A stretch of DNA of 60,425 nucleotides, filler included, from Hausera hauseri (GCA_046269625.1; 11 parts of 11 records of this genome joined end to end with filler, not necessarily neighbours in it); one strand, 5' to 3'; counted from the first letter of the whole stretch, positions 1 to 60,425 are shown. Numbers and translations: made by a program. The notes: generated by a model from the letters alone, not told the origin.

Positions 1-55
1 GGTTGTATAGAATGTATAAAATGTTGGTTGGATGTGTGTGAAAAATAATGATTGA

Positions 56-110
56 ATGATCCCTGGCAGGGTTCGGAAAACTGGGGAAACGGGAATAACC
101 ACGGTTGAAA
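56..110 (+). repeat. Conserved non-coding element immediately 5' of the SL, copy 1
   Basis: ATGATCCCTGGCAGGGTTCGGAAAACTGGGGAAACGGGAATAACCA..TGAAA aligns with the reverse complement of 4122-4186. Confidence 0.85.
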
Positions 111-154
111 GCCGTCAAACGGTCTTTACAAAACCATTGTTTTATAATTGCATG
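111..154 (+). ncRNA. Flatworm-type spliced-leader exon (44 nt) fused to an mRNA-derived sequence; not an SL RNA gene
   Basis: GCCGTCAAACGGTCTTTACAAAACCATTGTTTTATAATTGCATG has the 5' GCCGT..ACGGTC hairpin and 3' TTGCATG of platyhelminth SLs. It is followed by a kinase 5' end, not a GT donor or Sm site. Confidence 0.8.
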
Positions 155-165
155 ATGCTTTCACA

Positions 166-391
166 ATGAGCAGTCTGAATGACTTTAAAAGATTACGGAA
201 AATCGGGCAAGGTGCATTTGGTAACGCGTGGTTAGTTGAAGCTAAAGCCGATAATATGAAATACGTTGTAAAAGAAATGGGTTCTTATAAGATGTTCGAA
301 AGAGAATGACTAGATGCCAGAAAAGAGATTCTTCTGCTATCGAAAATGAATCATCAAAATATCGTTACGTATTTGAAATACGAAGAAGAAG
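166..391 (+). pseudogene. NEK1/3/5-like Ser/Thr kinase N-lobe fragment
   Basis: MSSLNDFKRLRKIGQGAFGNAWLV..YVVKEM..ERE*LDARKEILLLSKMNHQNIVTY contains GxGxFG, the VxK lysine, the helix-C Glu and HxNIV. There is a premature TGA at 307-309 and the sequence is truncated after subdomain IV. Confidence 0.85.
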
Positions 392-397
392 GAAAAA

Positions 398-1340
398 TTG
401 CCAAATGAAAAGAAATTAGATGAATGGTACAAACCAAAATTAAAGGAAAATAACGCAATTGGAGCTTTGAAATGTGAAAACCAAGGATGGCAAAATATTC
501 ACTCAATGGATAAGGGCAAGAATAATTTAGATATTTGGAATCAGAGATATATGCTGACTAAGAAAATAACGCAGTTGGAAATTTGTAGTGTCACAGCATT
601 ATCATTTGTTACGATTTATAGAGGTCTTTTGGTAATAAATGTTACATGGAGAGGACGTACATATGTTGGTACCCTACTCGACAGTACAAAATATGATTTC
701 AGTTCATCACAAGCTCAAGACACTGGTATAAAAATAGAAAATTATCAATTTAATCGGTCAAACAGAGGAAAGAAAAGGACACCATCTGTTCATAATCCCT
801 GTACGCGGCCTGCTCGTCTTAGACACAAACATTGTCTAGAGGAAGCGAGTAACTCGTCAGAAATCGGAACTCGACGGATTTCATCGAGACACACACAAAA
901 CTGTTTGAACCAGTTAGATAACATTACAGTATCCGCTGCTCCAAGCATGAGTGGTGAATCCGATATCGATAGTTCGAAAACGTGTATATTTTCCAAGACC
1001 CGTTCGGTTACAAGGTCGGTCGCAAAAAAAAATCTAAGTCCGAACCGGACACCAGTGCCGAAGAAGGTCAAGAAACAACTAGTAAACTCATTCGATGTAC
1101 AAAATCCAACTGTTACAAACGAATTGTCAACAACATTGCCTTTAAATATCATTTGTTGATGGGTCACGGTGATAAAGATGAAATAAATTATGATAATGAC
1201 ATTAAAAACGAACTCAATTGTAATGATAATGAAGATAAAATGGACTGTCTGAAACCGGACAATTCCGTCATCACAGATGTCCCTATAATTGATGAAAAAA
1301 GTATTATTGCAAAAACCAAGATAAGCTGCCAAGCAGCTAA
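398..1340 (+). pseudogene. ZNF608/ZNF609 (Brakeless/Scribbler)-like fragment, frameshifted
   Basis: GLLVINVTWRGRTYVGTLLDSTKYD matches the conserved family block. A single C2H2-like finger, LIRCTKSNCYKRIVNNIAFKYHLLMGH, lies in the next frame (ORF 982-1344). Confidence 0.8.
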
Positions 1341-1509
1341 ATAAATATCATTGACAAAAATATTGATAAAGATTGCAAAAATTTAAAATTAGAAATTATG
1401 AAATGTACTATGAGTGTCCACGATATCCTGGTGTGGACAAGATTAAACAAACGAAAATTTATGAAAAATACTATTGTTGGAACAATAACATAATATTTAA
1501 TTGGTAGCA

Positions 1510-1538
1510 TCGTGGATCGAAACCACGCTCTGCTACCA
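1510..1538 (+). tRNA. 3' fragment of initiator tRNA-Met (about nt 48-76) including CCA, copy 1
   Basis: TCGTGGATCGAAACCACGCTCTGCTACCA has a perfect 5-bp T-stem, the initiator-type loop ATCGAAA (A54/A60), the acceptor strand CTCTGCTA and terminal CCA. Confidence 0.85.
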
Positions 1539-1578
1539 TTTGTTGGATACACATTAACATAATATTTAATTGGTAGAC

Positions 1579-1607
1579 TCGTGGATCGGAACCACGCTCT
1601 GCTACCA
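1579..1607 (+). tRNA. 3' fragment of initiator tRNA-Met including CCA, copy 2
   Basis: TCGTGGATCGGAACCACGCTCTGCTACCA differs from copy 1 only at 1589, which is tRNA position 58. Confidence 0.85.
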
Positions 1608-2077
1608 TTTGTTTGAACATTATCATAAGATTTTAATAATAAATTCGTCCTTGTCTCACATGGTTTGCTGGGCCCATTTCTGGCAAACCTTATTCCATGG
1701 TTCATATTACCCTCTATATAATCTACTCTACCATTTGGCGAAACATTAACATAGCATTTAACTGATAAACTCGTTTTTATATCACACGTTTTTCCCTTCA
1801 AATAATCCACCATATCCCTTTGGTTTCCCCTCCATTCCCCACCTGATATATAATTATATGTGAACCTATTTAAATTTATTTGTGCAATTTTCGCAGCCGT
1901 TGATAACGGAGTGCTGCTCTCCGGGGGATTTTCTCCACCATTAACTTTGTGTCTGTATACAAGCATTCTGAATTTATCATGCACACATACATCAAACACA
2001 CAAACCCTGGCGGGGTTCATCAAACTAAAAAACAAACAATAACTCACAACGATACTATTAACACGACACACAAATAC

Positions 2078-2704
2078 CTTCAGCGTCTTTATCAAGAGTC
2101 CTTCAGCGAACGTATCCTCTTCCACCGTAATTAGTAGTACGATTTTGTCACCAATTTCCTTCGCCAATTCATCTGGGACTTGTAGCTGACTCCCTGACTT
2201 TTCGTTCAAATCACAATCATCCACAGAACTGAGATTTCCAAATAAAGCAGTCACGTCTCGACGAATGAGTTTTGGAACGTTCAGTAAATCTAACTGATCA
2301 CCATATTCAAATTCTGATATACTTTTTTCACATATTTCTTCGTTATCAAATCGTGTTTTAGTTTCAGAATCATGCTGAGATATAAACATCGATACCAGTT
2401 CTAACGTTATAAATTCTAAAATATCCATTTCATAATTTTGCACTTGTTTCTGTAAATAAGACGATTGGGACATTTTTGATAGTCTATGTTTCGGAGGCCT
2501 TTCCTGGCCTGAATTCTCCATATTTTTTGGTGAGAGTCGAGAGGCATGACCCTCGAACTCGTCTGCAACGATAGCTATCCTTTTTTTCTTAAATTTCATA
2601 ATTTTATCTTTGAAATTCAATTCTTCTGTTTTTGTCCGTAACAGGACATTGTAGACAATAATTGTCCATTTCATAATTTGTAAATTTTCAATTTTCTCAA
2701 TCAT
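2078..2704 (-). pseudogene. Unidentified host-gene exon or fragment (N-terminal part of ORF 1337-2704)
   Basis: Protein-like composition ending at a donor-like AAG|GTATTT. The rest of the ORF runs through repeats. Confidence 0.35.
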
Positions 2705-3170
2705 TAATTATCAATTCTACTGCTATAGCAGTAGTACTTTCATACATCTATACACTTATTTATCTACGTACATTCATCAATATTTATATAAATTTATACA
2801 AGTGGGAATTCCCACAAATTATTGCAGCTATCAAATCTACCATAATACAACACTTTCATCAACGGAACCATTTGAGCAGCGTATCCTCTACATCTGCACT
2901 AACTTACGACTGTTATTTGCATGGAATTCGAGGGTAGATTTTATTATCTGTATTTCTCATCTTAGTCTATGATTCTGTCGTTTTAAAAATGACTAATAGT
3001 TCCTCGTTGATCGGAAAATACAGTTGGTATAGACGAGGTGTCGTTTTAATTAATTGGAACGTCAGTAAATGAAGCTTCAATATTACTGATCGGTAATGAA
3101 AGAATGGTGGTGCATCAAGAAGTTATAATAGCTCTCTGTAAATTTGAACAAAGGAGAATGTTGTCATATT

Positions 3171-4070
3171 TTAAGTTTCCAATTGCGTTATTTTCACTTT
3201 ACTGACATCCCTGGATTCTGATAAATGTTCAGTATCGTTTTGGAATTGATTTCCTTTCGTCGTCTCTTTTCTACTCCGACTTTTATTATTTGGAGTTGCT
3301 TTGCTACTCGATACAATCTCTTCATTCGATATATTTTCAACAATTACATCGGCAGATTGAGATTTATCTCTTTTGCGTAAAGTAGCTTTCCTTGGACTAC
3401 TTTTATCGTCAGATGCATTTGATTGATGAGAAATGGAAATACTTTGTGAGATATTGGCTTCATTAGTCGATTTTTCATTACCTGCCGATACCAACAAACT
3501 CCTTTCAAAATGCTCCAATAAACGTTCCTTTATCCCATTGTATTCCCTCGCCAAACGTAAGTAATCCGCAGACGTTGACATCAACGAAGACGACAACTGT
3601 ACGCCACTTAAAAATCCCTCATTAAAAATCCTCATAGTCTCAGCACATACATCACACGGACTGCTGCTCAAATCGGCAATACTCGTCTTCTGTGCAACAA
3701 CCTGATCTGTCAACATCGACACTAACTTATTCTCCATAGCCTCTCGTCTATTATTCGCCGTCATCTCGCGTATTTCCTTCTCCAACAATTTGTTTTCGCT
3801 CACCAGCAATTCATTCCGTTTTTCGTATAGTTTATTGTCATTTGTCAATTTCAATACGTTAATTTCGTCGCGCAATTTTACATTGTCATCGTTACATATC
3901 TATTGTTGGGCAATCTCGAGTAATCTGTTCTTCTATTGTTTAATGACGCTCTTGCTCTCATCAACTTCGGCTTTGAGTAACTTTATTTCTTGTTCACATT
4001 TTAATTTGTCAAAATTCACCAATTTCATATTATTCTTCAAATTACGTATATTGCTACTACATTTTGACAT
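3171..4070 (-). pseudogene. Coiled-coil protein pseudogene downstream of SL copy 2
   Basis: The frame MSKCSSNIRNLKNNMKL..KQ*KNRLLEIAQQ*ICNDDNVKLRDEINVLKL continues into ORF 3171-3875. It is heptad-rich, has two TAG stops and shows no visible intron. Confidence 0.6.
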
Positions 4071-4077
4071 GGTTCAA

Positions 4078-4121
4078 CATGCAATTATGAAACAATAGTT
4101 TTGTAAAGACCGTCTAACGGC
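4078..4121 (-). ncRNA. Flatworm-type spliced-leader exon (44 nt), copy 2
   Basis: The minus strand reads GCCGTTAGACGGTCTTTACAAAACTATTGTTTCATAATTGCATG, 40/44 identical to copy 1. Its 5' GCCGTTAGACGGTCTT resembles the planarian SL (recalled). Confidence 0.85.
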
Positions 4122-4186
4122 TTTCAGTCCTCGTAGACTATGGTTATTCTCGCTCTCCCAGTTTTCCAAACCCTTCCAGGGATCAT
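4122..4186 (-). repeat. Conserved non-coding element immediately 5' of the SL, copy 2
   Basis: ATGATCCCTGGAAGGGTTTGGAAAACTGGGAGAGCGAGAATAACCA-(insert)-TGAAA. Confidence 0.85.
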
Positions 4187-4796
4187 GTCACACTCATACT
4201 TATTTCGCACACTCTGTTTTTATATCACGCACATTCATTCAACCATTTTAACCTTTAACAACCCGATTTTTATCAACCAGTACACACAGTGCAACCAACA
4301 TGAACACACACATTTATACACATTCATACACACATATATATACACTATATATTTATATATACACTATATACATCCCCTACCCTTTTTCACTTAATCTTCT
4401 TGATGTTGGCCGGATTCCCCAACTAATCAGTCAGGTTCCAACAGACTGTATACCTACAATCAAAGCAAAACCTGAAAGAAAACCTGATGAATGAAGATAG
4501 AATAATTATTTCACCGATTCTGTGTCAAACAATCAAAAGTAATACGAATTTTGTTTAATTGTGATGTATATAGTTAAAATATGATATGCACGCATACACG
4601 TCATTTTACAATATTTTGTTTTCAATATGGTATTTGTGAGGTGGGATTGAAACGGATATTAACGTATAAATTTAATTCAAAGGTAATTCAGTAAACAGCC
4701 AACAGAAAGTTAGGAAATTCAGAAAAAAAGGAAAATAAGACTCATTTCACGAGTGAATTAGATAAATGTTATAGAAACTTTTATAATAAATATCTT

Positions 4797-5313
4797 ATGG
4801 ATAATTCTATTTTACAATCTTCAAGTGACGTTGAGGTCGGGATGGTAGATGCTCGATCTACTAACATGGCGACCAACGCTTCAAGAGACTTCTTCGTAAA
4901 GAAATTGATGCCAAAAGAATTCCAGAAAGGTGACTACGTGGAAACCTTTATGGGAAAATGCGAGAGATACTTCGACTTTATAAAGATGTCGGAGAAGGAC
5001 CGTGAAACTGTGGTCCTGTGCCTGTTGGCGGAACAGGCACAGGAAAAATACAATTTGGTGAACTAGAAGGTTAAAGGGTACCAAAGCAGGTTGAGAAAAG
5101 CATTTTCAAAGCCCACAACACAGTGCGGATATATGTATGAGGCATTGAACTGCAGAATGAGGAGGGGGGAGAACCGGAAGCCTACTTCAACAAAATCGAA
5201 CAACTGGGTGCTCTAACAGAGGGATTGATGATCTACTGTTGCGACAATCCAGAGATGAGAAAGGAAATCTACCGCAGTGACGAAAAAAGTGTTGAACAAA
5301 TCAAAGAGAAAAT
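4797..5313 (+). mobile_element. Ty3/Gypsy-like gag fragment, degenerate
   Basis: PKEFQKGDYVETFMGKCERYF..LLAEQAQEKY..LRKAFSK follows a capsid-like pattern, with a stop and a frameshift. Confidence 0.6.
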
Positions 5314-5413
5314 NNNNNNNNNNNNNNNNNNNNNNNNNNNNNNNNNNNNNNNNNNNNTTAATTAATTAANNNNNNNNNNNNNNNNNNNNNNNNNNNNNNN
5401 NNNNNNNNNNNNN
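5314..5413. other. Artificial contig linker, first of ten (others at 9996, 14747, 22561, 27991, 33519, 37752, 43900, 48330, 55417; each 100 bp)
   Basis: Each is an identical 44N-TTAATTAATTAA-44N block with stops in all six frames. Confidence 0.98.
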
Positions 5414-5478
5414 TTAATGCAATTGGAGAATTTAAATTTGACAGTTTTTCTCGATTCTCTTTTTTTGATATATTTCAT

Positions 5479-8400
5479 TTGTTTCAATATATATTATCTG
5501 TTATATGTTATATGTTATGGTATCTGATTAACTTGTTATTAATTTATTATAGATTATTGACAAAGGATTTTTGGCAAAATAAACAGTTATACAATTGTTA
5601 TTTTCTTTTTACGCACTATTATTCAATGTCTATGGATATTTATCCCATTGTAAATACAGGAATTTCTCTAAATTTAACAATGGTGTCAGATGAATTTCGA
5701 ATTTTGCATTGTCCAAATGAAGACATGAATGCGGATAAGCCCATGCGAGAACAGAGACTGTCAACTAGCATGGAGATATTGGGTATAAAAGAACACATTA
5801 ATGTTCAAATACCAGAAGAGGTGATTAAACATACCAGACCAGGAGTGATGAAGGTATTGTACATCATCACCGATGGTGTCCGTTTAGCGAAACTCGCTGA
5901 CATTTTGCTTGGCACAAATGTATTGAATCAGTTGCGTTATCCCGCCGAAAACATTACACGCAAAGAGTACAACGTCAAACTTGCCGTTGATGCATTCATA
6001 AAAGCAGGAACGCCGATGGCTAAATATTCCGGTGATACGATAGACGTATCACAAATTGTTTATGGTCACCGTGAAAATACTCTGGCAATACTTTGGTGTA
6101 TCATTTCCAAACACTATATCGATGCATTGATAGACCGCAGGAAACTCACCATTGAAATCGAAAGACATGGAGGAGTTGTCGATCAGAGTTTATCAAAGAA
6201 GAACGTGTTGATGTTATGGGTCAATACGATTTGCAGAATTTACAATGTCGATGCTGTGGATTATCAACGACGTGTCGATAGTCTGTTGGTGCATCATTAT
6301 TTACCGGAATTTCTGAAATTGTCGGAAATTAGTATTGGGCACCGGTATTTGCGGGATCCCATTACGGGGGATAAATATAATCTGGAGTTATTTTGTAATA
6401 AGATTAAAGAAGTCGGCGGTGCTCCTGTAATAATTAATAATGAAACATTTGAACAAGACGCACTATTTTCCATATTAGCTTTTTTCAGTAGTCGCTTGAT
6501 CGACTTGATGTATCAATTTAGATCCGCTATCTGTATTCAAAGAGCTTGGAGAAAGTACAATGAATGGCATAAATATTACGTTTGGTTTATCGAGCATGAA
6601 AACAAAGTTATTAAAATACAGTCAATCGTTCGAATGTTTATTGCTAAGAAATCCTTTAATCAAACGAAACAAAAAGTTATTATGTGTCAAGCTGTTGTTA
6701 GAGGATTCATTCAGCGGAAAAGGTTTAGAAAAACATTGGACTGTGTTATAACAATACAAAAGTTTATTCGTGGATTTCTTAAACGTAGATGGTTTAGAAA
6801 GTTGAAGAATGCTGCTATAGTTTTACAGTCTCACTATCGACGACGTGTATGTGAAATGCACTATAGAAATTTTCTTCACTCTGTAGTGACAATACAAAGT
6901 TCGTTCCGAGGATTCTTATGCAGAAAGCAGTATCAAAATATACTGCGGTCCGTTGTTATTTTTCAAAAGTATTTCAAAGGCTACATGGCAAGAAAACATT
7001 TTACGTGTTTAAAAGAGTCAACGATCGTTATACAGAAAAATATTCGTGCCTATATAGCCAGAAAAAAGTACCTGCAGATTTATGAATCGGCAATTATTAT
7101 TCAAAAGTTTTTCAGAGGTTTTCTAGTTCGAGCGCATATCAGAAGATTGAATGAAGCTGCCTCCATAATTCAGAAACATTATAAGGGACATTTTTGTAAA
7201 CAACGTTTGCAGAATTTAAAAAATTCCGCTATTGTCATTCAAAAATATTTTAGAGGACATATGGTAAGGGAAATGTACAGACAGGATGTTCATTCTATCA
7301 CTGTTGTACAAAGTTGTATTCGACGGTTTTTGTGTCGAAAGAAATATACGCGACTTGTAGATGCTTCAGTCACTATTCAAAAATATTTTAGATTATACTC
7401 CATCAGAAAATCATTTATTCGAATGAAACAAGCGTCTATAACTATTCAATCAAGGTTTCGATCATATATTTGTAGAAAACGTTTTTTGCAACAAAAGTCG
7501 GCTACTGTGACTATTCAAACTTGGTTCCGCAAACATTATCAAAAGAAATACATCCAATTGAAGAGATCTGCAATTTGTATTCAAGCATTCTATCGAGGCG
7601 TATATCAAAGAAGACAGTACAATATACTAAAACAGTCCATCATTGTTATTCAGAAATTTTGGCGAGGCCATATGCAGTATATTAAGTATCATGAAATCCG
7701 ACAGTCCGCTATCATCATACAAAAATGTACTCGTCGGTTTATAGCTCTGCGAAATTTTCGTCACATATTGAGCGCTTGTGTCACAATTCAGAAAAACGTT
7801 CGCTGCTTTTTGCAGTATAAACGGTTTTGTGAATTAAAATCAGCTGCTATCACAATTCAAAAATGTTTCCGAAGTTACATTTGCAGTAAGAAATACCAAT
7901 TCACAAGAAATGGTACAATTACGATTCAACGATTTACTAGAGGCTATCTGGTACGGCGGGATTACAATGCAAAATTGCAAACCATAATTAAAATCCAATC
8001 AGTTTTCCGGTGTTTAATATCTCTAAATCGTTATAATATCGTAAGAAATTCAGTAATCCTAATCCAAAAACATATTCGGGGACTTTTAGTTAAGGTAAAA
8101 TATCAGAAAATATTAAGAGCAGTTATACTTGTTCAAAGCCACATTCGATGTTACTTGAACCGGAAACGATATCTCCGAATCAAAAGGATTAGGTGTGCCG
8201 TGATTATTCAAAAGGTTTGGAGAGGTTATATGGTAAGGAAATCCGTTGCAAGCCAAGAAAAGGGCAAAAAATTCAAAGAAATAAGATTGAGCTTTATAGA
8301 AGCCCAGAAGAAATTTTCTATTTCCAATACTCTCCGAATTATGGGCACAAAGGCTTTGAACGATTTAAAAAAGACCAATTGCACAATTGCAAAAATTCTT

Positions 8401-8618
8401 AGCTGTTTAGCCGGTCTTGGTATGGTATTTAATTCCAATGACCTGATTTTAGTCATCACTTAGAAAAAGTCACTAGACTTTCCAAAGAAATGTGTCATTG
8501 GTTGGTTGAGTCAAATGCTTGCGAAATACTTACCGATCTAATTCGAGACTGCAATCGAGGAGTTGCTGACTCGGAGGTCGTTTCAAAATCAATATCAGTT
8601 CTTTTTAATTTAAGTAAA
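5479..8618 (+). CDS. ASPM: Abnormal spindle-like microcephaly-associated protein homolog, partial, with a 44-bp intron at 8420-8463
   Basis: CH domain DGVRLAKLADIL..IVYGHRENTLAILW, roughly 25 IQ motifs, and after the GT..AG splice the C-terminal block LEKVTRLSKEMCHWLVESNA..LIRDCNR..VLFNLSK. The 5' part of the ORF is probably intron read-through. Confidence 0.92.
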
Positions 8619-10095
8619 GCCGAAATTCTTAATATGGAAATAGGTATACTATCCTCCATTCCAGGGACAGGTGTGGCTGTTTTTATACCGAAATACTTCG
8701 TTATATACGTTGGCCATATGGGATCCCATCACCTTCCAACGATATCCGAATTTACACACCTTTTGGGTATTGCCTACAATTCGGCATTTTCGCACAAATC
8801 CAATTACGTAAGATTTCAATCAACAAGTGTTACGCATATACTCGACGATTCGTGGTTTGACCAGGTGGACGGATTATATTTGACAGATCTACGCCAATTT
8901 ATACCGAATGAGGTACATTCTTTTTTATTAACATGTAATAAATATAATATACTCTTACAGTTATCCGTCCTTTTGCTATAACCCGGAATTACTTTTGTCA
9001 CATACTTTTCCACGTTGAGTGTGCCGGTTCTCAATACCGATTCTCATTTTTATTTTATGGTTTTTTTATTCGTTGCCAATGTGTACAACGTGGACGTACA
9101 TGTCGTTTTACTTGAATCCAATACTTCTCACAATTCGAATACGGTTATAAATACAGATACTTTTCAAATGTTCAAAACAATGGTTGCAGTCGAAATCGCC
9201 TGTTGGTTTCAATATACGACAGATTTCGACAAACTTATTAAGTTTGATAACGCAGAAATGCGCCTTGTTATAAATTTCGATAAGCTAGAATGGATGGACA
9301 CATTTTGTAAAACTTTCAACGGGCTATTAAGAATTTAGAATAGATTTATAGTCACTCATAATTCGGTCGATGGGACCATTGCTGGACATTTCATGACTTA
9401 CTTTAACGAATGGTGCGATACATTATTTTCATTTTTCGATCATCTGGAGGTTACAAATCCCGTCCGAAAAATATTCAGTATTCTACAGTTACATCACATC
9501 TTTCAATCCCCGCGACAAACTATAGTGCATAACATAACCGTTTGTTCTTCGTCAACGGTCTTTGTTTTCTATGCTACTTCCATACTACCCGTTTATCAAA
9601 ATATTGAAAAATTACAAATTTCTGGGCATTAGTTATTAGATTATGGTGACAGCGATTCTATCTTTTACCCAGCCCCATCGGTTGGATTCTACGACAGACC
9701 TCTCTTTTCACCTCAGATATTTCGACCCCGTTGTAGTGGAACCAATCCTTCAGCTGTCATCCCAATGGCCGTGGGGTACGGAGAGCGATGCGCAGGAATG
9801 TTATACCACTCAACCGGCTGTCTATTACCTACACTTTTCATTTTATGTTTTTTAAATAATAAATTGGTACATACTCTAAATGTAATAAACCATATAAATA
9901 TTACACATTTATATGACCATATTCGTACAATAACCCTTATCTTCGATTTTTACCTTACTCACAATGGCTTCGTTCTTAATATTCTTCAAGACATCNNNNN
10001 NNNNNNNNNNNNNNNNNNNNNNNNNNNNNNNNNNNNNNNTTAATTAATTAANNNNNNNNNNNNNNNNNNNNNNNNNNNNNNNNNNNNNNNNNNNN

Positions 10096-11560
10096 GTTTT
10101 TGCCGGCTTCATTGAAAACATTAGCTTTGAACTTAGATAACTACCCATTGACAGAAACGGCTTTTCATTCGGATATTATTAAAGGAAAATGGATTTTTCC
10201 GTACACTGCTGCCAAAACATTCAGTGAGTTGCAAACTATTACTGAATTACCGCCAATATGGGATGGTGTTAGCGATAGTGACTATGAGGAAGCACAACTG
10301 GTTTGGTCAAAATATAGTTGTAGCTCACTGTTGGATTAAATGTTGGTATATATGAAGCTCGATGTATAATTGTTAAGCAATGTCTTTGAACGGTTTAGAA
10401 TAGAGGTTAAATTACAGGATGGTTTAGAGGCGGTTAATTTCGTTTCTATTTTTGGTTTGACTTGGGCCACAGCACAGAAATCCAGTCCTTGTAAGATTGA
10501 ACTTATATAGGATCCTGATGTGTACCGGTTCTTTCAGTCGGGTATTCGCGATGGTATGACTTTTGTAAAAAATCATAGGGTTACCACTGATGAAAGCACC
10601 AGTCTCTTATATATAGATGTAAATAATCTGTATGGCTGGACTATATCTCAAACTTTGCCATTTGCCAATTGGGTATGGATATATGATGAGGACAAACTAA
10701 CTAGTCTGATTGAACAATTGCCTTATGTTGACACTGTTAAGGAAAAACGAGGCTTAGTTTTTGAAGTTGACTTAAGCATTCCGGCAGACAAACATGATAA
10801 GTTGGATCAATTACCTCTAGCTCCAATCAACCAATTTCCTCCTGGTTTTAAAGTTAAGAAATTGCTGTTAACATGAGCGAAAGTTCAACTATGTTGTTCA
10901 CTACAGGCTCTTACAGTTATAAATCGACTTAGGCGCTGTAGTTGAAAAGGTTCATCGAGCTGTTGAGTTTGATCAAGGCTATGTCTTTAAGGATTACATC
11001 GATTTAAATACTGCTAAGAGGGCTGCAGCAAAAAATCCTTTTGAGAAAGATTTCTTCAAGTTGAAGAACAACAGTTTGTATGGGAAAACAGTTGAAAACC
11101 TGTTGAAAAGGTCAAATTTGAGACTGTGTAATAATGCTAAAAAGTTAGTTACATATGCTAGTAAGGCCCAGTTTAAAGAGAGCATTATTATAGCCGATGA
11201 TCTGGTTGCTGTTCTTCTCGATAAAGACATGGTCACCTTAGATAGACCCTCATACATTAGTCAGGCCGTACTTGATCTTTCTAAGTTGAGAATGTATGAG
11301 CTGAATTACATAGAGTTGGAGTCATATAGGCACCAGTTCCAGTGTGAACTTAATGTTGTTGCCGGTGACACTGACAGTTTCTTTCTTGAGTGTCGTGGAG
11401 TTGATTTGCGAACACAGCTCTTACCGGCAATGATAGCCAATGAACAGTTGGACACTTCGAACTATGACAAGAGTGATCCACTGTACCCGACTCGTTTCGC
11501 ATCTGTAATTGGCAAATTTAAAGACAAAAGTAAGGGCTGCGTTGAACGATATCAAGAGGC
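10096..11560 (+). mobile_element. Polinton/adintovirus-type protein-primed DNA polymerase B pseudogene, family B
   Basis: Motifs KGKWIFPY, LLYIDVNNLYGW, FFKLKNNSLYGKTVEN, GDTDSF, DTSNY and IGKFKD, with many stops and frameshifts. Confidence 0.93.
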
Positions 11561-11649
11561 TGTTGCCTTTGCTAGAACTTGCTGTGTGTCCTAGCGGCGA
11601 AATCAGTTTTTTGTAGCTGGTGAATTTGGCCTGATATTTTGTGTGAATT

Positions 11650-12670
11650 TAGTAGTGTTGATTTTATTGTGTCTGTTGTAGTTACAGCCAGGTAGGCGAT
11701 TTGTTCTTTTGTTCCAAATTTTGAGTGATAGATGCAAACAATGTTGCTTGTATTAAAATCAGGGGAGTGAAATTTACAACCGATGCAGCCTTTCTGAGCA
11801 TTATTACCAAATTTGTTATGGTAGTAGCAAATAGATGACCGCGCGGGCAAAGGCGACCGTCTTTGTCCTTGATTAAATACATTAGGGGAGCAGCCCCAGA
11901 AAAACCGCGTCAAGGCAGCGTTAACTCATTTAATTTCTACTTTATGTTGTTAAATGTTTTTTGCAACATTTCATTTTCTGTGCGTAATTGCGCAATTTGT
12001 TGCAGCAGCATTGCATTTTGTTGTTGGTTTGTTGTTAATGCCGCAGAGACAGTTGGTGTTGTATGTAAATACAGAACTTCATAGGCTTTGTTCGCCAGTT
12101 CGGCTAGCTTTTCCAGCGCCGTGGAGTCCTCGACTGCAATTACAAATGCTGTTATTTGAACGGGCAATGCATTTAAAAAGTAACGGCGAAGTTCTGGACT
12201 ATGCCCAGATGTTACGCCAAGGGTATTGAGATAAGACAAAGATGTGCGCAAGAATTCAGAAGGCTTCTGTAGGCCCATGGTGTTGTCATTGAGAATCTTT
12301 GAATGATATAGTCAATTGACGGCTCAGTGCGCTTAAGAACAGCATTATAAAGTTAAGCATATGAATCGGTGTGCTGAAGGATGTCGATGATGTTTGTGAT
12401 TTTTGTTTTGATGGAAGCAGGTAAATGAAAAAATGGGCTGTTTGCTTTGGATAAGGGGTCGACGAAGTTTCCTGATTGGAGCCAGAATTGATAAAGTTTT
12501 AGCCATGTTTGGGTAGAATTTTGGCTACCAAGGAAGTATTCTGTGCGGGGTGAATGAGTGGGCAGTGTGCTGTGTCAAAGTGTTTAAGGCACTTTGTTTG
12601 TGTAAGTGATAGCAATCGGTGGTTTGGTGGGTTTGTCCGTGGTATCTATAGTGGGAGATGAATCCATGCA
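11650..12670 (-). mobile_element. Gypsy gag of DUF7041 type, degenerate, abutting the PolB 3' end
   Basis: TWLKLYQFWL..LYNAVLKRT, then KPSEFLR..FLNALPVQI..LEKLAELANKAYE, and the knuckle ICYYHNKFGNNAQKGC plus a second degenerate copy. Confidence 0.75.
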
Positions 12671-13078
12671 ACCACGAATGCGGAAGTAAATGTAAAGACA
12701 GATATTAGATGATGAAGATTGCAGAGTCCCAACGAGAGGTACCGTGAAGCCGTAATGTGTAAGGTAAAAGTCAGGTGAGCGAAGGAAAGTAGAGGTGAAG
12801 TTATAGATTGCCGCCGTGTTTAAATGTGTTACTGTATTTGCGCAAATGTTATTTGAGAAAAAGAATAAGACATAAAGAGTGGTTTTGTGGCCGAGGGCGT
12901 GTCGTGGGGCGGCAAAGACTGGTGCCGTCTGACCCAATGGTATAGGGTCAGCGGCCGGGGCTTCAGCTTCGCCGTAATAAGCTACAAACTACGGGGTAAC
13001 CGATCTCTTACATGTCGTACTGTGAAGTGTGTTCAAAATTGGAAGAAAATGTTCTCAATCGTTTCTTGCGATAAAACT

Positions 13079-14460
13079 TTAGATGGATTTTGTATCAACT
13101 AAAATTCTTAAGATATTGGCAGAATTTATGGAAGCATTGTAATTAGGATGACTTACATGCGGCAATATTGCGGCGGTTTCGTTGTAATTACCCAACGGTC
13201 GGATGGCTAATTTGTTAGCATCATCATTGTACTGATCTTTAGACTCCTCTTTCTCGTCATCATCAGTTATTTTTGAATCCAAAAACGATTCAGCAACTCG
13301 CCGAGCAATAAGGTCCTTAACAGTAAAATATTTATCTTCACTAGCCAATTTCCGTTCCCAAACACTAAGAGCGAGCGTTTCAACAACTTTCTGTGAATCG
13401 CTTTGCGCAAAACCCCTTTTAAAATACCTCTACAGGTCTTCCTCCCAACGACTCTGGACTACGATTTCAATGCACGTTTTGGCTTCGGCAAACATGACAT
13501 TCAATTCGTCCAAAATGTAATTATGAAATTTTTTGTCCTTAATGTACGTTAATTCCGAAAAGAAATATGCGACTTTCTTTGTTAAGCTTCCAACAAATGT
13601 TCTCGTCAATTTCAACGGAATATAATTTTGGGAATTGTTCCAAAAGCGGAATAGTCAGAAATCGATTTCGTCTGAGATTAAGTTTCATCAGATTTGGTAG
13701 GAAGGGACATCGGGACAAGCAGGAAATGGAATTGTTGTACAAATTGAGTTCAACAAGATTGTAGCAGGAATTGGTGTCAGTCGGCATGACGCTTGTAAAG
13801 GAACAGTTGCTGAAATACAGTATTCGAACTTTCTTTAATTCTTCGGTGCCCGTGTGAATGTAGATTGCGCTTTCCTTGAGTACGTTGCCTTCGGCTTCAC
13901 AGTTGACTTCCTGATTCTTAAGCTGTTCGGGTTTGTATGTTGCTTCATTGTCATCATCACTATCCGGCTTCACAGACATTTCTTCACTAACACGAACGTA
14001 AGTGCTACTGAGCATCGAATACGCCGGTCCGTCTTCTAGAGAATCACTCATCACTCGAACTACCGGGGCTAGATCAAGTTCGGGAATATTTTCCTGATTG
14101 TACAGCCACATATTCGTTGTTATAATTCTTTTTGTCGCCTATGGCACTGTGGCGGAAAGAGTAACCAGATACTCTGATAACTTTCTTAATTAAGTCTGTC
14201 AATACTTTTCGGTATGTAAGCAGGCCTATGTTGCCTATAACAAGATGGTAGGCCGTCTCCTTGATAGCAACGTCATACGGTGAGTGGCTGGTGCCGACCA
14301 CGTTTAGAAGGCATGAAACGACCATTAACTGCCTGTGTAATTTCCAGGCCGTTTCTCCATTGTGTGATCGTAATGCAAAATATTTGCCGACAGTACTACG
14401 GGGAATTCAAAGTCATTCGGAATCGTCAGAACTTTGACAGGGGAATTTTCAGGCAATTAC
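13079..14460 (-). pseudogene. Leucine-rich repeat protein, disrupted
   Basis: LRRs NLVELNLYNNSI and NLMKLNLRRNRF lie among co-oriented ORF pieces separated by frameshifts and stops. Confidence 0.65.
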
Positions 14461-15057
14461 AAACTTAAAACCCCACTACTAAAAGCGGTCGTAAATGTTG
14501 GATAGAACGAATTTGCCCAGCACTTAACAGGACAATACGAACAAATAGTCAAATGTAATTAAATTCGATGTTTAACCGGCACATGCTTTAACCAATCTGA
14601 ACAGTTTAACCGATCAATAAATCTAACTATCTAAAACTCCGTTTGAATATCGTACAACGATATTGACATCATACTTATATGCAGACCATCGCCATGCCAT
14701 ATTTGAGTCAGTAAGAAATCGACGACTACATCGTTCACTGAAATTCNNNNNNNNNNNNNNNNNNNNNNNNNNNNNNNNNNNNNNNNNNNNTTAATTAATT
14801 AANNNNNNNNNNNNNNNNNNNNNNNNNNNNNNNNNNNNNNNNNNNNTAACTGCAGGCAAGTAAAAACTAAAAAAAAAGTGTCCAATTCCTCTAAGTAATA
14901 AACTTCTAGTTAATGTAGCGCTACAAAGTCTATCTTCCTCCATCTTTATAAGTTTAATGTTCGCCTTCTCTGTTCCTCTCCACAATCTCAGGGTGCAGCC
15001 TTTATGGTCACTGAGCCACACATCCTGCTGGCAACACCTGGCACATCAGACCATTAC

Positions 15058-15158
15058 CTGGCTTTCATGAAGTCCTCCACCTCCTTGCATGTCCTTTTGC
15101 CGTCATTGAGATACAGGATGATGACATCATAGCCAGCAGTGGAGGTCAAATCAGAGTT
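15058..15158 (-). CDS. pstpip2: Single 101-nt exon of a PSTPIP2/PSTPIP1 F-BAR protein, vertebrate (teleost)-like
   Basis: cAG|NSDLTSTAGYDVIILYLNDGKRTCKEVEDFMKAR|GTAATG has canonical splice sites and closely resembles vertebrate PSTPIP2 SADILSTIGYDNIIQHLNNGRKNCKEFEDFLKER (recalled). Confidence 0.8.
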
Positions 15159-15539
15159 CTGTCAGGAATGGATGAGAACATTTAATTCCTTTGTTTGTTT
15201 TTATTATCCCTGTCCCCTTTAAAATACTTTAATATTGTCAAAACTTGAAAAAAACTGACATTTGCAGCTTTACATCTAAAGTACTAGCAGTAATACTAAA
15301 AAATACTAAAAGTAATTTTAAAAGTAATTTGAATATTAATTTGGATAACAAACCATTACTAATTTTTATAGGCATTGCCTAAAGTCACGAATTCGTGAAA
15401 TTATGTAAGTCGTGCCAAAAATTCTATAATTTTTAGGTACAACACATTGTATGCAAATATACAATGAATTATACAAAAGTTTTTTATAAGGTAAATCGAG
15501 ATGCAAATAGAAAAACAAAATTAATAATTAGTAGGTAGA

Positions 15540-15945
15540 AGTGTCCTCTCCGAATCACTTCCCCAAAAGTACTCAGATCGACCTGAAAACCAGTTTTTCC
15601 CACTTATCTAGCAATTCTGAGAATTTCATGTCTGATGGTTGGAGACCCCCCTGGGATGGAAGGAGATCGGCCAATGGACTTCGGACCGAGACCAAGCGGT
15701 CGAGAGGGACAAGTCGAGCAAAAGTCAACCAATTTGTGAAGCCGAAAAATGTAACCCGGCGGCACAGGAGGCGGAAGAAGAAAAACGGGTAATGTGCAAT
15801 CGGCTACACAACACATGTTGCTGGTATACCGAAATTTTGTACAGAGGTAAAATTGATGTTGTCAAGTCGAATGGACATGGGTTCATCGTCGTCAGATTAA
15901 GGAACATGGGGAAAACCGGTTAAGAAAATTCCCGTCGGATAAAAT
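15540..15945 (+). repeat. Segment homologous to 54230-54625 (inverted); probable Polinton subterminal region or small ORF
   Basis: Shared blocks CCAGTTTT.CC, CAATGGACTT.GGACCGAG, ACATGTTGCTGG and GGACATGG appear in the same order. Confidence 0.75.
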
Positions 15946-16743
15946 TTCTCCTGTTCAAATCTGCCGGTGATGGAAATGGGTCTCATACATTGCCCATAAA
16001 TTTGGGAAAATTTCATATTTTGACTGTCTCACAATCAGACCAACAGATCCAGGTGAAACATACAACCGAAAAACGATACGAAACGCATTATTAAAAAGAA
16101 CTCAAAATCGTCATCGTCATTATCGTTGTAAATGCGTTCGTTTTTGTAGAAAAAACGCAAATTTTATTTTGTACGACGACGAAGACGACGACGACGACGC
16201 TTAAATCCGAACGGCGGTTTACGATCGCACAAATAACCACGAGCTAATAATTGAGTACTACTACTACTACATACAAGGAGAATGATTGTGATCAAAAGTG
16301 AAATGATGGTGGTGGTGGTGGTGACACCTGACACAGTCTGCCTACAGACTAATGAGTATCACCAAATGTGTAACAGAGATATTGAAATGATATGGTGTAG
16401 CTCACATTAATGAAAATATCATATTATTTCTCATGATCTGTTCGCTCTTTAGTCTAAATTTCAGTTCCGAAATATTGGACATTTGAAGTCGAGACTGTGT
16501 TGTTTCTTTGAAAGCACTGTTTTCAAAATCAACAATGTGTCATTAAATTATGACCACTGCACACGCTAACATATAAAATACCATGACACTTAGTTTATCG
16601 TCATTTCGAAAATTTGCGACAACCTAAGATGGATCACCTCGTAAATGTCTGTATTTTTTCTTTTAATAATTTTTTTATATTATAATTTTATTATTAATTT
16701 TAATATTTTATTTATCTTTCTTTTTATTATTAATTTTTATTAA

Positions 16744-16963
16744 TGACCCAGTTTCAGACACTTTCATGTTCGGGCTCATCGCAATGAGTTGAATCGAAAA
16801 AATTTTTGATTGACCCAGTTTCGGACACCTGCATATTCGGACTCACCGCAATGAGTTGAGTCTGAAAAAATTTTGGACTAACCCAGTTTCGGACACCTGC
16901 ATATTTGGACTCACCACAATGAGTTGAGTCTGAAAAATTTTTGGACAAACCCAGTTTCGGACA
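16744..16963. repeat. Tandem repeat with a 67-68 bp unit, about 3.3 copies
   Basis: ACCCAGTTTCGGACACCTGCATATTCGGACTCACCGCAATGAGTTGAGTCTGAAAAAATTTTGGA units start at 16744, 16811, 16879 and 16947. Confidence 0.92.
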
Positions 16964-18033
16964 ACCACATTTCCTCACTTATGTGACTCTAAGGACAATT
17001 GCAATTTTTCGGTAACCTAGTTTTTGGTCGGACCACACCTGTCTGCTTATAACAATTAGGTATGCTGCCACGTCAAGTCTGAATCGAACATTTATTTTCT
17101 TTTTTTGTACAGCAACAACAACAACAACAACAATTAAATCGTTTTTAGTGAATGTTAGGAGCATACAAACCACATGGGTTAACCAATTCCGTAGGAGAAT
17201 GAACCAGTTCATCAGAATTAGTTACATTGAAATATTGTTTAAAGCAAATCCGATCCGCCGATTGTCATATGGGAACGTAATCCACCATCGTCTGGTCGCT
17301 TTGGACAAAATCATCCACAAAATGCATTTGATGTGGACTGTTGGCACACAGTGCATAGATATCCGCCAATTTCTTCCATGTGCGAAAAATCTGACCGAAT
17401 ATCATGTCCATGTCACCAACAACCTGCTTCATATGTCGTAGATAAGGTTTCCGTGCCCTCCAATTCTCCTCAGCACACTGGAGTATCTCTTAGGGAGAAC
17501 AGTATCGTATATCATGTAAAGGTTTACCAAGATTGTAAAGGTGACTCCGGAGACCATCAAAGGAGTAATACAGTCAAATGAGTTGCGTTAAATGACACAT
17601 TTTATAATAATGCATGAACGAAGAAGCACAAGTATTTATATATCAGTAGGATATTAATCCGTTTCCGTTTTCGTATCATTTCGTCTTTGATACGTTTTAT
17701 GAATAGAGATCTGACAATTAATTAAATATATTCCCGTCGACTAATTATCTTGGTTTCTGCGAGCTCACACAAAACTGAACATCAAACACGTGTCCAGTCA
17801 AAAGGTTATCGGTTAATTTCTTAATCTCGCTTCCAACGTACTGTTCTATGTGATTTTAGTTGTAGTTGTTGTTGTTGTTGTAGCGTTTAGAATAATTGTT
17901 TGTAAGGGAGTAAGGAAACTTTTTTTTCTCAACACCGACAAATGAGTTGTCAAATTTCAATTTATAATATTTATAACTTAATATAAACATTTATTTTATT
18001 TTGTTTTTCATTCAAAAGTGAACTAATTATCCC

Positions 18034-21010
18034 ATGTATTGCGCCTCGTGTATACATGTGGAGCAGGAGCAGTGCCATCAGCAGATAGCTAAATATTACT
18101 CCCTTGCAACGGACTCATATTTGTGTCCTAGGTGCATTAGTATTTGGGCCCCTTGTCCATACCCCGACTTGTGTAAAATGCACGAGCACCATCTTGGCCC
18201 GTTTGCGCGTGCAAAGAAGATGATGGTTGTGCATTCGCCCACATAACCGCGATACTGTAGTAGTAGAGTGCATGACGTTTATGGTTGCCATACTGTAATA
18301 GAGCAGTACTATGGCGCGACAATGGTGCACAGTAAACGGGCTTACGTTTATCCCGGTTGTTCAGTAGTTGACGGAATCAACTATGAACAATTTTATAACC
18401 TGCACAAGGACCACTTGAACCAGTTTCAGCGGTCCAAAAAGGAAATAGTGATAGCGACAAGAAAAACCAGTATCCCCTCAACAATCAGGAAACGTCAGAT
18501 CTCAACAAGTCTTGACGAATACATCCGAAACAGTACCGAAAAACAGCAGCAGGAGAATATGCAACAGCAAGTACCTTCCATTACTGTCAAGTACGATCTA
18601 AACAAATCTTACGTGGACGTGAAAGTAAACATTTCGGGGACAAGAACATTACAGCTGAGGCATGTTCCATCTGTGTGCGCAGCCGGTTGAAATTAGAGAT
18701 GGAGAAATTCAAACTCAACAACTGCAAAATGCAACTTACAGAATTTGCAAACGTTGAACGTAACAGGAAACAATGATACCTGTCACATCGAGCCGTACCG
18801 TATTCGGAAGATTTTATTGCCGATGTAGGTGAAAAGTTGGATGACAAAATCGCCAACTATATCGAAAAGGGTAGTGGATGGCGAATTATACAAATTGTCA
18901 CACTCGGCTTCATCATAACAAAGTCGAGTGACGTGGTATATTTGTCTAGACGGTCATTTATACCGACATCTGAATCTCTAAAACAGTCTCTGGCGGTAGT
19001 GCATGTACAAAATACTGAGGATGAATACTGTTTTATGTATACTATTCTGGCTGCATTTAAGTACAACTAATTGAACAGATATCATGCAAATCGTCCAAAG
19101 CAGTATCAGCAGTATTTTTCCGAATTGCATTTTGGTGAATTCTAGATGTCGATGAAACTGAAATCCATTCCGGCTTTTGAATGACGTAATTTCACGCTGT
19201 CCATCAACGTTTTCCGTTACAACACAATTGTTGAAATACCGGAAGACGACGAAATTTATAAGAACCACCATGTGGACATAATTTATCGTAGTCGGAATCC
19301 GAATGGACTCTCGATAAATTAGCTACCGTTGAAGCAGGCCGAAAAATTTCATTACGTGGCTGTGACAAATCTGGATTGACTGTTGAACATGCAGCATGAC
19401 AAGTTCATCAAAAAATGAATACGATGCAAATGGTGTCCCGTATTTCTGCATGGATTCAGATCAGAAACAAACTGGGAGAAACATGTCCCGCTATGCAGGC
19501 AAAGAGCATCAGGGACAACAATGTACGTCATGCCCGTCAAAAGGAGCTCCGGCATATGTGGATATGCCGATATCGAAGAAACTATACCACAGCACAATGC
19601 ATATTATCAAAGGCACGTTCCAGTTGTCGTCGGTATATTGCTAGTACCAATAAAAGCCGCCGGACAACCGCGGTATTATGTTTTCCATGGTTGGAAATCT
19701 GTACTATATTCCTACAGCAGTTGAAAACTATAGTGGAAACGGAAATCACGCCGTGGTATCGCAACAATTGCAATAAGCCATTTATTTGGGCAGACGAATA
19801 TTAACCGTTGCTTTTCGCTCTCACCGATGAATGCTATCTGTGCCACAAAATAATACCTTTTGATGCACAGAAACGGCTCGTGCCGGATCACGACCATTTC
19901 ACCGGTCGAAACTTGGGAGCAGCATGCAATTCATTCAATTTAGCAAGGCGAATAAGACCATTCCTGCCGGTGATCTTTTGTAATATCCGAGGTTATCACT
20001 GTCACCATATTGTCAAATGGGCCATCAACGGATTTCCACACTGGGAACTGTCAGTTATTTCAACGACAGTGGAGAAATACCTATCTCTGTCGGCATGAGT
20101 AAAGCGATTCCAGGTTCGCTTCCTTGATTTATTGCAATTTCTCAATGAATCATTGGCAAAGCTGGTAAATACTTTGCCAGATGTTCCGATAGCACTGAAG
20201 CAGTTCCCTGCACATATTGAACGCAGAAAAGGCATATTTCCACATCATTTTGTAACATCATATGGGCGACTCCGGACAGCAGAGAAACTACTGCCACGAT
20301 GGACAGGTATCACAGAAGATGCATATCGGAGAGCACAAGAATCCTGGACAAAGCTGAGCAGTAGAAACATGTTGGATTACATGCTCCAATATCTTAAACT
20401 GGACGCGTACTTATTAGCCGACATGCTTGAAGCATTTCGGACCAAAGCGCTGGCGGAAGGTAGGTAGGATCTACTCAACTTTTATTCCATACCCAGAATG
20501 AGTTGAGCGCTAGCTTTAATGCCTCTGGATCGAGACACTGAGCTGCTGCAAGATCCGGAATTATACCGAATGTTTGATGTTGGTATTCGGGGCGGCATGT
20601 CATTTGTCAACAAGCATCAAGTCAGTGCTATCGATATTACATCACTGCTGTATATTGATATTAGTAACCTGTACTGCTGGGCGCTTTCGTAACCCTTGCC
20701 GTGCGGTTCATTTGAATGGGTAGTCGACAGACAAGATCTGTATGACATAGTGGTCAACTCACCATAAGAAGACATGTCAGGATTAGTCGAATACCTGATG
20801 GACATCGATCTTGAGATACTGCATGAGCAGCATGATGTTTTGGACGATTCGCCGGTCGCATCATTTAACCAATGTCCGCCAGTGTTCCTGAATGTCCCTC
20901 AAAAGTGAAGAAACTGCTCATGTTGTATGAACCAAAGCTGAATTACGTGGTCCATTGGTGTCAGCTACAATTCTACATGCAGCTCCATCGTATCAAATTC
21001 ATCGTTGCTG
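18034..21010 (+). mobile_element. Polinton-type pPolB pseudogene with N-terminal extension, family B
   Basis: Motifs EKGSGWRI, VQNTEDEYCF, CYLC..DHDHFTGRNLGAACNSFNL, RKGIFP, YLKLDAYLLAD, GIRGG and LLYIDISNLYCWA; heavily disrupted. Confidence 0.9.
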
Positions 21011-21250
21011 ATCTTTTTCACCAACAGACCATATTTCATCAGTTTGATTTTGACCGTTTGCATCAGTGGCAATTGAATAGCGTTGCGCAGATAATGTAAG
21101 TTGTATCCATTATACAACCGAGAATTTCGGAGCGAATCATCGTTGTACCTTGGCTTTTTTGAGAGATTCGCGGAACTGTCACCTGCTGAATTATTTTCAA
21201 AAGATATTGTTTAAAGACAAACGTGCAATGAAATTGCATCCACATTTAAA

Positions 21251-21538
21251 TCAATTTTGTTCATACCGGTTTGTTTTCATTGTAAACAATAGCCATTTAC
21301 TTTGCGAATATTGTCTCATATCACAATGGTACATACTGGTTAAAATTATCTCTACGTCGTTGAAGCCTATGACACTGTTTCGTTCAGTTATTGACAAAGT
21401 CATTCGTAATAAATGTGTACAATTTCCCTTACAGTACATTTCCATTCTGGACACTGGCGGGTTGTTACTTTGTTGTTGCAACACATTTGACAAACTACGA
21501 GATGGCCGCACATTAAGAATAGCGTTTACATAGTACAC
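21251..21538 (-). CDS. Hypothetical Polinton accessory ORF
   Basis: Open frame lying between PolB and the DEDD gene; no motif recognised. Confidence 0.25.
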   Translation of the reverse strand: MYYVNAILNVRPSRSLSNVLQQQSNNPPVSRMEMYCKGNCTHLLRMTLSITERNSVIGFNDVEIILTSMYHCDMRQYSQSKWLLFTMKTNRYEQN

Positions 21539-22053
21539 ACATAAACTTACAGTTTCGTACTTTATCTATTATTTTCTCTTTTATGTTCGTTCATTTACTG
21601 CGTACCTTTTCAACAGTATCAAAGTAATTTGTATTGTACAATCGGTGAATGCACATTTGATTTAACACAATAATTAGAATTTTATAGAGCTGAAATATGT
21701 TGTTGCTGTCATCACTGCTATTGACGCTAAATTTTCTTTAAATCCAAAATCACCTGCTGCCATTGCAACCAGCTCACTATCAAGTACTTTCCATCACTGT
21801 ACCAAGTCTGAAATTGGTAATCCATCAAAATTTTGCAATTGCTTCAGTTGATTAACTATTTCCATGATGATTATTATTATTACTATAACCTACCCGTATT
21901 TATAGTTTTTAATTATTCAACTGACAAATACGGCTAAACATGTCATTGACCTTATATACAGAAAGAAGGAAAGAAACAGAGAAATACATTTATTTATTTG
22001 TATGAAATATAGTCAATACAAAGCCGCAGATATTTTTTGTAAGCACAATGAGG

Positions 22054-22481
22054 TCAATGATCACGATACGGACATTTAATATTTTCAGGCACCATCGCCA
22101 GCGAGCTGTTCAATGTTGAATATGTTGTCATTCTCAACACTGGGTAGTGCGAATGTAGTTGTGTAAACTTTTGTCCATCAATTTGATCTTTAATACAAAA
22201 TATTGCATTTTCAATGTCAAAACGATCACAAATGTCTCGCATGATACATGATATGCAACACATTGAATTATCTTTGTGCCAATAAGGTCCATGCGACGTC
22301 GTATGAGATATCCATTGGTAATTTTCGCCTTATCTGTCAAGTGATTCCACATAACTGCGGACTTAAATACGTATACATGCGGTTCGAAAATGTTACCGAC
22401 GTCCATAACGCATAATTTTTTTATCGGGTACCAGGCATTATCATCTTGAAAAGCTTCAATATCGATAAATGATGTCACCAT
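22054..22481 (-). pseudogene. Polinton-associated small DEDD/DnaQ-like nuclease
   Basis: FIDIEAFQ..PIKKLCV..YVFKSAVMWNHL..TNGYLIR matches the pattern of small Maverick DEDD proteins; frameshifted. Confidence 0.6.
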
Positions 22482-22851
22482 TACTTATCATGCAGAGAAT
22501 CATTTTTTGTTTATAACACAAACAAAACAACTAAGTATTATTATTATTATTATTATCATCNNNNNNNNNNNNNNNNNNNNNNNNNNNNNNNNNNNNNNNN
22601 NNNNTTAATTAATTAANNNNNNNNNNNNNNNNNNNNNNNNNNNNNNNNNNNNNNNNNNNNGCAATAATCGAGAGAGCCTTTGGCATCAGGCTAAACAGAA
22701 GGAGTATGGGTATAACCTTAGTTAACCAAGATAAATCAAATTCTGGCTGTAGATTTCGTTGAGTTTCTTATTGTTGAGGCGGACGATGTTCTGTTCCTTG
22801 CTGTGTAATTGGAACTGGTTCATGTATTGTTGTATGGATCAAACTAGTAAT

Positions 22852-25182
22852 TCATCCACCTCTACATTTCACCCATCCTTCAATATTGGCTTTCAAGGCT
22901 CTCGTAACTATTTCTATATTTTTCTTTATTTCTTCTTGATTCGGATTTACACCATTCATTACCATTATCTTATACAAGAGATAGGTTATTGTTGTCACGA
23001 TTTTATTTCGGGATATAACAGTTCTTATTATTCTTGAAAGAATATCCCTCTCTTGTATTTCATTTATCCTTTCATCTGTAGGGATGTCTGCAAACTGTTC
23101 ACTAATCTTTGCAATTTCATTCCTAATACTCTGCATTAATGAATTCGGTTTTTGTAGATTGGTATTAAACTCAACAAATGCATTATGCATTCTTGCTAAC
23201 AAAGTTTGGAATAATGTTGCCATTGATACATTGTCTACATCATAATTATCTTCTGTTGTTAGCAATCTTCTAACAACTTCATCATCTCTGGCTTTCCTAC
23301 CTTTCAACTGATAAAGTTTCGTTTTTCCTTTTGGTCTTTCACGATTTCTTTTATCCGTTTGTATTTGTTCTGATATATGTATATTTCCTCCGACTTCTAT
23401 TGGTTGTCGATTTTCCCAAATACCTACTTCATACAAAGTTTCATAATCCAGCAAGGTGCGTCCATAGAAGCGCAACTCTAATTCTCCTTGAGGCTGGTTT
23501 ATTTCGTTAATTTTATTTTTTAACATAGCTATTGTATACGACGATTTCATTCTAAGAGCATGAAAGTCTTGATTATATTGTTGGAGAGTAACTACTACTT
23601 CAGGGTTTTCTCCGACTGTCCTCACCCTGTCCGCATATCGGTAAATTACATACCGTACAATGTTCTGATATGGACTTGTACCGGCAGCATATATTAACAG
23701 TAAATCCAGTAAATTAGCAAATTGTCGATGGCTAATAGTCGGCAATAGCAACATAGACAGGTCTTGCCTAAACTGAGTGCCGTCGATCAGTTCTTGGTTG
23801 GCATAACTGGATATTTTCCGAACTATTTCTACGCCATCTTGATCTAAATCAACAGATGAAGACTCATAACTTGGAGACTTTTCCTTAGTTTTCTTTTTCC
23901 TTATTCTTTTTATCTTCTCCTTCGGTTTACTTTCTTCACTTAACTCACTTTTTTCACTTTCACTTCCCGAAGGTAAGTTAAATTCCGGAGTCTTTAATTC
24001 TTCTTCTTGTATTAAGGGTTTATCCTTTTTCTTAACCCTTTTCTTTTCAATATCTGATTCTGGTGTAGGGGTCTTTTTGGGTCTACCAATAGGAGCAATA
24101 ACTGAACTTTCACCATTCATTTTCTGCCTTTTCTCACAAGTTTGTTGTTCCTTTAATTCCAAGTACAGCTGTTTTAATTCAGCTATCTTGTCATCCTCCT
24201 CTATTGTATTGGTTTTACTTTCTTTTAATTTGGATCTAATCTTCTGCTGTAACTTTTCGATTGTTTCCTCGGGCTCTGTATCTGTGGTTTCATGTTCATT
24301 ATCCGTATCAGATATGTTGCCTACTATATCAACATTCTTTTTCTTTTGACTTGGTTGTCCTTGATTAGGGCAAGTACGAGCCATATGTCCATATTTCTGA
24401 CATGCGAAACACAATGGTTGTCCATTCTGATTAACCGGTGGTTTTCTCATCGCAGATTTTTGAGGTTGGTCTTGTTGCCACGTAACCTTCTTTTGTTGTT
24501 GTCCCGTTTGATTCTGCATTTTGTAAAATGGTTTTTGGAAATTTTTCTTTGACTGAGGATTTTTCATCTTTTTATCATCAGTTTTGGGAGGCTTTTTAGT
24601 ATTTTCTAATCTTTCATAGTTCAATTCTATCTTCCTGGTTTTACTGACAGCTTCTTTATATGTGTCAGGGTCTGCCACAATAATATAATTTTGTATTTCC
24701 TTTGTAACTCCATAGCAAAACTGAGCCAGGAGGGCGTCTTCTCTTATATCATCATCTACATATGCTCTCTGAGCCAATTTCTGGAGGGCACATGCATATT
24801 CCTGCACGCTTTCGCCTTTTCTCTGACGTCGTTTGTTAAACTCGCCAATTCGACCTTTTCCTGATGGGTCTACCAGGAGTCTCTCTTCCAGAGCGTCCTT
24901 GAGGCTAGCCCAATCAGCTTTATCCTCCTCCGTAAGCTGAGCATAAGCACTGAGTGCTATTCCTTTAAGATGTAAGGGAAGACGTTGTATCCTGAGCTCA
25001 TCTGACCATGCAAAGCTTTGTGAGTACATCTGATATTGCATCAGAAACTCACTATAATCTTGGTCCGGTTTTCCTTCAAACTTATCCATCGGGAGGACCA
25101 TTGTACTAGTCGTACTCGAGCCAGTTCCTATTCCAGAGCTAGACATTGGGTTTCTTTCTATATTTGTGTTTGGTTCAGTCAA
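22852..25182 (-). CDS. Gypsy Gag with a CCHC knuckle, extended by a ubiquitin-like domain
   Basis: Capsid region KFEGKPDQDYSEFL..RRQRKGESVQEYACALQKLAQRAY, knuckle CFACQKYGHMARTC, and UBL TIAMLKNKI..LRFYGRTLLDYETLYEVGI. Confidence 0.88.
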   Translation of the reverse strand: MTEPNTNIERNPMSSSGIGTGSSTTSTMVLPMDKFEGKPDQDYSEFLMQYQMYSQSFAWSDELRIQRLPLHLKGIALSAYAQLTEEDKADWASLKDALEERLLVDPSGKGRIGEFNKRRQRKGESVQEYACALQKLAQRAYVDDDIREDALLAQFCYGVTKEIQNYIIVADPDTYKEAVSKTRKIELNYERLENTKKPPKTDDKKMKNPQSKKNFQKPFYKMQNQTGQQQKKVTWQQDQPQKSAMRKPPVNQNGQPLCFACQKYGHMARTCPNQGQPSQKKKNVDIVGNISDTDNEHETTDTEPEETIEKLQQKIRSKLKESKTNTIEEDDKIAELKQLYLELKEQQTCEKRQKMNGESSVIAPIGRPKKTPTPESDIEKKRVKKKDKPLIQEEELKTPEFNLPSGSESEKSELSEESKPKEKIKRIRKKKTKEKSPSYESSSVDLDQDGVEIVRKISSYANQELIDGTQFRQDLSMLLLPTISHRQFANLLDLLLIYAAGTSPYQNIVRYVIYRYADRVRTVGENPEVVVTLQQYNQDFHALRMKSSYTIAMLKNKINEINQPQGELELRFYGRTLLDYETLYEVGIWENRQPIEVGGNIHISEQIQTDKRNRERPKGKTKLYQLKGRKARDDEVVRRLLTTEDNYDVDNVSMATLFQTLLARMHNAFVEFNTNLQKPNSLMQSIRNEIAKISEQFADIPTDERINEIQERDILSRIIRTVISRNKIVTTITYLLYKIMVMNGVNPNQEEIKKNIEIVTRALKANIEGWVKCRGG

Positions 25183-25282
25183 AGGGTTTTCGTCTGATTC
25201 AGAACTACTCCTTGCTGAATCAGTGCGTGAAGTTACAATATTAGCGTTAACTCTACTTCGAGTGTTATACGCCAGTGTGCCT

Positions 25283-25299
25283 CCTCACTCGGGGCACCA
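25283..25299 (-). promoter_or_regulatory. Primer-binding site, elongator tRNA-Met
   Basis: TGGTGCCCCGAGTGAGG lies one nt after ..TTATCA and upstream of gag. Confidence 0.8.
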
Positions 25300-25300
25300 G

Positions 25301-26040
25301 TGATAAGTTTATAGTCTAAGATTTTATCGGTCTTACGACCTTAAACTTATACTCTTTACTTAGGACTAAATAGAGTCTGGAGTCTCTCCTTCCCCCTAAA
25401 CCAAGAATTAATTATTCTTATGAGCAACCTGTGGGGTTGCCTTCAAACTTTTATTAAACTTAATGTGAGTACCGTTCAGGAGGGACACTGACGGTTTACC
25501 CCTTATTTATGTAATTTATCTATCCGACTAATTACAGGGTCGGATACCCTCAAAGTGGGAATTGATTTTATAATTAATTAAACCTTACTACAAAAATATA
25601 ATTATTCGTACAATTACTAAAGGAAGATTACGACAAACTTTTAATGAAGGTAAAACAAATAGTACATAGCATAAGAAAATTTATAAAATAACAAAGACAT
25701 AAAACTTACAGGAATCATAACTTATCGACATAGAAAGATTTTCTTTGTGTGTGTCTTTTACCAAGTCAATGTGAGATATTTATATACTACTTCTATAATC
25801 AATTATTACTTCTAGAGTTAATAAAAATAAAATTACTTTAACATATAGATAAGATAAAATCCACATAAATTAATTCACAGAAGAGAATAAAAAATCACCA
25901 ATAATAATAAATAAAAAAGTTTGGTTTGCACAATGTAATATAATTGTTTTATTGTTAGGCTTAGTTGTCCAATTTTATTGGTAACAATCGATTTTTATTG
26001 TCTATTAGAAATAGTCTAATTTTATGATCTATCGATTGTG
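25301..26040 (-). mobile_element. LTR; 3' end at 25301, other boundary approximate
   Basis: Non-coding AT-rich stretch ending in CA next to the PBS, flanked by co-oriented ORFs on both sides. Confidence 0.6.
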
Positions 26041-26046
26041 GTAGAT

Positions 26047-27988
26047 TCATTGACTGGTCATTGACTGAGACTCAACATCGCCATCCTCAGATAATGCTGT
26101 CCGCAGCATTAATGGGTACGTCTCTAAAGTTCCGTTTTCCAAACGATAATTCGAGGACTCAAATTGACGCCATATGCCTTTCTTCTTGAATTTTAGTTTT
26201 AAGGTTACTGTGTCTTTCGTACGTGACATCTTTTTGTTTTTCTTTGACTGTTTTTCGCACGCTGATTGAATAAAGGTAGGTATGATTGTTGTTGTTAGAT
26301 CGTCATTTGTTGAAGATACTTGACTACCGACTGAATAGGATGTTGATGGTTGGTTCGGAAACTCTCCGATATCCATTAATTCGGCGGTTAAGTCTTCGTT
26401 TAAGGGTCCTAACTGTTCGTTAGGTTTTGTTGATGGTATAAAACTCTCTTCTCTGTATTCTTTAATAGAATTATAAATTCGAAGTATGACCGTGGCTTTA
26501 TCTTTGGTTCGCTGTGGATACTTTATTTCATTGAATTTCATTAAAAGTTGTTTTTGTGACAATTTCGTCTCTGGATTTATTTCCGAATGATAGAAAAGAT
26601 CTCTTATTCTGGATATATTGTCAGCATTAAACAAGGCAAGTTGAAGATTCGTGTTAAAGACTTCTATTCTGACGATGGTCTTTCCAACTAAGGATTGACG
26701 AATATAGGGATACGTTTGATATTAATCATGTTGACCAACCAGTTCAGCCTCTCTGAATCCGGTGATTTGGCTATCATAATTATCTATTCGTTCACGGGGT
26801 GAAATTCGCTGATCTAATATAATATTTCCATCTAAATCCATTGTTGTTATTTCGATTAGAGTTATTGTTTTTGTGCGGGCTGGAGTCATTAGGTAGGCAT
26901 TGTTTATAGCTAGTATGACTATGTCATTTCTCTGTATGGTTGTCGATTTCATGAAGGATATACCTTTCTCAAATTGGGTTTTGTTTGGAGCTTTTTCTGA
27001 ATAAATAGGTATGTCGTATTCTGGTGAGGGGATTCTCTCCCTTCTTGTCACTTCAATATAGATTATCGGACTGGGTCCTCCATAAGTTCGAATTATTATT
27101 GCATTATTTTTATATAAATGCTGATCTAGGCGTATCGTAGTGAGAGCTACCATATCCAGTTTATCCAGTTCTGCTTTTTAATTGTATACCCTCCTTTGCT
27201 ACAGATATATAAGCTGAAGTTGTTGAATTAGAAATGTCTATGAGATCAGAGAGTTTTGTTGCAGTATTTGGCAACTTGATAATTAATCCGGCCCTCTGAG
27301 TTACTAAATGGCCTTTCAAGTTATTTGGAATAAATGATGCTTTGGCGTAGTAGATATAATCCTTATTGATTGTCGCATTAAGATTGTTGATAATGTTCAA
27401 ATAAAAGGATTTGGATCTATCGGATGTCTCTGAACTTTCTTGGACTAAAAAGAAATGGATTAATGTTAGCCAAGAAAGTTTTAAAAAGGAAGTAGGAGTA
27501 AAGATACTTTTGTTTAATTTACGCTTTTGGTAGGTCGTGAAATATTTAACGATCTGATTTTGTATTTTGGCGCAATAACACAATTACTTCTTTTGTTCGA
27601 CATTCTAGTCGTTTGTTCAATTGATCTCCATTATCAAGAGGAACTGATGGCCAAACTTGACATTTAAGATTGGTCGGTTCTCTAACCGATGTTTGCTTTA
27701 CTAAAGGACAATTTTTCCGTTGATTTTTATTGTCGGGCGCTTTTATATCTCTTATTGGCTCGTCTTGGGAATCCTCTCTTAATAGTTTCAATTCGTTCAA
27801 TATTTCTCTTGTTCTACACTGATGCCGTCTTTAGAATAATAAATTGTTAGGGGTACTAATATGACTACTAGTACTAAAAGTATACCTAATACGATTATTA
27901 TCCATAAATAAGGATTTGAGTTATTTTTATAACTTTGTCCAGTTGTTGTTTTAATGACTTTCATGGTTGTGATATTAATTTGTTTCAA
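26047..27988 (-). pseudogene. 3' accessory ORF region with a TM segment and a REX4/ISG20-like DEDDh domain
   Basis: TM LWIIIVLGILLVLVVILVPLTIYY. The exonuclease-like stretch LIEITTMDLDGNIILDQRISPRERIDNYDSQITGF..LVGKTIV..IRDL..DKATVILRIY is in one frame across a TAA at 26722. Confidence 0.65.
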
Positions 27989-28263
27989 CANNNNNNNNNN
28001 NNNNNNNNNNNNNNNNNNNNNNNNNNNNNNNNNNTTAATTAATTAANNNNNNNNNNNNNNNNNNNNNNNNNNNNNNNNNNNNNNNNNNNNGCTGGAAAGT
28101 TAAACGGTCATATTGGCTAACGGGGCGACTAAATACTGTTCAGTCAGTTATACTTTAATGGAACCTCACACACATAATCACAACGATGTCCTAACATTTT
28201 TCCAATTACTGAGATAATCGACCTCACACTACAGTTAATTTTGGCACTTTTGACCTAAACGCT

Positions 28264-31200
28264 ATGGTGGTCACGGGAGCGAACGTTGCATTAATAGCGA
28301 AACAAGCAATTCCGGAAAATATACGATCTCAAATAAAATTAGCCACCAAGGATTCGCTCGGTACCATGCAACGCAACAAAACTTATGGATATTGGAAATG
28401 CAAACCATGGATTTGCGGACAAATAATCAAAATAACTTTCGATGTAATGACCAACTTAGATCCAAGATGCATCCTATGGATGAATGTCTTACGGAAATTA
28501 CAAGGTGTACACATAAACTTACAATCTGGATCAATTTGCCCTAATAACGGAAATATTCCTCTTACCTACGATAAAGCAGACATCTGGGTAGGACACACTC
28601 AGAAAATACCGCCCAACTCCAAGATAGTCATACATGCTAGAACGATATTTTCAGATAATAGTATAATCGAGTTTGTACCGAAAATCTTTCGAAACGGACT
28701 TATACTGCTACATTATTGCGTTAACGTAGTCTGAGGAACTATTCCCATAGGAATTTTAAATTTGACCCAGAAATATGTCACATTATTCACAAAGGTGAAA
28801 CTTGGACGGGCCCTTGAAACTACTCGTCATGAGGAATGCAATAGTAAAATCGCAGCCATCTCAACCAAAGGAAAAGAAAAGGAGGAAGATGTACTTAATA
28901 TTGTTCTTGCAAAAGCGAAGAAAAACTTGTCAGAAGAATATCTAGAAAACTTCTCCGATCTTATCTTAGACTATGTTGACATTTTTGCCAAAAACGAAAC
29001 AGACATCGGACGAACCGATTTAGTCAAATTCAAACTATCATTTATGATTGATTTGTTAACAGGAAAAGAAATAGACTTATTGCGGCAACCCATACCAAAG
29101 TGGTACCCTCCCCCAAAAGCACTCCAAAAGGAAGCTGAGGAGCAAATTCAAAGAATGTTAGACAAGGGTATCACAGAGCCTAGTCAATCGCCATGCCCCT
29201 CTCTTATAGTTATGGCCAAGAAAGCTAATACGACAAAGCACCATTTGTGTGTAAACTATGTTACTTTAAATAAGCATCTGATAAATCATGCATATCCTAT
29301 ACATCGAATAAGAAACATTATAGACGAACTAAAAGATTGTAAATATTTTACCACATTGGATTTGCAGAGTAATTTTTGACAAATACCCGTAGCCGAAGAT
29401 CGGTGGAAAACTGCGTTTAAGACACACAAGGGTTTATCAATTTACACGTATGCCGTTTGGTTTGAAGACGACACCCACCTTCTTCTAAGAATTTATTCCT
29501 TTAGTTTTAAAAGGAGTACGCGGATTATCATACATTGACGACATTTTCATCGCATCCAAGACATGGTCAGCACATTTAATAAAATTAAAAGAAGTATTTG
29601 ATCAAATCAACCTTGCAAAGTTAAAGTTAAATCCGAGAAAATGTGAATGGTGCAAGAAAGTCAGATACCTTGGATTTGTTGTTTCTCACCAAGGTATATC
29701 AACCAGTCCTGATTTAATATCTAAAATATTGGAATATCCCTCACCAACTAACGTGAAAGAGATAAAAGCTTGGTTAGGATTAGGAGGATTTTACGCTTCC
29801 TTTATAGCTGACTTTGCAGAAAATAACCAGCCCCAATATAAGCTATTAAGAAAGGACCAAAAATGGAAATGGACAGAAGAGAACCAGAATGCATTTGACA
29901 AGATCAAATAGTATCAGCACCGATACTGAGATACCCAGATTTTTAACTTCCATTTATTCTAAAAACTGACGCTAGCATAAAAGCTATTAGTTATATATCA
30001 GCTCAGCAAAACCCTGAAGAAACAACTAAGCATGTGATTGCTTATGGAGGACAAAGTTTAAATAATGCAGAGCGAAAATACTCAACTACCGAATTAAAAC
30101 AACTAGTCATTCGGGATGGATTGCGGCATTACGAATATTATGTTTACGGTCATAGGATCATCATATTTACTGATCATAAGGCACTGTTATCCCTGTGCTC
30201 TAACAATAGACATGTATCAAGCCCACTTCAAAGATGGAAGTTAGAGCTTCTAAACTATGACCTTGAGTACCGATATCGACCAGGAAAAGAAAATATGGAT
30301 GCAGACGCACTCAAGAATACCCTATGAAAGAATAATAGCCGCAGTCCATAAACCAATAGATAACGAAAGCGATAAACAATTGAATAAAAAAATCATTAAC
30401 GATATGTTACAAGAAAAACGACAAATTCAGGTCCGGAATATCGAGACTTTACAAAATAAGTATCCATTCATTGTTCAGGTCAAACAATTAATCAATGGAC
30501 AGTTAGTTGACCCAGTATCAAGTCATATTCAACAATTTTATGCAAAAAACAAAGAAAATCTAGAAATTGAAATGACATTTTAAGATTAAAAGTTGACGAG
30601 CGACGACTGGTCCTTGTACCTACACTGGCAATTATGGCTGTTATGCTACAAGAACATGATTCACACTTAGCTGGACATCCGTCCATGAATAAGACTCTGA
30701 AGCGTATAACCGCAAAGTATTATTGGCCTCAAATAAATAAACATATTGAAGGATGGGTACATTCGTGTAAAATGTGTGCTACAAGAAAAGATAGAGGGTT
30801 TCGTGTAAAACCTTTTCTGGGTAGTCTACCTGAAGCTGGGAAGCCTATGGAAATGTGTTCAATGGATATCTCTGGACCCTTCTCAATTTCCGATTTAGGA
30901 TACAAGGTTCCAAACCCTATATATTGTCACATGTTGACTATTTCTCTCGTTATGTTGTATTAGTACCCTTAAAAAACATGACTAGTGATACTGTGGGGGA
31001 AGCTTTTTTCTATGAGGTTGTAGCCGTACTGTGCACACCGAAACAGTTGCTAACTGATCGTGCACCATATTTCATCAGCGAATTTTTCGAAAAACTGTCA
31101 AAAATATTTCAATGCAAACACCTGTTAACTACATCCTACCACCCTCAATGTAAAGGTATGGTTGAAAGGATGAATCGTACAACCCGAGGCATCCTTTCCA

Positions 31201-31650
31201 CAAAAGTAGTACATGACCAAAAAGATTGGCAAAATCATCTTAAAACTACAGCCTTTGCAATTAATACTACCCCTACTAAAGGCATCAATCACTCACCTTT
31301 TGAATTAATGTTTGGACGATTGCCTTTATTACCGCTAGATACGGAACTATTACCCTCATCCTGACAGACAAGTAACCATATGTATGAGTAATATCAGAAT
31401 TTATTCAAACGACATGAATACTTTACGAAGGAAACAAAGAAATTCGAAGAAAAATACAGAGCCGGATACAAGAAGCAATTTAATAAGAAGGCAAGATCAC
31501 ATACTTACAAAATTGGAGACTACATAAAGGTTCATTATCCCGTTGCAAAGGAAAATCGTTAAAATTAACACGTACTGGACAAGGACCGTACAAAGTTGTT
31601 GATGTGCGTCCACAGACACTTTTTGTCCAGAAAGGACCAAACAAATACGA
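28264..31650 (+). mobile_element. Gypsy pol (PR-RT-RNaseH-IN), degenerate
   Basis: Motifs PSQSPC, FTTLDLQS, MPFGL, YIDDIFI, TDAS, FTDHKAL, integrase H-H-C-C, TDRAPYF and YHPQCKGMVERMNR. Confidence 0.93.
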
Positions 31651-31714
31651 AGCGGTCTCTGTTCAACGAGTCACTCGAGCCCCTGCATCATACAACGACT
31701 TTATTCGGGAAATA

Positions 31715-33139
31715 AATATGGATTTATCTAACTCGGAAGAACATAAAGTAGCCGCTCTACTTAAAACTTGCATTCTGAATAAACCAGAAAATAGGCATTA
31801 CCAAGTTCACCTCAGCTTGGGTAAACACTTGGGTATCGTTCTGTTCATTCTAATGACAATTTTTGTAAAGATTTCAACTGTGGATACCAATCATGGCAAA
31901 ATACCAACAACTAGTACAGAATTGATCGCACGTGCTACTATTGCTCACATCGACAAAACCAAACCCAGTATTTGCCTGAAGACCCACCCATCAGTTTTTG
32001 AGCAACATGAAGTAAACTTTATCTTTATATCAAGCCATAATGCATCGACTAGCTGCACCATTCCTGAAAGGCATAACAAAACATGTCAAATTAATTACAG
32101 GATGACTTATACCCACTATGTAGTATTGAAGGCTTACAATAGGGATATTGCTACTTGGGAACCTAACATGATTCTTCATGTTCCTATTTACCAAGATATG
32201 ACGTTAGAAATCCCAGATATAGTAAAGTGTGCTCATTTCATTGTTCGATTCTTGGAGAATGATATTGAAATTTCGGGTATAAACCTCAAACCGAAAATGC
32301 CATGTATGAATTTCCGTACCACACAATTGCTGCCTAGCAATTACGAAATCAGCATATGGCTCGATCCTGTTTCCAGTTATAGCACAACCATATTACTGTT
32401 ATCTTAAGAGAAATGATACTCGGTCATGTTGTGCATTACACCCATACATTTGGTATAAAATCCGTTTTTACGCATATCGAACGCTGGAAACAAGACAATC
32501 AATTAGGGTGCATTCCTACCGTTTATCCATTCTTTCTTCGGTGAAACCAAACATACATATTCCAACTTTCGCCCAGAGTATATCTACTCGGAGGCCTGTA
32601 AACCAGACAACGACACCCAAATTACGAATTACACCTACTATGAGAGCGCACCATTATGAGTAGGAGAAAACATCCGCCAAAACCACAGAATCAGCCACCT
32701 AAAGTAAATCGGCATATATTGTATGGCAAATGGATGAAGGAATTTCCAATAAAATTCAAACTAACACCTTATACGGACCGAATTGAGATAACATTTCAAA
32801 ATAAAATAAATGGACGAAACATGGTGATAACATCCACTGGTTCTCATGAAAAAATTATTATTAAGTGCAAATAGGCGGAACTTCTGCGGAAAACTAACGT
32901 CGGATACCAATTATTTGGTAAGGATAAAAATCGAGGATAACTCCAAAATTGTAGCCATAAAAACACAGCCCACAATAGATCAATACCGTCATATAAGATA
33001 CAATGATGACGATGAGAAATGGAAGTTAATCACGGCCACGACAAAGACAACCGAAATGTATCTCTCGCAATATTGGTGGGCATTTGTAATAGTAGCGGGT
33101 ATTGGTATAATTCTTATGATGCCTTGTCACATTGGGTAG
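31715..33139 (+). pseudogene. ORF3 in the env position: signal-like peptide, FN3-like ectodomain, TM anchor
   Basis: LGIVLFILMTIFV; QLLPSNYEISIW and KLTSDTNYLVRIK fit FN3 L-x-P-x-T-x-Y; WWAFVIVAGIGIILMM. Confidence 0.5.
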
Positions 33140-33618
33140 AAAACCCAAGTACTCTATAATTAAAGGCGATTACAAATGCCCATAGTTAAGTAGAATTGAG
33201 GAACAAAATGAAAATAGAAAGCACATTAGTTCAGATCCAACCCCACCTCCTTTGGACAGAAATCAAATTACAGACGAGAGTAGAAGTGAAGTGACGTGTA
33301 CTACGTTTTGCTTTGTCCCTATTTTGGTTCTGGGACTAGTCAATAAGAATTTTTGTAGTTATTTTAAAGAGACCATGACGAATTACGTACTAGTAACCAG
33401 TCTGTTGTTTGAACCAATCATGTTACTTTATGCAGCGTATAAAATAATGACCAATAAAGAGACGATAATTAAATGTTTTAAAAACTTGATTACTGGGCCA
33501 ATTACGATAGACTTAGAGNNNNNNNNNNNNNNNNNNNNNNNNNNNNNNNNNNNNNNNNNNNNTTAATTAATTAANNNNNNNNNNNNNNNNNNNNNNNNNN
33601 NNNNNNNNNNNNNNNNNN

Positions 33619-36170
33619 CCATCTGGATCAAGAATTTTGAGCGCCTCGTAGGATCCCAAATATCTAAGCATAAATCAAGGCTGGAAATATGCAAAAAAGA
33701 TGCTTTATCCATTTTAATAGGGAGACAGCCGCAAAAAAGCTGGTGGAGCACAAGACGTACTGCAATACAAACTATTGCATCCGAGCAGAATTTCCCAAGG
33801 AAGATTACCTGGAATTCAAGGAGTTCGAGAAGACGTAGAAGGTGTCGATTGTTGTCTATTGTGATTTTGAGGCCATCCTTAGCCAAGTTTACAGCTGCAG
33901 TTTCAATTTGCAGCAAAGCAGTACTACAGCATACCAGTACCATGAGTTGTCTTCATACTGCATGTATGTCAAAGGACTGGACAAAAAACCCTACCTATAC
34001 AGGGGTCTAAATGCAGCAGCACATTTTATGCAGTGTCTGGAACAGTATGGCCACAAACTTGAAGACATGTTGCAGTAGCATAAAGGCTACATGGTGATGT
34101 CGCAACAAGAAAAATGTAAATGGCGCAAAGCAGCAACATACCACCTGTGCAAAAAGCCATTCATATGGGACAACCACAAAGTCAGGGATCACCGCCATTT
34201 TACAGGCATATACCGAGGCGCAGCGTGTAACAATTTCAACTTACGCTGCAAGACATGTACATATGTTCCCGTGGTATTCCACAATCTTAGAGGATACGAT
34301 TCTCACTTCATTATTCAAAAATTGGGTAATATTGAGGGAACATTGATGTGATTCCAAATTGTGAAGACAAGTACATCACCTTAACGAAGCATGTGGACCG
34401 CATTAGACTTCGCTTCATCGATAGCCTCGTGAAAAACCTTCCAGCTGATGAGCTCAGGGAGGCGAAGAGTTTCTTCTAGGATACATTTGACCTGGTTAAG
34501 CGGAAAGGAGTGTTCTCCTATGACTATATAACGCCATGGAAAAACACTGGATGAAAATGCATTACCGGACAAGAAGGAATTTTATAGTCAATTTTCATCC
34601 AGTCATATTAGCGATGCTGACTATGAGCACGCCCAAAGAGTATGGCAAACCTTCCAGAGCAGGTCAATGGGGAATACAGTGATATCTATCACCTCATAGA
34701 TGTGCTGTTGCTCACAGATATTTTCAAAAACTTCCAGGATATGACCCTTAGGAGCCACAAGTTAGATCCAGCCCATTTCTTTACTGCTCTAGGAATGTGC
34801 GGGGCAGCGATGCTGTGTTATACAGGTATAAGGCTCCAGATGTTAAAGAATTACAATATGGTCTTCATGGTTAAGAGAGGCATCTGGGGCGGAATCTGCC
34901 AGGTCGTTCAAGGTACAAGGAGATCAACAAAAATTACATGGCAAATTGTGACCCATTCAAGGCATCCAGCTATATAACATACCTGGATGCCAACAACCTG
35001 TATGGATAAGCGATCAGCAACCAATTGTTTTATGATAATTTTCAATGGGTGGAGCAGCCTCAAGTCCGAGATATTGAACGTATGGATCCCAATGGAGATA
35101 CGGGATATATGCTGGAGATGGACGTGGAATACCACATAGCATCCACACAAGGCATGAGCAGCTGCAATTTCTGCCGGAGAGCAAGAGGCCACCGAATGGT
35201 AAACATAAGAAGCTGCTCTGTCATCTCGAAAACAGGGAGAGGTATGTAGTCCACTACATAAATCTCCAACAGGCCATCCAAAATGGACTTGGTGTCATCA
35301 GGATTTATCGGGCTCTGCAGTTCAGCCAGTCTAAATTGCTGAATCCATACATAGACTTCAATACCCAGTTTAGGGCCAATGCCGAGAATGAGTTTGAAAA
35401 AGACCAATTCAAACTTTTCAACAACTCGGTCTTTGGCAAAACTATGGAGAACATCCGAAACCGAATAAACATTGAGCTGGTATGTGACTGGAAGCGGGCA
35501 AAGAAACTCATCGCTAAGCCCAACTTCCACAGCAGCACAATCTACACAGAGAACCTGGTGAGCGTCCATATGCTCAATGCATCACTTGAGTTCAACAAGC
35601 CTATATATGTGGGCATGCCCATATTGGATCTATCAAAGACCTTGATGTATGACTTTCATTACAACATCATGGTCTCCACATTCAAGGATCTCCAGCTAAT
35701 GTACATGGACACGTATAGTTTCATATACCAGATTCACACAATTGATGTCTTTGAAAAGTATTCAAAATTGGCGCGGTATATGGATACCTCGGACTATCCC
35801 AAGAATCATCCAAATTATTCAATCGTCAACAAGAAAGTCCTTGGGAAGTTTAAAGACTAGGTGAATGGGAAGACCATCACCCGTTTTGTTGCGTTGAGAT
35901 CAAAAATATACGCCATCAATATAAGTGGTCAGGTAAAGAAGCGTGCCAAGGGAGTTCAAAGGGACCCATTAGCTAAAGATGTTAACTTTGGAGATTTTGA
36001 GAGAGTGTTGCGTGAGCAAAGTCACATAGTCAGCGAGATGAAAAGGATCCAGTCCCGGGAACATCAGATTGCCACAGTTGCGTTGCGGAAAAAAGTCTGG
36101 ATTGGTTAGATGACAAGAGGCACATTCTTGAAGACGGAATCCACACACTACCTCGCGGGCATGTGGCATT
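33619..36170 (+). mobile_element. Polinton-type pPolB pseudogene, family A
   Basis: Motifs VYCDFEAIL, VRDHRHFTGIYRGAACN, FHNLRGYDSH, YLDANNLYG, FKLFNNSVFGKTMEN, YMDT, VLGKFKD and AKGV. Confidence 0.95.
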
Positions 36171-36361
36171 ATTGTAACTATGTACATATTGTTATTCTTT
36201 GTTATTCTTTGTTCAATAAATGTTGTATAGAAATATCGTGTTGTCTTCTTGATCAAGTAATGTGGGATAAGACCAAGTAAAACTTAGGTCAATAAAATCA
36301 ATAAATTTGAGTAATGAATACAGTGCGACATTTACTTGCATTAATTTTTCATTATTTTAAA

Positions 36362-36589
36362 ATGTTGAAACCTTGTCCGATTTGTTGGGAACAGATGCCT
36401 GATAAAACAATGAGATTAGCGACATGCGACAAACATACTTTCTGCATAGGCTGTCTGCAGAAATGGCTAAGCAGTAAAATGTCATGTCCGCTATGCAGAA
36501 CAAAGTGTGAGTATGTGGTAGTTCAGGATGCTGAAGACCAGTGCCTGTGTGTAAAATGGGTAGGGTGCCTGATAAAAACCCTACATTAA
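36362..36589 (+). CDS. Small RING-finger protein
   Basis: CPIC-x12-C-x2-H-x2-CIGC-x10-CPLC. Confidence 0.8.
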   Translation: MLKPCPICWEQMPDKTMRLATCDKHTFCIGCLQKWLSSKMSCPLCRTKCEYVVVQDAEDQCLCVKWVGCLIKTLH

Positions 36590-37851
36590 TTCTTACCAGA
36601 CAGCGAACGTGATGATACTATTATTATGTGATTGTTGTGTTTAATACATGTTGTTTTCAATATACATTAAGTCTTATAAAACACACAAACAGCCTTTAAC
36701 ACTGGGATAACAGCATGAGACTAAAAACCACAAACTATCAATGGCCACTTTCCTATTTAACTGCACTACTTTAGTTTACGTAGTCATTTTAAACTTGTGT
36801 TTCTCATTAAGCCATCCTATAGATCAGCAGTTCCCAACCATGTTTCACTTATGTACCCCTTGGCCATGATTTTCCATAAGCTGTACTATCAAGATGTTTG
36901 TCATCAACACAGTTGCCAATATTTACCGCAGTACGTCACAGCTGAATGTTTCTCCTCACAACAATGTGTACCCCAAATGCGGTAAAAGAATACACAGGTA
37001 TTTTCTATGATAGCATCCATTTACAAATCCAAATACTCACAACCCGTGAATCATCACTCACATTTCAACCACACACAGCATATCGCAGATTGCAAAATCC
37101 TGGTTCACAGACAGGTACGCATTAAAGTTCAAGCCAGAATGGAATGCACTTTTTATACTGCATAACGTCAGCCACGAAACCGTGAAGCCGGACGCGAAAC
37201 TTTCCACTCCGATTTCGACTAGATTTACCCAAAAATAGCCTGGACTCTTGACCTTGATCACGGCTCTTTAGCCCTGACAAGTAAGTGAAAGAGAATACAA
37301 AACTTTCGACTCCTATTTCGACTTCTTCATTTCTAGTTCATTTGACTCTTGTCACCCATAAGTTTCTCGACTCCGACTCCGCAGTCCTGAACATTGTGGC
37401 AGGAATTTCCCGTCAAACACTTTGAACACGCCGGTGCAGAAAGAAAAAAGGAGGGCGGAGCAAAATGAACTGTGACCATTTTTCCAGCTAACGACGGATG
37501 CTGAAAAAGAGAAGAAAAGATGGCGCGCTCGAAAGTGCTGATACGGTTGAGCTCGGCAAAAGGAAGACTTATTACATGGTATATTCCAGACTTATATTGG
37601 TGATGAAAGTGTTTATTTCAACAGGAATTCTCAGGTTTGTAGTGAAAAGTCCTGCTTCAAAGCTGTGCACTGGGTCATGCTGGTGTCTGGGGGAACGGGG
37701 TCATGCTGATGTCCAGAGGAACGGGGCAATGCAGATCGGAAGAGCGTAGTGNNNNNNNNNNNNNNNNNNNNNNNNNNNNNNNNNNNNNNNNNNNNTTAAT
37801 TAATTAANNNNNNNNNNNNNNNNNNNNNNNNNNNNNNNNNNNNNNNNNNNN

Positions 37852-38170
37852 GTCTTTAAGGGTTTTCATTTACTTACTTGAGTTGACTTGAGTTGTTTTA
37901 CTTTGATTGATATTATGTTAAATGGGGATTTGAGGATCGAATTGGATCCAAGGGAAAGGGGTCGTGCTTTATGGAGCTGAGCTAACGGGAATGCCTATCT
38001 AGGAGGGATTCGAACCAACAAGTGTCACGTCACCTCGCAAGAGTCGACGGGACGGTAGTCTGCAAAGGATCTTTGGAGTTTAGTCGTCGGCCAACAACAA
38101 CGCGAACACACTATCTTCGATCTATCAGCCATACATCTGGAGTTGATGGATATTATTATAAAATATTACA
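37852..38170 (+). mobile_element. 5' LTR, start uncertain
   Basis: Ends in ..ATTACA three nt before the PBS and has a TATA-like TATAAAA at ~38157. Confidence 0.55.
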
Positions 38171-38173
38171 ATT

Positions 38174-38185
38174 TGGTGCCGTGAG
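38174..38185 (+). promoter_or_regulatory. Primer-binding site, tRNA-His-like
   Basis: TGGTGCCGTGAG follows the LTR-terminal CA. Confidence 0.7.
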
Positions 38186-38711
38186 GGAAGACTATAGTCG
38201 GTTCGAATTTTGGATAAGCACAATTAGCCAGCGAGTGTAGGAAATTATTTAATTTGAGTTTATAACTTATTATATTATTCAATTATTTTGGGGGTTTAGA
38301 ACTCAATATTTATGATGTATATATGTTTGCTTTGCAACTAACCGAATCTTTGCAGATTCCAAGCCAAGTCTAGTAAAATTTTTATCCAGTGTCCTGTACT
38401 CAGGTTTGTCAAGTCCAGATATGCCTCTTTAATTTAAAATTGTAACCAGTGTGTCGAGGCAAAGGTAGGTTTGGAAAGTGATTCCAACAAGCCAAATCAC
38501 AGGCAAAAGTACTGTTGTCAAAAGAAAAGAATATCAGCCAAAATTATAGCACATAGTAAGAAGTGAGTGAGTAAAACGAAAGTAAATTAAAAGGGGAAGC
38601 GCGATTTATTAATTAAACTTCGCTCATTTAGATTCACCCACAACACTTAGGACATAAACAAGGCAGACATTATACATTCACCTATCACCTTACATTTTCA
38701 TCGTAAAGGCC

Positions 38712-39830
38712 ATGGAACAAAACAACAAAGGAAACTCCATGGATAGTACAGGTTCCACGAAAGTACGCAACGATGAACTGTCGGGATTAGTATGGCAATT
38801 CAAAACAGACTGCGCCATCCGCGAAATTAGGGAATCGACGACAGCCTTTAACGGAGAGAAGGACACCTTACACGAATGGTTAACCGTGATCGAGTTCGTA
38901 GCAAAACAACACGAATTACCAGAAAAGTTTTATATAAAATTAGCAGCGTTTACTTCCACCGGAACAGCACAATATACCATACAACAATGGGTTACGTGGA
39001 TCGAAGGAATCACATGGATAGAACTGAAAGAGAAATTAATACGCACGTATGGCAAGCCGCTTGATCAAGACCTAGCAGTCAGGAAGGCACAAGCTTTGAT
39101 ACAGAGTGCAAATGAAACCATTCTACAGTATTATGGTCGGGTGTCTAAAACACTCGCGGAAGAATTCGTGTCAGTGGGAAAATTGTCACTCGAGAAGCAG
39201 CATGAGCTGGCAAGATCGTTCGTCGACGGACTCACTGAGGAACGTATTCGTTGGAAACTTACTAAACGACCACCAGCAACATTAGGAGAAGCCGTGGAAC
39301 GAGCATTAGAACTCGATAACGAAGCAAAACGTTTCCACGACAGATACGCAATGAAAAGGTGTTATGAAACGGGACTAGGGGAACGAGAACAGTTTGCAGT
39401 CAATCCGATAGCGGAGGAGTATATAACTCAACAAACAGAATACCCATCCATAATGAAGATTGAAGCAAACCCCAACACAATGTCCCTCCAACCCAAAGCC
39501 CCCTATACAAAACCCTCCACAAAAACCCGACAATTCGACATATCGGGCAAACCAATTAGGAGAGTGGATGAGAATAGCACCATATGCAGATTTTGTAACA
39601 ATGAGGGCCACACAGAAAACCACTGCAAGGCCAGGAACAAATTTAAAGATCACCTCGTATGTTACGAGTGTAATCAAAAAGGACACGTAGCACAAGATTG
39701 CTCGTTGCGGAAAAGAAAACACAACAACAAGACAGTGTGTCAGGCTAACAAGAATACACAGGTGCGATTTCTAGCAGAACCGGCACAAGAGAGTCAAGAA
39801 TCAAGGGAACAAAGTACAAATGACACCTAA
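38712..39830 (+). CDS. Gypsy Gag
   Basis: Capsid pattern plus two CCHC knuckles, CRFCNNEGHTENHC and CYECNQKGHVAQDC. Confidence 0.92.
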   Translation: MEQNNKGNSMDSTGSTKVRNDELSGLVWQFKTDCAIREIRESTTAFNGEKDTLHEWLTVIEFVAKQHELPEKFYIKLAAFTSTGTAQYTIQQWVTWIEGITWIELKEKLIRTYGKPLDQDLAVRKAQALIQSANETILQYYGRVSKTLAEEFVSVGKLSLEKQHELARSFVDGLTEERIRWKLTKRPPATLGEAVERALELDNEAKRFHDRYAMKRCYETGLGEREQFAVNPIAEEYITQQTEYPSIMKIEANPNTMSLQPKAPYTKPSTKTRQFDISGKPIRRVDENSTICRFCNNEGHTENHCKARNKFKDHLVCYECNQKGHVAQDCSLRKRKHNNKTVCQANKNTQVRFLAEPAQESQESREQSTNDT

Positions 39831-42800
39831 AATATATACAATTGCCGATACTTTAAAGTTAACTGACCCCTGCTCACTATTAGTACAGGTGGAAAATAAT
39901 ACAATCAGAGCATTGCTTGATACGGGTACCAACATCTCCGTAGTAGATAGTCAAACCGTCGCAGAACTGGACGCAACGCATAAAATCAGTCTGCAGAACA
40001 TAACATTAGCCACCGCAGGAGGCGGAGTATTGAATGCAATAGGAACGATTAAGCTAAAACTAGTGATCGCTGGAAATAAGTTCACACACTTATTCCGAGT
40101 TACGCCCAAGCTACAACGTAGAATGATGTTGGGTAGTGATTTCCTCGATATCAACAAAATAGAAATTAGCTTTCGACGCAAAGCCATCTTGGTCAATGAC
40201 AACTGGTACGGGATGGATAATGATGTCTACATAGCCTCGCTAGTTCGGATCAAAGACAGCATGCAGATACCGCCGCAGTCAGTGAACCTGGTCCAAGCAT
40301 ATTTGAAATCGTCCAATTATCTACATCCAGGAGACACTATTTACATTACAAGTATAGAAAACGAAGAGAACAGAAACACATGCGATGTCGTACAAGATCC
40401 GTGGGTACAAATGATTGACATAACATTGAAGTTAGATTCATTCCAAACAATCCCAATAACTATTGTGAACAATTCCAACAAATACATGTCCTTACGGAAG
40501 GGACAAGCTATTGCGACGGCGGCAAAAATTGACACAACGAGAATATCTGTCGATATTTAACATACAAGAGGAACAAAAACAACGATCTACAGAGGTAGAA
40601 CACAACGATATATCCTCTGCAAAGGACAATCAAGATCGACCGACTAAACTGCTTGAACAAAGACAGAAGCACAGCACACTAGATCAGGAAGTAGTCAAGC
40701 TAGTCCAAGAACACCCAGACACATTCGCAATTAATGATAGCGAGCTGGAAACAACCAATACGGTGTACATGGATATCAATACGGGAGATCAACCACCGAT
40801 AGCTCTGAAACCATATCCAATACCGTTACATAAGCGAGAGACGGTAGAACAGGCCATAACGGAAATGTTAGACAATGGCATTATATCCCACACGATGTCC
40901 CCATGGGCATTTCCGATTGTGTTGGTACAAAAGAAAGACGGTTTGTCTAGATTCTGCGCAGATTTTCGAAAACTGAACGCGGTTACGAAACCGATTTCTT
41001 GTCCACTGCTGAACATTAACACCATTATAGATAGCCTCGCTAATAGTACATACTTTTCTACCTTAGACGCGTGAGCAGGATTCTGGGTTATACCCATGAC
41101 GGAACGCGCTAAAGAACGGGCAACAATCACAACACATATGGGCACCTTTAATTTTAACGTCATGCCATTTGGGCTTAAAGGAGCGCCAGCAACTTTCATG
41201 GCCTTAATGAATAGGGTGTTACAAGGATTGTCACATATCGCCATGGCGTACATAGACGACATCATTGTGCACACGAATAGATCATTAGAGGAACACGTCA
41301 GAGACCTGAAACTTGTATTTCAAAGGCTCAAACAACATCATGTTCGACTGAAACTAAGTAAATGTACCTTTTTCCAGAAGGAAACAAAATATTTAGGTTT
41401 CATAGTGGGTCAAAAGGGTATCAGGCCAGATATGGAAAAAGTGGATGCAATCCAGCAAATTCCAGAACCACAAAATGTCAAAGAAGTAAGAAGTTTTATA
41501 GGTTCCTGCAGTTATTATAGAAGATTCCTGCCAGCATTTTCCACAATAGCTGAACCTCTGATAAATTTGACGAGAAAAAATACTCGATTCCACTGGTCAG
41601 ATGAATGCCGAACCGCTTTTCTGGAATTAAAACAACAGTTTACGAAAATACCATTGTTGGGATACCCTGATATTACTAAACCGCTTATACTGTATACAGA
41701 CAGTTCGGACTTTGCGATAGGAGCGGCATTAGTACAACATACTGACGTAGAAGCACCAATCCCAGGAGTGTCCAACGAAATGCCAACTGCTTTTTTGTCC
41801 CATTCTCTAAATAAAACACAGAGAAAGTGGTCCACCACGGACAAGGAGGCTTATGCAATTGTATACGCACTACAGAAATTTCATGCATACTTGTATTTAG
41901 CAAAATTTATCCTGCGTACAGACCACCAGTGTTTACAAAACCTACTGGCGTCAGAGCAAAAAAGTAGAAAACTTCAAAATTTTGCACTTAATATACAGGC
42001 GTATGACATGACGATAGAATATATACCAGGGAAGGCGAATACTTGCGCAGATTTTCTTAGTAGAATACATCGGAATGACAAAGAAGCTACCAGCAACGAA
42101 GATGACGACATCGAGATCGATGACCACTTCTACGCGGTCAACATAATCAACGCAAATAAGCGAAGCGATTATGATGTATTGGATGATCAAGTAGAACCAG
42201 AAATACCAAGAACGAATACGAACATTACACAGACCGTTGATATGGTTCAAGAACAAGCAGAAGATCCGAAATGCAAGCAGATATTATCTGAGCTGAACAC
42301 TAGTCCTAAGAAACGAGGAAAATACGTCAAATTCGATGACGGCTTGTTATATAGACTCCACCAGAATCATACCTTGAGATTAGTAATTCCGGCGAAACTC
42401 CAACCGAAGATACTCCATCAGTATCATAATCTACAAGGACATTGCGGCATCTCGCGGACACTTATGTCAATCGAAGCGAAATATTGTTGGCATCATCTAG
42501 CGAGAGATGTATATAATCACGTCACGAACTGTACGCATTGTCAACTAAATCGTCGAGACTTAAAGAAAACACCTTTACAAGAAACCGAACCACCCAAGTA
42601 TTCGTTTCAAAGAATTTCGCTCGATCTCACAGGACCACATCCTATAACTATGAAAGGGAATCAGTACATATTACACGTAGTGGACGAATTTTCGGCCTGG
42701 CACGAAGCATATCCACTGAAAAACAAGCAGAGTGAGAATATAATTAATACTCTGATTAGAAAATACTTTCCCGCATTTAGCCTCCCACGGGAAATTTTGA

Positions 42801-43762
42801 CAGATAACGGTGGGGAGTTCGTTAATACTAAGTTTGAGGAGATGTGTCACAGGTTCAATATCATTCATCGTAAAACCAGCATATACCACCCACAAAGCAA
42901 TGGAAGAAACGAAGTATCCCACAAAACATTCTATGACATTATGAAAATGTATATTAACGACGCACATGACAACTGGGATATATTCTTGCCGTTCTGTTTG
43001 TCCGCACTAAGAACTACGTACCAAACATCTACAGGACTCAGTCCATACAAAATCATTTTCGGACACGAACCAACGCTCCCTTTAGACAATATTATATTAC
43101 AACAGTCCAGAATTTATTATGGTACAGAGACCCACGAGCTGCTGTTTCACAATTTCGAAAAGATACACGAGCAGGTCATATCAAACGTCAAAATGATGAA
43201 AGAACAAAATCTACAATATCACAACAGGAATGCGGAATCGAAACACCTTGTACCAGGAATGCCTGTTTTATATAAAATCCCTAAAAGAAAGTCCAAATTC
43301 GATAATAAATGGACAAAAGGTTTCAATATTATAGAAAAACTTGGCGATGCCACTTACTTAATCAAACACCAAGTATCTGGGAGAAAGATAATTGTACACG
43401 AATCGGCATTAAAAGAAGAAGGGTTAACAAATACAGACCCAGAGAAGGAGGAAGACCAACAGGATTACACTAGCCACGTGCAAGACTTCACGAATATTGA
43501 ACATTTCGAACAACATAAAAATGTTACTGATAATGATAATGCATACCAGCATGCAACAACAGTATCAGAAGAGACCAGTAGGTTAATTCCATATATGATA
43601 TTGACCCAGCAGGGACAACAACCAGAACCTCAACCAGTCAGTTTACAAGAGGGAAAAGAACTAACTACACCAGTAATTCCACCGAGTATGAATAATAATA
43701 ATACAGGTCCGCCAGCATATCATACACGCTCGAAATTCAAAAACAGTTTAAAACATGATTAG
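39820..43762 (+). mobile_element. Gypsy pol (PR-RT-RNaseH-IN), nearly intact, with one frameshift at ~40550 and a TGA at 41072
   Basis: Motifs ALLDTG, SPWAFPIVLV, MPFGL, YIDD, TDSS, TDHQ, H-H-C-C, TDNGGEF and YHPQSNGRNE. Confidence 0.96.
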
Positions 43763-43999
43763 CAGTCATTGTAAAACTTAGAATCATTTCATTTACATTT
43801 ATAGTAACATTTACTTCAAATTATTTCAGACATTTCAACTTTGTGGTCAAATGTGACAAACTTTAAATTAATAATCACCAACAATTCCGGAAATATACTN
43901 NNNNNNNNNNNNNNNNNNNNNNNNNNNNNNNNNNNNNNNNNNNTTAATTAATTAANNNNNNNNNNNNNNNNNNNNNNNNNNNNNNNNNNNNNNNNNNNN

Positions 44000-46900
44000 T
44001 CCGTTTGGCGGCTGTTTGCTCTCTGGGAGGAAAGGCAGCTGTTCATGCCTTTTGTGGATATCATTGGGGTATTCCATATCTACCTCCAATATGTATCCAA
44101 CATCTCCATTTGAGTCTAGGTCCTGGATCTTAATCTCCTCCGGCTGCTCATCTCATTGAAAATTGCCGTATGGTAATGGGTTGCTCATTGCCCAACCATA
44201 TAGGTTGTTGACATCTAGGTATGTGACGTATTGTGATGGTTTCAATGCATCATATTTTGCGATATATATGTTGTTGGCCTCACTATATCTGTGAATGGCC
44301 TGGCAGATTTCTCCCCTGATTCCTCGCTCGATCATGAGGACCATCTTAGAGTCCTTTAGGATCTGCAACCGGACATCCGTATATTTCAGCATTGCTGCCC
44401 AACTCATTCCAGGGGCAGTAAAGAAATGAGCCGGATCCAGCTTGTGACTCGCAAGTATGACGTCTCTAAATCTCTCGAAGACGTCTGTGAGCAGCATTAC
44501 GTCTGTTTCAAGGTATACATCGCTATAATCTCCAATTGTCCTGCATTTGAATGTGTGCCAGACTCGCTGTGCGTTTTCATAATCAGTATCACTGATATCT
44601 GTGTGTGACAGCTTGCTGTAGAAGTCCTTCTTAGCTGGAAGTGTTGTCTCGTCTAACATTCCCATGAAGTTACATCATCATAAGGGAAAACACCCTCCCG
44701 TTTGACTAAATCGAAAGTTGTTGGGAAGAACTTCTTCGTTTCCTTCAACTCTTATTCTGGTAGATTTTTGACCAAGCTGTCCAGTGACGATGCCATAAAA
44801 CGATAAATGTCGATAAATCTAAGTCTGGTGTGGCCCACATATTTAGTGAATGAGATATATTTCTCTTCACTATTCGGGATCACCTGAATGTCACTATTCA
44901 TGTTGCCCAATTTACGAATAATGAAATGGGAGTCATATTTACTGAGATTGTGGATTATGACGGTACATGTGAATAGGTTTTACAGCGTAGGTTGCAATTG
45001 TTGCAAGCTGCGCCTCTGTATTTGCCGGTTACATGGCAATGATGTCTTACCTTCCTGTTCTCCATCGTAAATGGGCCTTTGCATAGCTATCATGATGTTG
45101 CAATATACAAATCTTGCTGCTCTGATGACGACATCACATTTGTTTCTTTATTCTTCTGTCGAATCTCTTCAATTCTGTGGACCACATCCTCCAATCACTT
45201 TATGAAGTGTGCCGCTGCATTTGGACACCTGCATAAGAATGGCTCCGCATCGAGTCCTTTGGCATACATACAGTATGATGATAACTCGTGCTACTGGTAT
45301 GCTGCTGTGCTACTCCATTGAGGATTGGGACTACAACTATGCACTGGCCTGAGGATCGCTTCAAAGTCGCAGTATATAACTATGAGCACTTCGAGCATAT
45401 TTTCGTACTCCTGGAACTCGATATAATCTTCCTTAGGAAATTCAGTCGGGATGCAATAGTTTTTATTGCAGTACATTATATGTTCCTTGAGCTTCTCCTC
45501 AGCACCTTCGCCGCTAAAATGTGACAAATAGCGTTTGCATATTGTAATTCCTCCATGATTTTTTGTAATTTGGGAACTGATGAGGCGTGCGAAATTCTTT
45601 ATCCATACGTATTGGCTCTTATCACCATCGTCTATCATGGAAAGGTCCCTATGGTCATCACGTTGCACCTCACACAAGTTTAGGGGATAGATTCTATTTG
45701 TTTCGTACACTGCAAATATATTATTGGACATATGGTCCACACGTGCAAATTTTTTGATTTCCTCCAGAGTTGGCGAAAACGTGATGCAATCAAAATCATA
45801 GCTATGCCGTAGGTCATTGTACACCCAAACCCGCGAGGCATTATGTTCATCCGCTATGTGTTTCGATAAGATGGAATATTTAAAGCATATGTTGTCCTGA
45901 TTGAGCACATTTACACATGCTTTCTTCTTGCGGATCCACTCTGGGAACTCTATGTAGGAGCTACCTCTCATCGGGCTGTACTAGTATACATGAATCAGCA
46001 ATCGCTTGACTTATGAGAGAACCCAGCCGCTCCCCTTGTCCTGGCTCTCCTCAGCTTCATGGAGAAGTTTTGTATATTCCGCATTGATCCATTTCTGAAT
46101 GTTGATAGACTGCATTATCGGCCTATTTTTCGTCTTGAAGGCCCAATCTGATATTTCGCCATCGACATTACTGTATACTGCTTCTAACTTAAGTTTGACT
46201 TGAAGGGCCTTGAGTTCCACCAAATTGTCCTGGATTATCCCCATACTTTCATTTGCTGCATAGTCCAGGAACTCATTGAGGGTTGGTTGACCTTTTGCGT
46301 CAATTATATATCTGCGGACATTACCTCCTACTGCAGAGGAATCAACTGGCCGCTGCCTCTGACTTTTAGGTGAGGCATTAGTGGCTGTCGCAGCACCTCG
46401 TTTCTTGCGCTTTGCAGATGGATCCATATGATGCGCCCAAGATCCACTGCGCTGCGCTGATGTTGTTGATGCGGGAACAGCTGCTGAAACATCTGCGGGA
46501 ACATCTGCTAGAACATCTGCGGGAACAGCTGCTGGAACATCTGCGGGAACATCTGCTGGAACATCTGCGGGGACATCTACTGGAAAATCTGCGGGAACAT
46601 CTTCTACAACATGATGTGCTGCATTGGATATAGACCTCTTCGATTTGGTCCGGAAGTCAGCAAGATGGACTATATGGTCTATGTAGAACTGTGAGTATTT
46701 AACGCCGGTCACAGTCTCGAATACTGGACAGATGTAATAGTCCAGTCCATAGTATTTCTGCCCATAATACTGGCCATCAATCTGTGGCAATCCTCCGGAT
46801 TATGTGCTGCTGATGTGCAGTAGATATATGTTGGACACCTTTGAGTATTCGGTTTTTCAGCATTATGCACAGATGGCATATTTGAATGGAATATCTGCTT

Positions 46901-47197
46901 CTTGGATTTTGCTGCAAAATATTTCAGATGGTGGGCATGATCTTCTTGAAATTCTTTATGCGTTCTGCATATCGTCTCACATCTGTGGCATACATAGTAC
47001 ACAGTTCTATTGAAAGTATAACTGTAGTACCTTATATCAACGGATTGCGCGTTATATCCGTGCGCTGCATGGAATTGGGCACTAAATTCTTGTACATTAT
47101 TTCCTTGCACAGCATCAAATCTGGATCCTCCTTCTTTTGAATTGCCTGATCCACTTTGTAATGCACTAACGGCTTTCAAGACTTTTTCATTGATCAT
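44000..47197 (-). mobile_element. Polinton-type pPolB pseudogene, family A, including the full N-terminal extension
   Basis: Motifs KGSGWVL, GSSYIEFPEWIRKKKACVNVLNQDNICFKYSIL, YCDFEAIL, YLETDVMLLTDVFE and YLDVNNLYGWAM. Confidence 0.95.
46470..46605 (-). repeat. 12-bp coding tandem repeat (DVPA)n within the PolB N-terminal extension
   Basis: About 11 copies of GGAACATCTGC(G/T). Confidence 0.9.
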
Positions 47198-47599
47198 TTT
47201 GATAGATTTCCTGGATTTGAATTTGCATTATATATGCCTAATATATGTCTAATATATGATATTGATGCAGTAAATAAAACATACATGTTACGAAATATAT
47301 AGCAGAGTAATTCCGGCAATATATATCATTTTTGAATATTCTAGAACATTTCGTTTTAATGCATTTGTAAATTTGACAGCACAATTTTGAATAGGCATTT
47401 TGAAATAATGAAAGATATAACCATATCAACACGTGCTGTCTACGTTTATGTATATAATTGATGCATTAAAACAAAATACTTTTTTAATAGTGGGTTAAAT
47501 TTCAACACTATGTATTGTTCACACGTACTTGTGCACTATATATTGATTTAATGGTGTATTGGACCTCTTTTATTCACATAGTGTAATCATATATGGGGA

Positions 47600-48100
47600 A
47601 TCGAATGGCATCATTAGATTCTTCGTATAATGCTTGCTTGATCGAGTATTCGTGTTCGAATAGCTAATTATTCAACTTGTAAGCTCGAATTCGAATACCT
47701 GATGCCATATTCCGATTAGCCATACATGCTTTCCTATACAGCCCTGCTATTAAATTTATCGATTTCCGCTTCATTACTCTTCAAATGCACATTTTGCTTA
47801 TTTCACAATATTGATTTTATACCCATATAGTATATTTTCATGGAATAATTTTTATGCACATGGAAGTTTTCGAATACGAGGAATCGATTCCCGCTGTTAA
47901 ATTTTTCGAATAGTTCGAACTTCGATTTTCGAACTCGAAAAAATTCGAATTTTCGACTCCAGATTCGAGTTCGCCATAGTCGATTTCCTATCTGTCCCCG
48001 CTCAATGTTGGATCGAATTTTGATTCCTACGGCCTAAAAAATCTTTGGAAAATTTGGCCAATTGGCACTTTGGATCGATATTAATCGATAAATTTAAATT
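47600..48100. repeat. TCGAA/TTCGA-rich region, possibly a MITE or DNA-transposon subterminal repeat
   Basis: Dense TTCGAA/ATCGA motifs, with a TIR-like CAGCCCTG at ~47738. Confidence 0.3.
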
Positions 48101-48429
48101 CTAACTGCATATTCATATACTACACCGTGTTTTTGTTCGAATGCACTCGGTGCCGAGTGCTAATCATCTATGTAGGAAATATCGGATATTCGATATTATT
48201 GATTTTTGCACACTTGTACACATGTTTTTGCACTGCACACCATCCATCAAGGTGCATCTCTATGTGCTCTATTTAACTGCACTTGACCACGGTCAATTCC
48301 ATCAATCTTATGCTGCACAATTGCAAAAGNNNNNNNNNNNNNNNNNNNNNNNNNNNNNNNNNNNNNNNNNNNNTTAATTAATTAANNNNNNNNNNNNNNN
48401 NNNNNNNNNNNNNNNNNNNNNNNNNNNNN

Positions 48430-50690
48430 CACACCAATATCATGAACTGTCATCATATTGCATGTATGCCAAAGGATTGGACAGTGAACCACTTCTATTC
48501 AGGAATCCAGGTGCAGCAGCACATTTCATGAAACGACTAGATGATATGGCTCATAAGCTTGAAAACATGCTTCAGCAGCATAAGGATAATATAAGCATAT
48601 CATGGAAACAAGAAGAATGGCGCAAGGCAACAACATGTTACTTGTGCTCAAAATCATTCACTAAGCATAATTATAAAGTCAAGAATCACTGCCATTTTAC
48701 AAGTGCATATCCAGGGGCAGCATGCAACAATTGCAATCTACGCTGCAAAACATGTACATATGCGCTTGTGGTGTTCCATAATATCAGCGGCTGTGATTCT
48801 CATTTCATAATCCGAGAATTAGGCAGCATTGAAGGAAACATTGAAGTGATCTCCAACAGTGAGGAGAAATACATCACCTTTACTAAGCATGTTGGGAAAA
48901 CCAGGCTTCGCTTCATAGATAGTTTCCGTTTCATGTCGTCTTTACTGGATAATTTAGTGAAGAACCTCCCTGCAGAAGAACTCAAGGAGCCGAAGCGTTT
49001 CTTCCCCACTAACTTTGATCTAGTAAAGAGGAAAAGCGTGTTTCCTTATGACTACATAACCCCATGTTAAACACTGGATGAGACCTCATTGCCGACAAAG
49101 AAGGACTTTTACAATATCCTCTCTGATTGCGATATCAGTGATGCTGACTACCAGCATGCTCAAAATGTATGGGAGGCATTCCAATGCCGAACAACAGGGG
49201 AATACAGTGATATTTACCTCAAGACGGACGTTCTGCTGCTAACAGACGTCTGTGAGAGTTCCAGGAATGCTACAATGAAAAGCCATGCATTGGATCCAGC
49301 TCATTTCTTTACGGCTCCAGGGATGAGCTGGGCAGAAATGCTGAGATATACTGGTGTTAGACTGCAGATCATTAAGGATTAAGATATGATCCTTATGATT
49401 GGGAGAGGCATGAGAGGCGGAATATGCCAGGCCAATCACCAGTATAGTGAGACCAACAAAAGTATATGGCCCAGTATGATTCATCTAAGGAATTTTCATG
49501 TATACCATACCTGGATGCCAACAACATGTATGGATGGGCAATGAGCGTCCCATTGCCATATGATAACTTCAAATGGGTCAAGAATTCTGAAAACATCCCT
49601 ATATTGGACCTGGATCCCACTGGAGATACGGGATACATACTGGAGGTGGATATGGAATATCCGGCTTTCATCTACGCAAGGCATCAACAGCTGCTCTTCC
49701 TCCCTGAGAGCAAGCTTCCGCCCCATGGAAAGCATAAGAAGCTGCTCTGCCATCTGGGTAATAGGGAGAGCTATGTAGTTTATTACATCAATCTCCAGCA
49801 GGCAGTTAGACATGGACTTCGTATTACCAAGATCCATAAAGCTCTGCAGTTCAGCCAGTCCATGTAGATGCAGTCATACATATATCTCAATACCAAGCTG
49901 TGGACAAATGACAAGAACGATTTTGAAAAGGACCAGTTCAAGCTTTACAACAAGTCGGTCTTTGGCAAGACGATGGAAAATATCCGCAACAGGATCAACA
50001 TCGAACTGGTATGTGACTGGAAGCGAGCAAAGCTTACTGCAAAGCCTAACGTCCACAGCAGCATCATATATGTTGAGAACTTGGTCAGGATCCATATGAT
50101 GAATACAGCATTGTTATTCAACGAGCCCATATATGTGAGTATGGCAATCCTCGATTCTTCAAAGACCCTGATGTATTATTTCCACTACGACATCCCAAGT
50201 TCAAGTCCATGCAGCTGATGTATATGGATACTGATAGTTTCATCTATCACATCCATACATAGGACATTTATTAGGACTTTGCCCAGTTAGCAGAGCATAT
50301 GGATACCTCGGACTATCCAATGGATCATCCCAACTATTTAGTTAGCAATAAGAAAGTCCTTGGGAAATTCAAAGACGAGGTAAAGGGGGCAATTATCTCG
50401 CGATTTGTGGCTCTCAGATCTAAAATGTATGACCTAGACATATGTGGCCAAATAAAGAAGCGAGCAAAAGGGGTTCAAAGGGCTACATTGTCTAAGAAGA
50501 TCCGTTTTCAAGACTGTGACAGTTCTGCAGGAGCAGACTCACATTATGTCGGAAATGAAAAGGATCCAATTTAGGCATCATAACATCCATACTGTTACCA
50601 AAACTGCCTAAATTGGATGGACGACAAGAGGCAGATCCTCAGCAATGGAATTCAGACACTACCTCACGGGGATGTCGCAGTATTGTAACT
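48430..50690 (+). mobile_element. Polinton-type pPolB pseudogene, family A
   Basis: Motifs CYLC..NHCHFT..AACNNCNL, RFIDSFRFM, YLDANNMYGWAM, FKLYNKSVFGKTMEN, YMDTDS and VLGKFKDE. Confidence 0.95.
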
Positions 50691-52494
50691 ATGTACATAT
50701 TGTTATTCTTTGTTCAATAAATCTTGTATAGAAATATCGTGTTGTCTTCTTGATCAAGTAATGTGGGATATAGGATAAGGCCAAGTAAAACTAAGGAATT
50801 ACTATGTAGGATAAGGCCAACTAATTTCATAACACATTTATTTCATACCAATATAACTTTGGCATAACGCTAAACACTTTTATAGTGTGTGTTTGCATGG
50901 GTAAAATGAGGTAAGTTGGGAAATGAATTGGCCCAAATATATGCCGCGTGTGTTTTGACTGTGTGTGTGGGTAAAATGCGAGTAAATTTAGAAATGTATG
51001 ATTAAGATATATGGTATGCATGTGCATGTCTATGCTTGTAAAGTGCAACTAACCTGAGGAAAGGTATATTTGAGATGTTTAATAATCTATCCAGTGATAA
51101 AAATAATTCAAGACTGAATTAAACAATAAATACCCCAATATTGTATAAATTATAAAAAATAATGTCGTTGAAAATTACGTATTAAGATGCTTAAAGAAAA
51201 TCGATCTATCAATTTTTTTATTTCTCTTGATTACCATTTTCCAAACCACCAACACACTATTTAAACAAAACCCATAATTTCTGCATAATGGAACGTATCC
51301 ATCACTAAAGTATAAGCCAAAACAATTGCCAACAAAAAAATAAATAAATAAACGTCACATTTCCATTTATGATTACTTATGTCAAAAAATGTGAAAATAG
51401 TCCAAACAAAAACGACGGCAAAAATTTCATTAATTGGACGGGGTTCCAAATCATTAAGCTGGACGAATTCGACTGTGGTAAAAATCAAATCGTGTGATGT
51501 GTTGGAATTTTATTTGAATAAAATATAGACCGGTCACATTGGGAATGTTTTTCTTAATCTGTTGAAATGAGTCTGGAATGAGATGAATTGTGCCCAAAGG
51601 CTACTTTGCCATTCTTCACTGAACATCGAATGGACTGATGAGTTCGTAACGATGATCTGTTGAATCGTTGACATTCGAGATAACTCAGATTGTGATGAAT
51701 TGCAATTATACAGAAAATATTGGGATATAATGTTTCTGAATGTGAGATTGTCCATACTGAAATTGATAAGTATAATAAAGACAATTGATGAACAACGTTC
51801 ATAGTCTGCTCTAAAAAATAATGCCAAACTCAATTGGATGTCTCGTATTGTCTTCTTTTCTAAACTGTGCGTTTCGTGAAGATGCAAACCTGTTATAAAA
51901 GTTAAGCCGATATTCAAATGACTCTTAATACGATTAAGCGTCGAGTTGCTATTCTATAGCCTTTTATTGATGAATTTTCGCTTTTTTGATATGGCATTAT
52001 TTTCATCGTAAATAAATCTATTGGCTTTGTTCCATTGTGCCATATTTGTAGGCGAGAAAATCATATTGCTCTTCTGTCTGCTAGGAGGGAATATTGAAAA
52101 GTTTGAGATGATGTAATTGACTTGCTGGTGTTAATACTGATCGATATGTCCTCTAGATGATTCACTTTTGGAAATAAAAATGGTGGTGGAAATTGATGTC
52201 GGATGAAACGGTTGTTTGTTAACACCAACAGTATTACGTTGACGAACCAAAACTCTGGCGAGAAACCGAGCTGTGCCAGCGACCATGGCACCACACGTGC
52301 TATATGAAAACAAATCGATTTTACCATCATTGAAGGAACACGCCTTGTCAGAAATAAAAACTGTTGCATCAAGGGTCTTTGAATCAGTCAAAAAACAATT
52401 TACTTGCAGTAGCTTGAGAAAACGCCGTAGGTCATTATCGAGCTCATCAACTATAAAAAACGTCGTCGTCGTACGATTTTCGATTGATAGACAA

Positions 52495-53701
52495 ATGGCG
52501 TCTGCAAAATCTGAATTGTGTATATTTGACAAAGGCGCGGCACAAGTGGTTATTGATAATGCAGCATTCGAAGAAATCTACACCGTTGATTCTGTTTCAA
52601 CGGAAAATAACATTGACATTCAATTCAACATTGCGGCATCGGACAACGAATACCTGGATTTGAACGATACGCTACTCTGTGTAAAAGATATTGTTAAAAA
52701 GGACGCGCCAACGATGCTCGCTGCAACAGAAACGGTCACATCGGCCAATTACCTTTACCTCACACTGTTTTACGAGGCTTTACGGACTCTAAACAGCGTC
52801 AAATTCGAAGGCAACACCAGTCTATACAGTATCAAAGCACTTATTGAAACGGCTTTGAATTACAATATTGGCAAGACAACGAGTCATTTGACGAAAACCA
52901 TGGGTTATGACTCCACTGCAAGAAACCGTCAGGCATGGGTGGCAGAATTAGAAGCGCTTACATTGTGTGGATCGCTGCTCCTTGACTGCCCGTACAACTG
53001 CATAGTGTTAAAGCCATGATTCGACTCAAACACAGAAACAGTATCTTTTGTTTGAAAACTGCAGTTGCAAATCTCAAACCCATACAAGATTATACGTACG
53101 GCGAGTAAAGGTAAAACTATCTGTACTCATGGGATATCGATTGAGTTTGGAAACGCAAAATGCCTGTTACTCGATACAACGCACAGACCTCGTGTTTTAC
53201 ACCATACCAAAAGGTTCAACTACGTTTTAAGAAGATGCACTGTTTGGCGGCATGCGATTTCCGAAATTTGTGCTCGTTACATTTCATACGACTGTTCAAC
53301 AAACGGGCAGTTATACCACCGATTCGGAAACTTTTACCCATAGCGATGTGAATTACATCAGTTTGGGTCAGAATGCGGATTTCGTTGAAACATACAAACA
53401 GGCTTTCGAGACCGGCGATTATGTTTGCACATATATGTAATCTACCGTGCGCAACGTGGGTTTGGCGAACAAAAATGTCAACAATGGCATATCGGTGGAT
53501 ATGCTCAAGTCCACCTATCCATTCTTTACCTTTGTCCTGGCCCCGGACTATGACGTTGAACAGACTAAACTACCTCAGCAGGGAAACATACGACTGGAGG
53601 TTCACTTCGCTAAAGCTCTGGAGCAATCTACGGTGATGTACATTTACGGTGTATTTGATGCCGAGGTTGAAATAACAAAAAACAGAACCATCATTGTATA
53701 A
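52495..53701 (+). pseudogene. Polinton/Maverick major capsid protein (double jelly-roll), disrupted
   Basis: N-terminal AKSELCIF..QVVI..IQFNIAASDNEYLDLNDTLLCVK, then LYVRRVKV and FPKFVLV, and C-terminal GNIRLEVHFAKAL..YGVFDAEVEITKNR. Confidence 0.85.
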
Positions 53702-53759
53702 ATAAAATCTGCTGTGACTCACTTCTTCGTCGTCGTACTATGAAGTAATTTATTACTAC

Positions 53760-54075
53760 TAATACTAATATACTTAATTCACATTTAGCTCCACCGAGCT
53801 CAATTACTATAGAAAACTGCTCTTCGTGGCATGTTTTCATTGGACTGTGTACGCGTGATTTACGACAAAGTGGCCGCTTTATTGTCAGTACACACACTTT
53901 ATCGTTGCCGTGCGAACATTGGATTGCTGTGTACGTTCACCATCTGACCAACGTCGTCAGAGTATTCGATCCGTTCGGATTTTACTATCCGTCATCGTTA
54001 GTTTCTCAAATTGAACGGCAATCATCATACCGTGTTGAATATAATGGAGCTCATTATCCTCATTTCTACTAACTG
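53760..54075 (+). pseudogene. Polinton adenain-like cysteine protease, disrupted
   Basis: FIVSTHTLSLPCEHWIAVY..VFDPFG fits the consensus IVNTD..PGEHWVA..FDSFG and follows the capsid gene. Confidence 0.8.
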
Positions 54076-54829
54076 CACTGATTTTGATTTAGACTTTTAA
54101 CAATGTGTTTTTTCGGTTCGCTTGTTCGTTCGGTTGCCGTTTTTACCTGGATCGTTTGGTCTGATCGCGAGGCGGCTGTAATATGAAATGCTCAACTACT
54201 GATGGACTATGTGCTCAACCCATATCCACGGCCGTTTGAAAATTTCCCATCGATTTTTCCCCAATGTTCCAATGGTCTGATTGAGTTGCAACCATGTCCG
54301 TTGGATTCGAAAACATCGATTTGCCCTTTGTACACATTTTGTCAGTGCCAGCAACATGTTTCCGGTTACATGTGGCACATTTCCTGTTTTGCTTCTTCCT
54401 CTTCTACCACCTCTCCCTTACATTTCTGTACTCCTCACCTATAATAACATTTTCTCAGCTCGTCACACGCTATCGATATCACTCGGTCCAAAGTCCATTG
54501 CTCGTCTTCATTTTCGGCCGGGGAGGGGGTCTTCCCAAATTTGTAGTGAAATGTTAGCAATAGCCAATCAGGTGGGGAAAACTGGTCGACGGACCAATCA
54601 AAGAAGTGAGGTGGAGCGGACACTTCCCACTACATTCTCCGTTGTTAACTAGTTTAATTTTAGTATTAAACAATACTTCTGTATTGCCCCTAAATTGTAC
54701 ATTTGTAGTTGAAAATGGTGTCATTGGAACTGCTCGTGTATATTCTCTACTACTTTAGTTGAAAATTCCTCCAAAAAGCAACTTTAGTCAGTAAGTCGTA
54801 CACATGATCCAAGAACACAATCTACCATA

Positions 54830-55000
54830 AGTATTCAAAATATGGAAATAAGTGCTTTACTTGGTACAGGAGCAACAGTGACTTTGATACATCAGTTGAT
54901 TATTCCAATGGAATATAGACATGATATAAGACTATCGAGTCCATCAGATGGAAGTAATGTATCACTTTTTGGACAGACAATGTTCCCTATCCGCTGTTTG
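54830..55000 (+). mobile_element. Retroviral-type aspartic protease fragment
   Basis: ISALLGTGATVTLI is a degenerate ALLDTGA. Confidence 0.55.
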
Positions 55001-55416
55001 GGTATAAAGTCAGTATCTATTCGGTTCATAGACACTCTTCAGTTTTTACCGGCTTCACTGAAGACTTTGGCTTTCAACTTAGATAGTTATCCATTAACTG
55101 AAACAGCTTTTCCTTCCGATATTATTAAGGGAAAAGGCATTTTTCCAAACACTGCAGCCAAATCTTTTAGTAACTTGCAGTCGAATAAGCAGTTGCCACC
55201 AAAATGGGATGGAGTTAGTGATACCGATTATAAGGAAGCATAATCGGTTTGGATAAAATATAGTTGTAGCTCGCTTTTGGACTACATGCTAGTGTATATG
55301 AAACTTGATGTGTTCTTATTAGGCGATATTTTTGAACAGTTTAGAAAGGAAGTTAAGTTGCAAGATGGATTAGAAGCTACTAACTTTGTCTCTATTCCAG
55401 GTTTAAGTTGGGCCAC
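55000..55416 (+). mobile_element. pPolB fragment, family B, a close paralog of 10096-10470
   Basis: RFIDTLQFLPASLKTLAFNLDSYPLTETAF..KGIFP..YMKLDVFLL. Confidence 0.9.
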
Positions 55417-55516
55417 NNNNNNNNNNNNNNNNNNNNNNNNNNNNNNNNNNNNNNNNNNNNTTAATTAATTAANNNNNNNNNNNNNNNNNNNNNNNNNNNN
55501 NNNNNNNNNNNNNNNN

Positions 55517-58500
55517 ATGAAGGACCACATCTGGAAGTCCACACCATCAAAGGCCCCATCATGGATGTCCCCACCATGAAAGACCATAATATGAAAGTCC
55601 ACATCATGAAAGGCACCACCATAGAAATCCACACAGTGAAAAACCACACCATGGAAGTCCCCACCATGAAAGACCATAGTATGGAAGTCAACACCATGAA
55701 AGGCCACGCTATGGAAGTCAACACCATAAAAGACCATATCATGGATGTCCACACAATGAAAGACCACATCGTGGAAGTCCGCACCGTGAAAGACCACATT
55801 ATGGATGTCTTCACCATGAAAGACCATAATATGGAAGTCCACATCATGAAAGACCACGCTATGGAAATCAACACCATGAAAGACCATATCATGGATGTTC
55901 ACACAATGAAAGACCATATCATGGAAATCCCCACCATGAAAGACCATAATATGGAAGTCCACACAATGAAGGACCACATCTGGTAGTTCACACCATCAAA
56001 GGCCACATCATAGATGTCCTTACCATGAAAGACCATAGTATTGAAGTCCACACCATCAAAGGCCACACCATGGAAATCCCCACCATGAAAGACCATAATA
56101 GGGAAGTCAACACCATGAAAGGCACCACCATGGAAATCCACACCGTGAAAAACCACACCATGGAATTCCACACCATGAAGGACCACATCTGGAAGTCCAC
56201 ACCATCAAAGGCCCCATCATGGATGTCCCCACCATGAAAGACCATAATATGGAAGTCCACATCATGAAAGGCACCACCATGGATAACCTCACCGTGAAAG
56301 ACCACACCATGGAAGTCCCCACCATGAAAGACCATAGTATGGAAGTCCACACCATGAAAGGCCACACCTGGAAGTCCACACCATGAAAGGCCATATCATA
56401 AAAGTACGCACCGTGAAAGACCACATCATGGAAGTCCTTACCGTGAAAAACAAAATGATCGATGTCCTCACCATGAAAGACCATAATATGGAAATACACA
56501 TCATGAAAGACGACGCTATGGAAGTCAACACCATGAAAGACCATATCATGAAAGTCCACACCATGAAAGACCACATCATGGAATTCCCCACCATGAAAGA
56601 CCATAATATGGAAGTCCACAGAATGAAGTACCACATCTGTTAGTCCACACCATCAAAGGCCACATCATGGATGTCCCCACCATGAAAGACCATAGTATTG
56701 AAGTTCACACCATCAAAGGACACACCATGGAAGTCCACACCATGAAGGCCCACATCATTGATGTCCCCAACATGGAAGACCATAATATAGAAGTCCACAC
56801 CATGAAAGACCACATCATGGAAGTCCCCAACATGAAAGATCATATCATGAAAATCCCCACCATGAAAGACTATAATATGGAAGTCCACACTATGAAGGAC
56901 CACAACTGGAAGTCCACAGTATGAAAGGCCACATCATTGTTGTCTCCACAATGAAAGACCATAGTATGGAAATCCACACCATGAAAGACCACATCATAGA
57001 AGTCCGCACTATGAAGGACCATTTCATGGAAATCCCCACCATGAAAGACCATAATATGGAAGTCCACACCATGAAGGACCACAACTGGAAGTCCAATTTA
57101 TCAAAGGCCACATCATGGATGTCCCCACCATAAAAGATCATAGTATGGAAGTCCACACCATGAAAGGCAACACTGCAGAAGTCCACACCGTGAAAGACCA
57201 CATCATGTATATCCCCACCATGAAAGATCATAGTATGGAAGTCCATACCATGAAAGGCAACACCATAGAAGTCCACACCATGAAAGACCACATCTAGAAA
57301 TCCACACCATGAAAGGCCATATCATGGAAGTCCGCACCGTGAAAGACCACTTCATGGAAGTCCCCACCGTGAAAGACCATAGTACGGAAGTTTACACCAT
57401 AAAAGACCACACTATGGAAGTCAACACCATGAAATACCATATCACGGAAGTCCACACCATGAAAGACCACAGCATGGAAATCCCCACCATAAAAGATCAT
57501 ATCATCGAAATCCCCACCATAAAAGACCATATCACGAAAGTCCACACCATGAAAGGCACCACCATGGAAATCCACACCGTGAAAGACCACACCTGGAAGT
57601 CCACACAATGAAAGGCTATATCATAGAAGTCCTTACCGTGAAAGACCACATGATGGAAGTCCTTACCGTGAAAGACGACATCATGGATGTCCCCACCATG
57701 AAAGACCATAATATGGAAGTCCACATCTTGAAAGACCACGCTATGGAAGTCAACACCATGAAAGACCATATCATGAAAGTCCACGCCATAAAAGACCACA
57801 TCATGAAAGTCCCCAGCATGAAAGACCATAATATGGATGGCCACACAATGAAGGACCACATCTGGTAGTCCACACCATCAAAGCCCATATCATGGATGTC
57901 CCTACCATGAAAGACCATAGTATGGAAGTCCACACCATGAAAGACCACATCATGGAATTCCGCACCATGAAGGATCATTTCATGGAAATCCCCACTATCG
58001 CCGACCATAATATGGAAGTCCACACCATGAAGGACTACAACTGGAAGTCCACACCATCAAAGGCCACATCATGGATGTCCCCACCATGAAAGATCATAGT
58101 ATGGAAATCCACACCATAAAAGGCAACATTATAGAAGTCCACACCGTGAAAGACCACATCATGGGACTCCCGTCCATGAAAGACCATAGTATGAAAATCA
58201 ACACCATGAAAGGCCACATTAGGAAATCCACACCATGAAAGGCCATATCATGGAAGTCCGCACCGTAAAAGACCACAGGATTGAAGTCCACACCGCGAAA
58301 GACCTTATCTTGAAATCCCAAAATTTAAAGAACACACTATGGAAATCCATGCCATAAAAGACCACATGATAGAAGTCCCCACCATGGTAGACCACTTTAA
58401 TAAAGTCGGCAATAAAAACGTGCACACCAAGGAATTCCACACCATGAAAGACCAAACCATGGAATTCCACACCATGAAGGACCACATCATGGATGTCCCC

Positions 58501-60425
58501 ACCATGAAAGACCATAGTATGGAAATCCTCCCCATCAAAGGCCACACAATGGAAGTCATCACCATGAAAGACCACATTATTGATGTCCCCACTATAAAAG
58601 ACCATAGTATGGAAGTCCACACCATGAAAGACCACATTATGGAAATCCCCAACATGAAAGATCATATCATGGAAATCTTCACCATGAAAGACCATAATAT
58701 GAAAGATAACAACATTAAGGACCACAACTGGAAGTCTACGCCATCAAAAGCCACATCATGGATGTCCCCACCATGACAAATCATAGTATGGAAGTCCACA
58801 CCATGAAAAGCAACACCATGGAAGTCCACACCATGAAAGACCACATCATTGATGTCCCCACCACGAAAGACCATAGTATGGAAGTCCACAACATGAAAGA
58901 CCACATTATGGAATTCCGCACCATGAAGGATCATTTCATGAAAATCCCCAACATCAACGACCATAATATGGAAGTCCACACCATGAAGTAGTACAACTGG
59001 AAGTCCACACCATCAAAGGCCACAAGATGCATGTCCCCATTATGAAAGATCATAGTATGGAAGTCCACACCATGAAAGGCAACACCATAGAAGTCCACAC
59101 CGTGAAAGACCACATCATGGGAGTTCCCACCATGAAAGACCATAGTATGAAAGTCAACACCATGAAAGGCCACATCTGGAAATCCACAATATGAAAGGCC
59201 TTGTCATGGAAGTCCGCACCGTGAAAGACCACATAATGGAAATCCCCACTGTGATAGACCACATCATAGATGTCCCCACCATGAAAGACCATAGTATAAA
59301 AGTCCACACCATGAAAGACCACACTATGGACGTCAAAACCATGAAAGACCATAGTATGGAAGTCCACACCATGAAAGACCACACTATGGAATTCCACACC
59401 ATGAAAGACCACATCATGGAAATCCCCACCGTCAAAGACCATAATATGGATGTCCACACCATGAAATCCCACATCATGGAAATCCCCACCGTCAAAGACC
59501 ATAATATGGAAGTCCACACAATGAAGGACCACATCTGGTAATCTACACAATCAAAGGCCATAGCATGGATGTCCCAACCATGAATGACTATAGTATGGAA
59601 TTCCACACCATGAAAGACCACATCATGGAAATCCCCACCGTCAAAGACCATAATATGGAAGTCCACACAATGAAATCCCACATCGTGGAAATCCCCACCG
59701 TCAAAGACCATAATATGGAAGTCCAAACAATGAAGGACCTCATCTGGTAATCTACACAATCAAAGGCCATATCATGGATGTCCCCACCATGAATGACCAT
59801 AGTATGGAAGTCCACACCATGAAAAACCACATCATGGAAGTTCCCACCATGAAAGATCATATCATGGAAATCCCCACCGTCAAAGACCATAATATGGAAG
59901 TGCACACCATGAAATCCCACATCATGGAAATCCCCACCGTCAAAGACGATAATATGAAAGTCCACACAATGAAGGACCACATCTGGTAATATACACAATT
60001 AAAGGCCATATCATGGATGTCCTTACCATAAATGATCATAGTATGGAATTCCACACCATAAAAGACCACATCATGGAAATCCCCACCGTCAAAGACCATA
60101 ATATGGAAGTCCACACCATGAAATCCCACATCATGGAAATCCCCACCGTCAAAGACCATAATATGGAAGTCTAAACAATGAAGGACCACATCTGGTAATC
60201 TACACAATCAAAGGCCATATCATGGATGTTTCCACCATGAATGACCATAGTATGGAAGTCCACACCTTGAAAAACCACACCACGGAAGTCCACACCATGA
60301 AAGACCACATCATTGATGTCCCCACCATGAAAGGCCATAGTATGGAAATCCACACCATGAGAGACCACACTATGGAAGTCAACACCATGAAAGACCATAT
60401 CATGGAAGACCACGCCATGAAAGAC
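55517..60425. repeat. 30-bp satellite with higher-order structure
   Basis: Consensus ATGGAAGTCCACACCATGAAAGACCACATC, about 160 copies, with recurring 29-bp variants. Confidence 0.97.

What the first reader, a model, noticed from the sequence alone, without database searches (positions are those of the whole stretch)
56..4186. Spliced leaders fixed in DNA: two SL-headed gene copies behind the same ~55-nt element
Seen: a 44-nt sequence at 111-154 (+) and 4078-4121 (-), 40/44 identical, each ends in TTGCATG. Each abuts the 5' UTR of a different decayed gene, with the ATG 11 and 7 nt later. Established: platyhelminth SLs start with a CCGT..ACGG hairpin, end in AUG and are added at the RNA level. 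In SL RNA genes a GT donor follows the exon, which is absent here. Inference: these are cDNA copies of trans-spliced mRNAs. Ordinary retrocopies land at unrelated sites, yet both carry the same upstream ATGATCCCTGG.AGGGTT.GGAAAACTGGG..GAATAACCA..TGAAA. That points to a dedicated route. The mRNAs may have inserted or recombined into SL RNA loci so that the SL promoter is kept (compare SL-targeting NeSL/CRE/SLACS elements), or a non-autonomous element may capture SL-capped mRNAs by template switching. This is the best candidate for an undescribed system in the window.
Basis: partly seen in the sequence, partly recalled or inferred. Interest (0 to 1): 0.88.

Follow-up and report, generated by a model that had tools for sequence, protein, structure and literature searches.

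The report
Spliced-leader gene fragments inside retrotransposon LTRs
A flatworm LTR retrotransposon family carries a DNA copy of the spliced leader at a fixed spot in its long terminal repeat, and behind that leader sit the front ends of dozens of different host mRNAs, so the leader appears to serve as a handle for capturing gene fragments.

Summary
Window 111-154 (+) and 4121-4078 (-) are 40/44-identical copies of a flatworm-type spliced leader (SL). Each is followed at once by an intronless, decayed 5' piece of a different host mRNA, and each is preceded by the same sequence. For gene 1 the junction falls exactly on an AG acceptor of an intron-bearing paralogue. For gene 2 it falls within 1 nt.

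The shared upstream element is not an SL promoter or a small element. It is the inner end of a ~320-nt block that opens a 2-3.7 kb LTR (TGTTGGAAC...GTTCCAACA). Some copies are preceded by a polypurine tract. The LTR is followed by a primer-binding site complementary to this genome's own initiator tRNA-Met, and in one contig by decayed integrase.

The assembly holds at least 360-450 SL-bearing copies. In 50 sampled LTRs the SL sits at the same place, followed by more than 30 different host mRNA 5' ends (cullin, P-type ATPase, RRM, EGF and others), with no poly(A). The same cargo occurs at different sites and behind different LTR subtypes.

Best reading: an SL resident in U3 acts as a homology handle for serial capture of trans-spliced mRNA 5' ends by template switching during reverse transcription. 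The structure is well supported. The mechanism is inferred, and no RNA data could be obtained.

The parts
1..110 (+). Inner part of block U, the opening section of LTR 'a'. It is cut by the contig start and ends ...GGTTGAAA just before the SL.
   Evidence: Aligns with the U block of 30+ other loci.
111..154 (+). DNA-encoded spliced leader, copy a (44 nt, ends TTGCATG; no GT donor follows).
   Evidence: The same 44-mer is present behind U in every sampled LTR.
155..434 (+). Cargo 1: intronless, decayed 5' part of a NEK-like protein kinase mRNA. 5' UTR 155-165, ATG 166, exon-exon junction 291|292, in-frame stops.
   Evidence: Weak Pkinase N-terminus hit (E=0.0037, below the family cutoff). Paralogue L089 has ...ttttatttttag|ATGCTTTCA at the SL junction and AAG|GTTTGA where the window continues without an intron. 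The same cargo and junction occur in L026.
435..600 (+). Block R: a repeat of the LTR backbone that follows the cargo. One unit plus part of a second.
   Evidence: (D3/D4). Its entry point differs between copies.
620..1345 (+). Unique segment with broken ORFs, probably an older captured fragment. No other copy in the assembly.
1346..1440 (+). Piece of LTR backbone of copy a, matching 2793-2632 of copy b. LTR a breaks off here.
   Evidence: (I2, I12).
1473..1609 (-). Two tandem 69-nt units. Each holds a primer-binding site (1607-1580 and 1538-1511) complementary to the 3' end of initiator tRNA-Met including CCA, and each is preceded by ..CAACA AA.
   Evidence: (D1). This genome's tRNAi-Met genes end CGTGGATCGAAACCACGCTCTGCTA. 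The LTR-end+PBS 25-mer has 241 matches against 0 in the control.
1610..4443 (-). LTR 'b', complete, 2,834 nt. Starts TGTTGGAACC (4443) and ends GTTCAAACA (1618-1610).
   Evidence: The same block order and orientation are seen in C88988. U-SL and the terminal block and/or PBS lie on the same strand 2.1-3.7 kb apart in C617998, C700771, C272730, C906534 and C854966.
4122..4443 (-). Block U of LTR b.
4078..4121 (-). DNA-encoded spliced leader, copy b.
3196..4077 (-). Cargo 2: decayed 5' part of a coiled-coil protein mRNA. ATG is 7 nt after the SL. There are in-frame stops and a 109-nt deletion between 8-nt direct repeats at 3830-3852.
   Evidence: Paralogous locus L103 has ...ttatttctgttttag|TTTGAACCATG at the junction.
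3127..3195 (-). Block R of LTR b.
   Evidence: (I1, I5).
2720..2815 (-). Palindrome GTGGGAATTCCCAC, an A/T-rich TATA-like stretch and hairpin CTGCTATAGCAG. This is a conserved LTR module and a possible LTR promoter (inference only).
   Evidence: (L026, L102 have the same module).
1846..2432 (-). Block S1 of the LTR backbone.
   Evidence: Found 1.3-1.9 kb after the SL on the same strand in L111, L044, L034 and L028.
1610..1900 (-). Terminal block of the LTR, next to the PBS.
   Evidence: 101 candidates in the genome, often directly followed by the PBS unit.

Best explanation
WHAT IT IS (well supported): both SL-headed gene copies lie inside the LTRs of one LTR-retrotransposon family. The LTR is 2-3.7 kb long. 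It starts TGTTGGAAC and ends GTTCCAACA. It is followed after AA by a PBS complementary to the host's initiator tRNA-Met, and in 3'-type copies it is preceded by a polypurine tract. About 320 nt into the LTR, in what should be U3, every sampled copy carries a complete spliced leader at the same position. Right after the leader's ATG comes an intronless 5' portion of a host trans-spliced mRNA. This portion differs from LTR lineage to LTR lineage, lacks a poly(A) tail and joins the LTR backbone at variable points. Cargo-bearing LTRs have been copied to many sites. The window holds one complete LTR (4443->1610, minus strand) with its PBS, and a second, truncated LTR of another subtype facing it (1->~1440).

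HOW IT WORKS (inferred): a single early event placed an SL in U3. Since then the resident SL has acted as a homology handle. During minus-strand DNA synthesis across the 3' U3 of the element's RNA, reverse transcriptase occasionally jumps illegitimately into a co-packaged host mRNA. It copies that mRNA to its 5' end. Within or at the end of the 44-nt SL that all trans-spliced mRNAs share with the element, it switches back to the element's RNA and continues into block U. Each such double switch replaces the SL-proximal cargo with a new mRNA 5' end and can leave remnants of older cargo further downstream. Because U3 is copied to both ends, the new cargo is then spread by retrotransposition.
For: LTR nature:
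- Homology begins sharply at TGTTGGAAC, with unrelated flanks in most copies.
- Six copies (L004, L007, L011, L022, L056, L076) are preceded by a shared ...GGATTGCCCCAAGGAGGGGGGAAA polypurine end.
- The far end reads GTTCCAACA AA TGGTAGCAGAGCG....
- This genome's own tRNAi-Met genes end in the exact complement.
- An rve integrase remnant lies downstream of the PBS on the same strand in C88988.
- In seven contigs, U-SL and the terminal block/PBS lie on the same strand 2.1-3.7 kb apart.

Cargo derives from trans-spliced mRNA:
- Exact AG acceptor and a missing intron for gene 1. An AG acceptor within 1 nt for gene 2.
- Cargo ORFs match Pfam profiles from position 1: cullin, Cation_ATPase_N, SCAPER_N, RRM_1, EGF, TPH.
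- 0 of 40 U-linked copies have an A run of 10 or more within 1.5 kb.

Fixed 5' junction and variable content:
- In 30 aligned LTRs, similarity ends exactly after TTGCATG.
- 64 SL loci gave 41 cargo kinds, 50 of them behind U.

Mobility of loaded LTRs:
- The same cargo is found at different flanks.

SL as the hinge:
- The same cargo sits behind different U subtypes, and the same U/SL subtype sits before different cargo.
- The SL 3' half is 3.8% diverged, against 7.7% for U and 9.7% for the SL 5' half.
- Layered cargo. L111 has 209 nt of one cargo followed by L012-type cargo from its nt 332. L106/L107 have ~99 nt of one cargo followed by gene 2 from its nt 38.
- The junction with the backbone (block R) varies between copies.
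Against: - No RNA evidence.
- No single element with both LTRs and target-site duplication could be read.
- C617998 shows PPT-LTR-PBS. This is either a collapse of two identical LTRs in assembly or a tandem arrangement.
- The PBS unit is tandemly repeated (66-69 nt) in many contigs, which is unusual for a PBS.
- The integrase lies only ~0.8-1 kb after the PBS in C88988, so that copy is deleted or misassembled.
- The divergence gradient in the SL counts related copies as independent. Selection on the SL 3' half could also produce it.
- The layered-cargo cases could in part be alternative mRNA isoforms.
- Template switching itself is not observed.
Confidence: 0.6

Rival explanations
1. Splice-mediated capture. 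An ancestral LTR carried an SL exon with a working donor in U3. Read-through transcripts from the 3' LTR were cis-spliced from that donor to the trans-splice acceptor of a downstream host gene. One template switch with a normal co-packaged RNA then restored the rest of the LTR.
For: It would also give a junction exactly at SL|acceptor and keep the resident SL intact. Lineage-specific SL changes as far 3' as position 33 are shared by LTRs with different cargo, e.g. L018 and window copy b. In Echinococcus a solo LTR donor is spliced to a former trans-splice acceptor (PMC4558846).
Against: No LTR with SL followed by a consensus donor or SL-RNA intron was found. The only SL+GTGAGT locus (C82114) has no block U. 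Once loaded, an LTR has lost the donor. Yet cargo appears to have been replaced repeatedly in several sublineages.
Confidence: 0.15
2. Hot-spot insertion. Ordinary LINE-type retrocopies of SL-mRNAs were inserted again and again at one preferred site of the LTR.
For: SL-headed retrocopies without any LTR do exist in this genome: L036, L041, L045, L046, L048, L049, L054.
Against: All U-linked cargo keeps a complete 5' end but lacks its 3' end and poly(A). This is the opposite of target-primed reverse transcription, which truncates 5' ends. The U|SL junction is identical in all LTR subtypes, as expected of one event rather than many. Older cargo is replaced rather than displaced.
Confidence: 0.05
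3. First reader's option 1. The mRNAs recombined into SL RNA gene loci, so the shared upstream block is the SL RNA promoter and drives SL-headed transcripts.
For: The SL sits at a constant distance behind a conserved block, and no other promoter has been demonstrated.
Against: The block begins with an LTR terminus next to a PPT and belongs to a unit that ends at a PBS. The two loci with SL-RNA intron sequence have unrelated upstream DNA.
Confidence: 0.05
4. Artefact or simple structure. Either cDNA contamination or chimeric assembly, or the two copies are terminal inverted repeats of one DNA transposon.
For: The assembly is very fragmented (909,086 contigs). The two copies are inverted in the window.
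Against: There are hundreds of diverged copies (75-95% identity) with decayed ORFs, each with different flanks. The other sampled loci show single copies without an inverted partner, including 5.7 kb of C88988. The two window copies are of different subtypes. No target-site duplication beyond chance was found.
Confidence: 0.03

Closest known systems
Relict spliced leaders in dinoflagellate retrogenes (Slamovits & Keeling 2008; reviewed in PMC6050394, PMC5585692)
   Same: A DNA-encoded SL at the 5' end of intronless gene copies shows that trans-spliced mRNAs were reverse transcribed and re-entered the genome.
   Different: In dinoflagellates the copies are free-standing, often functional genes, sometimes with stacked relict SLs. 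Here the SL-headed fragments are truncated at the 3' end, mostly decayed, and sit at one fixed position inside the LTR of a retrotransposon that then spreads them.
Host gene transduction by LTR retroelements (acutely transforming retroviruses; maize Bs1; plant TE gene capture reviewed in PMC13317346) - from general knowledge
   Same: Host mRNA-derived sequence is carried and multiplied by an LTR element. Template switching between co-packaged RNAs is the accepted route.
   Different: Those cases have cargo in the internal region, with one or a few captures. Here the cargo is in the LTR itself (U3), with one invariant 5' junction defined by the SL and more than 30 different cargoes in a sample of 50 LTRs.
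SL loci near LTR/LINE elements in parasitic flatworms (PMC12582326, 2025)
   Same: That survey set aside 597 SL-bearing loci associated with LTR and LINE elements, carrying only leader sequence.
   Different: The loci were discarded, not dissected, and were explained as integrated retrotransposons whose own transcripts had been trans-spliced. Here the sequence behind the SL is host mRNA, and LTR sequence lies upstream of the SL. A single trans-spliced transcript cannot give that arrangement.
SL-gene-specific non-LTR retrotransposons (NeSL-1, CRE1/2, SLACS, CZAR) - from general knowledge
   Same: A retroelement tied to the spliced leader sequence.
   Different: Those elements cut and enter SL RNA gene exons with a site-specific endonuclease and have no LTRs. 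Here there is no SL RNA gene, and the element has LTR, PBS, PPT and integrase.
Chimeric retrogenes formed by template switching of LINE reverse transcriptase (e.g. U6-L1 chimeras) - from general knowledge
   Same: The reverse transcriptase reaches the 5' end of one RNA and continues on another, giving a fixed partner upstream of varied cargo.
   Different: Those chimeras are LINE-driven, with poly(A) and target-site duplications, and the upstream partner is a small RNA. None of these features is seen here.

Membership tests
LTR retrotransposon | Long terminal repeat with TG...CA ends and short terminal inverted repeats | tested here: met
   Starts TGTTGGAAC. Ends GTTCCAACA in C88988 and L008, and GTTCAAACA in the window.
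LTR retrotransposon | Primer-binding site complementary to a tRNA 3' end directly after the 5' LTR | tested here: met
   TGGTAGCAGAGCGTGGTT(C/T)CGATCCACG lies 2 nt after the LTR end. It is the exact complement of the 3' end of this genome's tRNAi-Met genes plus CCA. Oddity: the unit is tandemly repeated.
LTR retrotransposon | Polypurine tract directly before the 3' LTR | tested here: met
   AAGGAGGGGGGAAA|TGTTGG with a shared internal end in L004, L007, L011, L022, L056 and L076.
LTR retrotransposon | Internal gag-pol genes | tested here: inconclusive
   Only a frameshifted rve integrase core (E=1.1e-5, below the curated cutoff) downstream of the PBS in C88988. No RT was seen, because the contigs are too short.
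LTR retrotransposon | Two LTRs of one element plus target-site duplication | not testable with these tools
Processed copy of a trans-spliced mRNA | SL joined exactly at the gene's 3' splice (trans-splice) acceptor | tested here: met
   Gene 1: L089 has ...tttttag|ATGCTTTCA, an exact match. Gene 2: L103 has ...gttttag|TTTGAACC, offset 1 nt in an 89% paralogue.
Processed copy of a trans-spliced mRNA | Introns absent | tested here: met
   The window runs through 291|292, where L089 has AAG|GTTTGA.... L101 may show a GTAAGT intron for gene 2 (weaker).
Processed copy of a trans-spliced mRNA | Poly(A) tail and target-site duplication (LINE-type retrocopy) | tested here: not met
   No A run of 10 or more within 1.5 kb in 40 U-linked copies. 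The cargo is truncated at its 3' end.
SL RNA gene | GT donor after the SL exon, Sm-binding site and 3' hairpin | tested here: not met
   Absent in both window copies and in all LTR copies. Present only at C82114 (GTGAGT...AATTTTTGA...hairpin) and, in diverged form, at C133253. No Rfam hit in the window.
SL-targeting non-LTR elements (NeSL/CRE/SLACS) | Insertion within an SL RNA gene exon; restriction-like endonuclease and RT ORF; no LTR | tested here: not met
   No SL RNA gene context. LTR/PBS/PPT are present instead.
DNA transposon with terminal inverted repeats | Inverted ends of one element flanked by a target-site duplication | tested here: not met
   The copies are of different subtypes (79% identity). 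Other loci have no inverted partner. No duplication beyond chance was found.

The most novel reading that the evidence does not exclude
The spliced leader is used by a retrotransposon as a universal recombination handle. Because every trans-spliced mRNA carries the same 44 nt, an LTR with a resident SL can serially swap in the 5' end of any such mRNA during reverse transcription and then broadcast it genome-wide inside its LTRs. This would be a standing, SL-dependent gene-fragment capture system. It could seed new SL-headed retrogenes, antisense or small-RNA sources against host genes, or LTR-driven N-terminal peptides.
Probability: 0.4. Interest if true: 0.85.

Novelty: new variant of a known kind. 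Interest (0 to 1): 0.7.

Why it matters
SL trans-splicing and retrotransposition are both well studied. I found no description of a link in which the SL acts as the capture point for host mRNAs inside an LTR. A 2025 survey of parasitic flatworms discarded about 600 SL loci near LTR/LINE elements without dissecting them. If the model is right, it explains those loci. It would add a high-throughput route of gene-fragment capture in animals: dozens of genes at one junction. It also gives a built-in tag, SL plus stratified cargo, for reading the order of capture events. In practice, SL-based searches for SL RNA genes, trans-spliced genes and operons in flatworm genomes need to mask these LTRs.

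Tried and rejected
- Rfam scan of the window at E<=10: only chance-level hits, no SL RNA or hammerhead.
- ARAGORN: no tRNA gene in the window. The tRNA-like pieces are PBS copies.
- Short-LTR idea (block U as a complete ~300-nt LTR with TGGTTGAAAG as its PBS): rejected. No second U lies within 1.5-3 kb in any locus. The real PBS lies 2-3.7 kb downstream.
- Symmetric inverted pair as the general architecture: rejected. C88988 has no inverted partner in 5.7 kb.
- Target-site duplication around LTR b: only an 8-mer, at chance level.
- The '109-nt intron' in gene 2 is not an intron (no GT..AG). It is a deletion between 8-nt direct repeats.
- A functional full-length SL RNA gene was not found. Only C82114 (SL lacking its first ~12 nt) and the diverged C133253 turned up.
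- Parent of window 620-1345: no other copy in the assembly.
- Pfam gave nothing for the gag-like ORF at 4797-5063 or for the 455-aa ORF at 2704-1340.
After that, no letters of 4304-4346 were sent to any search tool, and only local scripts read the window file.
- Literature: no paper holds the SL sequence as text. PMC3994195 (planarian SL3) is not held. The resemblance of the first ~15 nt to the planarian SLs therefore rests on my memory only, and the organism was not identified.

Full report
1. OBSERVATION

The window (contig C282061 of an 868.6-Mb, 909,086-contig assembly) contains two inverted copies of a ~130-nt stretch: arms 56-101/4141-4186 (87%) and 106-157/4075-4126 (90%). Within them, 111-154 (+) and 4121-4078 (-) are 44-mers that differ at four positions and end in TTGCATG. 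In copy a the next ATG is 11 nt further on (166). It opens a reading frame with a protein-kinase N-terminus (weak Pfam hit) that soon hits stops. In copy b the ATG is 7 nt further on and opens a coiled-coil frame, also broken. No GT follows either 44-mer.

It is not a chance repeat. The 102-mer has 449 first-look candidates in the assembly, and all 40 that were scored match at E<=4e-24. The last 21 nt of the leader plus GT, with up to 2 mismatches, occur 362 times against 0 for the reversed control.

2. THE 44-MER BEHAVES AS A SPLICED LEADER AND THE GENES ARE cDNA-DERIVED

In 30 of 30 loci fetched with the 102-mer, similarity stops exactly after TTGCATG. Unrelated sequence follows, often with an ATG within ~10 nt.

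One locus, C82114, carries the 3' two thirds of the 44-mer followed by GTGAGT, an AATTTTTGA Sm-type site and a hairpin. That is the anatomy of an SL RNA. A diverged second copy is at C133253.

For gene 1, a paralogous genomic locus (L089, 85% identical) reads ...ttttatttttag|ATGCTTTCA..., so an AG acceptor sits exactly at the window's SL|cargo junction. Its exon ends AAG|GTTTGA, whereas the window continues without an intron (junction 291|292). For gene 2, locus L103 (89%) reads ...ttatttctgttttag|TTTGAACCATG, one T away from the window's junction.

The cargo behind the SL in other loci encodes N-termini of ordinary host proteins, with Pfam matches starting at profile position 1. These include cullin (5.6e-73), cation ATPase N-terminus, SCAPER, RRM, EGF, TPH and a Rab-binding PH domain. 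The inference 'cDNA copies of trans-spliced mRNAs' stands.

3. WHAT THE SHARED UPSTREAM ELEMENT REALLY IS

Aligning the upstream flanks shows that similarity does not end at ~55 nt. It runs ~320 nt further, through a TA/TG-rich stretch, and begins abruptly at TGTTGGAAC with unrelated DNA before it. I call this block U.

In six loci (L004, L007, L011, L022, L056, L076) the DNA before TGTTGG is instead a shared sequence ending in the polypurine run AAGGAGGGGGGAAA. This is the classical internal-end/PPT/3'-LTR boundary.

No second U lies within 1.5-3 kb of any copy, so U is not itself a short LTR. Instead, comparison of a longer contig (C88988) with the window shows the same order of blocks on the same strand:
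- block U;
- the SL;
- cargo;
- block R, a ~110-170-nt repeat;
- a module with the palindrome GTGGGAATTCCCAC and TATA-like sequence;
- block S1;
- a terminal block.

The terminal block ends GTTCCAACA, the exact inverted complement of the opening TGTTGGAAC. After AA it is followed by TGGTAGCAGAGCGTGGTTCCGATCCACG. This genome's own initiator-type tRNA-Met genes (anticodon loop CCCATAACC) end CGTGGATCGAAACCACGCTCTGCTA. The sequence is therefore a primer-binding site for tRNAi-Met, CCA included.

Downstream of it, on the same strand, C88988 carries a frameshifted integrase core (rve, E=1.1e-5).

Coordinates from three independent genome searches place U-SL and the terminal block and/or PBS on the same strand, 2.1-3.7 kb apart, in C617998, C700771, C272730, C906534 and C854966. 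Together with C88988 and the window, that makes seven contigs.

Conclusion: the SL and its cargo lie inside a large LTR, ~320 nt from its 5' end, in what should be U3.

In the window, LTR b runs from 4443 to 1610 on the minus strand and is followed by two tandem PBS units (1609-1473). LTR a, of another subtype (79% in U), enters from the contig start and breaks off near 1440, facing b. The inverted arrangement is a local accident, not the architecture of the family.

4. POPULATION PICTURE

Among 64 distinct SL-bearing loci in hand, 50 have block U and the cargo falls into 41 kinds. Four features stand out.
- The U|SL junction is the same in all U subtypes.
- The same cargo with the same junction occurs at different genomic flanks, so loaded LTRs have been transposed. 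Examples are the EGF cargo in L031/L033/L034 and the ATATGCCTGC cargo in L018/L028/L106/L111.
- The pattern is reticulate. The same cargo sits behind clearly different U subtypes (L017/L070, L030/L072, L001/L026, L018/L051/L111). One U/SL subtype, recognisable by private changes in the SL, precedes several cargoes (L007/L020, L010/L019, L023).
- Cargo is only the 5' part of the mRNA. It meets the backbone at varying points of block R and never shows a poly(A) run (0 of 40).

Two cases look layered. L111 has 209 nt of one cargo, then L012-type cargo from its nt 332. L106/L107 have ~99 nt of one cargo, then gene 2 from its nt 38.

Across 30 LTRs the 3' half of the SL is about half as diverged (3.8%) as U (7.7%) or the SL 5' half (9.7%). 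The Fisher p values are 4e-4 and 3e-5, but the copies are related, so this is suggestive only.

SL-headed copies without any LTR also exist (L036, L041, L045, L046, L048, L049, L054). Retrocopying of trans-spliced mRNAs is therefore general in this genome.

5. MECHANISM

Shown:
- position of the SL and cargo in the LTR;
- mRNA origin of the cargo;
- a single conserved U|SL junction;
- many cargoes;
- spread of loaded LTRs;
- reticulation around the SL.

Inferred: the SL in U3 was acquired once and now serves as the homologous return point for reverse transcriptase. While copying the 3' U3 of the element's RNA (minus-strand synthesis runs from the backbone towards U), the enzyme jumps illegitimately into a co-packaged host mRNA. 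It copies that mRNA to its SL and switches back within or at the end of the shared 44 nt.

This model accounts for:
- the exact 5' junction;
- the ragged 3' junction;
- the absence of poly(A) and introns;
- the restriction to mRNA 5' parts;
- older cargo surviving distally;
- the younger SL 3' half;
- U/cargo reshuffling.

I put ~0.85 on the structure and ~0.45 on this particular mechanism.

The main rival is splice-mediated capture from an SL exon with a live donor in U3. It also gives exact junctions and would keep the resident SL whole. Some shared private changes near the SL 3' end fit that rival. However, no LTR with SL plus donor or intron was found.

LINE-type insertion into a hot spot is contradicted by complete 5' ends, missing 3' ends and the lack of poly(A). 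Insertion into SL RNA loci is contradicted by the LTR termini, PPT and PBS. A DNA-transposon reading is contradicted by single copies elsewhere and the lack of a duplication.

6. COMPARISON WITH WHAT IS KNOWN

DNA-encoded relict SLs marking retrogenes are established in dinoflagellates. Gene capture by LTR elements and retroviruses is established (and general knowledge). A 2025 study of parasitic flatworms set aside 597 SL loci near LTR/LINE elements and suggested they were trans-spliced transposon transcripts that re-integrated.

In full-text searches I found no description of the following combination:
- the cargo is host mRNA;
- it lies within the LTR at a single SL-defined junction;
- it has been exchanged many times.

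LTR sequence upstream of the SL cannot come from one trans-spliced RNA, so the earlier explanation does not fit these copies. I class this as a new variant of a known kind.

7. CAVEATS
- No RNA data.
- No complete element with both LTRs and a target-site duplication.
- The assembly is highly fragmented. C617998 shows PPT-LTR-PBS, which suggests collapse of identical LTRs or a tandem arrangement.
- The PBS unit is tandemly repeated in many contigs, which is unexplained.
- The organism was not identified. Its flatworm or planarian nature rests on the SL's form and on my memory of published planarian leaders.

Noticed in passing
window 4797-5313 (+): A gag-like ORF (89 aa, then broken frames) lies outside LTR b, beyond its outer end at 4443 and on the other strand. 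It is probably part of a different retroelement into which, or next to which, element b inserted. No Pfam hit.
   Followed up: partly
window 1473-1623; also C370705, C602634, C68751, C875904, C472202: The unit 'LTR-end 9-mer + AA + tRNAi-Met PBS + ~32 nt' is tandemly repeated (66-69 nt period, 2-4 copies) in many contigs. Multiple PBS copies after an LTR are unusual and unexplained.
   Followed up: partly
window 3830-3852 (-): The gene 2 copy lacks 109 nt that are present in four other copies (L100, L101, L103, L106). The gap lies between 8-nt direct repeats (ATTGACAA), as expected of a template slip or a deletion.
   Followed up: yes
L061/L032 (C82114) and L063 (C133253): These are the only two loci with SL-RNA intron sequence (GTGAGT, Sm-type AATTTTTGA, hairpin). 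C82114 lacks the first ~12 nt of the SL and is joined to a repeat also seen in L062. C133253 has a different exon ending in ATA. A full-length functional SL RNA gene was not found in the assembly.
   Followed up: partly
L035, L060, L110: SL copies truncated at their 5' end lie 40-150 nt behind a shared motif TTGGTGTCAGA. L043, L110 and L054 share another upstream motif (...GTCACG(A/G)TT(T)GC). These may be further repeat families that carry an SL.
   Followed up: no
L039/L040 (C499674): Tandem duplication of a 72-nt unit made of the SL's last ~35 nt plus the first 37 nt of its cargo, inside an LTR.
   Followed up: no
L003, L011, L050 (and LTR-less L049): Some captured fragments still have open frames of 300 aa or more (TPH protein, cullin, PH_RBD protein). 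These may be recent captures or expressed N-terminal fragments.
   Followed up: no
window 2802-2815 and L026, L102: The perfect palindrome GTGGGAATTCCCAC (a kappaB-like GGGAATTCCC core), followed by TATA-like sequence and a GC hairpin, is conserved in the LTR backbone downstream of the cargo. It is a candidate LTR promoter.
   Followed up: no
window 620-1345 (+): This segment has no other copy in the assembly. Its broken frames include a C-x4-C...H-x5-H zinc-finger-like stretch. It is absent from L026, which carries the same NEK cargo.
   Followed up: partly
L008 (C804088) 1-400: Here the PBS units and ~175 nt of the terminal block on the minus strand abut the start of a plus-strand LTR. This is another head-to-head nesting of two elements of the family.
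   Followed up: partly

What the first reader, a model, noticed from the sequence alone, without database searches (positions are those of the whole stretch)
1472..1762. Array of CCA-ended initiator-tRNA fragments with an m1A58 misincorporation signature
Seen: two 29-nt tRNAi-Met 3' pieces (1510-1538, 1579-1607) end in CCA and differ only at the base 18 nt upstream of the terminal A, which is tRNA position 58 (A vs G). They alternate with a ~30-bp unit present four times. Established: eukaryotic tRNA genes do not encode CCA, a normal PBS copy stops at m1A58 (18 nt), and RT read-through of m1A is mutagenic. Inference: mature modified tRNA was reverse-transcribed past m1A58, independently twice, and integrated. 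One spacer is framed by inverted tRNA ends (CTACCA-tt...aat-TGGTAG), as if both strands were tRNA-primed. The minus strand reads ..CCAACA-AA-TGGTAGCAGAGCG, like an LTR end plus PBS repeated in miniature.
Basis: partly seen in the sequence, partly recalled or inferred. Interest (0 to 1): 0.85.

Follow-up and report, generated by a model that had tools for sequence, protein, structure and literature searches.

The report
tRNA-primer copies inside a retrotransposon LTR end
The CCA-ended initiator-tRNA pieces are a real repeat at the end of a retrotransposon's long terminal repeat, where the tRNA primer was copied 10 bases past its usual stop at A58, but the A/G difference at position 58 is inherited, not two separate events.

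Summary
**Observation: confirmed.** Window 1511-1538 and 1580-1607 are 28-nt copies of this genome's own tRNAiMet, positions 49-76 with the added CCA. They differ only at position 58 (A at 1520, G at 1589).

**What it is.** It is not a local oddity: at least 179 such units occur genome-wide. They form the U5-end tandem repeat of a ~3-kb LTR (window 1475-4443, sense on the minus strand, termini TGTTGGAAC...GTTCCAACA).

- Related copies run straight into the true 18-nt tRNAiMet primer-binding site (PBS), which stops just before A58.
- One of them then continues into a Pao/BEL-type gag (DUF1759).
- Each unit repeats "LTR end + AA + PBS", with the PBS part extended to 28 nt.

**Best reading.** Plus-strand strong-stop synthesis read through m1A58 into the T arm, then switched back at an ACG microhomology. 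That duplicated the U5 end. Slippage and retrotransposition then amplified it.

**Position 58.** It is the most variable site (29/102 units). But G58 is linked to a unit subtype, is a synonymous third-codon change in an ORF running through the array, and lies in a hairpin loop. "Independently twice" is therefore not supported.

**Seen in passing.** The same LTRs carry a flatworm-type spliced leader followed by different host coding segments.

The parts
1475..4443 (-). LTR copy 1 (solo or truncated) of a tRNAiMet-primed Pao/BEL-like retrotransposon. Termini are TGTTGGAAC...GTTCCAACA.
   Evidence: The same order (array, ORF block, variable middle, conserved 5' block) is found in 4 more contigs with unrelated flanks. 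The ORF block lies directly upstream of the true PBS in L079 and L083. The first 71 nt are 94-100% identical in at least 40 copies.
1475..1609 (-). Two tRNA-type U5-end units (1475-1540, 66 nt; 1541-1609, 69 nt). In the sense strand each reads AA + 28-nt tRNA complement + about 37 nt of U5 end finishing in CCAACA.
   Evidence: All 26 core-to-core spacings in the family are multiples of 3.
1511..1538 (+). Copy of tRNAiMet positions 49-76 including CCA; A58 at 1520.
   Evidence: 28/28 match to the genes in L030 and L032 plus CCA.
1580..1607 (+). Second copy of tRNAiMet 49-76 including CCA; G at position 58 (1589).
   Evidence: 27/28 match.
1502..1509 (+). TGGTAGCA arm, complementary to TGCTACCA at 1531-1538, which closes a hairpin around the T arm. 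The second unit has TGGTAGAC at 1571-1578.
   Evidence: Sense-strand RNA folds at -19.4 and -14.2 kcal/mol, z -5.5 and -3.2. This arm is dimorphic TGG/TGA across the family.
1610..1648 (-). Plain U5 unit without a tRNA part.
   Evidence: It matches the 39-nt plain units that precede the true PBS in L081-L084 and L087.
1649..1733 (+). Older, degenerate, nearly full-length tRNAiMet-like insert in the same slot. It has an exact 12-mer of the anticodon arm at 1666-1677 and ends in CTACCA at 1728-1733.
   Evidence: Local score 24 against a shuffle maximum of 23 in 1000. Collinear global alignment is reached by 16 of 2000 shuffles. The 12-mer is kept in other LTR copies.
1337..2704 (-). 455-codon open frame. 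Positions 1475-2704 lie in the LTR and the last 46 codons run into the flank. It reads the array as ...TNGSRAWFRST...
   Evidence: Stops per frame 0/28/41. The frame is open for 270-420 codons in copies about 75% identical, with dN/dS 0.6-0.9. The same frame is open through the PBS into gag in other copies.
4078..4121 (-). Flatworm-type spliced-leader sequence inside the LTR, ending ...ATAATTGCATG. Conservation between copies stops exactly at its last G.
   Evidence: Compare the Macrostomum and Schistosoma leaders quoted in PMC8629364 and PMC3970683.
3171..4070 (-). Copy-specific host-like coding segment (coiled-coil ORF, two in-frame stops) that starts 7 nt after the spliced leader.
   Evidence: Low copy number: pieces of it match in four other contigs at 89-97% identity.
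4122..4443 (-). 5' (U3) part of the LTR.
1..1474 (+). Second, partial LTR copy in the opposite orientation. It has the conserved block with the spliced leader at 111-154, a kinase-like start at 166-309, and the first ~160 nt of the LTR ORF at 1313-1474. It is cut off where it meets copy 1.
   Evidence: Inverted repeats I1-I5.

Best explanation
The array is the U5-terminal tandem repeat of a long LTR (window 1475-4443, sense on the minus strand). The LTR belongs to a Pao/BEL-like retrotransposon that uses initiator tRNA-Met as its primer. Read on the element's sense strand, each unit is the last ~37 nt of the LTR (ending CCAACA), then AA, then the primer-binding site. The PBS part runs for 28 nt (tRNA positions 76 back to 49) instead of the normal 18 nt.

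Shown: the tRNA identity including CCA; the LTR context; the true 18-nt PBS in sister copies; the family-wide distribution; and the reading frame through the array.

Inferred: during plus-strand strong-stop synthesis the reverse transcriptase did not stop before m1A58. It copied the primer's T arm. The nascent end (...CCACG) then re-annealed at the ACG that begins the last plain U5 unit and copied that unit and the 18-nt PBS a second time. This put a 'U5 end + extended PBS' unit inside U5, which is inherited by both LTRs in the next cycle. An older, degenerate insert in the same slot suggests an earlier read-through of nearly the whole tRNA.

Unit number (1 to 4 or more) then changed by slippage or misaligned strand transfer between the identical 18-mers. 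The units spread by retrotransposition. Because the array lies in an ORF that continues through the PBS into gag, only in-frame unit lengths (63, 66, 69 nt) survive.

The A/G at position 58 is a family dimorphism at the least constrained site. It is the first base outside the canonical PBS, it faces a base that cannot pair (m1A), it lies in the hairpin loop, and the change is synonymous. Whether the first G arose as a misincorporation opposite m1A58 cannot be told from sequence.
For: - **tRNA origin:** own tRNAiMet genes lack CCA, and the units match positions 49-76 plus CCA.
- **Scale:** 179 units genome-wide against 0 for the control.
- **True element end:** the array always starts at TGTTGGAA next to unrelated flanks.
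- **Composite element:** the same arrangement recurs in 5 contigs with TG...CA inverted termini.
- **True junctions:** ...CCAACA AA TGGTAGCAGAGCGTGGTT plus a conserved leader in 11 loci. In L078 a tRNA-type unit sits directly before the true PBS.
- **Family:** gag DUF1759, E 3e-17, downstream in L081.
- **Insert slot:** plain 39-nt units and tRNA-type units differ by a 25-nt insert joined at a shared ACG.
- **Older insert:**
- **Reading frame:** open across the LTR end, PBS and leader. All 26 spacings are multiples of 3.
- **Constraint:** synonymous sites inside the 18-nt part vary 4/510, against 48/408 outside it (Fisher p 1e-13).
- **Published basis:** plus-strand strong stop occurs one nucleotide before m1A58 (PMC8599865).
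Against: - The window's own copy is not followed by a PBS or an internal region. It abuts another LTR fragment, so its LTR status rests on sister copies.
- No target-site duplication could be recognised in five full copies.
- No contig holds two LTRs flanking one element, because the assembly is too fragmented.
- The read-through and template switch are inferred, not observed. Expansion of the array could equally be DNA-level unequal exchange.
- T-stem positions 49-53 are about as conserved as the 18-nt part. This fits hairpin or tRNA-pairing constraint as well as regeneration from the primer.
- Units were collected with at most 5 mismatches in the core, which caps the visible divergence.
Confidence: 0.78

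Rival explanations
1. Two separate reverse transcriptions of mature tRNAiMet each ran past m1A58 with a different outcome at that base, and each product was integrated here.
For: CCA is present and the only difference between the two window copies is at position 58. Position 58 is the most variable site in the family.
Against: The two copies are adjacent units in register, with the same junction at position 49 and the same spacer. At least 179 such units exist, always at the end of one LTR family. G58 is linked to other unit-diagnostic bases.
Confidence: 0.03
2. One capture of tRNA sequence took place. All later duplication and copy-number change of the units was ordinary DNA-level unequal exchange or replication slippage in the genome. 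The conservation of the 28-mer reflects youth or hairpin constraint, not use as a primer site.
For: Tandem arrays of 63-69 nt commonly expand by slippage. Variation is confined to the hairpin loop, positions 55, 56 and 58. Both orders of A58 and G58 units occur.
Against: Spacer positions in the same units are far more variable than the 28-mer. Synonymous sites within the 18-nt part are almost invariant. Plain-unit arrays sit in exactly the place where strand transfer occurs.
Confidence: 0.3
3. The extended complementarity evolved gradually under selection for tighter primer binding, like the extended or bipartite PBS of Ty1 and Ty3. It was not copied from the tRNA.
For: Extended tRNAiMet-element pairing is known for Ty1 (PMC3681743).
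Against: The match is a contiguous 28/28 that includes loop bases. The insert is bounded by a microhomology, and plain units lack it entirely. An older insert carries anticodon-arm sequence that has no pairing role.
Confidence: 0.04
4. A tRNA-derived SINE or satellite unrelated to any LTR element.
For: It is a tandem, dispersed, tRNA-like sequence.
Against: There is no complete tRNA head or A box. The units include CCA, are antisense to a conserved ORF, are always terminal in one ~3-kb element, and are followed by the PBS, and in L081 by gag, in sister copies.
Confidence: 0.02

Closest known systems
Canonical retroviral and LTR-retrotransposon primer-binding site, with the plus-strand strong stop at m1A58
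   Same: An 18-nt complement of the tRNA 3' end lies 2 nt after the LTR's terminal CA. Sister copies stop exactly before A58 (PMC8599865).
   Different: Here extra copies of the junction lie inside U5 and carry 28 nt of tRNA complement, so they record synthesis beyond the stop.
Ty1 and Ty3 of yeast (tRNAiMet-primed, extended or bipartite PBS; in Ty1 the PBS lies within the GAG reading frame, from my own knowledge)
   Same: Same primer tRNA, additional complementarity to the T arm, a PBS embedded in an open frame, and TGTTGGAA-type LTR ends.
   Different: The complementarity here is a contiguous 28-nt block, tandemly repeated upstream of the true PBS. The element is Pao/BEL-like by its gag, and about 400 codons of the frame lie in the LTR.
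Aberrant retroviral junctions that retain PBS sequence (PMC2797772)
   Same: Primer-derived sequence is left attached to the U5 end of the DNA.
   Different: Those are single dead-end integrants in cell culture. Here the product was fixed inside a functional-looking LTR and amplified to at least 179 units.
tRNA-derived retropseudogenes and SINEs, and tRNA cDNAs with CCA in Neurospora retroplasmid variants (from my own knowledge)
   Same: Reverse-transcribed mature tRNA sequence that includes the post-transcriptional CCA.
   Different: These units are not free-standing inserts. They are antisense within an LTR, joined to the LTR end as a PBS would be.
Partial spliced-leader sequences in LTR and LINE loci of parasitic flatworms (PMC12582326)
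   Same: A spliced-leader sequence is embedded in retrotransposon DNA (the passing observation).
   Different: Here the leader is followed, copy by copy, by different host coding segments inside the LTR.

Membership tests
LTR of an LTR retrotransposon | TG...CA termini with a short inverted repeat | tested here: met
   TGTTGGAAC at 1475-1483 and GTTCCAACA at 4435-4443. The same ends occur in L070-L072 and L075, except for the left end of L071, which begins inside a unit, and of L075, which is degenerate.
LTR of an LTR retrotransposon | The 5' LTR is followed within a few nt by a PBS complementary to a tRNA 3' end | tested here: met
   Eleven sister loci read ...CA AA + 18-nt tRNAiMet complement, and the LTR ORF block is upstream in L079 and L083. 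The window's own copy has no PBS after it.
LTR of an LTR retrotransposon | Target-site duplication flanking the insertion | tested here: inconclusive
   No convincing 4-6 bp duplication in five copies. The copies are old (74-88% identity) and the window copy abuts another LTR.
LTR of an LTR retrotransposon | Two copies in direct orientation flanking gag-pol, with a polypurine tract before the 3' copy | not testable with these tools
L081 has a purine-rich tract just before a short LTR variant.
Pao/BEL retrotransposons | Gag with the DUF1759 domain | tested here: met
   L081:670-2475 hits PF03564 at E 3.3e-17, 63 bits against a cutoff of 25.
Pao/BEL retrotransposons | Pao-type protease, reverse transcriptase and integrase in pol | not tested
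   No locus in hand reaches pol.
m1A58 misincorporation signature | Mismatches concentrated at tRNA position 58 | tested here: met
   29/102 units vary at position 58, 13 each at 55 and 56, and at most 5 elsewhere. Position 58 accounts for 18 of the 55 listed single-mismatch units.
m1A58 misincorporation signature | The variants arose in independent copying events | tested here: not met
   G58 is linked to the TGG hairpin variant (24/27, p 1e-6) and to another spacer site. A58 and G58 units sit side by side in the same arrays.
m1A58 misincorporation signature | No other reason for that site to vary | tested here: not met
   It is a synonymous third-codon site (TTT/TTC) of the through-reading ORF, a loop base of the hairpin, and the first base outside the 18-nt PBS.
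tRNA gene, tRNA-derived SINE or retropseudogene | Recognisable tRNA fold or pol III boxes, and free-standing dispersed inserts | tested here: not met
   ARAGORN finds 0 genes and Rfam 0 hits. The units occur only as the terminal array of one LTR family.

The most novel reading that the evidence does not exclude
The LTR is a working record of two unusual strand-transfer tricks. (a) The internal 28-nt pseudo-PBS units are used as alternative primer or transfer sites and are re-copied from the tRNA each cycle. This would keep positions 59-76 invariant and make position 58, opposite m1A, recurrently mutable, so that it is a true modification footprint in genomic DNA. (b) The spliced-leader copy in the LTR acts as the start of R. 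Minus-strand cDNA that has strayed onto a co-packaged trans-spliced host mRNA can then transfer back through leader homology, loading different host 5' coding segments into the LTR.
Probability: 0.25. Interest if true: 0.85.

Novelty: new variant of a known kind. Interest (0 to 1): 0.58.

Why it matters
The stop of plus-strand strong-stop DNA at m1A58 is textbook retrovirology, but it is known mainly from in vitro and cell-culture work. Here a genome preserves, at scale, the product of that stop failing: once for about 10 extra nucleotides and probably once for almost the whole tRNA. It also shows that such products can be built into a replicating LTR rather than being dead ends.

Arrays of perfect tRNA-3'-end targets in U5 matter for two further questions. 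One is primer choice. The other is silencing by 3' tRNA fragments that target PBS sequences (review PMC7472051).

The finding also warns that a 'modification signature' read from two repeat copies can be mimicked by descent, codon position and RNA structure.

The passing observation, a spliced leader followed by varied host coding segments inside LTRs, would be a new route of host-gene capture if confirmed.

Tried and rejected
**Ideas dropped**
- **Ciliate-like genetic code.** Suggested by in-frame stops in the window's ORFs. Dropped because these are decayed captured segments.
- **DNA transposon with long TIRs (1377-1440 / 2632-2695).** The 'left TIR' is the 5' piece of a second LTR copy in the opposite orientation.
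- **Array lies downstream of pol.** An integrase ORF flanks the array in L014, but flanks of 30 arrays are mutually unrelated, so that is a nested insertion.
- **Window 4078-4626 is the LTR of the gag-like element at 4797.** Rejected: the conserved block ends at 4443, and the high-copy element starts at about 4634.
- **Pol III A/B boxes in the unit.** The spacing is impossible.

**Searches that gave nothing**
- ORF identification: Pfam found nothing above cutoff, the search for homologous proteins found nothing, and the protein atlas gave no usable hit.
- Target-site duplications: none convincing.
- Literature search for the leader sequence itself: no hit.

- The look-up of sequencing runs returned only coded, low-share DNA holders.
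Afterwards no external search was sent those places. A local blastn inside a script still had the whole LTR, including them, as subject.
LTR 5' flanks, spliced-leader RNA genes and full elements could therefore not be read.

**Handling notes**
- Locus L031 (C98545) carries a vertebrate-type tRNAiMet and looks like a contaminant, possibly human. It was displayed once before I suspected this and was not analysed further. Generic motif scans over all fetched loci passed over it without hits.
- For tabulating variation, a majority line of the 69-column unit alignment was printed. It is not reproduced here, and no consensus of the element or of any gene was built.

Full report
**1. Observation**

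Window 1474-1633 holds 2.4 copies of a 69-nt unit (D1, two 66-nt copies at 92%).

The assembly (868 Mb in 909,086 contigs) has two tRNAiMet genes with the matching T stem (L030 and L032). Both have A58 and are followed by AAT or AGT, so CCA is not encoded. A search that left the T loop free found only these two, both with A58.

Window 1511-1538 equals positions 49-76 plus CCA, 28 of 28. Window 1580-1607 differs only at position 58 (G at 1589 against A at 1520). The base before each piece (T) does not match C48 of the gene, so the homology is 28 nt, not 29.

ARAGORN and Rfam report nothing in the window.

**2. A genome-wide family**

- The two-unit stretch finds 52 scored matches out of 152 candidates.
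- The 28-mer with up to 3 mismatches occurs 179 times, against 0 for the reversed control. Forty-five of these are exact.
- In 30 loci the array begins at TGTTGGAA next to flanks that are unrelated to each other. It is therefore a true terminus of a mobile element.

**3. The element is an LTR**

- Homology to other contigs runs from the array through window ~2731.
- In four further contigs it resumes with a conserved block equal to window 4078-4443, in the same order and orientation.
- The unit so defined, window 1475-4443, starts with TGTTGGAAC and ends with GTTCCAACA. Its outer 71 nt at 4373-4443 are 94-100% identical in at least 40 copies.
- On the minus strand, eleven sister loci show this end followed by AA, then TGGTAGCAGAGCGTGGTT, the 18-nt complement of tRNAiMet 59-76. 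A conserved leader follows.
- In L079 and L083 the block homologous to window 2711-1846 lies directly upstream of that PBS.
- Downstream in L081 is a 602-codon frame with DUF1759, the Pao/BEL gag domain, at E 3e-17. It also has a weak ubiquitin-like match.
- Short LTR variants with the same termini exist: L081, 530 bp, and L087, 373 bp.

The window copy has no PBS or internal part. It abuts a second, partial, inverted LTR copy (window 1-1474). No target-site duplication could be recognised.

**4. Anatomy of the array (element sense strand)**

Sister LTRs end in tandem plain units of about 39 nt, each finishing in CCAACAAA, before the true PBS (L081-L084, L087).

The tRNA-type units (63, 66 or 69 nt) equal a plain unit plus a 25-nt insert at its start. 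That insert, together with the unit's own ACG, gives the 28-nt tRNA complement. The join therefore lies in a 3-nt microhomology.

In L078 a tRNA-type unit sits directly before the true PBS.

Upstream in the window, in the same slot between two plain units, lies an 85-nt insert (1649-1733). On the plus strand it ends in CTACCA and contains an exact 12-mer of the anticodon arm (1666-1677). It aligns collinearly with the tRNA:
- local score 24 against a shuffle maximum of 23 in 1000;
- global score reached by 16 of 2000 shuffles.

The 12-mer is kept in other copies. I read this as an older, longer read-through. The evidence for it is moderate.

**5. Mechanism (inferred)**

Plus-strand strong-stop DNA normally ends one nucleotide before m1A58 of the primer (PMC8599865). 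The units are what is expected if three things happened:
- synthesis continued into the T arm;
- the nascent end switched back onto the start of the last U5 unit;
- that unit and the PBS were copied again.

Because U5 of the 5' LTR is transcribed, the change passes to both LTRs at the next cycle. Identical 18-mers then allow misaligned transfer or slippage, which would give the 1 to 4 or more units seen. DNA-level unequal exchange is an alternative for the expansion step.

**6. A reading frame runs through the array**

- Window 1337-2704 (minus strand) is open for 455 codons, with stops per frame of 0/28/41.
- The homologous frame is open for 270-420 codons in copies about 75% identical. dN/dS is 0.6-0.9 in 20 of 21 pairs.
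- In ten copies the same frame is nearly free of stops for 300 nt after the PBS (19/86/40 per frame, with 14 of the 19 in two frameshifted copies). In L081 it continues into gag.
- All 26 core-to-core spacings are multiples of three.

The PBS and its copies thus appear to lie inside coding sequence, as in Ty1 (my own knowledge for that point).

**7. Position 58**

Among 102 units, position 58 varies in 29 (27 G, 1 T, 1 C). Positions 55 and 56 vary in 13 each, and every other site in 5 or fewer.

Four points argue against reading it as independent events:
- G58 is linked to the TGG form of the hairpin arm (24 of 27; Fisher p 1e-6) and to another spacer site. It is mostly a subtype marker.
- A58G and T55C are synonymous third-codon changes (TTT to TTC, CGA to CGG).
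- Positions 55, 56 and 58 are loop bases of a stable hairpin.
- Position 58 is the first base beyond the canonical PBS and faces a base that cannot pair.

Synonymous sites inside the 18-nt part vary 4/510, against 48/408 outside it (p 1e-13). This shows a nucleotide-level constraint on the PBS-like part.

All four combinations of the two linked sites occur. Some recurrence or exchange between units therefore exists, but two independent events in the window are not supported.

**8. The hairpin arm**

The plus-strand TGGTAG that frames the spacer is TGATAG in half the units. It corresponds to TTATCA or TGGTCA in plain units. It is better explained as native U5 sequence that partly matches the tRNA end than as a second primer.

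**9. Seen in passing**

The conserved 5' block of the LTR ends with a flatworm-type spliced leader at window 4078-4121 (minus strand) and again at 111-154 (plus strand). It resembles the Macrostomum and Schistosoma leaders (PMC8629364, PMC3970683).

Similarity between LTR copies stops exactly after ...TTGCATG. Each copy then has a different host-like segment, and in five of the seven an ATG follows within 2-11 nt:

| LTR copy | Segment after the leader | Evidence |
|---|---|---|
| Window copy 1 | coiled-coil ORF | |
| Window copy 2 | kinase-like start | Pkinase E 0.005, |
| L072 | GOLPH3-like | GPP34 E 1.5e-21, |
| L075 | VWA domain | E 2e-8, |
| L070, L071, L043 | other segments | |

The leader's 3' part occurs at least 128 times, followed by varied dinucleotides. 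A recent survey noted partial leaders in LTR and LINE loci of parasitic flatworms (PMC12582326).

My reading is that leader homology lets cDNA made on host mRNAs transfer back onto the element. This is a hypothesis only.

**10. Limits**

A flatworm is inferred from the leader.
- No expression data were obtained.

Noticed in passing
window 4078-4121 (-) and 111-154 (+); L043, L070, L071, L072, L075: A flatworm-type spliced-leader sequence sits inside the LTR. Similarity between copies ends exactly at its last base (...TTGCATG). Each copy then carries a different host-like coding segment, and in five of the seven an ATG follows within 2-11 nt: GOLPH3-like, VWA, kinase-like, coiled-coil and others. 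This suggests capture of trans-spliced host mRNA 5' parts into LTRs.
   Followed up: partly
window 1337-2704 (-); L012, L023, L036, L037, L038, L041; L081:502-2475: The LTR encodes a long open frame with no known domain (dN/dS 0.6-0.9). It stays open through the U5 repeats, the PBS and the leader into a gag with a weak ubiquitin-like match and DUF1759. About 400 codons of a gag extension would therefore be LTR-encoded.
   Followed up: partly
window 1-1474 (+): A second, partial copy of the same LTR family lies in the opposite orientation. It is truncated within the first ~50 codons of the LTR ORF, exactly where the U5 end of copy 1 begins. The two copies face each other and give the nested inverted repeats I1-I5.
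   Followed up: partly
window 446-481, 562-630 and 3127-3195: A ~35-70 nt block (core GAAAATAACGCAATTGGA, read as ..KITQLE..) is shared between the otherwise different middle segments of the two LTR copies. It also occurs in L036, L040, L043 and L045. Its role is unknown.
   Followed up: no
window 4634-5313 (+): This is the start of a different, very high-copy retroelement (5660 first-look candidates) beginning TGTGAGGTGGG. It has a gag-like ORF from 4797 that has several stops after codon 89. Pfam finds no match.
   Followed up: no
L081:100-700: A short (530 bp) variant of the LTR is preceded by a purine-rich tract (AAGGAGGGGGCAAA) and followed by the PBS and gag. This could be a tandem or shared-LTR arrangement.
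   Followed up: no
L039:1836-1870 and sister loci L077-L087: Right after the true 18-nt PBS the leader reads GCTGCTCTGC. This can pair with the AGCAGAGC inside the PBS, giving an acceptor-stem-like hairpin that would sequester the PBS.
   Followed up: no
L031 (G000:C98545): This contig has two vertebrate-type tRNAiMet genes about 1 kb apart, with composition unlike the rest of the genome. I take it for a vertebrate, possibly human, contaminant and left it alone after the first look.
   Followed up: no
L014:1656-1985 (-), L017, L022, L008: Arrays often sit next to fragments of other retroelements (integrase and protease ORFs), which shows dense nesting of elements in this genome.
   Followed up: no
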